From positions 62,001 through 126,000 of the forward strand of contig MU619267.1 of assembly GCA_025201805.1 (NCBI GenBank): a DNA stretch of 64,000 nt, written 5' to 3'. Shown here piece by piece: positions 1 through 64,000 of this stretch. The stretch's first letter is position 1. Each line of letters starts with the position of its first letter. Both the position numbers and the translations under genes were made by a program. Source of the DNA: Parasitella parasitica NRRL 2501. Lineage: Eukaryota; Fungi; Mucoromycota. Under the pieces are notes generated by a model that saw nothing but the letters and a program-made list of their open reading frames with translations, did no database searches and had not been told where the DNA came from.

Positions 1-1063
1 TGAACTCAGGAGCATATTTCGGTGAGGAAACAGACAAAATCGTCCAATCCAGGAAGATGATACGAGATACATATGATAAGAAATTCATCAATTCATTAGA
101 TACACTTTCAATAGGTTTTTTATTCTATTAATCAAGATAAAATCCGTTATTTTAGATGAATAGGAAGGTTTATTCATTGAGAATTTGCATATTAGTAGCT
201 TGAATGCTCAGGCTATTTTTAAATATTTAGAAAAAAAATTAAAATCTTAATTTTAAGACATTTCATGCTTCAGACTGAAATGTTAAATTTAGAACATTGC
301 TGTTGTCCTCTTTCGATAGATTTAATCTATTTGTAAATCATCTGAGATATTCAATGTCCAACAATAAACAAAAATGAGCTTCAAGCGTACTTCTTCAAAT
401 GAACATTTCATCGAGTTGTTTTAAAATCCCATAAATTTAACAGAAGTTAGGACCAAACGTCTGTTAATTATGAAAATAAAAACTGTTTTTGTACATAACT
501 TTTGATAGATATACCGCTCAATGGAAATGAAGTGATGCCCAGATTGCCCTGATCGTGCTAGTATTAGCCTAATGTAAATACATTGATTTTACTGAGAAAC
601 CGTTATATGAAATATTCGTATTTTCATCGTTAGGATCCGGCCAAGTCCCTCTGTAGATTAATCAAACGAATGTCGCAGATACTAGCAGTAACAACGAACT
701 CATAGCAAGGAGTAAGATATCGCAAAGAATGTAGTAGTTCCTCATTCTGTGAAATATTTTATTGTAAATTTTTTATAGTACATCTGTTTAAACTTATTAA
801 CGCAATTGAGTTTGTTGTGCTGCAGTTAACCGATATAATTGTTTTTAAATTGATTCTAACTTCATTAAATTGAGAGGTTTACTTGCTTGTTACAAGCCAT
901 GATGTCCGTAATGTCCAAGCCACAAAACTATACATCCATGACAAGTACCTCCTTAGTATTAAGATTGACTTAGCATTCAAATCACCACGTAAAACAGTAG
1001 TATCGTATGAGGTTATTAGATTTGTTTTATTATACATAAACAAAGTATGCGAAATCAATGGAT

Positions 1064-1548
1064 TTAAGCAATGGTGACCTCAACCTCAACTCCAGGTTCG
1101 ATGGAAATGGAGGTGATTTGCTTAACGATCTCAGAGGGAGAGTGCAAGTCAATCAAACGCTTGTGGATTCTCATCTCAAAACGATCGAAGGTCTCGGAAC
1201 CGTTACCACAAGGAGACTTACGGGTGGTGATACGGAGAACCTTGGTGGGGAGGCGAACGGGACCCTTGACCTTAAGTTGCTTGTCCTTAGCACGTTGGAT
1301 AAGATCACTAGAAACCTTTTCAAGGTTCTTGACGTTACGAGAAGTCAAAGTGATACGGATACGATGGATCCTAACGAAATAATAGCAGATCAACATTTCG
1401 ATCTTTCGCCAAAATTGCATATTCAAACTAACTTGGCCTCAACTTGTTCCTCCAATCCAGGCTTGGCAGCAGACTTAGCCTATCAACAGAAAATATAAAT
1501 AACAAGCTCACTTATTTATCGAACTGGACATACAGCAATAGCAGACAT
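1064..1548 (-). CDS. RPS20: 40S ribosomal protein S20 (uS10), 3 exons (1548-1534, 1479-1433, 1370-1064)
   Basis: Spliced translation MSAIA|[16 protein letters not shown]|[19 protein letters not shown]...[41 protein letters not shown]...EVEVTIA; canonical GT-AG introns keep the frame. Confidence 0.97.
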
Positions 1549-1716
1549 TTTTAGTATAAATGAAAAAGAAAGATATATCAATGTGCCGTGTCAAAAGAAA
1601 AATTTTAACATCTCTTTACGATAGTCACTAAATTTGCTTGAGTTTTAATACCTACATCTTGTCAAACTTGGTTGTAACATTGAATTATCTTTTTCTACCT
1701 TCAATTGCATTTTGTT
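1549..1716. promoter_or_regulatory. Compact divergent promoter region shared by RPS20 and ERG12
   Basis: Only 168 bp separate the two divergent ATGs. Confidence 0.6.
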
Positions 1717-3049
1717 ATGACTGGAACTGAACAGAACGAACGTATACTTATTTCTGCACCTGGAAAAGTAATTTTATTCGGTGAACACTCGGTTGTTCAT
1801 CAAAAGGTAATAGCACATTGCTTCTACGCGAAAGCATAGATTAATTAATAATATAATAGACTGCAGTTGCCGCATCATTAGGGCTGAAATCCTACCTTTT
1901 TCTTGAGAAAAGAAAAGACGATTTGATCCAACTTGTTTTACCTGATGTCAATATTGAGAGAAACTGGAAATTAAGCGATATACCATTGAGATACGAATAT
2001 CCTGATTCAGGTACAAATATTGATCTGTGTTTACTAATGGGAAAACTCTTAATTTACTTATATTAGATACCCGTCATCCTAATGATATGCCCACGGAACT
2101 GAAGGCTCGTCTTGTTGAATTAGCAGGACCCACTACTAAAGACTCTCAGATCCAGGCGCTTATGGCGTTTTTATACCTCTTCGTTATCATGGAATCTAAA
2201 ACAGAAGAACCACTAATGCATGGTTTGACTGTTTGTGTGCGCTCCTTTCTCCCTGTGAGTGCTGGTTTGGGTAGCTCTGCTAGCTATTCCGTTGCTATAG
2301 CAACAGCTCTACTGTTGCTTAACAACAAAATTCCCGTCAATTTCAATTCCAGACCTGACAGAGAACTGTACCTGGAAAAGATCAACGCCTATGCATTTAA
2401 GGCAGAAGAGGTCATTCATGGCAATCCTAGTGGCGTCGATAATGCAATTGCTACATTTGGCGGAGCAAAGACTTTTATGCGAGGACAAGGTTTTGCTACT
2501 TTAGAAGGATTCAAGTCATTGCGTTTGCTTTTAACAAACACCAAGGTACCAAGATCCACAAGTGCATTGGTAGCTTGTGTCGGTGAGAAACGCAAAAAGT
2601 ACCCTGAAGTTATTGAGCCTATGCTTGACTCAATGCACGGCATAGCCATTCGTTGTCGTGATGCCTTCAAAAAATTACAAAATGAAGAGTTGGATACTGA
2701 GTCATTGATGGATGAGATTGAAGATTTGGTCACGTTAAACCATTGTTTGCTTGATGGTCTCGGCGTCAGTCATCCAAGCTTGGAAAAAGTCAGAGCAATA
2801 ACTGCTCAATCAGGCCTTAAAACAAAATTAACAGGAGCTGGTGGAGGAGGTTGTGCTGTAACGTTTATCCGTGATAATGTGAACCAAGAGCTAATTGACC
2901 AAGTCATGTTCAAGTTACAATCGGAAGGGTTTGATTGCTATCAAACATCTGTTGGTGGCGCTGGCGCAAGTGCAGTATTGCTAAACAAGGATGAAACTGA
3001 CAAATGGCTTCTTGAAGCTAGTCGTGATACATTAGAGCAATATTTTTAA
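1717..3049 (+). CDS. ERG12: Mevalonate kinase (GHMP family), spliced
   Basis: Exon 1 MTGTEQNERILISAPGKVILFGEHSVVH (GHMP motif I); LPVSAGLGSSAS ATP loop; HGNPSGVDN; KLTGAGGGGC. Confidence 0.95.
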
Positions 3050-3283
3050 CTTAATACTATCTAAAATAAAACAGTATAATTCTCGAACCATTTCATCGAA
3101 GCATAATGCGCTGGCAACATTAGAAGATATTAAATGGGGCAAACTATTACTTGTACGATATTTTTTTCAGCCTATCATATCGCCAATGGTACGCATTTTA
3201 TAAAAAAGGACACTAAAGACGAAAGATAGTTTATTTATTTCACTCTTTTTTTCTTTCCATTTATAAAACTCTCATCGAAGATA

Positions 3284-5911
3284 ATGGCAGATACGCTGAA
3301 AGATGTCCCTGAATTTTTCGAAACAGAGCTTGGAGAATCTATCATTGCTCGAACTGATGCTTTAGGTACGTTGTTTACATTTAGTTCAGGGACAATATAT
3401 TTAACCTCGACTATTTAGCCACATTTCGCGAGTTGGGACCTCCTGATTTGTGCCATATCATCAAAGTAAATGCTAAACCTGGTGTCAAAGAAGTACGTTT
3501 TAAATATGTTTTACATTTAGTTTGCATGGATTAACATCTGGTTATACTAGCTTGGGAGCTATCATTATATTTCGGGCGTAGATGCTTCCTCTTCAGCCTC
3601 ATTGGCAGCATATCTCAACTCCTTGACTTATTCCATGGTAAGGAAATTGATTTTTAACATCTTAACGTGCTTAGATTTTTTGTTAGGACGAGACTCAATC
3701 TTGGTTTACAAAGTCAAACTCTTGGCGAATTCGATCAGGAATTTATTGGTGAGTGCATTTTAAGATTCTCAGGGCGGTTGATTAAATTATAAATCACAGC
3801 TGCTACAATGCTTTTTCTCGAGTGGATGTCAGAGTCGAAGTAAAAATTCCTGGTGGAGTAGAAAGCTATTATGTGGATGTTCGTGGAGAAAGGTAAAAAT
3901 ATAGTATCTGGCAAAACCCATAGCTCAACAATGCTTTATAGGCACGAAGCTACGGCTGATATCTGGCAAGAAGCTTATTTGAGCGCTATACTAAGAGCTA
4001 TTTTGTATTCGGATGATAGTTATTATCGCTTAGCAGGATATAGAAAGGTTGATCCAATTACGAATTTGGCAACTGAAACTAGATTTTTGGAAGCTGTCGA
4101 AGCACTATTTTGGAAGGGTTGGCAACTAGGCAGTAAACCTGAGGTTCAGGTAGCAACATCAGTTCACAACCATCTTGCAGACGGCATCATGAAATATTTC
4201 AACGATAGCTTTAGATATGAACCTGCCATTGAGTTGTTCAGCAAACTACACAAACAAGATCCGGATGTGGGTTCTTTATTAGCTAAAGCTTATATTGGCC
4301 GAAATGAAGAAATTCAGGCAGTAAAAATTCTGTACGAAGATTTGAAGCTCTCCTCAATGAGCTTTCCATTGCTACACACTCAAATCGACTTTTTAAGATC
4401 CAAGGTATATAAACGATTGCATAGGTACCAATAATGTTCACTCTAATCGAATAATTGTAACTTAAGGGAGAGTATGACTTAGCGCTGAAATTAGCCAAAT
4501 ATGCCGTTGATACAACTCCTTCTGAATATCTAACTTGGGCTAAACTCACAGAAGGTAAACGGGTTATGGTATGAGACACAACAATATACTGACACGTTCT
4601 CTTAAGTCTATGTTGATCTCAAAGATTACAAAAATGCAAGTAAATGAGAATAGTAAATTATTCCTTGTAAGCTAAAACGAACCATGCTGCATGTAGGCAC
4701 TTTTGTCGTTGAATTCTTGTCCGATGTTTACATACAGTGAACGTGATATGCATCGCATGCCTTCACCCTCAAGGACCCATCTACCAATCAAACCTGACAT
4801 AGTCAGCTCTGGAATAATGGAAGAAGATGCAGCAGGTCGGGAATCAGAGGTTAGCAAGAGATCCTAAACTTTTGTTGCCATTCAATCTCATTTTTCGAAT
4901 TATATAGACTGATTCAGCACTTTCAAGGCTTCCAGCACCTGCTTTACACGGCACCTTTGCAAAGGCTTATTCACTGTTGACTAGATTGGCAAACGCATTA
5001 ACTTGGGACGAGCTATTACGGTGTAGATCCGAAGTTTTTGTTATGGAAGAGGAATATCGCAAACACAAAGCAAAAGAAGATCATCGCAAGAGCACTGTAT
5101 TACAATCAAACGATGAACTAAACAAGTTAAATCAAAAGCTAGAGGATACGACACTCGAAGAACCCAAGTCTGGATCAGGCAAACCTGCTGGTATCGAAAA
5201 ACCCAAACACGTCGCAGACGAGAGTGGCGAAATAGAGCAGCAATCAGAAGTGAATATCTCATTTGGCAATAAGAGACTTTGTGAGCGATGGCTTGACAAC
5301 CTTTTTATGGTTCTATATGAAGATTTAAGGGTTTATACGTTTTGGAGAGCTGAGGATGCTCATTATCGTGCTCAAAAGACAGCTTACAGAAAAACTGGTA
5401 CAGAATGGGAGCTTTTAGGTGATCTCGCATTAAGGTTATGGCATGAGGTTTGTTATATTATCTGTAATCTGCGGTATGTGCTGAATCGACATTCGTGTAT
5501 ATAATCTTAGAATGAAGCAAAAATTGCCCTTGAAATGTGCTTAGATCATAAATTCTCTGCTAAGGCCTGGATGAAACTATTGCAGATATATGTCAAAGAA
5601 GGAAATACACAAAAAGCCTTGTTGGCTGCAGTCAAACTAACTGTGTATCATGAAAGATGGTATCATGAAATAATGGTAAGTGCATGTGATTACTCAAATG
5701 TCGAAAATGATCATTTTCCTCACTTCAAAAATCTGGTTTACAGTACCCCACAGAAATTTCATGCAATTTAAATATCTTAATACGAAAGGTTGGTTTATCG
5801 AAAATGCAAAATATCCTGACTTCAATGAATTTGCCCAAGCCAGTTCAGAAGTTAATGACTCGATACTTTGATTATGGCGAATTATTTAAAGTTGAAGGCT
5901 ATGAAATGTAA
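3284..5911 (+). CDS. ChAPs family exomer cargo adaptor (Bch1/Bud7/Chs6-like), multi-exon
   Basis: MADTLKDVPEFFETELGESIIART; FRELGPPDL; YHYISGVDASSSASLAAYLNSL; ALLSLNSCPMF; KRLCERWLDNLFMVLYEDLR; EWELLGDLALRL are characteristic ChAPs motifs. Confidence 0.92.
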
Positions 5912-6267
5912 CCACCAAGATACTAGTACAAACATTTTATAAAGATAAACCTCAACATTTTTTTGAGAGAAAAAATACAAGAATATGTAGAATTTGTTGC
6001 TCTATATAATAATATGACTTTTTATTTCATAAATTATTTGCGCATAAACACCTTGTGTGCCTCAACAACAATTTGTGATGCTTTCAAAAAGTAACAGAGT
6101 AAACAAGACAGTTCATAGACGAGAGACTCTTCAAGCCTCGTCGTATCACATGCGGATCCCCTGCCCCCAAATTTTTTATAAATGCAGGCAGTCAACAGAA
6201 TGAGGGAGAGCTTTTAAATTTGTTTGCACTGTATAAAATACTTTATAGAAAGAGTACGGTATAATAA

Positions 6268-6900
6268 ATGAATAGTAACCATCAAGGCGGTTTCAGTCGA
6301 TATCCACTACCATCAAGAGAGTTGGTCGAATCAAAAAAAAAGAACAATGAACTTGTGTCTTTATCTCTTCTCTGCAAGGCAGTAACCCAGGAAGCAAAAC
6401 ATAACAAGAACTATGCAAACGCTGAATGGCTATTTAATGACATTATACTTGAATATTGCGCTCGTGAAAAAAAAGAAAATGGCAAATATTTCAATGTTAC
6501 TGATGAAAGATTTTTTGCAACGTCTATTACGACAATGGTTCGATATGCGAGCACGCCCGCAAAGGCAATGAACTATGCAACAATGTTCTTTAAAATGTAC
6601 AACGCTCGTATTAGGACACCTTCGAGAGAGATTATCATCTTGACAAATTTAATTTTTGCCCATACAAATCACCCCAGTCAGGAAAACATGGAGATAGCAT
6701 TAAGTTTGTTAAAACTTGCATTACAAATTGGCGTTTATACCGTTGATTTATCTTGCTACCCAGACCACAGAGAAGATAATCAGCATTTTGCCGACCCAGT
6801 GGAAGTGTTTACGACTGTTACGAAAAAAGTGCTACAGTATTTCAAACTAGCACTGTCATCTGACAAAACAGTGCTTATCCCCTTTGTGCGCCATTCTTAA
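6268..6900 (+). CDS. Hypothetical protein, 210 aa, intronless, probably alpha-helical
   Basis: Clean 633-bp ORF in AT-rich DNA, TATAAAA at ~6233 and an AAA-ATG context; no family recognised. Confidence 0.65.
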   Translation: MNSNHQGGFSRYPLPSRELVESKKKNNELVSLSLLCKAVTQEAKHNKNYANAEWLFNDIILEYCAREKKENGKYFNVTDERFFATSITTMVRYASTPAKAMNYATMFFKMYNARIRTPSREIIILTNLIFAHTNHPSQENMEIALSLLKLALQIGVYTVDLSCYPDHREDNQHFADPVEVFTTVTKKVLQYFKLALSSDKTVLIPFVRHS

Positions 6901-7416
6901 ATTCTGCTTAATCGAGTTTTTAGCCACCATAGTACACATAATTTGCTTGTTATCCTCAAGAAACGTTGTCTATAACGAAAGCCCATATCATAGCATTTTT
7001 TCCAATTGTGATTTTATCAGCAAAACGTTTTTCTAATAAAATCAGATGTTTCTTTCAAGCACCTCATTTGGTGGTGAGCATTAAAAATATGCGAGAAAAC
7101 GGTAGACCTGCTCGTTATAACCATAGACGAATTCATGACCTACAGAATTTATAATTATGTTATATAATTTTGCTATATCATACTATTTGTTTTTGAAAAG
7201 ACTGTCGAACACTGTGGCAGAGAGATGTAAATACAGCCAGACCTACGACGAGATCATCAACAAGTCCTTTGACGTCCTGACATTTTCCCCCGTAAGGCAA
7301 AATCAGATATTTCCAGGCTATCTGAATTTGAAGCAACTGTGGGAAAGTTGAGAAAAATTTCTTCTGCGTTGCACACGTCTTTTCTTTTCTTCCTCATTTT
7401 TATTGATTTATACAGC

Positions 7417-9039
7417 ATGTCTACTGAACTAAAGCACATCTTTGACAAATACAACCACAAGCCAAAGTAAGTATTTTCCCCCTCACTGTGAGAAGCAAAT
7501 CTAATACTTCAGTGCGTTCCACAGCTCTGCCCCTTCTCCCAAGATTTCCGACACTATTTTGGACAACATTGGTCGTACTCCTCTTGTTCGTGTCAACAAA
7601 ATCGCCAAGTCCGAGGGCTTGAAGTGTGAGCTTTGTAAGTATCTAGCAGAAGGAGAACGGTAGCACGGAAAGAGTCCTAAAAAAAAAATTTTTTTTTTTT
7701 TTTTGTAGTGGCCAAATGTGAATTCTTTAATGCAGGTGGTTCCGTAAAGGACCGTATTGCTGCTCGTATGATCGATGAGGCTGAGAAGGCTGGAACGATT
7801 ACTCCTGGCAAGAGTACAATCATTGAGCCTACCTCTGGTAATACTGGTATTGGCTTGGCTCTTGCTGCTGCTGTCAAGGGCTACCGTGTCATTATCACCT
7901 TGCCCGAAAAGATGTCCCAGGAAAAGGTTGATGTTTTGAAGGCTCTTGGTGCTGAGATCATTCGTACTCCCACCGAAGCTGCTTGGGATGCTCCTGAATC
8001 TCACATTGGTGTTGCTCGTAAATTGAGAGATGAAATCCCTCATGCTGTCATTTTGGATCAATACGGTAATCCTTATAACCCTGTTGCTCATTATGACACC
8101 ACAGCCGAAGAAATTCTGGAGCAATGTGATGGTAAGATTGATATGTTGGTTGCTGGTGCTGGCACTGGAGGCACCATTTCTGGCATTGCTCAAAAGCTCA
8201 AAGAGAAATGTCCCAACATCAAAATTGTTGGCGTCGATCCCGTTGGTTCCATCTTGGCACTGCCTGAATCCCTCAATACTGAAAGTGGCTCTTATCAGGT
8301 TGAAGGTATCGGTTATGATTTCATCCCCGATGTCCTGAAGCGTGATCTGGTTGATAAATGGGTCAAGTCTGAAGATAAGCCTTCTTTCTTGATGTCTCGC
8401 CGCTTGATCCGTGAGGAGGGTATCCTCTGTGGTGGTTCTTCAGGTACTGCCATGTATGCTGCTGTTCAAGCTGCCAAGGAACTCAAAGAAGGCCAACGTT
8501 GTGTTGTCATTTTGCCTGATTCTGTCCGCAATTATATGACCAAGTTTTTGAATGACGATTGGATGAGAGAGCGTGGATTCACTGACGAAAAGTTTGAAAG
8601 CGAAAGCTTTGAAAATAAGGCCAAGAAGGATTATGCTGGCGCTACTGTTCATGACTTGAAGCTGGCCGCTGCTGTCACCATTGATGGTGAAACTACATGC
8701 CAGGAAGCCATTGATTTAATGCAAAAGAATGGCTTTGACCAACTGCCAGTTACTGCTGGTCCTCATCATCGACTCAGAGGCCTTGTTACTAATGGTAACA
8801 TCTTATCTCGCATGACTTCTGGTCGTGCAAAGGCTGATACTCCCGTTTCTGATGTCATGTTCCATTTTACTAAGGGCTCTGCCAAGTTCCAAGAAATCAC
8901 CGAGAACACTCCCTTGGATAAATTAACTCGTTTCTTTGAAACTAATTCCAGTGCTTTGGTTACTGATGGACAAAAGGTCAAGCATGTTGTTACAAAGGTT
9001 GACTTGCTTTCATACTTGGTTAAGAATGTCAAGGCTTAA
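7417..9039 (+). CDS. CYS4: Cystathionine beta-synthase with C-terminal CBS domains, 3 exons
   Basis: [10 protein letters not shown]; [16 protein letters not shown] (PLP lysine); EPTSGNTG; GTGGT; [10 protein letters not shown]; [17 protein letters not shown]; CBS pair (FDQLPV...VVTKVDLL). Confidence 0.97.
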
Positions 9040-10537
9040 ATATTTTTTAACGAGAAATAATATATTTAGACTACTACATGCTTTCGCTCACACAAACATC
9101 ATATTTTTTCATATATCACCACAATAAAGAAAAACTGCAACTACAGAATATCTCTGCGCAGAATATACATATGATATATCTAGACCCTTGAGCTAAATAA
9201 AATGCTCGGGCCCTTCTGATAATTCATTACATTCTCAAAGGAACCTTGGGTTTTGATTCAAATTTAATTATGGATAATGATGGTTATTTTTTCCCATACA
9301 GGAGAAATATTGAATATTACTGCTGCCTGTTGTATAGTTATATTAAATCTTCTTGGTTATACCGGTTTGCTAATTCTAATACTCGGTTGGCAATAAATTT
9401 ATTGTAATATATTTTCATTTATTTCCTATGTTGATCATTACCGGAGCAGCTTCCTTGAGGTCTTCTTGGGCTATTTTTAATTAGATGATCTTGACTTATA
9501 CAGTCAAGATATTTCGACTACATTAGTCTCCTATTTTTAGAGCACAATTTGATAATGTTTATTATAATCATATTATGATATTCATACAACGTAAATATAC
9601 ACCATAGTTTATGTTACGGAATTTGCGGAATCTTCATGCAATAGCTTTATTTGGCTTCAAGGCCGGTATTTTCTCTCCTTGATTTCTTGATTTGTGTTTA
9701 CCCACAAGGCTTTGAAGAGAAAATAGAAAATTGGAGTCATTCTGTTTTGGATGGGCTCAGCAACTATATATTTCTATATTGCAAAAGAAAACCGAGATTA
9801 ACGCATAGGGCAAGTTGGTACAGTATTCCTCGATTTGATATGAAAAAATACCACATGTGAAGCTTTGTTGCCATATTCAGGACCCTATTTTCTGAGAACT
9901 TCTTTTTTGCTCTCTTGTCTGTTATGGGGTTTGCTGTGAACAGAATCTGGCACACTCAGCTTGTTATGTAGAAGAACAGACAATATCGAACCAAGCTGAA
10001 AGGCCAAGAGCGACATATTTTATGCTCCAAGCAATTGTATTGCTTTGTATATCCGTAACAGTTGCCACTGCAGATAATAAGGATGAATACCAGAAAACAA
10101 CGATAAACCAAGACGTAATAATCTTAGCCAAAGGGTGCACGGTTTAATTTACGGTTTGGGAATCTAGATGGTGCACAAAACGATGTATATTGCAACTTGC
10201 CTTTTTAGCTGTTTTGATTTGAAACTCATGAAGTTGTCGCACTCCTTAATGCCATAAGACCTTCAAAGTAGTAAAGGCATGAAATGATTGCTGCACTGTA
10301 TATATTCTATTGTAAACGTTGTATTCATAATGATGTACCTTTTTTTTTTTATGAAAAAACGAGGTATTTCTGGATCTCCTTGTTTCAACATGAATATTTG
10401 CCACTGCAACTCCCTACTGTTGCAACAGTCAATTAACTTTATTTGCTCTTGTCGACTATAAATATTTAATTAACAGGTCTGGTTAACACTTTTTCTTCCT
10501 TTCTTTATTTTACACAGCATCACTCTCACTTATACTT

Positions 10538-12443
10538 ATGGATCAACAGCGCCCTTCTCCGTTGTCTACGAATGTTTCTGTGGCCCGTACTTCATCCTTG
10601 AACAACATATTCTCAAGCACAAAGCGCAGAGCAAGATCGAAAACAGTAACGGAAGCAAACTCAACTACAATCACATCAGCATCCTGTCCGAGTAATGCAG
10701 CAGCAACCATCACACCTAAAAAGCCTCTATCTCGACAAAGATCGATTTCTGAGCTTGTTAGCAGGGTCAAACTATCTCTGCGATCAAACAGTACTGGCGG
10801 CAGTTCGTCATCGCCAATGTCTAAGAGACGACAACAGCAGCAACAGCAACAAAAACAACAACTACAACAACAGCAGCAGCAGCAACATCCGATGATTGTT
10901 TCCTATTCGTCAAAGGCAGATGATTACGATGTATTAAGGACAATCGGCGCGGGTGCAACTGCCTCTGTATACTCTGCTATTTACAAGCCAAATCAATCTG
11001 TGATAGCTATTAAAACGGTCAATTTAGAAGATATCGGTCTGGATGACTCAAGATTAGATGCACTGCGCAAAGAGATTCAGATCATGACATTGTGTAGACA
11101 TCAACATTTGCTTGAAGTCTATCAAAGCTTTGTTCATTCTTCTCAGCTATACATAGTTACCCCGATCATGTCAGCGGGTAAGTTGGTACCACTCAATAAA
11201 AACTCTATTTATAGACATAGGTAATTGACACAATTTACAGGCTCTTGTCATGATCTACTGTCTAGATGCCATAAGCTTGGTTTCGAAGAGAGCATCGTCG
11301 CCTGCATCATAAAGCAAGTTTCTCAAGGGTTAGAGTATCTGCATGATAATGAGCTGGTTCATCGTGACATCAAATCTGCCAATATGCTGCTGGATTTTGA
11401 TACTGGTATTGTCAAACTGGCTGATTTTGGCGTCAGCAATCATTTGCTTACCAACTTGGCCGAGATGCCTAAAAACACAAACTATTTCCGTAAAAACTCG
11501 GCCATGCGAGATAATGAATCAACCATTGAATCGCTAACTGAGTCGTACATCTCATTAATGCCTGCTGATAACTTTCCTCATCACAAAATGTCTACTTTGT
11601 TGCAGCCCCCTAGTGGACCTAAAAAGGCCCGCAGGTCTTTCGTCGGCACACCTTGCTGGATGGCCCCAGAAATTTTGCTGAACCAAGATTATGACACCAA
11701 AGTTGATCTTTGGTCTCTTGGAATAACTTCAATTGAACTGGCATGTGGCAAGCCTCCTTTTGCAGAATACGATCCAATGACTGTAAGCCGAGTGCATCTT
11801 GCAACACTACATTATAATTAACGCACACTTGTAGATATTTTCCATGATCATTGATGACCCTGCGCCAACCCTATACAGTAATAATGTCCGCTATACGCCA
11901 TCGCATTCAATTCAAGATTTCATTGAAAAGTGTCTAGACAAAAACCCATCTAGTCGTCTATCAGTTACTGATGCTTTAAATCATCCATTTTTGAAAAAGG
12001 CTGCTGGTCCTCATCTTTTGCAGAAATACCTCGCCCGCCGTCCTGAGCTCAATAAACAATCTTACCTCATGAGTCGATCTACCGCAGCAAAGAAGAATCA
12101 TCATCCCGGCGATGACGACGACGAATACGACAACGACTCTTGGGATGAATTAAGCTTAATTGAAACGACATGGAATTTCAACGAAAATATTCCCAATGGG
12201 AACGGCAGCAATGATTCATCTGACACTATCGCTGCAACCAAACTGCCACTTTTGCACACAAAATATCTGAATAGAAGTCGCAGAACCAGCTCAAACTACA
12301 CTTCGCCCATCACACCCAGTGACCATGAACAGCAAATTGATGCATCTCTCGATACAAAGGTGCCTATCGACTACTATTTTAAAAAAAGGAATCCAGAGCA
12401 TCTCAAACAAGAATTCTTGATAACCAAAGAGTATTATTATTAA
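10538..12443 (+). CDS. STE20-family Ser/Thr kinase of OSR1/SPAK (Fray)-like type, 3 exons
   Basis: GAGATASV glycine loop, AIK, KEIQIM, HRDIKSAN, DFG, FVGTPCWMAPE, DLWSLGITSIELA; poly-Q N-terminus; ~55-aa insert in the activation segment. Confidence 0.9.
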
Positions 12444-14554
12444 TTTAATTAAAAAGCATCGATCATCTGTACAAAATAAAATATACGACGACGATCATTC
12501 ATTTAGAGGGGCAACCTTGACCATTTAAGCGGAGAGATATCAATGACAACACTTTGTTGCATCTTACAACCCATTTCTTCATCAACGTGCATCTATTTCC
12601 ATTTTGAGCTGCTGTGCTTTGACATGGCTTTTATATGTTGTTCAGTATATTTTTATACTTGAACCAATACGTATCATTTAGTAAAAAGGGGGTTCCTGCT
12701 TCGTTGCATTTGCATTCTGCTTCATTATGTTGATCTCTGTTTCTTAGCTTGAACTTGAGAAACTTTCAATCTGGATGCTGGTATATGAGCAATTTTAAAA
12801 TATGCTTCCCTATATGTTGTATGTTGTGTTTGCATCTAGTTTCAGACTTGATTAATTAACATGATCTGTGCATATTCCCTTCGAGATATAGACATTTACA
12901 GCACAATTTTGAAATTATTTTCCTGGCGATATTTTTATTTTATTTTATATGAATCGAGGCCACATGCGCCAGACATAACCATAAATACAATACAAAATGA
13001 CACATAGTTTGGAGAAAATAAGTAAGCCAGATTTTAATGGAAGAATGACGGCCACAGTATATACATATTTCCTCCTAAAAGCAGCTGTAATACATTTGAT
13101 TTATAAACCACAACGTAGAAAAGAAAGCTGTCGCTGCCCATCTTCACCCTGGTACCAACATATTCATCACTTCTGCATTACAATCCTTCTTCAATATCCT
13201 TCTCACGCCATCTGACCCAAAAAAAGTTCCCCAAAATACCTGTTATGCTATATCTACTAATTTTTCAAGTCCTTTGCCATTACTTTTTCTCTTCTTACTC
13301 TCCTCTTCCCCTGTCAGAGTACGTTGGTTGGACTCTAAACAATAATAACATTTTCCTTAAAAAAAGGAAAGCAGGCGATAAGACTAATTGAATTTAAAAG
13401 ATTTATATATGCTATCTATGCAATCATCCATCACCAGTAGTATCCTTACTTTAAATAAATGTTTAGAATGTGAAGACTAAACGATTTAGTCAGAGTTTTA
13501 TATTCTAGATATGTGTGAAAGTCATATTCGAGGGTTCAAGGGCGACCATTTATGAGAGTATTATATTATGGTTGGATTTGTCAAAGTAGCGGTGCTGGCA
13601 TGGTGATGAGTGCCTGAGATCCAACTTTACGGGTATTTTCTCAATTATGAAAATAATCGTATTGATATCAATGCTTTATATGTGATGTCTGGAAATTGAA
13701 ATGGTTTCTTGCTGTGCTTAGATTGTTTTCAGAATCTCTCAATAGAGGCAGCCTACTGTATAAGAAGCCTTTTTTTTTTTTTACTATTGAATTGATTGCG
13801 ATTTAGCATATCTCCATCAAATTGTTAATCAATCAGGAAAAGAACCTGTGCTAAAAACTTTTTCAAAAATTAAAAGCAATCATAGAAGATGCTTCTCAAT
13901 GTGACATTCCCTAATAGTTCATGGATAGAATTAATGTCTTATTATTTAAGAGCATAAAAATTGTCGCCTTGATGCCTTCCAATTTCTTCAACTATTCTAT
14001 AATAAATTGGCTTAAAAAAAATATATAATTTACACATGGTGTAACTTGAATGATTGTTTGTATACACATGAAAGCAAAAAGCTAACTGTTGATTCCGCAA
14101 TAACAGTGCAACAAACATTTACAAACTCTTATTTATTTGGTGCAACTATACGTGGGATAAAAATATGCATCATGACATATTGTCGTCAAAGCACAACAAC
14201 TTTCTTCAAAGATGGCACCATTATATATTCTGATACTATATATGTTCATAGGATATGGGGTAATCTATACGAGGGGTAGCATCTGGTTTGTTCTAGGATT
14301 TGCCTATATGTTGTATATGTATTACCGACATGTTTATCCGTACTTTTTATTGGCTTGTGGTGGGAGAAAAGAATACAGTACGAGTATTAAAAAGGGAATC
14401 TCTTTTTTCATGTAGGAACGTAGATCAGTCAAAGTCCACACACTGAATAGCAACTAAAGATTTAGATTCTTACTACATATTTGCTTTTTTTTTACTTGAG
14501 AAAAGAGAAAGGGATATTTTTTTTATATGCTGTACACTGAAATAAGGAAAAGAG

Positions 14555-16544
14555 TTAAATGGGTTGGTGTGTTAATGTTAAACCGAATGAACCAAATGGC
14601 GAATAATTTGTTGTATTGTTATCATTGCTTGTGTTGTTATTTGTTGGTATAATATCTTCCATATATTGATATTTGGTATCAAATGTAACTGTTGTTGTTA
14701 GAGGCTCTTCCATAACTCGATTCTTTTTCTTCGTCGCTGAGGAAAGAGTATTATTTGTCGAAGAGTTTGATTTACTACTGGTAGAATTACCATTATCGCA
14801 ACGCTGTCGTTTTTTTATGTTGTCTGTTTTCATTGATAAAGGCCTCTTTTCATGATGCAATTTCAAGCTAAGGCATGGGTTAGAGTACGGCTTATATGTT
14901 GTTTGAATCAACAACTTACTATAAACCACAAGCATTGCACAGAGGCGCTCCGTCCAGATCACGTCGCCAAAGAGGCGTAGTTGAGGTACCGCAGTTGGAG
15001 CAAAGCGGTTGAACAATGTTCTCATCTTCGCCACGAAGATCTTTTCTAGAAGATTGTGGTTTGAGATACTTTGGTCTAGGCGCATTATGTAATTTAAGGC
15101 TAAATAGATGGAATGAGTAATATGACCAAAAAGCAAACTATTGAAAATAAACATACTATAGACCACATGCATTGCAGAGTAATTCGTCATTTGCTGATCT
15201 CCTCCAAAGTGGAGTAGATGTGGTGCTACAGTTACTACAGACAGGTGTTTTTCCTTCGGACGGCGAGCTGTTGATGGCCATTGATCTCCTACTTGGAGAG
15301 GAAGATGGAGACATGACTGATGTTGGGGAAGAGGAAGCGGATGAAGAGGATCCTCCTATGTCACATGGCGGTGGTGAAGGCGCTCTTGACGGAGGTAATG
15401 ATTTAGATTGTTGATGTCGATGATGGTGATGATGATGATGAAACTGATGTTGTTGGAGAGGTGGTTGATGATGAGAGAAAGTGAATGATGTGCTACTTGA
15501 AGTCGTAGGTATGATGTCTTTCTGAGCAGCTGTGGTGGTAATGGAGTGAACAAAGAATTGTTGTGGTTGTGGTTGTATCATTAGCTGATTTGCCATGACT
15601 GGATTGTTCTGAGGTGTTGGAAATGAAGAGGCCGTATTCATGTAAGGTGTGTTTGGAGTTGATTGTACCATCGAAGGAGGGTAATTTGAAGATGACATGT
15701 TTACAGTGTTCCAGCTGATGGTACTATTATTACTGTTGTTGAGTAGCTTTCCAGCTGTCGCCAATGTCTCTTTGGGCAATGTCGTAAATAGTTTGTTATG
15801 GAGTGTACCTATAGGGATAGGTGGCATAGCTTCAGATGAAACATACAAGGCAGAAGAATTTTCATTATTATAGCTATAATCCGAATAGTCGTGTTGATAA
15901 GGGGGTGGTTGATATGTAACTGGTGAAGGGTTATTGCTGGTTGTAGGAACAAAATCTGCTGATGCTAGCGGCCATGATTGATTTATTATTTGATCCAGCT
16001 GTTGCGATGTTGGGCTCTCTTCAGAAGGGTTTAGGTACGCTTGCATATCACCACTAAAAGAGTTAAAAATATCATCTAATTCAATAACCTGATCACCTGC
16101 TTGATCTGATGTAAACTGGTGAAGTGTGAATTCTTTCTGCTTGTCCATATTTATTGCATCGGTATATAATCCGAAGTCTTGTATTTTTTGCTCTGCTTGT
16201 TTCTTTTGTTGTAGGCTTAGCTTACGTCGATAATCTGCTTCTAATTCAGCATGTGTCTTTTTTTTCTTTTGTTGCAGTGCTTTGAAATCAAAATCATCAG
16301 GAACCTTAAAGTTACGAAGTAAAGAAGCAGCGGCAGGAGAAACGGAAGTTGATTTCTTATTGTCGTTTGTGTTGTGAGCAAACCATAAACGCCAAGAGAG
16401 ATTTTCTAATCTCGATCCATTCTCAAGCGAGTCTTTCACTTTGGTACAGACTCGCCAGGTCTTGGATAAATCAGCAGATGGATCATCGTCATTAAATAGC
16501 GATGATTGCACATTTCCTTTTACTTTTAACACAATGGGAGCCAT
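14555..16544 (-). CDS. GATA transcription factor with an N-terminal AreA/Gaf1-type (DUF1752) motif and two GATA zinc fingers; exons 16544-15157, 15099-14920, 14867-14555
   Basis: [25 protein letters not shown]; finger 1 [28 protein letters not shown]; finger 2 [28 protein letters not shown] followed by the basic tail [22 protein letters not shown]. Confidence 0.92.
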
Positions 16545-18260
16545 TGTGGGAGATAGAGTGATTATAATTATGGGATTTTTTGGAAGAAAAAAAGGAATAG
16601 AAAATATATGAAAGAGGAGAAGAGCAGAGAACAAAAGATAAGAATTTTCCAGTTAATATTCAAACAGTGTATAAATGACCTTTCTGGCGGAGACGCAACT
16701 CAAACGCAAGGGGTAAGGGGATCGTAAATGAAGATATCTTTATGATGTATTCTTCCAATCAAATTAGATCTCTTTATCATTCGCCCACATATGATGGAGT
16801 TCATGTGATTCTATTACTGTAATTTCAGATTCTGGGGAAAAAGACCCGCAAGTTATTTGAATAAAAAAAGCCCGGTATATTTCAAAGTTATTTGGAATGA
16901 AAATTTGAAGTATTTTGGCCAGAAAAGCTATTAGAATAAACTTTTCCGATTGGACAAAATTATGCTCATCAGGGGAACAAATGTTATATATTTGATCCCT
17001 TTTATCTTGACGAAAATTCTTCCGTTGTTGCACAGACTTTAGGACTCTCAACATTAACAATTTTATATATATATTTTTGAAAGAATCTCAATAAATTATG
17101 TTAGTGATTGTTGCATGTATTAAAGTATAGTAATCTAGTGGTCTTATTTATTAAAATATTTTCATAGAAGACCGATCTGGTGTGTTTCTACTGTGCAGCC
17201 TCAATCACTTTGTACGCAGCTCAATCCAGCAGTATACATTTTAGAAACCTACAACCAACAATACATAATATTATACCGTACTATTACTGGAAAGGTGATG
17301 AGACGTTCCACTGTTTTCTGCTCTCTATCGAAATATAGGCCAGGACTATCGGCTTATTGACATCGATGGTCTAGCAATAACATGATAAGAGCACGAAGAT
17401 GCAGCTACTATAGTATTTTCAATTGGCAGTGGTTTGGGGTTTTTAGCTGTTTTTTCTCAGTCTGCTTAATTAAACATACTCAATTGATTTCAATGTCTCT
17501 TGATGGAATAGCTTTTGACATTTTTGTTATAAGAAATGCCAAGATCTCTTTGAATATGAATGACGAAATAGCTTATAATGATATTAATGCTTCAAAAAGA
17601 GATATAGCAATGGATTCGAAGTAGGTTTTGATCAATTTAATTTATTACAATAAAAATACTTCAACTACAAACAGCAATTGTTAATTTCGCCATTATTTAG
17701 AGCTAGTCGAGATATTTCCATTAATTTCAATCGCACCAAAATGCCAATCAGCACAAATCTCTGACACTCTCAACTTGTTGATATGATCAAACGGAAAATG
17801 CAGCTTCATAAAGTAGCATGTGTCTTAATATGAATAAATTAAGGTAGACAAAGGATAGTCAGTCTTCAAAAATCGATGTGGCAAAACTTTAGATAATGTT
17901 ATGTAAGATAACAAAACAAACAGATCTAATATGTACTACATGAATTATGCCTAATCCCAAAATTTTATGATTTGGCTATCTGTTGTAGGCTCAAATATGT
18001 ATACCTTAGAATCGTGCACGGCCGAAAAAAAAACAATACAAAAAAATTAAGGAGAAAGACAACAACGAGGCAACGCGTTTTGTTTTTCCAGACAAACAAA
18101 CAAAAAAAAACACACACACATTTCTAAAGAATTGTTTCTCGAGAAATTTCAGAAATAGTAGAGAATCTAATGTGTCAATGTCTTCTTTAGCATGTCAAGG
18201 TTATCGTGATATTTTCTTCTCGTCAAATAATGGTATTACAAGCAAACCGGACCTCTGTGT

Positions 18261-19339
18261 TTAATTGGGAATGTTTTTGTAAGAGCTATTGATTTGTTGA
18301 GCTAATATTTCAGCAGCACCTGGTGTCACAGATTCTTTCTTATCATCAAGGTTACGGGATTCAAGATACTCTTCGACGCGATTTGTCATTACTTGTAGTG
18401 CAATCTCATTTTCTACTCCTCTGGGAATAACGATGTCTGCAGATTTTTTTGACTGAAAAAAAAAAAAAAGAGACATGAGACGGGATTATCATCCAAGGAT
18501 ACGAGAAAAAAATTGAGTACCGGTAATATGTATTCTTCATACATGGGCTTCACTTTTTCAACATATTCAACCAGCAATTCTTTGATATTCAAGACACGGC
18601 CATTTCTCACTTTAGTTTTACGAACTCTTCTAGCTAAACGTTCATCACTATCCTCATCGATAAAGACTTTCATAAACATTAATTCACACAATTCCTTTTG
18701 ATACAAAACCAATGTGCCCTCAACCAGCAATACATCGACTGGTTCAATGACACGTGTGCCCTTTCTATTCCGAGAAAATGTGAACATTGATAGCAAAGGC
18801 AAATGCTTATACCCTCTACCTTGTGTGATTCGATGTATCCCATTCAGGCACCGAGGTCGATTTACCTGATAGAATCGACCGAATGGTTTCCTTTAATAAT
18901 TCGATATCGAATGCGTCTGCATGGTGAAAGAAGTGTTATTGGTACAAATGCATTTTTTGGACTTGGTCTAGTGCATTTTACCCGGATGATCTGTGTAAAG
19001 TTCACCAGCTTCGTACTTTATCCTTTCGGAAGGTGTTAATTCACGATAAAATTGCGTCAGACTAATGAGAGCGACATTGGTGGCATATTTTTTGCTCAAG
19101 CGAGAAGTCAATGCCTCACAGAAAGCTTTCTATTCAAGATCAGTTCACATTTTATTTGCAATTTTTGTCCTTGTATTACTTTTCCAGAGTCTGCACCACC
19201 AGCGATGGCGATGGCCATGGGTGTCTTCAGAGAAACTTTGAAGTAGCTAATGCTGGATGTGAGCAACATACTTTCTTATGCTTTTTTCACGGCGTAAATC
19301 ATACTTGGGATCAGCGTATTTAGTGGGATCAATCGACAT
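18261..19339 (-). CDS. Uridine kinase-like protein (PRK/URK family), probably catalytically degenerate, multi-exon
   Basis: Spliced: PMAIAIAGGADSGK|KAFC...ISLTQFYRELT...DHP|DAFDIELL...DVLLVEGTLVLY...MKVFIDEDSDERLARR...VKPMYEEYILP|SKKSADIVIPRGVEN, co-linear with uridine-cytidine kinases. Confidence 0.85.
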
Positions 19340-19783
19340 TTATGACTCGTTGGATTATTCTATATTCACGCAAGAGGAAAATGGATATACTAGCCAAAGA
19401 TTTAGCAAAGCAGAAAACCAATTAGCAATCGAGGTGACTTTTTTAACTCCAAATGAGCAAAAGGTACCCAATCACTAAAGAAGCTCTTTTAAAGTCGAGT
19501 ATTTTGAACCTATGGCACATTCTTTCCATTGCATATTTGGGAAAGCTCCATTTTTTTTTCGTATTTAGTTCCTTTATTCTTTTCTTCTCTGCTTGTTCTT
19601 TTTTTATTTTATTTCTGTTCTTTTTATTTTTTATTTCTCCCTCTTGTATTTCATCTCGTGTGTTGTTTCTTAAACACGCAACCCCCTGGACACTTGTTTT
19701 TTTTTTTTTTCATATTAAATTTGACAAGAAGTCCCTCCCCTTTTCTCCATAAATAGAAGACATCTTTTACTCGCACTCGCTCA

Positions 19784-21345
19784 ATGATGATCAGTGAACC
19801 GCAACTGTTTGCTCATCCTTTCAATTTTAACGATATTCAAAGAATACACCCTCTTTCTGCTTCCCCTGGTTCTTCCGCTTTCTTTCGTGCAACCTCCCCT
19901 GTTCAACCAACTTCCACCAACATGGATGATGTTACAACAATTTTCGTAGTTGGATTCCCCGAAGATATGGCCGAGAGAGAGTTTCAAAACATGTTTACAT
20001 TTTGCCATGGCTTTGAAGCCGCTTCTTTAAAATGGCATTGCAAAGATCAAGACGATGATTCTATCCCTTCTTCAACAAATGGCAAAAAGCAAATTGTAGG
20101 CTCCCTTCAACATGTACTGCAATTGATGAATGACTAACTTTTTGTGTTATTTAGATTGGGTTCGCTAGGTTTCGCACTCGTCTTGAAGCACTCGAAGCTA
20201 TCGATGTCATAAGCGGGAAAAAGATAGATCAAGACAAGGGCACCGTTCTTAAGGCTGAAATGGCCAAGAAGAATCTTCACATCAAGCGGGGTTCTGCTAC
20301 TCAGACGTCCACCTCCACATCTTCTTCAACTACGACCTCCACTGCTGCGACAGTAGCCCCGCAATCTGTCGCTGTAAATTCTGTAACCAGCCCAAACACA
20401 TCATTGTTGGCCTCGTCCCTTGCTACGTCTGAATCATCGTCATTGAAGAATGCGCAGCGTTATGATACTTTCTCTCCTCTACCAAGTGATTTGCTCTCAT
20501 CTCAAGACTATAAAACTGATTTATTTATTGATCCAAACTACAATGATTCCCTCTTTGGCATTCGATCTCAGTCTTACGATCAAGATTTAGGTTTCATGTC
20601 ATCTCGCGCATTTGGCTTAGGTCCAACATCTTCATCCATTCAACAGCAACAGCAACAGCATCATCTTTCATCTAATCATCTCCATCATCAACATCAACAC
20701 CAACATCAACATCAACAGCATATCCAACAGCAACAAAGTCAAAATTCACAACAGCAACAGCAGCAGCAACAAAGGCTGCCAAAGTTGATGAACGAAGCAG
20801 ATGATTTTCACTACCTCTCAAAATCCTCTCCCGTCCCTAACGACAATCGCCTTGAAAACGCAAATATACTGGAGCCTGATCTGATCCGAATGGGATCTCT
20901 CTCTTTACTTCCAAACAGCTTGGATTTGAGGTCTTCCTCTAGTAGTCTCTCATCTCCAATTCAACGTTTGCCCAACCCCGCCGATCAAAACCCCCCATGC
21001 AATACTCTTTACGTTGGCAATTTGCCTTCCAACACCTCTGAGGAAGAACTTAGACAATTATTTTCTCACTGCAAAGGCTATCGCCGTATGTGTTTTCGCA
21101 CAAAGCCTCAAGGTCCCATGTGTTTTGTAGAGTTCGAAGATATCGTTTTTGCCTCCCAAGCTTTGAATGAATTGCAAGGGCACAGTTTGACAAACTCCGT
21201 TAAAGGTGGAATTCGCTTATCTTACAGCAAAAATCCATTATTTATCAAGCCAAACAAGGAGAATGGCTTAATGAGCTTCAAACAAATGGGAAACGTATTG
21301 ATGTCTGATAGAAGCAGGGATTTTATGTTTGATCCTCAATTATAA
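19784..21345 (+). CDS. Two-RRM RNA-binding protein, Whi3/Whi4/Scw1-like, with a Q/H-rich linker
   Basis: [22 protein letters not shown]...IGFARF...[11 protein letters not shown]; [18 protein letters not shown]...[10 protein letters not shown]...[12 protein letters not shown]; one intron ~20096-20154. Confidence 0.9.
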
Positions 21346-22846
21346 TTTTATATATTTCTCATTTTTTTTTATTTAAAAATTAGTATTTTAATTTCATAGA
21401 AGGCATTTTTTTTTCTTAATATAAACAACAGCAATAACTATTCAACTCACAAAAAAAAACAAAAAAAAAAAACAAAAAACATTTTTTATATATAAATATC
21501 TCCATTCCACTACAAAAATTAAACATATTTGTCACTTCCATTCCTCCTTGCTTTAGAGTCTGTATTACGATTTTCACACTTAATATTATCTTGTACTTTG
21601 GATGATTTGAATCCAGCATCTAAACTTTCAACCAAACATATCCATTGAAACATCATGGGAAATGTTGTGATTTGCCCGGTTTTAATTGTTATGGTATGGC
21701 AAAGAATTATACGGAACAGGAGAATTGCTTAGATGTAAAGGTGCAACCTTCAAAAATGTAAAGGCTGCTCATGCTGGCAACTTTCAAGGGTCAAGATACC
21801 TTAGGTTTGAAGCTTATGACAGTCAAGTTGAAAGTGATATCCGAATTTACTTGGATTACAAGAGGAATCAATGCTTTCTAACGTACTTGCACCAATTTAA
21901 CGACGTTACTATACACAGTGAATGTAAAATCCCTGGACATCAACAATAAGCTTACTCTAGGATGGGTTCTACGGCTTATCAAGATTTCGCAAAGCTTTTG
22001 AATTTTGAAATGCTTTCTAAATTCAATAACCTTATCTGTCCACACTTATCCTCACCTAGTACCACGCAGCAGCTACTATACTGCCTTCTTAACTATTCAC
22101 ATTTCTCACATGAAGTGTGGAGTACAATATGAACAGTTAAAAAAATGGGGCTAGACATAAGATGTAAAGTGGGAATACGCCATATTGAGGACAATGTCAA
22201 TAGGACGTAAACTTGAATTTGAGCACTTGTTTTTGATGGCCGAAATTGCTCTAAAAGCTCTGAAATCACCTTACAGCATATATGCTTTACTTTACGTAGT
22301 TTTTTTTTTTGGCATACTCAATTCTCTTCATGGAGCAATTTTCTATTCTGCTGAAATCTGGAATCGATCATGAAAATGTACAAAATTTGGATTTTCTTGA
22401 AACTTTTTAATCAATGTCTCTAGAAAACAGTAAATCAAGAAGCAATATATTCTAATAAGAACTCATTGAATGGCACATCAAATAGTAAAATCTATTGAAA
22501 ACTTGCAACTGCAAATATCAAGCATTTTGAGATTGAAGGAAAATATGTTTTCGACGTAAATGTAAATATTTTGCATAAATGATACCTATAATGGTAATCA
22601 AGGTTTTTTTTTCGGTTGATATATTATACTATCATATTATTGCGCAAGTTTTGATGTATAAATAGACTATTGAGATTTGTCTGATTTGACAGGCTGGCTT
22701 GTTTGTTTGTTATGTATAGATAGTATTGCATCGTATACAATTCAGTACGGTTGTTGTTTCAATTAATGTGTGCTAATTCCCAGAGATCGCAAGCGATCAG
22801 CTTTAGAAAAGTCATCTATTTACAGTTTATTTTACAGACATTCAGA

Positions 22847-23790
22847 ATGAATATGCGATTTCTTTACAAAGATGGACAAGAGCATGCTGTAGATGGGAAC
22901 GGAGTTGAGCCTGCAATCCTTGTTATGCTATTTGCTATTAAAACAAAAAGTTCTCGTACTCAATTCCTAATGAATGAACCTCTAGAAAGACCTACTAATC
23001 CTGCAATGCTTCCAATTTCAGTTAAAAGGAACAACAAAAGTTTAAATGGAGCTATTCGATGAAAAGAGATGCTATACAGTCTACTCTGATGAACGCAAGA
23101 CTCGATTTTTTCATTTATTTTTCAGCAAATGCTTGAATGCTACTGCTGCTGCTGCTGCTGCTGTGAGACAATTAGGTATTCATATCCGAGCAGCGCAGAG
23201 ATGGGTCAAACGTTATTACGAGAATTCTGAAAGCATGTTTGAGAAGAAGAACAAGTCAGGTCGGCATTGTATCCTCGGGGAGGAGCATAAGCAGTTCTTT
23301 TAAATTACGTTGATGAGAATCCTTCTGCTGTTGTAACTGAAGTGGCAGAAAGTTTAATGCAAAACGTTGCGGATCTTGGTGTTTCTTCCATTAATAAATA
23401 AGCGCAATTTCAGCCTTTAGAAAGAAATACCAAAGAAAAGATTCAACAAGGTATGGCTTGGTCAAAGAAAGGTACTCTCCTGTAATAATTGCCGCGCTTA
23501 CAACCAAGGCAAATGCAACGTCGATTTTAGGTGCAATATCAGCAACTGGCTTGATTCATGTTGATCTGAGGGTTCCAAAGCGTATTAAAAAGAGACAGCT
23601 TGGATGCGAACCTGGTGGTTATAGCATCCGAGCTTTTTAAAGGCTACTCTTGAACGAAATGGACAAGCATCCAGAAACGAGGGGACACTATGTTGTCATG
23701 GATATAATGCACCCATTTATGGCTCAACTGAAATAGGCAAATGTATTCATTCTCGAGGAAATAAGTTCCTGGGAAAAAGAATCGCTAACC
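22847..23790 (+). mobile_element. Degenerate Tc1/mariner (IS630-like, DDE) transposase pseudogene
   Basis: Frameshifted pieces: RQLGIHIRAAQRWVKRY (HTH), GRHCILGEEHKQF..NYVDENPSAVV, AWSKKG, TSILGAISATGLI, GHYVVMD-NAPI. The segment expected to carry the first catalytic Asp is deleted; no TIRs recognised. Confidence 0.8.
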
Positions 23791-24004
23791 TTTGTCATTT
23801 AGTGATTCTTTTTTTTTTTCCAGAAAGCACTTGTTGAAATGGCCGTTTAGTGGCATTCTCCTTTTAGACTGTTACGGTAACTTGGTTTCATCTAAAAAAG
23901 AACAGACAGCTTTCGATTGGTTGTTGCTTCATTTTGTTCGTTTTGATCGATTGCTTGTAAATTAAATTTTTTCTTTAGCTGCCTTCTTTCTTGTTCAAGT
24001 AGAA

Positions 24005-27000
24005 ATGAACGAAACTGATTACCACGTATTGGAGATTTCAGACACTGAAAGCAACTTCAATGGATCACCCAACTTGACGGCTCTCGGAGACACCACAGAC
24101 AACTTACGAGATGCTCCTCAAGACATCGACAGTCCAGATGCTTCAAGTTTGGTATTGGATTTAACTGCGGATGAATACAACTTTGTACATGATATCAGTG
24201 ATGACGACGGCACCACTAGCAACATTGCAGGCGCAACTGTACATAACAGTATCTCAATAGATGATGACGCCTATGCTTTCTTTGTTGAAGCTGGTTTGGA
24301 CAATCCAGAGGAGTTGAGCATGTTGGGTATCAACATTGACGAAATCAACGCTCAGAGAAAAATCGCTGAAAAGCTAGAATTAGAAAACAAAAGGAATGTT
24401 GAATTTGCTCTGCAACTGCAGCGAGAATTAGGCCATTCTGATTCTGCTAGCAGCAGCAGCTCAACGGTCGCTTCGTTTAGTGCACCGCTTAGACCAGGAC
24501 CTTCGTTCATGTCACAGACATCCCTCAAAAGAGAACTAGAAGCCATTGAAGAGCAGAATCCCAAAAAGATAAAAGTAGATGGGTTAGGGAAAGATAATGC
24601 ACCCATTGAGATTGGTGATGACGATGACGATTGTATCGACCTTACCAATGAAAATGCCATCTTTCAGCGCAATCCCTACAACTTGGTCGAATCTTCTGAT
24701 GAAGATGAAGACAGCGACAACGAGCTTATTTGTGAGGATTATCTTAGCAACCCAGTCTACGACCGTCCTTCACGCCCTTACTTTTTCGGTGACTCTGATG
24801 GAAATTCCCTGCACAGAGATCCTCAGGAGAGCTCTCAAACACTGTACTCAATCATGTCTGGTCTTTCAAATCCTTTTGCCGACATGCATGTGCCATATCT
24901 GCAAAGAGCGACGGCATCTTCGTCCACGCCAGATTCAGCAGCATATAGCAGAATGCAAGCTCTTCAATCACACATGGCAGCCATAGCGGCTCAGCAACGT
25001 GTTAAGGGCCATCATCCTCTTTCGTATTCTTCGCCATTGAACCAGCAAGAAACAGAGCGTGAACTTCGTGAACTATTAGAAAACATTGTATCTGATGAAC
25101 CACCGCCACCTGAAGATAGAACTGGTACGCCCGAAGGCCTTTCCATCAACCTGCTGGAGCATCAAAAGATTGGCTTGCAATGGATGACAAAGATGGAGAA
25201 CTCCAACAATAAAGGTGGCATCTTGGCTGACGACATGGGTTTGGGAAAGGTAGGTTTGTCGTGGTCTTGTGCCACTAGAACCGTGTTGTTGATGGATCTC
25301 TCTGTTAGACTATCCAAGCCATGGCAACCATCGTACAAAATCCTTGTCACGATGCCTCGCCCGTTGACCACAGTACAATAGTAGCCCATGGCACAAACAA
25401 CCTTGGCGCAGGGGAATTGAAGATTAAGGCTACCTTGATTGTGTGCCCAGTTTCGCTGATGGATCAATGGCGTAGAGAAATCGAAGATAAAACCTCTCCT
25501 AAACTGAAGGTTCTAGTCTTCCATGGTTCGTCAAGGCCTTCAAATCCACGCCTGTTGGCCCTTTACGATGGTATATTTGTAGTGTGCTGGTATAGTCCCA
25601 TGGTATTAATGACATTTGTTAGTTATTATCTCTTCATATGCTGTTACTGCATCGAACTTTAAAGAAACTCAGTTGGGTCCATTCCACAAGGTTACGTTCC
25701 ACAGAGTCATCTTGGATGAAGCGCATACAATCAAGAACAAGCAAACTTTTGTTGCCCGTGGATGGTAAGTTGAATGCATGTTTTGTTGGTTGGAATCAGC
25801 AGCATAGCTTATTCGTTTTTTTTTTTTTTTCTTTTTACTTTTTTTCGCAGCTGTCAATTAGATGCAGCGTATCGATGGTGCATGACTGCAACTCCTGTTC
25901 AGAACAAGATTGAGGAATTATACTCATTAGTCAAGTTCTTGCGTATTCGACCTTTCGATGATTGGGATGAGTTTAGAGACACCATCTTGCGGCCAATGAA
26001 GAACGGTCAGCACAAAAAGGCTGTTCGCGTTGCTGCTGTGTTGATGAAAGCTATTTCCCTGCGTCGTTCAAAGAAGGCTTTGATAGATGGGCGTCCAATT
26101 CTTGATTTGCCTGAAAGAAATATCCATATGACACATATTGAGTTCTCGCCTGACGAAAGAATACACTACGATTATGTCAACCAACGTGTTCAAGCAAGAT
26201 TCAACAAGTATTTGCGTCAAGGCATTGTCATGAAAAAATACTCGTCTGTGCTGGTTTTGTTGCTACGTCTCCGCCAGGCTTGCTTGCACCCTCATTTAAC
26301 CTTGACTGAAGGTGACTCAGATGCACAGTATGCAGACGAAAAATGTCAGACAGAATCTGCCAAAGACATGAATCCAGGGGTAGTCAGTCGTTTGTTGAGT
26401 GATAGTGCCACTCTTAGCGACATTGAGTGTCCTATTTGCATGGACACTGCTGAAAATGCTCAGATCCTCAAGGGATGTGGGCACATACTTTGCAAGGAAT
26501 GCCTGGACTCATACGTCAATACTAGTGATGGCAGTATCAAGCGATGTCCCCAATGTCGTGGTGAACTGAGCATCAAGAAACTGGTAGGAGTGGAGGCCTT
26601 TATCAAGGTTTATGCCCCACATCTACTTGAAGAAGCTGAAGAAGAAGCGGACGAGGAAGTCGCGGCCAAGGAGAAAGAGAAAGAAGCACTGCAAAGGGCG
26701 CAAGAATGTGTCTCTAGTTCCAAGATTGACAAAATGATTGAAATCCTTGATGCAACAGCTGAAGAAACCGGAGGTCGCGACAAGACCATTGTGTTTTCTC
26801 AATTTACTGGCTTTGTAAGTGTGCTTTATTTATTTCGATTTGGCTACTTACTGGCTCTCGTAGCTTGATTTGATTCATCAACCATTGAGAAACAAAGGCT
26901 ACAAGTATCTTCGCTATGATGGTTCTATGAATATTAAAAAGCGTGCAGAAACTGTCAGTCAGTTCTTTGATGATCCCGAAATTAAGGTCTTGCTTGTCTC

Positions 27001-27464
27001 GACTAAATGCGGTTCGTTGGGTCTCAATCTGACATGTGCTAATCGTGTCATCTTGATGGATGTATGGTGGAATCCAGCATTAGAGAACCAGGCTATTGAC
27101 CGTGTCCACCGCATTGGCCAGCAAAAACCTGTAGATGTTCATCGTATATTTATTTCCAACACTGTTGAAGATCGTATCTTGAAACTGCAAGAAAAGAAAC
27201 AGGTAAAATTTCGACATGTCTTTTTTTTTTTTTTTTTTTTNNNNNNNNNNAACACTCTGTTAGACCATCGCTGACGGTGTATTGGGAGAAGGCTCAGCTA
27301 ATAACGTCAATCGTTTGGGTGTTCAAGAGTTGTTGTATCTCTTCCGTGGCGGCGATTTACCAGAGAATGGAGAAGGTCCTTCTGGACCTACAACTGTTGC
27401 TGCTGCTGCTGCTGCTTCTGGATCTGGATCTGGATCTGGATCTGGATCTGGATCTCGATCTTGA
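24005..27464 (+). CDS. SNF2-family ATPase with internal RING finger (Rad5/Rad16 group; Uls1/Rrp-like N-terminus), multi-exon, assembly gap in last intron
   Basis: [71 protein letters not shown]...CGHILCKEC...[28 protein letters not shown]. Confidence 0.93.
27241..27250. other. Assembly gap (others at 40327-40336, 44108-44117, 56046-56075)
   Basis: Runs of N, each next to a long A or T homopolymer. Confidence 0.99.
27417..27458 (+). repeat. (TCTGGA)6 hexanucleotide repeat encoding a Ser-Gly tail, preceded by (GCT)n
   Basis: Six perfect copies plus one TCTCGA variant just before the SNF2 gene stop codon. Confidence 0.9.
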
Positions 27465-27844
27465 AAGGCCGCCAACACATGTGTATATTTATCATCAATT
27501 TAAAATTGTTCATACCCCCATTTTAACGCTATATGACTGATTGCTTATATATATATATTGAATACTTCTGTGCAACTTAAAGCATCCGAATACAACATGT
27601 CCCCAACTAATTTTACACAAGGAAATATATAAAAGCCATCATCAATCATATGAAACGTCAAGTGCATTACACTGCTATTCTCGAAATTTAAGTATCTTCA
27701 ATTACAAACATATACTGACCATGTACAAATAACCATGCAATATTCACAAACATTTGAGTAAACATGAGATATTTATTAAATGCAGCTGTCAAAGTTGGTA
27801 ACGAAAGTTCAGCCTAATGGATATTTGACATGAGCAAGAGGTTA

Positions 27845-29029
27845 TTAGGTTTTCTTTGCTTTCTTCTTGGATTCACTAGTAACGGTTGACTTTCGCTTGT
27901 TTGTAGCAGTGCGTTTTGGAGCAGCAGATCTATGAGTACACCACATGTGCATGTTAACGTAAACGTATGTGCTTTCAATGCTGAGAATTGCTTACGTGGC
28001 TTTTTCTTTGGCAGCTGTAGCATCCTTGACTCTGCTTGATCGACGGGTGGGCTCAGTCCTTTAAAATATAGGCAATGGTTATGGTTAATTAAACTAAATG
28101 TACTCAGGATGTTACTTACTTTGCTTTGGCAGCAGGTTTTGATTTGGCTTTAGGGGTCTCGGTTTCTTTGGTTTCCTCGTTAGCCTTTGATGTCTTTTTC
28201 GACTTTGTACTATTGATACTCTGCTTCTTGGTGTTTTGACTATCAGTATCTTGCTTATCTTGCTTATCTTTGTCTTTCGCCTCGACTCTCTCAGCTTCCC
28301 CGGATGCAGCCCTGCTTTTAGTGTCATTGCTTTCATTTTTCCTATTCAAACATTGTTATTATAAGGATACATGTAAAGTTCTCAATTGTCAAACATACTT
28401 TTTTCGTTCGCTAGACGATGCCTCCTGTTTCGCATTAGATTCAGGTTCACTTTCTTCGTTTTCTTCCTCTTCTTCTGTTTCAGGGAGCTGGCCTTTATCC
28501 CAAGCTGTTCGAATACGCTCTTGATCCTCCTCCCGAAGCGTGTCAAATCCAGTGATTTCTTCAGGACTTGACATGGCCTCTCTCATATTCCCAAGCACTG
28601 TAGGAGTGGTACATAGCCTTACATGGAAGCTTAGCGTCGGTTTGCAAGGTATAAAACGACATGTAGAAACCCTTACCAATGACGCCAAATCACACTAGTG
28701 TGCCCACGAACCTCTGTCTCCACACCAAGTCTCAATTCACCTTTCTAAAAAGGAAAATTGATTACATGAGGGTCACTATAGAAGGATTTCTTCCAACTAC
28801 TTACACCAATGTTACGTTTCTCAGAAACACAGCCTTTTTTTGGGCCTTTGCACGAACTTCTGTCACTCTGTAAACAACATACATTGATGAATGCTGCGCC
28901 CCCCCTCTTCCCTCCTTTTTAGTAAAATGTTACCTTTGCGTACTAATTTTCAAGGATGCTTTTTTAGCGCTGCTAATTATTTGTGTATATAACAAGATAC
29001 GCGAGACTTACATCTACGAAATAAACCAT
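27845..29029 (-). CDS. Stand-alone PARP-type zinc finger protein (Hpz1-like) with an acidic then Lys-rich tail, many small exons
   Basis: Spliced MVYFVD|YAK|SDRSSCKGPKKGCVSEKRNIG|KGELRLGV...IWRHW|LCTTPTVL...ITGFDTLREEDQERIR matches the zf-PARP pattern (YAKS.R..C..C...I.KGELR.G..W.H..C; GF..L..EDQ..I). Confidence 0.85.
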
Positions 29030-29460
29030 TGTATTCAAAGATTTTCCAATAAATGAATGTAAAAGAAGAAAGAAAAGAGAAAAAAAAGAGACTTTTTGTT
29101 GTTGGTCAAGCAGTTTTTAGAGAATTTGTCGTATCAGTGACGCAAAGCAAGAGTTATGGATTTCATAACTTGGCCAATAAACCCATGAAAACCCATTCGA
29201 TAAGTATGATGTATTACATCCATAAATCCAAAACTATTTAATGCATTTTTTAGAATAACTGAAAAATTCAACTTCTTGTAAACATCTGGTACTTGGCGTA
29301 AAGTTTTGCAGCCAAGACGTGTGATTATCAGATGTTTTGGTGCAATGAACAGTGTTACAGGCTGGGTATCAAAGCTGAGGCTGTAATACCAAGATGAAGT
29401 GTATAAATTTCTGTCTGCAGGAACCTCCTTTCAGGTTTTCTACTCATCTATCTCTTCACG

Positions 29461-31038
29461 ATGCTATCTATTAAATCAGCAATATCGTTTCTCGTGCCAG
29501 TTGTATCGTTTGTAGTTTATCAAGCCGCTACAAAGGCAGATTTCTTGACTTTACCCTGTGCATTGGTTGGGTATGACTGTCCTTCCAACATACCTATTCA
29601 TGGGTTTGTCGATGATAATTACAAGGAAACTTACAATGTCTTTGTGGACAATATAAAGAAAGGTCGTGAAGTTGGCGCTGGTCTTACCGTGTATGTAGAT
29701 GGAAAAAAAGTGGTTAGTCTTCAGGGCGGCTGGCAGGATGTCGAGAACAAGATTGAGTATACAAACAATACCTTACAGATGGTATTTTCGAGTACAAAAG
29801 CATTGGTAAAAAAATGTCTCACGAGACGGTATTTCATTACTAATGAAATTTATCCAGAGTGCTATAGTAATAGCTCAGTTGGTTGACCAAGGACTACTGT
29901 CGTACGATGAACGTATATCCACTTATTGGCCTGAATTTGCTCAAAATAACAAGGAAAATGTAACTCTGATGGATTTGGTAAGTAATTTGAGGTTTACTGC
30001 GGTTTTTTGTCATGGCTAATAAAGACAACTCTACATTAGATGAGACACACTGCTGGCATCGGTGCTCTTGATACTCCCCTTTCAATGGCCAATGTTTCTG
30101 ATCCTGTTGTGTTTGCAGAAATCTTGGCGAGCCAGCCTCATAACTTTGACGGTAAACCAGTGCATTCGTACCATGCTATTACCCAGGGATGGTATCAGAA
30201 CGAGATCATTCGTCGTGTTGATCCTCAACATCGCACCATTGATGATTTTGCCCGAGAATACAAGGAAGCATATGGGTCCGAATGGTATTTGAAGCCTGAT
30301 GCCACCGAAGGCGTCGATTTAACCCGCATTGCCCCATTTTACCAAAAGCCTAAATACCAGCAACTACTGGGCCTGGTTTTGACTTATTTAAACCCTTATG
30401 CTGATAAGACCTTTATCAATGGCATTTTTGACAAGAACAGTTTGTTAACAAAGACAATCATACATCCAAATATTAATCAAAAGGAGGGTATTATGAACAA
30501 TCGTGATCCTGAAAATCGGGCTATTGAGGGGCCATCCTATTCTGGCCATACCAATGCGGATTCGGTAAGTCTTACGTAGTTCCAGCAAAACCACCATGTG
30601 TACAAGGCGCTAATTACACAGTTTTCCCAAAAATAATAGATGGCAAAGATTGGAGCAATGATGGCTAATAGAGGCAAAGCAATTGTAGAAGGAGAACCAG
30701 ATTTGTTTACAAAGGATTCAACCTACCAAGAAGCTACTGCTTTTGTTGCTGCCGAAGACGATGCTGTTTTCCCTCAGCTTCCGACCATTAATCAACGTGG
30801 CGGATTATTAATTTTCCCCAGTGATATTTTTTTCAAACTATCAGATAATGATACCGACTTTGTTGGTGGAACAGGTGCTGGAGGCTCCTTGTTTGTTTGG
30901 AACGAAAAGTACAACATTGCCATTGCTTATGTTATGAATGGTTATGGTGAGACTATTGGCCCCGATGTTCGAACGGCATCAATTGTCAGGTCTGTATATG
31001 AACAGGTCAAGAGGCAAAAATCAGCAGAAACTGCTTAA
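29461..31038 (+). CDS. Beta-lactamase/serine hydrolase family protein with a hydrophobic N-terminus, 4 exons
   Basis: GAGLTVYVDGKKVVSLQGG; FSSTK (SxxK); YWPEFAQNNKENVTL; MRHTAG; SYHAIT; GTGAGGS; IAIAYVMN. Confidence 0.88.
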
Positions 31039-31630
31039 TAAACAACATTGCCATTATATCGCACATCTTTTTTTTTCCTTTATTTGCCACGATTATACGG
31101 TTATTTTTAACCCACATGCTTTTTTGACAGCACCAAGACCAAATCTGTCAGGTAAATACTTTATTTTTTTATCCGGGGCGAACTTGTGTGTGGCAAAAAT
31201 AACGAGCAAAAGCTGCTATTGTCTGCATAATTTTGGTCATGAAAAAATCTTTATATAGAAAATCATTTTATATGAATTGCTAAACAAAGCAAGAACTAGC
31301 CAATGACGCATCTTACATCCCCATCTTGCATTCTGATAGAGTCTATGCATTTATACTACCGTTTTTATCATCTGCTTTCAAGCGTCTCGCAGCCCTTCAA
31401 TGTGTATTTACTTGATGTTGGCAAGATATTGTCAAGTACTCCAAGAATTGAAATGTCGAGTACATGGACGTCCAGTTTGCGCATTATAACGGAGATCTAA
31501 CTCGGTGATATTTCTCCCTGTTTGCGTTTGGTGTAATGTAAATGTAAAAGTTCAGGTGTTGGATATCTATCATTGCTTCTCTTTTCTTTTACAAACACAT
31601 TTTTCCCCCCTTCCCCCACTTTGAATTTCA

Positions 31631-34570
31631 ATGGTTTCTTTTGTAGGATTTATAGTCATTTATATTTTTGGAGGCGTAACATTTCTACCTTTTGTCGCAT
31701 TAGCCGCGTTCATATACATCAAAGGTGGAATTGAACCTTTGCTTCCTAAAGTAGCAGACAAAGAACCTGTCAGCCTTGCGCCCAAAGATGAAGATGCCAT
31801 TGTGAAAAAAGGTTGGATTCGACTTACAAACCAATATCAACCCAAAATGCCCGAAGTGAATTCAGGAAACGGCATCATTTCTGGCATCCAATCCTATGTG
31901 AGTGGAAGCAGCAGTAATAGCAGCAATGCAAATCTAAAAAAAGGCCTGGTGTATGCTATATTGAAACATGGCACATTATTCTGTTTTGACTCAGAGAAGC
32001 AACAGCAGGTCGTTATGATTTTACCCATGCAAGACTTTCGAGTGTCTTTGTATCCCCCTAACTCTGATGCCAAGCCTGAAGGCGAAATCTACGGTCGGAC
32101 GTCAGTGATACGCTTGGTTCCCAATGCGCTAAAGGAGGAAAAACTGACACCAAAAAACATCTCCGTTTATACGTTACCCGAAGAAGACATCACATGCTAT
32201 CCTACTCGTGTCTTGTATTTGACTTGCGGGCGCAACATTGACAAGGAGGATTGGTATTTTGGCTTGCTAGAAGCGCACCATCTGCTGCAAGATCAGTCTA
32301 CAGATGGACCCCAATTCGTGATGATGGACAACACGCATTTCGATCAGGATGCTCTAGAAGAATTGATTCGCCGAGTTCAGTCAACACCGAATCATCGCGA
32401 AACTGCTTGGATTAACGCTGTGCTTGGCCGATTATTCTTGGGAATGTATAAAACTGACCGGCTTCAAAACTTTGTGGAAATGAAGATTCGAAAGAAGATT
32501 GACAAGACAAAGAGACCGACATTTTTAGATGAGATTCATGTCCGCAGCGTCGATGTCGGTGCGTCTGTGCCTTTGATCACAGATCCCAAGCTGCTATCGC
32601 TGTCTCCCGAAGGAGAAGTGATTGTGGAAGCCAAAATTGAATATGAAGGTGGATTGACGATAGAGATTGAAACGGATTTTAACTGGTCGTACTCTTCGCG
32701 AATGAAGCCTATCCGCATGAATCTAATTTTGGCAGTGAAATTGAGAAGGTTGGCAGGCAGGATGATGTTTAAATTGAAGGCACCTCCTACTAATCGTTAT
32801 TGGTTGGCATTCTTTGAGATGCCTGAGATGGATTGGAAGATTACACCAGTTGTTGCGGACAAGCAGATCAAATTAAATATTGTAACAAACGCAATTGAAT
32901 CCAGGATCCGAGAAGTAATGCAAGAGTCTTTTGTCTTACCTAATATGGATGACACTTCCTTCTGTCCATCCGGAGGCAAAGGTGGCATTTTCGGCGAGTA
33001 TGTCAAAGTACAGGTTCAAAACAAGCCACTCGCAAACGAAGAACCCACCGGCTACGAAAGACCTCCGTCGGTGTATTCCAACGCTTCCTCGTCCAATTCT
33101 GCAAGCGGCAAGACCCAAACTGCGGATGTCATTAGAGAAGCGCCCACTGTACCTGATTTCGATGAGAAACCTAGCGCTGCTGACATGCTGAAACTCAAGG
33201 ATCGTCGAGCCGAATCTGCCACTGAAATGGTGTCTAACGAGAGACCTGTTTCTGGCGATTTGGCACCACCACGAAAGCTGGAATTATCTCGATCGACGCC
33301 AGATATGCAACAATCTGCTGCAAAAATAAAGTCCCGCCACGAAGATGATTCATCGGTCAATTCAGCCGACAGAAGCTCTGTTACAGATTCAGTGTTATCC
33401 GTATCCAGTACAGCCACGAAATGGTCAACAACGAACGCCCTCAGAAAGAGAGTGATGAAATTAGGCGACGATGGTGATAACAGTGATCCAGAAAGTGCTG
33501 CTTCAGTCAAAACAAACGGCACAACTGGTAGTGGTTTGCTCAACAAGATCAGTAATTTATTACCCCTGGACAACGGCTCATCAGACTCTTCTGCACGCTC
33601 AGTGAACCACAACGGCAACAGAGATGGCAGCAAAAAGAGTTCTCTGATGAACATGGCTGAGAGCTTCTTGCACAAGAAGAATAGTCAAGATGACGATGAT
33701 GATGTACACACGCCCGCAAGCAATGATAAAAAGGAACTCTACGCAGAGAGAATGGCTAATATGCGCAAGCGTGCAGAAGAGAAGCGGCTGTCAGGCTCTT
33801 TTGCAAGTAGTAACAGATCAATCCCTCCTCCATCTTCATCATCTTTTACTACGACTCCTGTCTTCAAAGATCTTCCAGACGCAACGGCCTCCGCAAAGAC
33901 ACTGGTGGATAGCAAAAGTAGCACGGATGACGATTTAATAGCACCGCCTATCAAGCCTCGTCGCCATAGAGCTTCGTCTGCTGTCCAAAATAACTCTACT
34001 GCTCTATCTGACATACCTGAAAATATGCAAAAGCAGCATCCTCCCCTTCCACCTCGTCGCAATTCCACTTCAACTCCTGTATCTGATGGTGCATCCACTA
34101 ACAGGCCCTTGGTGCCTGAACAAGCGGCTCGTATCAACAGCCCAAGTATCGTTATCTTTAGCAATGATAGTCAAAAACAAGAGAATGATCTCGTCACGTC
34201 TCTATCGTCTTCTTCAAACGTCCCAGAACCAGCCGTCCCCACAGACTCCTCACCATCTTTACCCAACACGCAAGAGCATGCACCTGCAATCCCTGAGAAA
34301 CCCAGACCTGTCCTATCTGTACACAATGAAACTGTCCATTCACCACCACCACCGCCGTTGCCTACAACACCTAGACCCAAGCTCTCATCTAGAATAGACG
34401 CAGCAAAGCCTGCATTACCGGATATGCCTAGACCTGTCCCCCCTGCCTATGAAAAAGTGGAGCTGGAAGAACAAAGAGGTCATGAGAACCAACATATTTC
34501 TGCTGCTGCTTCTCCAAGTCTTCCTGCTCCTGCTCCTGCTCCTCTTCCTCCTCTCCCGCGACACCAATAA
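31631..34570 (+). CDS. NVJ2: Membrane contact-site lipid transfer protein (TM-PH-SMP) with a Pro/Ser-rich tail, intronless
   Basis: N-terminal YIFGGVTFLP TM; PH domain (YAILKHGTLFCFDSE...DKEDWYFGL); SMP domain (WINAVLGRLFL, KAPPTNRYWLAF, ESFVLPNMDD). Confidence 0.88.
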   Translation: MVSFVGFIVIYIFGGVTFLPFVALAAFIYIKGGIEPLLPKVADKEPVSLAPKDEDAIVKKGWIRLTNQYQPKMPEVNSGNGIISGIQSYVSGSSSNSSNANLKKGLVYAILKHGTLFCFDSEKQQQVVMILPMQDFRVSLYPPNSDAKPEGEIYGRTSVIRLVPNALKEEKLTPKNISVYTLPEEDITCYPTRVLYLTCGRNIDKEDWYFGLLEAHHLLQDQSTDGPQFVMMDNTHFDQDALEELIRRVQSTPNHRETAWINAVLGRLFLGMYKTDRLQNFVEMKIRKKIDKTKRPTFLDEIHVRSVDVGASVPLITDPKLLSLSPEGEVIVEAKIEYEGGLTIEIETDFNWSYSSRMKPIRMNLILAVKLRRLAGRMMFKLKAPPTNRYWLAFFEMPEMDWKITPVVADKQIKLNIVTNAIESRIREVMQESFVLPNMDDTSFCPSGGKGGIFGEYVKVQVQNKPLANEEPTGYERPPSVYSNASSSNSASGKTQTADVIREAPTVPDFDEKPSAADMLKLKDRRAESATEMVSNERPVSGDLAPPRKLELSRSTPDMQQSAAKIKSRHEDDSSVNSADRSSVTDSVLSVSSTATKWSTTNALRKRVMKLGDDGDNSDPESAASVKTNGTTGSGLLNKISNLLPLDNGSSDSSARSVNHNGNRDGSKKSSLMNMAESFLHKKNSQDDDDDVHTPASNDKKELYAERMANMRKRAEEKRLSGSFASSNRSIPPPSSSSFTTTPVFKDLPDATASAKTLVDSKSSTDDDLIAPPIKPRRHRASSAVQNNSTALSDIPENMQKQHPPLPPRRNSTSTPVSDGASTNRPLVPEQAARINSPSIVIFSNDSQKQENDLVTSLSSSSNVPEPAVPTDSSPSLPNTQEHAPAIPEKPRPVLSVHNETVHSPPPPPLPTTPRPKLSSRIDAAKPALPDMPRPVPPAYEKVELEEQRGHENQHISAAASPSLPAPAPAPLPPLPRHQ

Positions 34571-34690
34571 CGTGTATTTGGAACCGATAAACAATCTTGT
34601 ATATTATTAAATTGTGGATCTTTTATTTTTTGTAATGTGAAAAGTAATGTTTAAAATTATTTACAGCTGCAAGGAAAGCAGAAAAAAAGA

Positions 34691-35893
34691 TTAAGTGGTA
34701 GAGGATACTGTAACATAGCCGGGCGCAGCGTTTTCATATTCTGTTTGGAACAGCTGTTTTTGGTGCTTTTGCATAAAGCTACAAGAGAAAAACAAAAAAG
34801 GCGTAAGGGCAAATCCGTCACCAAAGAAGCAAAATTATCTTACCGTAGGATATCTGTCAAATAGTCAGACAAAACATTGACGGCATCAGGGTCCATGTTT
34901 GTGTGTGCGATCAAGCTAGGCATTTGAACTGTGATTTTGCTGATTAGATACACACGAATTTGAAGCAAAATAGATACTAACCAAACAGTCTTAAAAGGTG
35001 TTCGGCACCATATATGTCAACAAGGTCTGTCTCGCCGTGGGTTTTTCTGATATCAGCATATTGGTGTCTTTCAAATCGATATAGAAGCATGGAGCCTAGC
35101 GCTTTGTTAAAGTAGATTCGAAGGCCTTCCAGTACTTCATCCAATAAATCCTCGTTTCTACATATAAAATTGAGTCAACCTGTCCTCTCGAAACGCATTC
35201 AAAAGCAAACATACAATTCACGGTTGCCCTTTTTGTCCTTTTTGAATCGCTTGTAACGCAATAAAACCTCATTGACGTTTACAGTTCTTGGTAAAGTGAC
35301 TAATTGCTGGTTTTTTGTCACGTTTTCCCAATCATCAACAAGCTGTCCTTTCAATGTATCTGGTATATCAAGTTTGATCTCTGGTCGATTCAAGTAATCT
35401 TCTTCTTTTTCAAGCTTAGCATCTCTACGGCGTTTGCCCAAGGAGCTTCCTTCATGATCATTTTGCTGACCTTTGGTGCTTTTCCCTGATTGCTTGGCCC
35501 GATAGAATGCCTTGAGTCTAAGTTGCATTTGTAAATTTTCTTCCGACCAACGAAGTATTCTTGATTCTGGCACCCATTCATCCCAACTAGATGTCCATTG
35601 CTATGAGCTATTGATACAGTTATACATATTTTCTATTGGTGTACCTTTTTTTCCATCCTTTATAGTGAACAAAGTAGTGAGGTCCTGTTGCTTCAGGGTC
35701 GTCCATCCAATTTTTTTCTAAAATCTATTTTTTTTTTTTTTTTTTTTTCCCCAACATTTAGTAACCCAATTTGGCTTATTTATCGCGTACTGACCTTGGC
35801 TTCATAGATTAGAGGCCCGTGGAAGCATAATACTCTTTCATTATCTTTGTATGAGAAGCTTCTTTCAATTTCTGAGGAGTCCACAGAGGTCAT
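34691..35893 (-). CDS. EAF3: MRG family chromodomain protein (NuA4/Rpd3S subunit), multi-exon
   Basis: ERVLCFHGPLIYEAK; YFVHYKGWK; WDEWVPESRIL; LKGQLVDDWENVTKNQQLV; YFNKALGSMLLYRFER; IYGAEHLLRLF. Confidence 0.95.
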
Positions 35894-36756
35894 TTTATTG
35901 AGGAAAAAAAAAAAAAATACGAGTGAGAAGAAAGGAACGAAAAACTTGCTTCGTGGCTTGAATGGGCCTAATGTTCTCGCCCCCCTCTTATATTTTTGTG
36001 ATCTTAAACAAGTTTGATTGTTACCTGTAATTCGAGATTATAAGCATGTAGAATCGTATGTAAGGTTATGGAGTCTGTAAGGTTCTTTATGGTTATTATA
36101 ATAGTTTACCGCAAGTAAAGGCGAGGGGGGAAGATTCTCAGAATGTTGCTTTTGATGCAGTTCACAGTTGTATAAAAAGACGTTTTTTTTATTTAAAAAA
36201 AATAAACGGAAGCATTTATGCGCAAAATTAATGTTTACCCTGCTCGATTGCTTTACATGGTATTCGTTCAAAAGAAGAACGATGTTGCCAACTGGGCTTT
36301 ATTTGGGTAACATTGTTGTTGTCCAGACGAAGCAATGCTGAACTTTACAGATGGAGTATGAGTAAAATGATTAAATCAATGCATTTTTCTGGTAAGCATT
36401 ACAATCTTGTACACATGCAGCGTCGTTTTTCAGTTATAAGCTTGTACGCATCATGTCAAAAACAATCTGTGTGTCTGTCGGCAGCCGATTTAAAGTTTCC
36501 ACGTTGGGTCTACAACTATTCAGACCTTTCACAAAATAATGCAAAGAGAGTGATTCGCAAGCGGGAATAAAGCAAAAACTAGTAATAGTTCCTAAACAAT
36601 ACTTCTCATACATACATCTTTATTCATCGTCTTTCTCACCTTGTTTTATGATTACAAAGCTCAAATTTTACATTTAACAACCGCTTTCTGCTTAATTACC
36701 AGAGCTTCTGCGCATGTTTTCTTTCAACCTACTTTACTCTTTTTTGATTTTATACA

Positions 36757-38075
36757 ATGTCTACGTAAAGTACTAGTTGATCTGCTCCTTTGTATGTACT
36801 AACCAAACGTCATTGTAGCCCTGCAACTTTCCGCAAGCTCCAAGCCTTTGAAGTTGGCAATGATTTCACCAAGGTTACCAAGATTGTCTCGGTCAATTAC
36901 AACGACTTGATTCAAAACTTGAAGCACAATAGCGTTGTCGTAAAGAACTTTTATGTGGGTATCAACGCATCCGATATTAATTTCACCAACGGCAAATATA
37001 TCCCTGGTATCAAACCGTAAGTTAGAATGTCATTATTTTTACGTTTCTCTGACCCTGTACCTAGTCCCTTTGACGTTGGATTCGAAGCTCTCGGTGAGAT
37101 CGTTGCTGTTGGCGCTGGTGTATCCAGAGATAAGATTGGCTCTTATGTAATCTACACTCAATATGGTGCTTTTGCTGAATATGTCGAGGTATCCCAAAAA
37201 GCTGTTATGACCGTTCCTGTAAGTTTTGTCGCTTCAAGAGCACTTGCACATACATGGTTTTTGATATACGTCCTTGTAGAATGCCAGCCCTGAACTTCTT
37301 GGTCTTTTGACCTCTGGATTAACGGCATCAATTGCTTTGGCTGAGACGGGTCGTATGACTAAGGGAGAAACCGTTCTTGTTACTGCAGGTAAGCTGCATT
37401 TTTCAATGATCAGATTGAGAGCAAGGACTAAGTCCATAACTAGCTGCGGGCGGTGCTGGCCAAATTGCTGTGCAATTAGCCAAGTTGGCTGGCAACCATG
37501 TCATTGGCACATGCTCCAATGACGACAAGGTTGCTATGCTCAAGGTAAACTACGAGTGGTTTTTCAAATTGTAGGGTTTCTGCAGATTACTCAATGCACA
37601 CACATAGGAAATGGGATGTGACAGAGTAATTAATTACAAAAAAGAAGATTTCAAGGCAGTTATGAAGAAAGAATACCCTCGCGGTGTCGATATTATATTT
37701 GAAAGTGTTGGCGGCAACTTTTTTGACATTTGTCTCAAGAGTCTTGCTGTGCGCGGTCGTTTGATTGTCATTGGCACAGTGTCTACTTATGCCGATGCAA
37801 ATGGTATGGCTGGTGACAATGTCAATACATTGAAGCTTCTTGGTACTTCTCGCACCGTCGCTGGCTTCTTTATGCCTGATTACATGGAATTGTCGGCTTC
37901 ACACATGGCTAATATGATCAAACTAGTCAGGGAAGGCAAGCTTAAGGTTCTTATTGATAACGGCGGCTTGAATGGAATTGACTCCGTGGCTGCTGGTGTT
38001 GCATATTTGCACTCTGGCAAGAACAAGGGCAAGGTTGTCATACCTCTTCATGATGCGAAATCTTCAAAGATCTGA
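36757..38075 (+). CDS. NADPH-dependent medium-chain reductase, PTGR3/ZADH2-like, multi-exon
   Basis: [16 protein letters not shown]; [11 protein letters not shown]; [10 protein letters not shown]; VLVTA|[11 protein letters not shown]; [15 protein letters not shown]; [12 protein letters not shown]; ends SKI. Confidence 0.88.
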
Positions 38076-38254
38076 TCGTTTTGAATACTTTTTCCTAATA
38101 ATAAACAGTCGTAAGAGTCACCGTTTTGTTTGCGGAGATGTCCAACTGACGAAACTTGACATCCACCGATATGTTGGATTCCCCAACTTCTTTCTTTTTT
38201 TTTTTTCTTTTTACCTCTTTCTTTCAACTTATATCCAAACAGCAACACTAAATA

Positions 38255-38911
38255 ATGAAGCCTTACCAACGTGAATTTATCGAGTTTGCTCTTGCAAATC
38301 AAGTCTTGAAATTCGGTTCATTCCATCTCAAATCCGGCCGTGTTTCACCTTATTTCTTCAACGCTGGCTTGTTCAATAGCGGTGGGACTTTGGGTGCCAT
38401 TGGCCGGTTCTACGCTGCTGCTCTCGAGGATGCAGGTTTCGAATACAATGTTCTTTTCGGTCCCGCCTATAAGGGCATTCCTCTTGTTTGTGCTACTGCT
38501 TTGTCTTTATCAAATGATTACAACAAGGATGCCCCATTCTCGTTCAATCGCAAGGAAAAAAAAGACCACGGTGAAGGCGGCAATATTGTTGGCACTCCTT
38601 TGAAGGGAAAGATAGTCGTTGTTGATGATGTTATTACTGCTGGTACTGCTATTAATGAATCAATTGAAATCATCAAGCAAAACAATGCTGAGCTTGCGGG
38701 TGTGCTTGTTGCTGTTGATCGTGCTGAAGTTGCTCCCGATGGTACCGGTAAAAGTGCAATCCAAGCTGTTGAGGAAAAGAATAATGTTCAGGTTCGTGCT
38801 ATAATCTCTATGGATCACATTATGGAATTCATGGAAGAAAAGGGTACTTTTGCTGATGAGCTTGAGCTCATGAAGGAGTATAAGGCTCAGTATGGCATAA
38901 AGAAGGATTAA
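38255..38911 (+). CDS. URA5: Orotate phosphoribosyltransferase (pyrF in Mucor nomenclature), intronless
   Basis: LKFGSFHLKSGRVSPYFFNAG; LFGPAYKGIP; FNRKEKKDHGEGG; VVVDDVITAGTA PRPP motif. Confidence 0.97.
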   Translation: MKPYQREFIEFALANQVLKFGSFHLKSGRVSPYFFNAGLFNSGGTLGAIGRFYAAALEDAGFEYNVLFGPAYKGIPLVCATALSLSNDYNKDAPFSFNRKEKKDHGEGGNIVGTPLKGKIVVVDDVITAGTAINESIEIIKQNNAELAGVLVAVDRAEVAPDGTGKSAIQAVEEKNNVQVRAIISMDHIMEFMEEKGTFADELELMKEYKAQYGIKKD

Positions 38912-39610
38912 ACAAATGTTCCATTATTATCGCAGTTGTTTGGATTTTGGCTACGGGAGAGGTAGAAAATAAAAATTATTTATGAAATAATAGAGAGCTG
39001 GGCAGTATGTAAACGAATTCATGTTTGCCATAATTGATCTACGCCTGTATCGTTAATTCTAACGTTTGGCATACCCCGTTTCCCGTAAATTTCTGCTGTG
39101 CAATACAAAGACACAGGTAAATCAAGTGATACTGGCGAAAAATTGCTAAATATCTTCCATTTTTTCATTATAATGAAGCTAGTTTCTTGTGTATCAATTG
39201 CTTCTTTACGTAAAAACACTCACTGTTAATACAGAAACATGGCAAATTGTTGGATTTGTTTATGCTGCTATAAATATTTATAGATCGTTAACAAACAACT
39301 TGAAAAAAAAAAAAAAAGGGTTCAAGGGTTCAGTCCAACTAGCAAGCTGGATCAATCCGATATTTTTTCAGGCTGAACTCTATATACACGTCGGCATAAA
39401 CACAACTGTTTGAAAAAAGATAATATTACTAATGATGTCTTGAATCACACTATATAGAATTCTACTAACACTGGGACTTTGAGAGGCATGATTGGCCGGG
39501 TAAAGTCTGCAGAAAGAAGCCGTTTTCTTTTGCGGCTATTTAATCACTTGCGTTGTTAAATTTACGCGGATTTCCATCTTCTTTTTTCTTTCTCGTTACA
39601 TCAGACAAAT

Positions 39611-40336
39611 ATGCCTCCAACTGTAGTGCAAGAAACTAAAGTTCCTCGAACAAATGAAAACATATTTTTATTCATACCTAATCTTATCGGTAAGGAATAC
39701 ACAAAATGTCAGGAATGTTAAGAGGCTTGACCTCATGTCCTCATATGATTATGGTCCTCAGGTTATACGCGAATCATCCTTGCATCCTTGTCTTTATATT
39801 ATATGCCTTGGCACCCCAAGGTCTGCGTAAGTCTATATTGTATCTCGTGTTTGTTGGATGCTGTCGATGGTAATGCTGCCAGACACTTTAACCAATGTAA
39901 GTTTTGACGGATGCAATTTGAAACTGTATTGAACATGATTCATTTCAGGCAGTCGATTTGGTGCTGTATTGGACATGGTGACGGATAGGTAATGAATTTT
40001 GCAATGGTCATATGAAGAACAGTAATTGACCCTTTTTTCCCCCCCCCAGATGCACTACAACTTGCCTTTTGTGTTTCTTGTCTCTTAAATATCCTGAGTG
40101 GACCATTCTTTTCCAATTCTTAGTCTCACTTGATTTCAGCTCTCATTATATGCACATGTATAGGTATGTTTGACAGCAGACTTGGAGGGCATAGCAACGA
40201 TTAACAGCAAAATAATTTTAGCTCAATGATCTCAGGATCATCTAGTCACAAGAAGATCAGTGAGAAGCAAAGTTGGTATCTTCGTATTTATTACACCAAC
40301 AATGTAGGTTCAATTATAGAGATATANNNNNNNNNN

Positions 40337-40367
<31 letters not shown>

Positions 40368-40676
40368 CCCCACTCATGTGCGTATTTCTGGTAGATTGTT
40401 TTATTCATCATGTGCGCTGGTAATGAGCTTTTCTTTGTTGCGCTCTACGTTCTCAAATTTACTGGACCATTAAATCGTAAGGAAGGAGGGATGGAAAGCA
40501 TGAATAACTTACAAATGTGTTTTATAGTATTTTGGTGGAGTATATTAGCAGTGACAGGTGTAATTTGCTTTGCTAAGCAATGCATCAATGTCGTACAAAT
40601 TGTAAATGCTAGCAAGACCTTAGCGACCATTGATCAGGAAGAGAGGGCGAAAATTGCTTTAGACAAAAGTAATTAG
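39611..40676 (+). CDS. PIS1: CDP-diacylglycerol-inositol 3-phosphatidyltransferase, multi-exon
   Basis: ENIFLFIPNLIG|YTRIIL; LLDAVDGNAARHFNQ..FGAVLDMVTDR (CDP-alcohol phosphotransferase motif); SLDFSSHYMHMY; SSHKK; CAGNELFF. Confidence 0.95.
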
Positions 40677-42766
40677 ATACATGGACATAGGAGAAGCAAA
40701 ATGTGAATGAAATAACCCTAGAAAATAAATAAAAACATATCATTTCAAGAACATGAAGAGCAAGTTTATTAGGTTGTACTAACAGTGTGAGATGGAACAT
40801 GGAGAATCAATGAAAGCTCTGTTTCCAGCATCGGGATCAGACCATTTTCATTTCAAAAATCGAGTATGCATGAAATTAGCTTTGCATGGGCTATGTCTCA
40901 CGATCTCTTGAGAATGAGAAGAGCCAACCTTCCTTTTCAAGACTTTTCATTATCATCAACAAGGGCACATGCAAAAAAAAAAAATCTCTTTTCTATGTAG
41001 TCCTACCTTTCGATGCACGTTTAAAGCCCAAAACTCGAGGCATAAAACTATAAAAAGTCGCATCGAATCAATTGCGCATCATTTGTTGCTTGAGCAGATA
41101 TTTTACTTTTTCCGAAATAGTAAAACAACGCGTTTTGCTACAAATTTGTCCTTACAAGAACATAAACACCAAGCAGCTCAAGTAAATCTTGTCAATCCAT
41201 GTCTATTAGAGTAAATGTTGGACTTGTCTTGAAATACATTACTGGTAGACTTTATGGCGATAATGAACCTTTTCAGTGGAAATTATTCTCGTATTATATA
41301 CTTTATCATGTTCTACAATTTGGAAAAATGGTATTGGGAGTAATCTAGGTTCTTCGATTCCCAGGGTTAGGTTAAAGCGGCTTTTTTAAAATGTCTGCCA
41401 AGAACCGACGGTTGGGTTAGCATATCCATAGTAAGTCTAAAACGCAAAGTAGGGCTGTATGACCAATTCCGAACCTTCAGCATTTATCGTCGATACATAC
41501 TTGACTGTTGCTGCAATACATCAAGTGATCTTCTACTTGAAACTAACGCCTGAAACTGCTAAACGAAGGCGATAGAGTTCATTATAAAGGAGCTTAGCTC
41601 CATCAGCTGCATTTGATGCTTTATACCATGCAAAATCTTGACTTTAATCTAGATATCTAAGCTAAAACTTTAATGAACGCGTTGTTTAATCAATTGCTTG
41701 GCCATCCTGGTTAAGAGCTTGTCTAGAAATGTAAAACTTGCTACATTTTTTTTTTTTTTTTTTTTAATAAACTTGCAACATTTAGGATAGTATTAGGATT
41801 TCTGAATATAAAAATTTCCACTAAATGATACCACATGTAGTACAAAGCTTCTTGGACACAAATATTGAAAATTTTTTAGTCTTGTCTCCTTTTTGGGTAG
41901 CTCTAGAATCGTCTATGGGCATTTGGGCGCCTTGCTTACAGAAGTGGTTTAACCAGAATGTTTCATGACACTCTTTAGCTTCACTTGGTCATGAACGTTA
42001 TTTATCTTTAGTAAAAGTTTGTTTCCAGTATTAGTCGAATAACACGAGTCTGCATAGTCCTTTCTTCTTTTGAGCCTAAAACCGACATTTTTCCTAATAT
42101 AAAAACTGCTTATAAAAAACATCGACTTTGAGTTTCAAACCAAGCGCTAGATTCACAAATGTCGGTTGTATACTAATAGGTTTCTTGGTATTATATTATC
42201 GTCCAAATCATTATGGATACAAGATTGTTGGATAGGGGTGTTTGCCTTGGAATCATCAGTCCTCACGCTACAATTTTTCTCTTTTTCTTTTCGTCTTTAA
42301 GCCAAGTGTAACACGATACCACTTACTCCCTCTTGTTTCCTCTTCTCTTTCATTTACAACTAATCCAAATCTATCGTGAAAACCCAACATGTCGGCTCAC
42401 GAGGTGATGTCACGAAGTAGATATGTCTCTATTTTTTATCTCTTCTACATTGCGATCTTTTTTCCTCTTTCTTTCCCTCTCTGGCAATTTTTGTTGTTCG
42501 TTTAAAACCAAATTTTATAAGCCTTAGTTTCTTTTTTTTTTTTTCCAAGCTCACACCGAAACATTTCTTGCTTGAATCTGATTTACTTGATTAAATCGAA
42601 TAAGCAAACCTACTTTTCGCAATCATATACACAAAAGAACTGTTGAAACATTTAGCTGGTAACACCGATATGGAAAGAAAAAAAAAATATTCTATGGAAA
42701 TTTACTTTTTCAACAATTGCAATTACTCAGGGAAAACAAATACATGTTGAATAGTTTACACTAATT

Positions 42767-44922
42767 ATGGCAAAAAGTAGCAGTAGATCTAGCTCAGCAA
42801 CAAGTTCAACCGGAGGAGATCAGGACCAAAGATATAAAAGGTTTGTTAATGATTACAACGGAACTGGCCAAGTGAATCTGATTTTTTTTTCTTTTAATTC
42901 ACATAGGCTCAAAGTAGAGTCAGGTAGCGATATCGAAGAAACACCTGTTAGCGACGCTCTTGTTATTGCGCCTGCCGTTGGAAACATAAAAACACAGGCT
43001 GCATTTGTCAACAAGCTTTACAAGTAAACAGATGAAAATGAGTATCAAAAACAAAAATTAACGCTTGATTAATAGAATGCTAGAAGATCCAGATACCTCT
43101 GATTTGATCGCATGGTCAAGCCATGGAGATCTGTTCAGTGTATCAAACCCTACAGCATTTTCGAAAAGCGTTCTTCCGCAGTATTTTAAACATAATAACT
43201 GGCAAAGTTTTGTCAGGCAATTGAACAGTAAAATTATCGCTTTTTTCTATTTAGATTATGGAAATTTAATTTATCGCTCGATATAGTGTACGGATTCCAT
43301 AAAGTCAATGATTTGATCCATTCGAATCTAACAAACGAAAACCAAACATGGGAATTCAAGCATCCGAATTTTCGAAGAGGTGCAGTGGGAGATTTGCAAC
43401 ACATTAAGCGGAAAAGTGCAAAAACCCAACAGCTCCAATTGCAACAGCAATTGCAGCAACAGCAACAGCATCAACAGCAGCAGCAACGGGATCTTCAAAT
43501 ACAGCATCGCGAACAGGAAGAGCGAGAACAGCAACAACAGCACAGAGAAGAGCAGCAGCAGCAGTATTATACAAATAATACCGGTAATAGGAATGATAGC
43601 AACTTAAAACAAGAGATTGCTGATTTGCAAGATGATAATAATCCAGTGATAAAGCATATTTTACGAATTGAAGACCACTTACTAGGTGTAACTAGATCTT
43701 GTGAGCAGCTTTTTAATGAGGTTGTACATTTGAGAATGGTTGTTTCCAAGCAACAAACTGTAAGTTGTTTTTTCCTTTTTTAGGGGTTTTCAACTAGGGG
43801 CGGGGGTGGGGTGTGTGCATTAACCTTGTAGATTAGGATAATCGTGTTAATGGATATTTTTCTTATTTAGGCAATGCAGGATTTAGTCGATGTTGTTTCT
43901 TCGTCAGCAAAATCGAATAGTAATGAGAAACAGCCTTCACCTTGAGAAAAAAAAAAAAATTAATTAATCCATTTTTGTAGATTGTGGATGTTCTTCCAAC
44001 AGCAATAGTAACAATAATAACAACCAAGAGCTACAAAATGGTAAATGACGAATAGATATACTCAATCACAGTTTGCTTAACAATTAATTTATTAAAAATC
44101 AATCCTTNNNNNNNNNNACCAAAAAAAAAAAAAAGCTGAAAATCTTCGAATACAAGTTTCTAGAATGAAAGAGAATCAGATTATGAGCAATTCAGGTCAA
44201 AGCTTCAGCAATAACAACAACCAGAGCAACTATGGAAGCAACAGTAGCAGCAATAGCAGTAACCACAACACAACTGGCAATGAATCATCAAACGCAAGTT
44301 GGTCACCTATTGTGCCGCCCTTGTCAGCTTCTATCAAAATAGACCATTCTCAGTCTAATTCGTCTGATCCAAATTCCTTTTCTCAGCAAAATAACAATAA
44401 TGATACCAAACAACGAAAATTACTTTCATTTGATTCAATGCAGCAACAACAATGCCAATCATCTTATAGATTAGACAACCATAGCAGCTACAACGGTGGT
44501 CGTAATTCTACCTTAACCGCAAACAACAGCAGTGGCGACGAGCATGCTTACTACAACAGCATCAACTCCAATGGTGAGCCTCTCTCCAATTTTGAAAGGA
44601 AGTCATCTGAAGCTTCTTCAGCGTCTTCTTCGGCGTCTCATCAAAGATACAATGCTGGTAAGCTGGTTAGTTTCCATGTGTCCCTGAAAGATTTTTTTTT
44701 GACATGTATATAAAGTAGATTCTGAAGGGAATAAAACTAGATCTTCCAAGATGAGCTTTGGAAAGCAATCTCACATGCTAAATCCAATCGATGGTAAGCG
44801 CAAACACCGAAGAAAGTCCAAAGCAAAAGCACCATATTAAACAGTGATCTACGATAGATCGTTACCGAAACAAGAACAACAACAATAATGATGATGAAAA
44901 CGACAATAACAGCAAACACTAA
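42767..44922 (+). CDS. HSF-type DNA-binding transcription factor with poly-Q and N/S-rich regions; 3' end uncertain (44840 or 44922)
   Basis: AAFVNKLYK|MLED...LIAWS...FSKSVLPQYFKHNNWQSFVRQLN|MYGFHKV...WEFKHPNFRRG...IKRK, followed by a coiled-coil-like segment. Confidence 0.88.
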
Positions 44923-46680
44923 CAACGAATACCAGTAAAAAAAAAACCCCCCTCCCCCATTTTTTTTCTTTAATTATTATATCAAATGTTCGAATCAAAT
45001 TTATGCCTCTTTCAAAATATTATTTATAAAATTCATCCCTCCTTTTTTTCCCCAGAAATAAACCAGTTGTATATTCGTGTTGTGTGCGAGCGAGCATTTG
45101 ATTTTGCATGCTGCTATCTTGTCCAAGAAGTGGGCGTTTTGTTTGTTTGTTTGGATTAGATGCGCCACATCTTTTTAAGAATATATTGGATGTGCTTGTG
45201 TTATCATACCACTCGGGCCCTTCCCCCCCCCCCACTGCTCATTTTCATTATAAAACCCATCAATGATTGATGTTTTTTCGGTTTTGAAGGCATATTTTAT
45301 GGTGTTCTAGTGGGCAGCAAGTGCGCAAAACTACACCAAACAATTTCTCAGAACTTGTACTCGATATCTGATGCATTTTCACTTAAAAAATAGACAATGA
45401 AAAAATGATCGATTTTCAACAATTTTTGATGAGGGTTTACAAGGGAAAATTTGCGGAATAGCTATTATCCGATTTTTTGTTCTGAACAACCTGTTTTTAC
45501 CAAACCAAGTACTAGTAAAAAATGACCAGAAATACTCCAATTTTTATATAAAGCCGTCTGTTGGAGGTGTTACTTAAGCAAGTTACAGTCTTTTAGTCGA
45601 AAAACGTATTCTCCTTCAACTGCAGATTACTCGAAATTTTACGATAGCTTTTTACTTCAAAAGTATACCATTAGATGCGAAATTCAATATTCTACAAAAT
45701 TGATTAAGGCTATAATATGAACTATTTTTAAACTCAATTGATGGCGACTGCCATTCAAATACAGACTTTTAAAATTGTAATTTTTAAAAATTATCCAAAG
45801 ATTCTGACCTTCTTCAACATGAAGAGATAAGAGTAAGCTTTGACGATATGATATCAATTTATTCTAGTATGCATGTCTAGTCACATTTCTATACTGAAGC
45901 TTGCAAGTAAAGATCTCGATATCATGTAAACAAAGTTAAAGGGAAAAATTGAGAAGATTGTAGGTATACATTTTTAACGGTAAATGTCTTCTAAAGATGT
46001 TATAACTACTGATGTCTTATTACATAGACCTTTAATACTAATTCAGTCTTATTCAACGGAATATTTAGTTTTTATAAGTTCGCGACTCTTGATATTAGCC
46101 GGTGCCATTTGTTGTAGAGTACAACCATGCTTATTCCTTATTGGGTCTACATCATTGGCAACTGTGTCATTGGATGTGAAGATGGAACTTATAAGTGCTG
46201 TTGGAAAGGTTACGTTATCGTTAGATATAGTTTCTCAACACCATCTTCGGGTTTGACCGTCAAGAGTGGATTAAGTAACCTAATTTTCACTTTTGAGGGG
46301 TAGTTGTGCTCTTAAATCGCTTAAATATCTTCTTTCGAAACTGGGACTGTATAGCTTTATCTGGGTTTCCAATCAAGGGCAGAGTCAGAAGTGGTAAATT
46401 GACAGATGCAAAAACACTTTCTTCAAGAGGAACTGAAGACAGCGAGGATGTTCCTATTGAACACATACAAAATTTCATCCAGCACTTGATCAATATATTC
46501 TCTAGATATTTGAATAAATAACCTTTGTAACCGCCTTAATATTTGGTCAAATTATTTTCTCAAAAGCGAGCAATTTATTTTCAAACTGCTGGGCAAATTT
46601 AGATTCTCACACAAATGTCCAAATTTTTTCAAAAAACTGGGCGGAGTTTTCAAACATCCGGTAAATTGAGAGTGGAAACA

Positions 46681-46814
46681 CAGTACAGCTAACGCAGTGC
46701 CAAAGGGCGGTTTTTTAAATCAAAAGGGCGGGCCATTTTACGTATATTTGTATTATAAAGTAGCCGCCCTTTAGTTTTAAAAAACCGCCCTTTGGCGTTG
46801 CGTTGACTGTATTG
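46681..46814. repeat. 51-bp imperfect inverted repeat with 32-nt spacer (MITE-like or hairpin)
   Basis: 46681-46731 pairs with 46764-46814 at 44/51 Watson-Crick positions; the inner unit 46686-46809 begins CAG, ends CTG and is flanked by TA on both sides. Confidence 0.85.
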
Positions 46815-48155
46815 ATGAAAAGTGCCAAACAAATCCAAATTTTTTTGTTTTCGGAAAATAATCAAAGAAAACCCTGGCTTCGTATCTTACCTCTGATTGG
46901 CCAAAAAATCTGATATTTTGGACGCGCAGCTTCCGCGATAAAGATGATGGAATGCTCAAGCATGGCATTGTTTCAACGATATTAGAGTTCCCCAATATCG
47001 GTAGGATTGCCAATAAAGATAATCATCGTACTCTAGAAACAAAAACAAAAAAAACAAAAAAAGATGCTTTCAGGCCTTTTTTTTCTTTTGATTTCTTGAT
47101 CCTGCAAAGCAAAATTTACTGTCGTAAAAATTGCATGTTTTCATTTGTAAGTTTATACGCTGTCGAATATGCGTACATACATCATGTTAGGTAAACACTC
47201 CTCCAATTTTGACATACAGATGCAATAATGCTGATGTGTAGCCTGAGCTTTTTGGTGTCTTGATCTAGAGATGCTTCACTAGCACTCGTTATCCTAGAAA
47301 CATTAAAGCGTACCGATCTCCATGCAGATATCGCTTGGTTTAGATTTCAAACACAAAACCCTTATATGACAAACCTGCCTTATCAGCATCTTTGGCGCAT
47401 TTATCTTAATGGAGTGATCCATTTGACTGTAAACTTACACTAAATATGTGCTGTTAATGCGCTGCAATAGAAGGTTGGGCTATATGAGCGATCCATAAAG
47501 ATGCAATCGGTTCTTTATCTGAGACGACTTCAATATTCCTCACTGATATTCTGGCAGATGAAACGATCATGATGTTCTCTGAGTTCATAAATCTGGTAGT
47601 TACAGAGTAGACAGCTCTAACAATTAGAAATTGAGAATGGCTGGTGAGTTTCGATATTCTATCTGCGAATGTCTTTCCAGACCCTAGTGGAGCACTAACA
47701 ACAAAAACAAAACTGACATCAGACGCTGCCAAATATCTTTGTGAATTGCCTAATCCCTGGGGATTATGCGTTGGCATATTTATCGTTATTATAAAATGGA
47801 GGGGAATTTGTTTAGCCTTGCGTGTCGCTGCTTGTTATGGAATCTCAAACACATTTCAAAGGAATGCAGCAAATTTTTTTCTTGTAGGGCATACTTGCAA
47901 CATCGCATTAGCAGCGTTTACATAAATGATCTGTGCCTGAATCATGTGAAACAAGCACATTCACTCAATTGTGAAAATAAGCAAAATTAGTATAATATTC
48001 ACATCAAATTGTTTTTTTTAATGCCCCCACTTGCTATTTTACCCCACAAAAAAAAAAAAAAAATTATACACTACATAAATATAAAACATATCCAATCCTT
48101 GGCTGAATCCCTCTTTTCTCTCTTTTTCTTTCTTTTGAACTGAACAGAGACAACC

Positions 48156-51100
48156 ATGGACAACAACAAAACCGAGAAACGCATACAGGAACTAGTAGAA
48201 GAATACAAAAAGTCTGGTGACGACTACACAGTCGACAATCCTAGAGCACTCAAAATTCATGTTAAAAGAGATTTGACATCCAACGGAAGAGAGCATCGCA
48301 ACGTCGTGTAAGTGTGTCCAGAACGCCTGTCTTGCTACATTTTTATTCAATCGTTGCCGGAAACAGAGAGAAAGAGCCGCGCCGTATTAGAGAAGATCCC
48401 GTTGCTTTCATGCTCAATCTTGGACTATATTACCAAGGCACTGTAAGTACATGGATACTATTTACGTACATTTATGTGTCATGATTTACTCAATTCCTAT
48501 GTCGTTATGCAGGGCTGGCGAGGATATAACGATTACATTGGAACCAAAATCTTATACCCAAACTGTTCGGCCAAGATTAAGCAAGTAGTGCTAGATAGTA
48601 AAAAAGGTAATTGCAAGATAATACGCACGTGAAAAAGGGAAGGTGTCTGATTTCTATGCATGCACAGTACAAGAGATTATTACTCAACTGGCAGATCGAC
48701 AAACTGAAATCCTAGTTGCCCAAAAGAAATGGAAATCAGACGACAAGAGGATCGAAAAGCAAAGAAGGGCATTGAGAAAAGAGCTTGAAGTTGTCGCTAA
48801 AGCCATTGGGGAAAAGGCCATCGCCACTGTTGACAGCGTCCGAACGTTACGGTATGCGGCAAAAACGGAACAATTGAGCATCTTGTCTAGTACTAATATC
48901 AGTATTTTAGATTCTTTGCCTTTGTTGTAAACAATATTCTTGTACGACTTTACCATCAAGGTGTTCATATCAGAGAGAGCGAATGGGTTGAGGTAATGAC
49001 AGTCTACGCAGTATATCATAGAATAAGCTCACTGTTTTTTTCTCTCTTGCTAGCTGAAAAGAGTTGCTATACTAGCGCAAGAAAAGAAACAATCGCTTAT
49101 ATTTCTGCCATCTCATAAATCTCATATCGATTATTTAGTTGTATCTTACTTGATGTACAGATTAGGTAAGGATTCCAGCTTTTTTTTCTTTTTCTTTTTA
49201 CTCACAGCCAAACAAAGACTAACATTGGTTGTACCAGGAATACAGATCCCTCATATTGTAGCTGGTGATAATCTGGATATGCCTATCGTTGGCAAAATAC
49301 TGAAATCCTGTGGCGCCATTTTCATTCGCCGAGAGTGGGGTAATGATGAACTGTACAAGACAGTGTTGGAGGAATACATGGCTACACTGTTATCTCAAGG
49401 AAGTAATGTATATTTTTGATTGTGCAACTTGGTAATAGGGAGCCCAGTTAACATTCAAGCTGTACAGTGAACTTTGAATGTTTTGTTGAGGGCACTCGCT
49501 CTAGACTTGGCAAACTACTTCAGCCGAAATTAGGTGTGGTCAAGATCATCCTGGACGCATTAATCGATAAGCGCTTTTCAGATTGCCATATTGTGCCCAT
49601 CTCACTTGGTTATGATAAAATCATCGAGACCTCTAGCTATGCAACGGAGCTGCTCGGCACTCCTAAAGAAAAAGAGAGTTTATGGTAAGTTTGCCCTTGG
49701 GATATAAGCTGTACACACATATGCATTTTACAAACTCTCTATCATAGGGGTATCCTTACAAATACTAGATTGCTGCAGTTAAAGTGGGGTCGCGTTGATG
49801 GTTTGTACATGAAAGGAATAGATAAGATGGCTTCTTTTATTTTACTAATGCGATACTGTGTAGTTCGCTTGGGAAAGCCATACTCACTGAAAGATTGGCT
49901 CAAAGATCAAGTCAAAATGAGAGGGTGCGTTTATATTGCATTTGGTTCCTGAATCTGTTTCTAATCTGACACGTGTTTGGACATGTTTATATCTTATAGC
50001 CCAATGGATGTCACTGACCCCACTCAGAAATCGATCTTGTTGAAGTCATTAGGTTACAGGTATGTAGAAATGCGCGAGTACACAAGTATGTACTGTACAG
50101 GAAGCATCAACTAATTCTACCATATGTAATATAGAGTACTTGCTGACATTGTGAGTATATTATGCTATAGTCATATATGTTCTCCCCCTCCCCCTCCCCT
50201 TCTTTTATTTGTTAACGTAACCATCCTTTAGAATGCTATATCTGTAGTTATGCCATCTGCATTGGTAGGTACTGTTATCTTGACATTGAGAGGAAGAGGC
50301 GTTGGCAGAAGCGAATTGATTAGAAGAGTGGATTGGTTAAAAAAAATCATTGAAGATAAAGGCGGGCAAGTGTCTGAATTCCATGGCATGTCCACAGCAG
50401 AGATCGTTGACAAGTAGGTATACTTGTATATAGTCGCGATGCACTAGCTAATGACATGAAAAAAAAAAAGAACCGTGGTCATTCATAAAGATCTTATTGG
50501 GGAAAGAAGAGGAAAGGATATCGTTGAACCAACATTTTACCCCATTGCAGCATTTGAACTCTCTTATTATCGCAATCAAGTCATCCATCTCTTTGTCGAG
50601 GAAGCTATTGTCTGTGCTGCGCTCTATTCTGTAGTCAAAAAAGGTGGCGGAAAGCCCCTTCAACGAATGCAATATGCTCATCTATTGGACGAAATATCAT
50701 TCCTTTCCAGTCTGTTAAAATTGGACATGATCTACAGACCTGGTGGAGTAGAAAGCAACACAAGACGAACTATTCAATGGCTTGCTGATAACAGTGTCAT
50801 TGAACTCGGCGATGATGGTTGGGTGGGCTTATCCGATATGGAAAGAGGCTGTGGCAGAGAAAATTACGGTAACGAGGAGTATGTTTTTATGTAGCTTGTA
50901 ATTGGTACTAATCCACATATATGCATATACACGCCATGGCAGATTTCCTTTGCTTCATGATCTGGCCATTTATTGAATCTTATTGGTTAGCCGCGGTCAG
51001 TTTATTCACACTGGCGCCTCCTAGTGTTGTGGCGGGACAAGACCCTATTTGGGTGGACAGCAAGCTGTTTGCTAATCGAACTCAATCACTGGGCAAAACG

Positions 51101-51493
51101 CTTTATTATCAAGGTGATCTCAGTTATCTAGAAGCTGTGAATAAGGAAACACTGAGCAATGCATTTGTTCGGTATGAGGAGCAAAACATTTTGCTTAAAA
51201 GACGCCATTCCAGTCCTAAACCATGGTCTGAAGTTGCTGTCAGCCCTGCTTATACCCCTGAACGTCAAAATGGGATACTGATGCCTCGAGGTCATCTTTG
51301 GGAGTTGGTTGATCATATTGGTAGATTTCGTCGTGAGGGTAAAAATAGAAGAGATAATGCTACAGTGAGCACTCGAGTACTTCGAATGGCTGATATCCTT
51401 GGAGAGGACAATGCCATTCCTACAGCTAATCAAAAGGCTGCTGCCAAGAAGAATCCAGTGGCTGACAGTACTGCTAACAAGGCCAAAATCTAA
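48156..51493 (+). CDS. Glycerol-3-phosphate / dihydroxyacetone-phosphate acyltransferase (GPAT/DHAPAT family), many exons
   Basis: PSHKSHIDY (HxxxxD); PHIVAGDNL; GAIFIRR; FVEGTRSRLGK; IVPISLGYDKIIE; LSYYRNQVIHLF; ends AKI. Confidence 0.92.
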
Positions 51494-52256
51494 ATAATAA
51501 AACTGCCCGATAAAGTTTTGGATAATTTTTGCAAGTGATACAATCGAAATGTCTCTGATTCATGTAAAGTACGACACCAGGGTCCAAGCCAAAGATATAG
51601 TCTTTTTTGAATTGATAAATAGAGACTTAGAATACAAGACATTGTCATGTACAAAACAATAGATCGGCAGTAATTGTATTCAGCAAATCGAGAATAAAGC
51701 GATTTTTGTAGAGACTCAACCAGATGTATCGCATCGCATAAATATAGACGCAAATGCAAAGCTGCACATTTCACATACCGAGTGTACCATGTAGCAAAAT
51801 GTTCACAAGCTAAAATGTGGCATATTGAAGCAGCTGATTGATATATTCCGCTGTATAAAAGACACTTTTCTTTCTTTGTTGTACTACTGCTTTTTGTTAT
51901 GTTCTCAATGCAATCAAACTCAAGCTAATTAGAAAGCCATGGTCTACATTTGGTTTGTCAGTGTAGCACCATTAATAATGATGTAAGTTTTCTACAAATG
52001 CTTTTTTTGGGAGTTTACTCCTTAAAATAAGGACAACATGGGCTTTTGTGAATACTATATGTATACACTGAAAAGGGTTGGACATACCATGGCAACCATG
52101 ATGTTGGCAATCTTCATTGGGAGTATCAAGATGGTATTGCAAAAGATATTATCTAAATAGGATTTCCAAAAAAAAAAAAAAAAAAAAAATAAGAGTAAAT
52201 TTTTCTCTCATCTCTTTCTTCTTTCCTATCAATTTCCCAAGTATTTTACCACCAAG

Positions 52257-53966
52257 ATGACGAATGTTTATCAAGCTGCCGTCTCGCCTGCTTCAACTGA
52301 AGAGATATTATTCAACTACCTTCGACCACAATTAGAAAGACGCCATCAGCCAGAAGACGAATTGTATTTACCCAGCAACAATGCTTCATTAATTGAATCA
52401 AGAGACCACCAGTTCTTTTCAACGCCTGCGATAAATGATACATTTGCAATCCTCGACGAGGACGAACAGATGCAGCTGTTTCAAGATGCAAGCATCACAC
52501 TAGAGTTAACAAGCTTTTCTGATCTTCAAGTGGCTCTGAAAGACATTGGAGAACTTGAACCTGCAGCAGGCAAAAGATCGAGAGCAACAAGCTTTCGGCA
52601 GCAGCAGAAAATCACTGAAGAAGATCTACTATATTTGCCAGGCGCAGATTTCGAGGTACCACCATCTATACGCCTCAACATCGAAAGCTCACAGATACTC
52701 GACATGCTCATGGCTCGAGCTGTGCAGCATTGGTGTTGTATAGGTTTTAAAGTGGCTCCTATCAGTGTAGATCTCATCAAAAATTGGCATTCGGCACCCG
52801 AGCCTATTGTGTACTGTATAGCATCAATCAGTCTGGTAACATTTATGGACCAGCAGGTGCAGAACAACAGCTTGTACTTTAAGCAGGCTGCCATGGTGTT
52901 TTACGAACAAGCAAGGAACAAATTGGACGACATTCTGCTCGATGATATGCAGCCGCTCATCATCCAGTCTTATTTCTGCCTCAGCTATACGTCAAACCTA
53001 CTGCGGCTGTACGAGCAACAGCGTACGTGGGGTGGCCTAGCGTCTATATCTCTGCAGCATCTGGCAGAAAAGCAGTTATCAGCGTCCAAACCAGTGGAGA
53101 ACGCAACATTGGGATGCTGGTTTCGATGGTACTATGTGGATGCTTGGATGTGCCTCAGCTTGAACAGAGAATGTCTACTGCCTGATACAGTCGCCTGGGT
53201 TAACATGGAAGAGATAGGAAGACTGTCGCTTGCAAATCTCAAATCCGATCAGCACAACCTGTACAGTTTTGCGTACCTGACATGGTATATGCGACGCTAT
53301 ATCCAAGCCTTGCATTCTGGCCGAATTTTCAAGGACCAGAAGCAGAAATCCCCATCTAACCACTACTACACAATCACCAAGGAGCTGACAAGCTGGTATG
53401 CCCGCTTGCCCAAATATAACAATATATCAGAGCTGCATTTACAACTGTGCTACAACTCGATGCGCCTGGTTGTCCTATACCAATTCCTCAACCCACAACT
53501 ACCGCCACCGCACGATATTATCATCGATTGCCTCGAGACAAACCTGGAGCTGTTGCAAGCATTGCAACACCTCAAAACAGTAGGCTGTGACCAGAGCACA
53601 TACCATCACATGTTTTTTGCCATCCACAACACCGCCAAAAGGATTCTGCAGTATGGAATTCGACAGTTTCAGCCGTATGCAGAAGAGCAGCTCAAAATCA
53701 ATCTCCTGTTGCTCAAAAGCACGCAGGCGTATGCACATGATGTATTTAAAATGAAAATTTATGCACAAAAAATCCAAGATCAGTTTACGAGGATGAACAT
53801 TTCGATACCCATGTCAAATCCGTCAGTTGGAAGCATTACTGTGTTCAAGCAAACGCATGGTAACGATACGCAAAAGCCTCTCAAATTGCCACAGCAATCG
53901 CTGCAGACAGTATTCAAGTTTGAGCAGCAGGGCAGAAAAATGCTTAAAAAGAAAAAATCGAAATGA
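52257..53966 (+). CDS. Fungal transcription-factor middle-homology-region-like protein, intronless, no Zn2Cys6 cluster visible
   Basis: 569-aa ORF; IVYCIASISL...AMVFYEQARNKL...IIQSYFCLS...WYYVDAWMCLSLNR resembles the Fungal_trans/MHR helical pattern; C-terminal KKKKSK NLS-like. Confidence 0.7.
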   Translation: MTNVYQAAVSPASTEEILFNYLRPQLERRHQPEDELYLPSNNASLIESRDHQFFSTPAINDTFAILDEDEQMQLFQDASITLELTSFSDLQVALKDIGELEPAAGKRSRATSFRQQQKITEEDLLYLPGADFEVPPSIRLNIESSQILDMLMARAVQHWCCIGFKVAPISVDLIKNWHSAPEPIVYCIASISLVTFMDQQVQNNSLYFKQAAMVFYEQARNKLDDILLDDMQPLIIQSYFCLSYTSNLLRLYEQQRTWGGLASISLQHLAEKQLSASKPVENATLGCWFRWYYVDAWMCLSLNRECLLPDTVAWVNMEEIGRLSLANLKSDQHNLYSFAYLTWYMRRYIQALHSGRIFKDQKQKSPSNHYYTITKELTSWYARLPKYNNISELHLQLCYNSMRLVVLYQFLNPQLPPPHDIIIDCLETNLELLQALQHLKTVGCDQSTYHHMFFAIHNTAKRILQYGIRQFQPYAEEQLKINLLLLKSTQAYAHDVFKMKIYAQKIQDQFTRMNISIPMSNPSVGSITVFKQTHGNDTQKPLKLPQQSLQTVFKFEQQGRKMLKKKKSK

Positions 53967-54265
53967 TAATAAAGAAAAGAGGAATTTAACTTTTTTTATT
54001 TTTTTTGAGGAATGTTACTATAGTCCATAATATGATAATTGTGTGTGTTTGTGTGTGTGTGCGATGTATTATATATATATAAAACGAAAGTATACTATAT
54101 TAAAAAGAATGTGTATTTTTGTGTGCGACTGAATATGGGTGTCAATATATAAAGAGAGTAATGTGGGGGAGTAAGGGGAGGGGGGGGGGGGTTAGTTGGT
54201 TGGTTGGATATTTACATGAAATGAATGTCAAGGAGTCCATTCTTTTAAGGAGTGTGTGCTTGTCT

Positions 54266-55516
54266 TTACATAATGCAACGTAGTGTCACCTTTTCAAGCC
54301 TATTCCACTTAGTGTGCATGATTTGTACAAGGTCTTGCTCTTTGTTAATCAGCACGGCAGGAAGTACCATTTCGTTCTTTGCAGTGGCGATGCTACAACA
54401 GCTGCTGCTATTGTCGTTGAATAGCAGGACAACCTCATCTTCAACGCGGACATTGCTGCCCATGCTTGGGTCGGAAAATTTTTGTGCTATGCGAGAACGC
54501 AGCTCATGGAGCGAAATCGATCGAGGCACTTGAACGACAATGATGTTATCGATATCATAAATGACCTTGATCTTGATTGTAGGCTTCATGGGGAAACTTG
54601 TGCTCTCGGTGGGACTAGGCATGATTGTCGTAGCGCATGTACTGGTACTAAGATGACTTGATGCAATGCTGCCAGACCGGCTACTATTGGTAGACTCTGA
54701 TAACGGTTCTTCTCTATTAATGCAAAGCGATGATTTACTCTTTTTCAGCTGCTCTCCTTTAAAAGGATTGGTGTTACGCTGCTGTAATGATCTGAATGTA
54801 GCAGTTGCATTCTTTGCTGCCGTGTTTGTATTTGCAGGTGTTGACATGGAAGGTTGTGGCTGCTGGTTGACATTGTTGCTACGATACCAAATCTTGTTTG
54901 CTGCCTGACTGCATAGTGATGATAGACCGCTGCCACCGCTGATACTTGTGCTGCTGCTGCTAGTGCTAGTGCTGACAATGGGAGGCGCTCGGCCAAGAAA
55001 CGAAGTGCATCTCAGCCTCTTCCATCTGCTGGACGATGATGATGCAGCGGACGGTGACAGTTCCGGAATGCAGTTCTCCTCCTCATCTTCTAGTATAAAA
55101 TCAGACTTTTGAATGCCAAAGAACTCCAGCACGAGAAATGAGTCTGTGATCATGGATGGCTTGTAAAAAAGCTTGCTCAAGAACTGGTCCAATTCCTCTG
55201 CGCGTTGGGCGTGCAATTGCTTGCTGGCGGGCAAGAGAGTCAATCGGCTTTTAATCTTGGGTGGCAAACGTGAGCCAGCCTTTTTGGTGGTGTTGAATCG
55301 CTCGTGCAATTTTTGCGATAATTGACAGAATTCTTCGTATCTTCTGGCAACCAAGAATGGTCTCTTTTTGTGCGGCTCAACTTTAATTGTGTACCAGATT
55401 TTTTGATCGCTTCGCTTTTCGAATGAGACGACAGACGCTGAATCAATGGCATATCCCAGTTTTGATGTGGTGTTCAAACTGAAGGATGGTTTCATCATTA
55501 GCGATGCTGAAGGCAT
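54266..55516 (-). CDS. PX domain protein with a C-terminal PB1-like domain, intronless
   Basis: WYTIKVE...VARRYEEFCQLSQKLHERF...LPPK...QRAEELDQFLSKL...VLEFF (PX); IKIKVIYDIDNIIVVQVPRSISLHELRSRIAQKF...LINKEQDL (PB1-like). Confidence 0.8.
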   Translation of the reverse strand: MPSASLMMKPSFSLNTTSKLGYAIDSASVVSFEKRSDQKIWYTIKVEPHKKRPFLVARRYEEFCQLSQKLHERFNTTKKAGSRLPPKIKSRLTLLPASKQLHAQRAEELDQFLSKLFYKPSMITDSFLVLEFFGIQKSDFILEDEEENCIPELSPSAASSSSSRWKRLRCTSFLGRAPPIVSTSTSSSSTSISGGSGLSSLCSQAANKIWYRSNNVNQQPQPSMSTPANTNTAAKNATATFRSLQQRNTNPFKGEQLKKSKSSLCINREEPLSESTNSSRSGSIASSHLSTSTCATTIMPSPTESTSFPMKPTIKIKVIYDIDNIIVVQVPRSISLHELRSRIAQKFSDPSMGSNVRVEDEVVLLFNDNSSSCCSIATAKNEMVLPAVLINKEQDLVQIMHTKWNRLEKVTLRCIM

Positions 55517-56569
55517 TTTGAATTGGAGTATTACAAAAAGAGAAGGAAAGACGCAAACAAAAACAGATCATCAACTTATATACAAAATGGATGCCTAGGT
55601 ATGAAATGTTTAAGGAGCATTTCACGGCATTACTATAAAGTTGCCTCTGACCCCCTGGATGTTTCTTTTTTTTTTGTGTGTGCATATATCCTATACGCAC
55701 ATTTAGAATACTAATTACACAGACTCTAATTTTTCTTATTCAGCAGTGTCAGATAGAATTACACATTCAAGGAGGTTTCAATATCTGAACTGAGGTGAAG
55801 TATGTTTTCAAGAATGGCGTGAATTGATCTCATATAGGAAATAGACAAGTCTGGACTCCCCTTTCTCTTGTCTAATGTGGTCAATCTCCGCGAAATAGCT
55901 TTTTCATCATTTACTGGTGAAATATCCAGATTTGATTGTTATGATCTTTTTGTATTGTTGCACCAATTGTGCATAGTTTAAATCTTATACAACTTTGATG
56001 TATACAGCATGGATTTCTCTCCTCCTCTCCTTTTTTTTTTTTTTTNNNNNNNNNNNNNNNNNNNNNNNNNNNNNNAAAAAAAGAAATCCTGTCGCTATTC
56101 ATTATTCTTTTGACATTTTGAAATGAACCAACCATGAGTTAAATGCAGCGATTGCATTAGGATGCCAATCAATTTTGCAGTGCAATTCTCAACTAGGTTC
56201 ATCTGAAAAATGGTCATTATTCTCCTCCTTTATCTGCAGAAACCTACGTGTCATACATAAAATGTAACCTCCAGTAATTAAAGACAATAATTCAGCGAGT
56301 TTTTAATATTTTTTAGACAAAAAAAAATACAAACATCAAATAAACATGCAATATTGACATGTTAAAGCACTCAAACATAATGGTTTGCTTTAGAATACCC
56401 TGAAAAAATACTGCAAAATTCATAACCTAAAAAAAAATTAGAATCGATCATTTTATTTTTAGCAAAGGGGGGGTCACAGTCTTCCGTTGCCGAAATTATA
56501 TTTTTTTGTGTTGATTCCTGGTACCCACAGTTATACGTGCTTGATAAAACTTATGTTTTACGGAATACA

Positions 56570-58583
56570 ATGCTATCAGTAGACGATAGAGAACCCATCC
56601 CATTTGTGGATTACTACTGTGCATGCTCTGTCAGAAAAGAGCACACCTCTTTGAATACAGATACACCAGAAAACGCATCTACTGCGACAAACGCCACCAC
56701 CGCAACGAATAATCCCAGTACATCCACTTCCACAGCGACAACGACAGCAACTGTTGAAAATGCTGCCTCTGCTACTGGGCGCCACTTGTTATCAAAACAA
56801 GCTTCAAATTACTTATACCCGCTTTCACGCCTTTATTTTTGTGAAGATTGCCACCAAATAAGATGTCCATCTTGTGTGCAAGATGAAATCGTTTCTTACT
56901 ATTGTCCAAACTGTCTTTTCGAGGTTAGGGAAATCGATACATTTTCAGTTAAATCAGGTCTTTGATCGTGTTGTATTAGGTTCCTACAGCTAGTGTGAAG
57001 AGCGAAAAGAATAGGTGCGCTAGAAATTGCTTCCAATGTCCAATTTGTCAAAATACTTTATCGGTTGTTGCGGCTCAGGAACCGACACAAATATCAGCTT
57101 CAGGGCCTGCTCCTGGTCCCTACTTTCTGGCTTGTAACGTATGTCGCTGGAATTCGCAGGAAATTAACATGACGTTTGAAAAACCAACAAGCTTAGCATG
57201 TAAGAAGAACGTCTAGTTTTCCATTAAAAAAAAACTAACCACGTCGATGGTTTAGTGCAACTGCAAAAAAACGAAGAAGCACTGCCTGATGCCAAAGAAT
57301 TCGATCAGTTAAAGGAGCATTTTGAAAAGCATCTGCGAGTCAATTCGCCACCATCATTGCCTACAAGCTTTTTGTCTTTTTCCAGTTCAACAACCTTTAG
57401 TAAATACATGGGAAGCCAATTCCAGCACGACTCACAGATGCAGCAAGGAAAATTGGATGATATCAGTAGTTATGAACCAAGCGTGCAGATACCAGACGAC
57501 GATGTTAAATTATTGGAATCAATGACAACCCTAAGAAGCGTTGATGGAGGTAATATGTAGACTATACACATTCGGAGCACTAGAGTATACTAAACGATAT
57601 TTACAGTATCGACTTTGTCTCAGCGTCTATCTCAGTTGTATGATCAGCCTTATGAATTATCGTGAGTGACGAATACCGGTTTGGGAAATGTTATTCACTC
57701 CTCTCTTCTACCTCCCTATTTCATGCACAGTAAGATACATCCTCAGCGTATCCATTTAGCCATCAAAAGATCAAAGCGCTGTCGCAACTGTCGACATATT
57801 TTGATTAAGCCCGAGCAAAAGGCTCAAGCCACTCGATTCAAGATCAAATTGGTTGCCATGTAAGGCCTATCCGTTATTTTCTGAGGGAATGCAACTAATC
57901 AATCGTTTTCCCATACAGGAATTACATACCCACGATTACATTGCTAAAGCTGCCAAGAAAGAATTGGCCACTTCAAATCGGAGTGCCCACTCAACTTGTA
58001 CTCAAGTTTACGAATCCATTGTACGAGGAGATGAACATCACCTTGGCAACGCCTCAGATCAGAAAGAAACCTTCAGACGATGAGGGAACTGAGCATAAGA
58101 TCAGCGGCAAAGTTACCATTCTGTCACCTCATTTCACCGTAGGCGCTTACAACGAGACAATTGAGTACGACGATGAAATGTATCCAACCGGAAATAGACG
58201 AAACAATACAAATTTTGCTGCGACTTCCTATGCAGATGGAGTATATGAAAAAAGGAACAACTATACCAGTATTCTAGTAGAGGTTATACCTGATAAAGCA
58301 GGCGAATTCAAGGTAAAGAAAGTGCTTGTGCGTGTGTATGTGTGTGTGTGTGTGTGCTTGTTCTGAGAATGCTGCATAGTTTCCTTTGCTTGTAACGTAT
58401 AATTACAAGTCGGATGAGGATCGAATGGATGTTTCATCGGGAGACATAGATGCTGACGATATGGACGATATGGATGTAGACGACAGCATGGATGGATCAA
58501 AGAAATCATCGCTTCGATACGATGATGACAAGATTAAAAGCTATTCTTTCTGGTGTCTTATTGGACTTGGATCAGCAGTATAG
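56570..58583 (+). CDS. DCTN4: Dynactin subunit p62, multi-exon
   Basis: PLSRLYFCEDCHQIRCPSCVQDEIVSYYCPNCLFEV; NRCARNCFQCPIC; YFLACNVCRWNS; KRSKRCRNCRHILIKPE; LKFTNPLY. Confidence 0.93.
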
Positions 58584-58632
58584 TCAAGACATTTTCGCAT
58601 TTAGGTATATTACGCATATATTTATTCGCTGT

Positions 58633-59015
58633 TCATCCAAGTAAAAGTTCGTAAATAATAACTATGATATTCATACCAATTAAAGGAACTAAACAATAAT
58701 AATAATAATAATAAAAATATTATATTAGCAAGTGCATCTTAATCAAAAGGCCTTTAAACCTCTTACTTCTCATTAGTGTTCTCACTGCAGACATCAAATT
58801 GATCATTTTATATTTGATCGATTGTCCTTGCTCATTGCCGAAACCAGCATCAGGCTGCACTGTCCATCCAACTAAACCATGGTGATCAGCTTTTACGTGT
58901 TTAAAACATTGACTGACTTACTTCTGGCTAGAAATCTTTCCTCGCTCAAAACTGCTATAGCATTGACAAAGCACAGTAATACATAGAACAGCTGCCCAAG
59001 TCCAAGAGTCAACAT
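58633..59015 (-). CDS. YOS1: Yos1/IER3IP1 ER-Golgi transport protein, 3 exons
   Basis: MLTLGLGQLFYVLLCFVNAIAVLSEERFLAR|IGW...SIKYKMINLMSAVRTLMR|.PLIGMNIIVIIYELLLG*. Confidence 0.93.
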
Positions 59016-59218
59016 TGTTTTATAGTTCGTTGTGGGAGAGGAAATAATAAAAAAAAGAGAGACAACTGTATTCGTTTCGCCACGTAGTGATTGAATCACC
59101 GTCTTTGGCAGCAGCAGCAAAAGGAGCAGCAGCACAGGCAAGTCAGTAGTGGTGATCTTTCAGATTCATCGAAAATTTTTTCTTCTTCCGTTCTTTTTCA
59201 TTCAGTTCTCCATATATC

Positions 59219-61216
59219 ATGACAAGTGTGGATCAACTTGGCATTGATACTGTTATTAACAAGAAACAATTCTCGAGTAATGTTGTGGTGAAAGATTGCC
59301 CTATAGTCGGTCGTTCTCTGGTTGCAAAACGGCCTCTTGTTCCTGGAGATGTCCTACTAGTAGAAGAACCCTTGATCAAGTATAACCTCAAGCCAATTTG
59401 TCGCTCGGCAAAATCACCCTACTTTTCTAAAAAGTTATGGAATGTCCTGAATTCAATGGTGCGTGATGTGGAAAATGATAAATTTCAGCAACAGTATGTA
59501 TCTGATCCAGCCATAGAAGAAGCTGCGCAGGAGCGAGAACAAAATGGCTACGACGATGATAACGACTCGAACGATTATAGCAGTAGTGAGGATGATGAGG
59601 ACGATCAAGAGGAGGGAGTGAAACCAGAGACAAACCCTGACTCGGATTTCTGTCCCGGTGTACCTGCAGCCATCATTGCCTATTTAGACATTCATCCACC
59701 CACAGAGCATTTCACAAATGTCAGAAATCGCAGGACATACAAGCGAGATGATTTCGACTTTTTCTATTACCCCAATTCAGACATTGAGCCAGCTTGGCTA
59801 GATCATAAAACTGTCAAATTGATTCATACAGTAACGCAAAAGGTAGCCGACACGATACCTTTATATTCTCATGTCGATCCGTATGATCTGCGTAGCTTTG
59901 TACTCAAGATTTACTCTAATGCACACACGGTAGCATTGCCTCGAAGCAGAACTATGCCGACTCATCGATCCAAAAAGGCTCGCCGACAAATGTACATGGC
60001 TAAATTTGGAGATAATGTCACTTATTGGGGAGAAGATGCCGTCGATCCTCCGAGTAATCCCACTATTGCCTTGCTGCGTTGGGGTTCCAAGTTTGCCCAC
60101 TCTTGCTCACCCAACATGTTTTTACGTTTTGAGCCTGGCAACAATGCTATGGTATTTACAATAACTCGCCCAGTGAAAGAAGGTCAAGTGCTGTCTTTTT
60201 CTTATCTTCCTGAAGATGACTCAACTGTTGGTGGTTTAGTGTTGGGGAGTACGTCTGACCGTAGAGCCAAGCTTCAAAAATTCAAGTTTTTCGAATGTTT
60301 GTGTGAGCGTTGTGTAGATTGGGATTGGTCCAGAGGTGTCACTTGCAATGCTTGTCGTGAACCTACTAGTTTCCGTGACGATAAGAAAGTTTGGACATGT
60401 TTCTTATGCCAAGCACAGAACAGCGATGATGAGGCTACGTTTATTGGTGAACGTGAAGAAAGTGTACAGCAGATGGTTATGGGATTCGTTGCTCGTATTC
60501 ATGGCCATCGCCGTATGAACGAAAGTACGATGCGCATGATGGAACCTTATCTTTTAAATTTATTAACTTCAGCACCTGAAAAGAACGAGGTGGCTGTACC
60601 AAAAAACCATTGGACTTATGGTGTCATTCATTCCTTATTGGCATCGTATCATTTGAACCTATTTCCTCAATCTTTTGGTAAAGGATTGGCTGCTCAGTTG
60701 GGCCTAACAGTGCAAGGTTTGGAAGAGGCTTTAGTTTATATCGAATTTTTGAACAATACGATCCGGACACATCCCAACTATACCAATGCTTGTCCTGTCA
60801 CTTTACATGGTGGTAATTTGATGGCGGCCTTCTTTGCTGGCTGGCGTGTACTGACGTTGGTGATTGATCTTGTGATGGATAGTACTGAAAATAAGTATGC
60901 AAACTTTATCAATGAAAAGGATTCTGATGAAGAAGATCATGAAGAAGATCCTGAGAGCTGCCAAGAAGGGGTGATAAAAAATGCACCGAAGCCTGTTGCA
61001 AAGAGCCCAGACATTGTGTTGATTGCATTGAATCAAGATTGGGTTGTCCCGCTAACTAAAATTTCAAATATTGTCAACAAAGAATGGATACCCCTGGTGG
61101 AACAAGTATTTACATCGCATCAGCCAGCCGTTGTTCGAGACATGATAGCTCAAATCATATCTTTTGCTGATAGAATCGAAAAGACCTCTTTCTCCTCTAG
61201 TGTCTCCATCCCCTAA
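59219..61216 (+). CDS. SET domain protein, SMYD/Set5-6-like, intronless
   Basis: GRSLVAKRPLVPGDVLLVEEP (SET-N); YSNAH; SKFAHSCSPN; RPVKEGQVLSFSYL; RRAKLQKFKFFECLCERC post-SET. Confidence 0.85.
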   Translation: MTSVDQLGIDTVINKKQFSSNVVVKDCPIVGRSLVAKRPLVPGDVLLVEEPLIKYNLKPICRSAKSPYFSKKLWNVLNSMVRDVENDKFQQQYVSDPAIEEAAQEREQNGYDDDNDSNDYSSSEDDEDDQEEGVKPETNPDSDFCPGVPAAIIAYLDIHPPTEHFTNVRNRRTYKRDDFDFFYYPNSDIEPAWLDHKTVKLIHTVTQKVADTIPLYSHVDPYDLRSFVLKIYSNAHTVALPRSRTMPTHRSKKARRQMYMAKFGDNVTYWGEDAVDPPSNPTIALLRWGSKFAHSCSPNMFLRFEPGNNAMVFTITRPVKEGQVLSFSYLPEDDSTVGGLVLGSTSDRRAKLQKFKFFECLCERCVDWDWSRGVTCNACREPTSFRDDKKVWTCFLCQAQNSDDEATFIGEREESVQQMVMGFVARIHGHRRMNESTMRMMEPYLLNLLTSAPEKNEVAVPKNHWTYGVIHSLLASYHLNLFPQSFGKGLAAQLGLTVQGLEEALVYIEFLNNTIRTHPNYTNACPVTLHGGNLMAAFFAGWRVLTLVIDLVMDSTENKYANFINEKDSDEEDHEEDPESCQEGVIKNAPKPVAKSPDIVLIALNQDWVVPLTKISNIVNKEWIPLVEQVFTSHQPAVVRDMIAQIISFADRIEKTSFSSSVSIP

Positions 61217-62164
61217 TTAATACAGTTTGATTCAATAAATAATAACAATTCTTTGTGTCGGGTAGTAGTGTTCCTTCATACAATCCTTAAATTGATCAAG
61301 TACACACTTCGCTGTATCAGGGCCAAAAAGAAAAAATAACGGCATAAATACTGGAAGAAGTTATTGAGCTACGAGTTGCGGCCACAAAGCTAATTGACTT
61401 TCACAGGTCAATTTTGACATCTACATCACAAAAAAGCTGCTTAGCTGACTTTATTCAAGAACGATAGTGAAACAATGCTGCCACAACCCGAAACTTTTAA
61501 TAAAGAAGATATGTATTTTACTCATCAATGAGTTTTGCGATTCTGCCAAGTCCTACTTAACAAGGGCATAGCAGTAGACAATTGATATGACAAAAAAAGG
61601 GAAAATAATAAAGACTTTTAATTCACCCAGATAACAGAAGTTGTTATCTTTTCATATATTGACTATAGTTACGAGAATTAATCATTTACAATAATACAAC
61701 AACTTAGTCATGTTTAACACTTATTTAGCTATCATTATGCAGCATCAGCGTTTCAATAGCGGTCAGATTTTCCACAAACATCTGTTAATCATCTCTGCTA
61801 TAAAAAGAACCGTACCACTGCGATTCAACTTGGAAACATCTTTTTATTGAAATCTAGAAAGTTCTCACCAGAAGCCACAGATTTTCGTGTATAATCGCTG
61901 GTAGGCTTCGATGAAAAGCAAAATCAGAGCTTCTCTTATGCGCCATCAAATCAGGCATGATTATCACTACACGAACATAACTTGCTTTTCACTAGGCGAT
62001 GTCTTTATCAAAAGTTATCTGCAAAAACAGGTTTTATTGAGATCTGCAAGATCGAAATAAGAAAAGTATTGGATAAAACGTTGAATTAACGAGATACGAA
62101 AACTTGAGATTACTTTATTAAAGATTCAACTTTGCATCTGCTATTTATACTTTTTACAACTACA

Positions 62165-62803
62165 TAAATTTTTGGTGACTTTTTTAAAATACTAGTTGAT
62201 ACTAATCGATAAGAATAATTTGCAAGCAACATCATATCCTTAACAGGGTACGATGCATTATTGTACTACAAGGTTATTGATCTTTGATCTGACAGTACCT
62301 TATTGTTTGTCAATCATACAGATCTCTGTTACAGATAACCTTCCTGATTTGAAACAAAGACTTTATTCTCCTGTTTCGACAAGTATAACAACACATCATT
62401 GGAAAATCTTAATTGAAGTACACTATCATGATCTCCTATCCTACATTATGGCAGATTAGGTTTATTTTTAATAATTTATCTTGAATATCACATATTTGCT
62501 CATAACTTCTTGATCAGCCATAAATTAAGATAAGAGATCATGATAATGTACTTCAATTGAAAATTGGGAGATTAACCAATGATATGTTGTTACACTTGTC
62601 GAAACAGAAGAATAAAGTCTCTGTTTCAGATCAAGAAGGTTTTGTCTGTAACACAGATCTGTGTGATTGACAAACATTAAGGCACTGTCAGGTCAAAGAT
62701 GAATAACCTTGTAGTATAATAGTATATCGTAGCCTGTTGGGGATGATGTTACTTACAAATTACTCTTATTGATTAGTTTCTAAAATAGGTCACCAAAAAT
62801 TTA
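62165..62803. repeat. Long foldback inverted repeat: ~295-bp arms (62165-~62460 and ~62509-62803), ~50-nt spacer
   Basis: Ends TAAATTTTTGGTGAC / GTCACCAAAAATTTA; internal blocks such as TACTACAAGGTTATT / AATAACCTTGTAGTA, TGTTTGTCAATCA / TGATTGACAAACA and CTGTTTCGACAAGT / ACTTGTCGAAACAG are reverse complements in mirror order. Confidence 0.93.
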
Positions 62804-62842
62804 CACCTTTTGCCAAAACGATGTTGCAAGAAAAGAAATTAA

Positions 62843-62920
62843 AGTGTCGCACTTTTACAAAAATCAGTGTCGTATGTTTCTAGAAAAGAGTGTCGCACAA
62901 TTCAGAGAAATAGTGTCGTG
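62843..62920 (+). repeat. Phased array of AGTGTCG motifs with exact 23-bp period
   Basis: AGTGTCG starts at 62843, 62866, 62889 and 62912, with divergent A/T-rich spacers; a degenerate copy (GATGTTGCA) sits in phase at 62820. Confidence 0.85.
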
Positions 62921-62956
62921 CTTTTCAAAAAAAGGACATGTCAGATATATTGTTCT

Positions 62957-63016
62957 TTTCACCGTAGTCATTATCATGGTCATTATCATGGTCTTTACCG
63001 TTGTCATTACCGTGGT
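62957..63016 (+). repeat. 12-bp minisatellite, ~5 copies (consensus CATTAYCRTGGT)
   Basis: tttcaccgtagt cattatcatggt cattatcatggt ctttaccgttgt cattaccgtggt. Confidence 0.85.
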
Positions 63017-63634
63017 CACGCCTAGGTTTTTTTGTTAACCTGAGTGATTTCAAATAAAGAAAACAGCATTCAAGCTTTAGAAAAGTTCCAAGCATTAAGC
63101 GATCAATTTGAGGTGTGCTATTTATCTGATCCGGCAATTCCCGTACTTGCAACTAAATTACAGATTTCAAAGTATCCGTTAGCCTTTTACACCTACAAGT
63201 CCTGTGAACTATAGCCAGTGGCACCTATAAGGATATACAAGCACCTTAATACGAAGGGCTTAAGTCGAGCTACTTATTGCTCTTAATTCTTCTTTTTGAA
63301 ACATAAATACTCTATATAAAATAAAAATTTAATATGTGGTCTGACTAGTTGACTATCGAAAAAGGTTATCTTTATTCACTGATGGTTATAAAAACATCGA
63401 GCTTTGTCAAAGAAAAACTGCAGGGTATGCTGTCGTAAAAAAATAAGAGTGCATTAATTTACGGGGTTATTCGCGCTATGGGAAGATTTAAGTTACGAGC
63501 ACCAACATAGGTTACCTAAAGGTAATTTTCAAGTTAAATAAAACGAACACCATTCTTGGCTAGTGGAAACAAATATCTTCTGCTAATAATAGTAATATGA
63601 AGAAAAGAAAGATGATACTGGAATTGGTATAGTT

Positions 63635-64000
63635 TTATAGGGATCTTTGGATCGGCCGTGTTCTGCAATCAAACTTCTTCATAGCCTTTGGGTCTTGAAG
63701 TAACAGCTCTGCTGCATAAATTTCAACTTCGTTTGTGATAGGGAGTCTGTCAACTACTATTTTTGTGATGTTTTTTTGCTCGCTGAAATAATAGATCAAT
63801 CAGGTGTCAATATATGTAGTATTTACTTGCTTTTTACCCGAGAAATTCCTTCAAATCTTCAACGTTTGTCGTTAAACCTGCGTAATCCAATACGACCAAT
63901 ATAACTTCTTTTTTGGTGATGTTTAAAAACTCAATAAAATCTAAAAGGCACAATATATTAATTCAAGAATATCTTCAGCATGTACTGCCTATTACCTGTC
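63635..64000 (-). CDS. 3' part of a spliced gene running off the window; hypothetical protein with a possible resolvase/serine-recombinase-like fold
   Basis: Two GT-AG introns (63995-63941 and 63837-63783) join an uninterrupted frame: DFIEFLNITKKEVILVVLDYAGLTTNVEDLKEFLG|EQKNITKIVVDRLPITNEVEIYAAELLLQDPKAMKKFDCRTRPIQRSL*. Not in the ORF track. Confidence 0.75.

Follow-up and report, generated by a model that had tools for sequence, protein, structure and literature searches.

A probable non-autonomous Tc1/mariner-type element in a Mucorales fungus carries a broken gene from a family with a predicted serine-recombinase fold

To our knowledge, serine recombinases are almost unknown in eukaryotic genomes. 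Elements of the IS607 type have neither terminal inverted repeats (TIRs) nor a target-site duplication (TSD), and a TnpB/Fanzor partner is optional. Tc3 and Sleeping Beauty-type elements have multiple transposase-binding repeats inside long TIRs. Described cases of eukaryotic serine recombinases are limited to the IS607-like TnpA genes of giant viruses and of a few Fanzor2 elements (PMC3627910). TnpA of the IS607 family binds multiple subterminal repeats, and directly repeated short motifs lie near the ends of these elements (PMC6188088). Bao and Jurka (2013) described Fanzor1 in TIR transposons of Mucorales (Rhizopus, Mucor, and Phycomyces) that have no transposase of their own (PMC3627910).

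The window analyzed here is a stretch of 64,000 bp. An earlier note, made from the letters alone, had proposed that its end contains a resolvase-like spliced gene followed by direct-repeat arrays that mark the end of a mobile element. Our best explanation, which we consider probable, is that positions 62803 to 64000 are the left third of a 3705-bp non-autonomous transposon of the Tc1/mariner family in a Mucorales fungus. As cargo, this element carries a gene from a large, undescribed, Mucorales-restricted family of ~350-residue proteins, and the gene copy is broken. The family has hundreds of diverged members in the Mucorales; it keeps the nucleophile motif of serine recombinases, lacks two canonical arginines, and lies inside transposon ends and palindromes. 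These features raise the questions of whether a spliced eukaryotic relative of the serine recombinases still rearranges DNA and whether it uses Tc1 elements as vehicles. Active proteins would be a new source of compact recombinases working in eukaryotic nuclei and a force shaping the genomes of the Mucorales, an order that includes human pathogens.

Boundaries and repeat arrays of the 3705-bp element

The element covers window positions 62803-66507 (G000 C31:124803-128507), is flanked by TA, and has TIRs of 345-412 bp. Its left end and the adjacent DNA contain the following features.

62037-62137, no strand: outer segment of a foldback-type repeat, with an inverted partner at window-equivalent 66522-66623, beyond the element
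62150-62802, no strand: foldback repeat (arms 62236-62456 and 62513-62744), target DNA of the element insertion
62802-62803, no strand: TA dinucleotide at the left junction (TA/CACC...; right junction ...GGTG/TA)
62803-63147, plus strand: left TIR, with its partner at window-equivalent 66096-66507 (L004 6096-6507)
62843-62934, plus strand: 23-bp phased array of four (A)GTGTCG(C/T)A units, putative Tc1 transposase binding sites
62961-63018, plus strand: 12-bp minisatellite of ~GTCATTAYCATG (4.3 copies), the inner, gene-associated part of the inverted repeat

Both arrays described in the earlier note, the 12-bp minisatellite and the 23-bp phased AGTGTCG array, are present. AGTGTCG is found at 62843, 62866, 62889, and 62912, i.e., at a spacing of exactly 23 bp, and a related GATGTTGCA lies one 23-bp period outward at ~62819. 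This 7-mer is not enriched window-wide (6 found versus 3.5 expected); it is the phased cluster that departs from randomness, and this cluster is present again in the right arm and in other elements. The minisatellite comprises four ~GTCATTAYCATG units (62961/62967-63018). Because both arrays, along with a piece of exon 1 of the cargo gene, reappear in inverted order 3.3 kb away, they lie within the long TIRs, and the suggestion that they take the place of TIRs as IS607-style ends was wrong.

The TIR arms are complementary over up to 132 nt at 96% and 95 nt at 95%, with one indel of ~90 bp. The genome contains 30 copies of the terminus ACACCTTTTGCCAAAA(Y)GATG, split evenly between the strands (15 and 15), compared with 0 in the control. 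Of 25 termini in this TIR family, 24 have a T before ACACC, which identifies TA flanks; the element accordingly has the TA TSD of Tc1/mariner elements. The idea that the stretch is the end of a mobile element was sound.

The foldback itself (62165-62803) has at least 90 genome matches that are 81-94% identical. It is an abundant repeat unrelated to the element, which inserted at a TA within it. Although the foldback is real, the array does not stop right at it, as had been claimed, since ~40 bp of element terminus (62803-62842) lie in between. The outer segment has >40 scored copies of ~90% identity, usually 12-13 bp off the foldback arm. We considered the pair 62037-62137/66522-66623 as an extension of the TIRs and rejected it; together with the foldback, it forms a separate repeat with ~100 or more copies. 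We note that a 2-bp crossover by a serine recombinase, if located at TA, would give identical flanks.

With two mismatches, the terminus of the 3.7-kb element is also that of elements on C8, C65, and C5. Of these, the C8 and C65 copies measure 1698 bp and have 443-aa open frames, and the C8 ORF (439 aa) matches DDE_3 (E 3e-28). The C182/C225 and C43 elements have TIRs 90-91% identical to those of the 3.7-kb element and contain DDE_3 pieces. Other family members, as well as the 1698-bp C8 and C65 copies that encode DDE_3, have TGTCGCA-like units with the same phasing in their TIRs, and the 23-bp phasing of TGTCGCA is colinear between the TIR of the 3.7-kb element and the autonomous copies. The element thus has TIRs in common with transposase-encoding copies, and since the same termini and the same 23-bp array bound DDE_3-encoding 1.7-kb elements, the array is a Tc1 feature and not an IS607-style end. 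For annotation, the lesson is that an ordinary Tc1 family accounts for the 23-bp array.

The element lacks a DDE transposase of its own, with no DDE_3 match within C31:124803-128507, where 271 bp inside a nested repeat read N (L004 4539-4810). As judged from the shared ends only, it may be mobilized in trans. Each inverted repeat has two layers. The outer ~135 bp contain the Tc1 terminus with its 23-bp phased TGTCG(C/T)A array, and these units would be bound by a DDE_3 transposase that relatives of 1.5-1.7 kb with homologous ends provide in trans. The inner layer contains the 12-bp minisatellite, the promoter region, and the 5' portion of the first exon of the cargo gene. The interior of the element is single-copy in the genome, which counts against our best explanation and makes movement of the composite as one unit putative. 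Moreover, the Tc1 part meets the gene part at perfectly symmetrical positions in the two arms, which simple capture leaves unaccounted for.

In its TA flanks and its long TIRs with several phased copies of a short motif, the element resembles Tc1/mariner elements of the IR-DR type, and like these, it has autonomous relatives of 1.6-1.7 kb that code for an HTH and DDE_3 transposase. It differs from them in having no DDE gene, in the strict 23-bp spacing of its four to five sites, and in a TIR whose inward extension takes in another array together with a promoter and some of the first exon of an unrelated cargo gene. The element is not of the IS607 type: it has TIRs and TA flanks and no Fanzor nearby. 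The TnpB/Fanzor partner that had been suggested was absent, as 0 of 49 PF07282 matches lie within 80 kb of any recombinase-like copy.

The cargo gene and its family

The cargo gene, located on the minus strand, enters the window from its end, and the window contains the following parts of it.

63044-63214, plus strand: inverted, decaying copy of the 5' part of exon 1 (...FEVCYLSDPAIPVL...), recognized as an ORF
63635-63782, minus strand: last exon, stop included (...KIVVDRLP...FDCRTRPIQRSL and stop), recognized by hhalign
63783-63837, minus strand: 55-nt intron, GT..AG, read from the sequence
63838-63940, minus strand: penultimate exon (DFIEFL...VILVVLDYAGLTTNVEDLKEFL), strand 3 and the DYAGL loop in the place of DRLGR
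63941-63995, minus strand: second 55-nt intron, GT..AG, read from the sequence
63996-64000, minus strand: 3' end of the GYVRKS-bearing exon, which continues to window-equivalent 64277

Against family profile A2 in hhalign, the last exon scored 98.5% (E 3.7e-15; residues 313-361 of the Hesseltinella homologue P0083) and the penultimate exon scored 97.7% (E 2.3e-12; P0083 281-313). Excising the intron at 63783-63837 restores ...KEFLGEQKNITK..., colinear with the family. Upstream, L004:3997-4275 on the minus strand matches P0083 residues 182-266 in BLASTP (38% identity; E 6e-16), and the GY.RKS motif that the earlier note had predicted is found as GYVRKS just beyond the window (L004 3958-4323, minus strand). 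The inverted repeat ends at 63147/66096, and the functional-side copy of exon 1 is that in the right arm, which matches P0083 residues 35-65 (E 3e-10). All gene pieces map colinearly onto P0083.

One could suppose that the exons are open frames that arose by chance and that the arrays are ordinary microsatellites, with neither a gene nor an element present. The gene has no call in the ORF track and no Pfam match, as expected from this explanation, which nevertheless has next to no probability and is already refuted: a family profile built from 59 sequences matches the exons at 97.7-98.5%, the GT..AG introns bring back the reading frame, and the arrays occur again in the inverted partner arm and at ~30 genome termini.

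The spliced minus-strand gene end with its stop at 63635 is therefore real; its presumed intactness is not, because a nested repeat of ~1.35 kb (L004 ~4351-5698) interrupts the gene near codon 170, upstream and outside the window. This repeat has at least 50 genome copies of 77-99% identity. The gene copy here is broken and probably non-functional. Paralogues free of this interruption exist, the C209 copy among them. The nested repeat may be removed by splicing, a point that we counted against our best explanation. CCHC-like zinc knuckles (L004 4900-5262) were considered as the N-terminus of the protein and rejected, since they lie in the nested repeat with its 50 or more copies and are absent from full-length homologues.

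As the earlier note had suggested, the gene belongs to a multicopy Mucorales family. The genome contains at least 20 diverged paralogues, and a search with an exon profile gave 740 clusters at E<=1e-3, which sets the minimum size of the family, and 451 at E<=1e-10; there was no Pfam match. The named family matches come from Hesseltinella, Rhizopus, and Sporodiniella and are all "hypothetical." Full-text searches of open-access papers and bioRxiv preprints did not find the family, and Bao and Jurka (2013) describe no such serine-recombinase-fold family (PMC3627910). Residues G, Y, R, K, and S and an R-D pair are 97-100% conserved (59 representatives for Y-x-R-K-S), and the family retains Y-x-R-K-S and, likely, the equivalents of Arg45 and Asp67.

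Predicted fold and active site

The fold was examined using the full-length database homologue P0083, while the window's own protein was searched exon by exon. In the AlphaFold model of P0083 (pLDDT 91; pTM 0.80), an N-terminal domain is followed by a winged helix and a C-terminal serine-recombinase-fold domain. When this model was compared with 48,161 PDB representatives using VIA-align, the best 13 chains were all serine-recombinase catalytic domains (Z 9.9-6.9), and the next unrelated protein class with the same fold had Z 5.5. Serine recombinases were again at the top in Foldseek (E about 0.01; probability 0.97), and the nearest neighbors of an independent ESM Atlas model were PF00239 clusters (TM 0.53-0.63). 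These data support that the homologue has the predicted catalytic-domain fold, a mixed beta sheet with helices A-D. The predicted nucleophilic Ser lies in Y-x-R-x-S at the end of strand 1; with P0083 residue 206 aligned to chain residue 1, Ser215 falls on Ser10.

Arg68 and Arg71 are required for catalysis in known serine recombinases. Both arginines of the D-R-L-x-R motif after strand 3 are absent here. As had been noted for the window, where the loop reads DYAGL, DRL.R is replaced by an AGL-type loop; in the family, this place is occupied by D-(Y/F/H)-A-G-(L/I) with the consensus DFAGL. The equivalence to DRLxR is based on secondary-structure order and a low-confidence hhalign alignment, as is the mapping of residues beyond strand 1. 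Further conserved arginines, at P0083 positions 224, 238, 354, and 360, might reach the active site. After strand 4, the P0083 model has only a short strand and two short helices and no long helix E. The winged-helix-like domain is N-terminal (P0083 residues 86-184; RFX-DBD Z 6.2), and a C-terminal HTH is absent.

Sequence searches did not detect the relationship. PF00239 had no match at E<=10 in the window's exons, 12 paralogue pieces, and 59 full or partial homologues, and none at E<=0.1 in the whole genome; in a sequence-profile search of the PDB, no serine-recombinase (Resolvase) chain was among the matches. Alignments to Pin-type invertases in hhalign were colinear and not significant (probability 4.5-7%), with a resolvase profile that lacked diversity because the PinE word search gave only invertases at least 84% identical and the matches listed by a plasmid tblastn were close relatives. 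Thus, the proposed relationship to serine recombinases is supported by the fold and the GY.RKS motif and not by Pfam Resolvase detection, and it is the predicted structure together with this one short motif that suggests homology. The earlier note had regarded the lack of both fold and Ser motif, or a single-copy syntenic gene, as decisive against it; the structure search gave serine-recombinase domains as top matches, the motif is present, and the gene is multicopy.

With the small serine recombinases (gamma-delta/Tn3 resolvase, Sin, and Hin/Gin/Pin; PF00239), the family has in common the catalytic fold (2rsl, Z 9.8; 5c31, Z 9.4; 5cy1, Z 9.2, against the P0083 model) and Y-x-R-x-S ending strand 1. 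It differs from them in that sequence similarity is not significant, D-Y/F-A-G-L stands for DRLGR, the model shows no long helix E and no C-terminal HTH, and the gene is eukaryotic and spliced. The order of an N-terminal winged helix and a C-terminal serine-recombinase domain is that of IS607 TnpA (M. jannaschii 3lhk, Z 9.1; IS1535 TnpA 6dgb, Z 7.1, against the same model), whereas the Mucorales gene has introns and encodes an extra N-terminal domain, and its predicted product lacks the helix-E bundle, the DRLxR arginines, and a match to Pfam Resolvase.

Arrays beside paralogues and possible roles of the protein

The context of paralogues was examined within 3.3-kb loci. Arrays of 10-12 or 21-23 bp with other sequences lie beside paralogues in this genome and beside Hesseltinella homologues, and short directly repeated motifs near gene or element ends are also found with IS607 TnpA. 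Tentatively, and with somewhat less than even confidence, we regard the protein as a DNA-binding, possibly still catalytic recombinase relative that would recognize the short-period arrays beside its own gene.

In a reading that follows the earlier note, the array-bounded unit would be moved by the recombinase-like protein, acting as its transposase or site-specific recombinase, with the arrays as the protein's own binding sites as in IS607; the unit would then ride in, or have captured, secondary Tc1 ends. Several observations are consistent with this possibility. The near-invariance of Y-x-R-K-S in 59 representatives argues for a retained nucleophile, and the winged helix precedes the catalytic domain as in IS607-family TnpA. 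Short-period arrays accompany the gene in nearly every examined copy, another genus included, with the period kept and the sequence not. The genes are often central in palindromes with arms of 0.2 to 3 kb, as invertase genes lie between inverted repeats, although the homologues at L056 and L057 have no inverted repeats. The C3 and C37 copies share only a segment that begins exactly at the array on both sides, an informative boundary from this one copy pair only. We nonetheless consider this possibility quite unlikely, given that the termini here are canonical Tc1-type ends with TA flanks, that the 23-bp array is common to DDE_3-encoding elements, that the Arg68 and Arg71 equivalents are Y/F/H and L/I, and that the long helix E is absent from the model.

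It is also unlikely, though less so, that the family represents a eukaryotic branch of the serine recombinases that has diverged strongly yet remains active, binds its own arrays, and cuts, inverts, or copies the array-bounded unit. Such action would make the surrounding palindromes and would allow hitch-hiking on Tc1 ends. If this were true, the family would represent an intron-bearing, serine-recombinase-based eukaryotic mobile system with a non-canonical active site and an IS607-like domain order.

A precedent exists in Fanzor1, a protein that is not of the DDE type, descends from prokaryotic mobile elements, and lies inside TIR transposons (PMC3627910), with the difference that the cargo here has a serine-recombinase fold and is not a TnpB-like nuclease. 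Passive carriage by Tc1 elements and palindromic duplications is part of an explanation to which we give a modest chance, well short of even: the protein would be a catalytically dead descendant that acts as a sequence-specific DNA-binding factor, for example as an autoregulator, a transposon-encoded regulator, or an anti-silencing factor. The loss of two of three catalytic arginines, the apparent loss of helix E, and the presence of the winged-helix domain fit such a factor, and in several copies, the arrays end ~20-30 bp upstream of the start codon in an operator-like position. However, if no chemistry took place at that site, the strict conservation of Y-x-R-K-S and R-D across hundreds of diverged clusters would be difficult to account for, and the palindromic contexts suggest DNA rearrangement.

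Ends of the element and its insertion site

The window corresponds to C31:62001-126000 of the P. parasitica genome; the overlapping locus L004 spans C31:122001-132000, an L004 position being the window position minus 60000. On sequence and model evidence, the stretch is a Tc1-type terminal inverted repeat (TIR) end together with the 3' exons of a gene, most likely broken here, from an undescribed Mucorales family with a predicted serine-recombinase fold. An earlier note had proposed the end of a resolvase-type element delimited by IS607-style repeat arrays; its observation was confirmed and its interpretation is partly supported.

62150-62803: foldback (fold at 62165-62803), apparent insertion target of the 3705-bp element
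62803-66507: element of 3705 bp with long TIRs at both ends
62961-63018: 12-bp minisatellite

AGTGTCG occurs at 62843, 62866, 62889, and 62912 at a spacing of exactly 23 bp, and this four-unit array, the minisatellite, and the adjacent foldback are all present as described in that note. Based on an inverted pair in L004 (2797-3147 versus 6096-6513; 95-97% identity, one indel of ~90 bp), each end of the element contains the two arrays plus a fragment of coding sequence. The terminus ACACCTTTTGCCAAAA(Y)GATG had 30 genome matches, 15 per strand, of which several form pairs 1.5-5 kb apart, and the reversed control had 0. Because ACACC is preceded by T at 24 of 25 termini, these elements read TA/CACC...GGTG/TA. 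The proposal that the arrays are themselves IS607-style ends was not borne out, as both sit inside long TIRs with TA flanks.

Together with the 100-bp segments at 62037-62137 and 66522-66623, the foldback is part of a separate repeat with ~100 or more copies, which consists of a 100-bp outer segment and ~315-bp arms (at least 90 genome matches, 81-94% identity), usually with 12-13 bp between segment and arm. The 3705-bp element separates the right arm from the right outer segment. Taking out the element and one TA leaves a gap of 13 bp with fuzzy alignment ends, which fits, and hints at, a TA-duplicating insertion into this repeat. We regard the foldback as unrelated DNA that was the target of the insertion. 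Directly left of the repeats, an uninterrupted 665-aa ORF at 59219-61216 on the plus strand is probably an ordinary host gene.

On contigs C8, C65, and C5, paired termini with two mismatches flank DDE_3 matches. On C8 and C65 these matches fall in 443-aa open frames within copies 1698 bp long; the C8 ORF (439 aa) matches DDE_3 with an E of 3e-28 and also has weak HTH matches. Elements on C182/C225 and C43, with TIRs 90-91% identical to those of the 3705-bp element, likewise contain DDE_3 pieces. No DDE_3 match was found inside the 3705-bp element, which is therefore non-autonomous, and we assign its ends to a Tc1 family whose predicted transposase is encoded elsewhere in the genome. In the TIRs of the autonomous copies, units resembling (A/T)(G/T)(T/A)GTCGCA lie at offsets 19, 42, 65, 88, 111, and 134, and the 23-bp units of the 3705-bp element lie at offsets 42, 65, 88, and 111. 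This common register supports reading the 23-bp array as a trait shared across a Tc1-type family with "IR-DR" ends and, by analogy with other Tc1 elements, as a putative transposase-binding array.

A 5.2-kb element with the same termini and 23-bp array (L046 2514-7695; C106:86514-91695) carries other cargo, namely ORFs with a C2H2-like motif and internal duplications. An inner array of its own is made up of TTGGTCGGGTCC and a T-run in 4-8 copies; recombinase-like matches were not reported from this element. Recombinase-like copies at C71:83973-85154, C56:20874-22734, and C29:17151-24191 have DDE_3 matches within 1-3 kb, and the C29 copy is flanked by two inverted DDE_3 genes, which suggests a recurrent link to several Tc1 families.

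Cargo gene and its family

The gene was searched exon by exon, and all pieces are colinear on the 362-aa Hesseltinella protein P0083.

63635-63782, minus strand: last exon, stop at 63635; P0083 313-361; 98.5% (E 3.7e-15)
Between 63635-63782 and 63838-63940, minus strand: intron, 55 nt, GT..AG
63838-63940, minus strand: penultimate exon; P0083 281-313; 97.7% (E 2.3e-12)
Between 63838-63940 and 63996, minus strand: second intron, 55 nt
From 63996 past the window end, minus strand: GYVRKS exon; P0083 182-266; E 6e-16
Middle exon: P0083 102-~170; E 1e-9
Exon 1, in the right arm: P0083 35-65; E 3e-10

The two full exons in the window match the 59-sequence family profile at the hhalign probabilities listed, confirming the spliced minus-strand gene end, and the upstream GY.RKS motif that the earlier note had anticipated is present as GYVRKS just beyond 64000. 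A ~1.35-kb insertion (L004 ~4351-5698; window-equivalent 64351-65698) splits the gene between residues ~170 and ~175, and this copy is most likely broken despite its intact 3' exons. The insertion, of which 271 bp (L004 4539-4810) read as N, is itself a repeat with three CCHC-like CxxCGxxGHxRS knuckle motifs; its at least 50 genome copies are 77-99% identical, and the repeat family thus looks young.

All relatives of the cargo protein belong to the Mucorales, and in the ESM Atlas the clusters closest in sequence features come from Mucoromycota only. The genome contains at least 20 diverged paralogues (25-46% identity in the GYxRKS exon), and a profile built from 12 of them, run against 1.84 billion representatives, picked up 740 clusters at E≤1e-3, of which 451 also passed E≤1e-10. 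Complete family models are ~350-360 aa; named members, in Hesseltinella, Rhizopus arrhizus, and Sporodiniella, are "hypothetical protein" and have no Pfam domains. G210, Y211, R213, K214, S215, R259, and D260 are 97-100% conserved, R238, S239, S247, and G277 are 91-95% conserved, and G301 in the D-x-A-G loop is 87% conserved. Full-text searches of open-access papers and bioRxiv preprints turned up no account of a serine-recombinase-like family from this order.

Predicted fold and known systems

An AlphaFold2 model of P0083 built with the 59-sequence alignment (pLDDT 91, pTM 0.80) was compared with 48,161 PDB representatives. The best 13 chains were all serine-recombinase catalytic domains, including TP901-1 integrase (Z 9.9), gamma-delta resolvase (9.8), Sin (9.4), Tn3 resolvase (9.2), M. 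jannaschii 3lhk (9.1), Bxb1, phiC31, the IS607-like IS1535 TnpA (7.1), and TnpX, and Z dropped to 5.5 for the first unrelated class of proteins sharing this fold. These chains align from their residue 1 to model residues ~206-356, by which Y211, R213, and S215 fall on Tyr6, Arg8, and Ser10. The top Foldseek family was also serine recombinase (E ~0.01, probability 0.97), and the Atlas's own ESM model was closest to PF00239 clusters (TM 0.53-0.63). Residues 86-184 are similar to DNA-binding domains of the winged-helix type (RFX, Z 6.2); with this domain N-terminal of the catalytic domain, the predicted domain order is that of IS607-family TnpA (PMC6188088).

The resolvase reading thus gains from the modelled fold and from GYVRKS, but sequence methods gave no match linking the family to Resolvase, and hhalign of the two gave 4.5-7% probability with a colinear alignment. 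Moreover, where serine recombinases have D-R-L-G-R after strand 3, the cargo family has D-(Y/F/H)-A-G-(L/I); equivalents of Arg68 and Arg71 are absent, as is the long helix E from the P0083 model. A Fanzor/TnpB partner, also considered in the earlier note, did not materialize, with no such signature within 80 kb of any recombinase-like copy. Among eukaryotes, the serine recombinases on record are the IS607-like TnpA proteins of some Fanzor2 elements, which lack TIRs and TSDs. A precedent for a passenger such as the gene described here is Fanzor1, carried as cargo by TIR elements in Rhizopus, Mucor, and Phycomyces (PMC3627910).

Arrays and palindromes around other copies

Paralogues at L007, L012, and L017 also lie between inverted repeats, 1.3-2.3 kb apart, and the short tandem arrays in paralogue arms differ in unit (12-bp CTTGTCCATTAC, 12-15-bp TTTACGTGGTCA, 10-bp TGGACCAACC, and a 22-bp unit on C209). 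What the C3 and C37 copies have in common is confined to one segment, which starts exactly at the array on either side. In Hesseltinella, both arms around the P0083 gene contain a 12-bp array (AACTCGGGCTTC; 11 and 20 copies) that stops ~30 bp short of the ATG, and there is an outer 22-bp array. The homologue P0147 occupies the middle of a palindrome (L058 522-9279; Hesseltinella vesiculosa MCGT01000025.1) whose ~3-kb arms are 87-90% identical; a ~300-aa gene is mirrored between the arms, and each also has a long tandem array of 10-bp period. P0086 (H. vesiculosa MCGT01000018.1) has no flanking inverted repeat; downstream, at L056 5824-7204, is a 43-bp array of 32 copies, in each of which a ~21-bp AAAAAAGTGAACCGGTTCAGC-like repeat occurs twice, comparable to the 22-bp unit on C209. 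Inverted repeats with short arrays are a recurring anatomy of the paralogues beyond the Tc1 explanation. As short arrays recur beside other copies, we place the 12-bp minisatellite in a layer that goes with the gene and the 23-bp array in the Tc1 layer. We hypothesize that the winged-helix domain binds the inner arrays.
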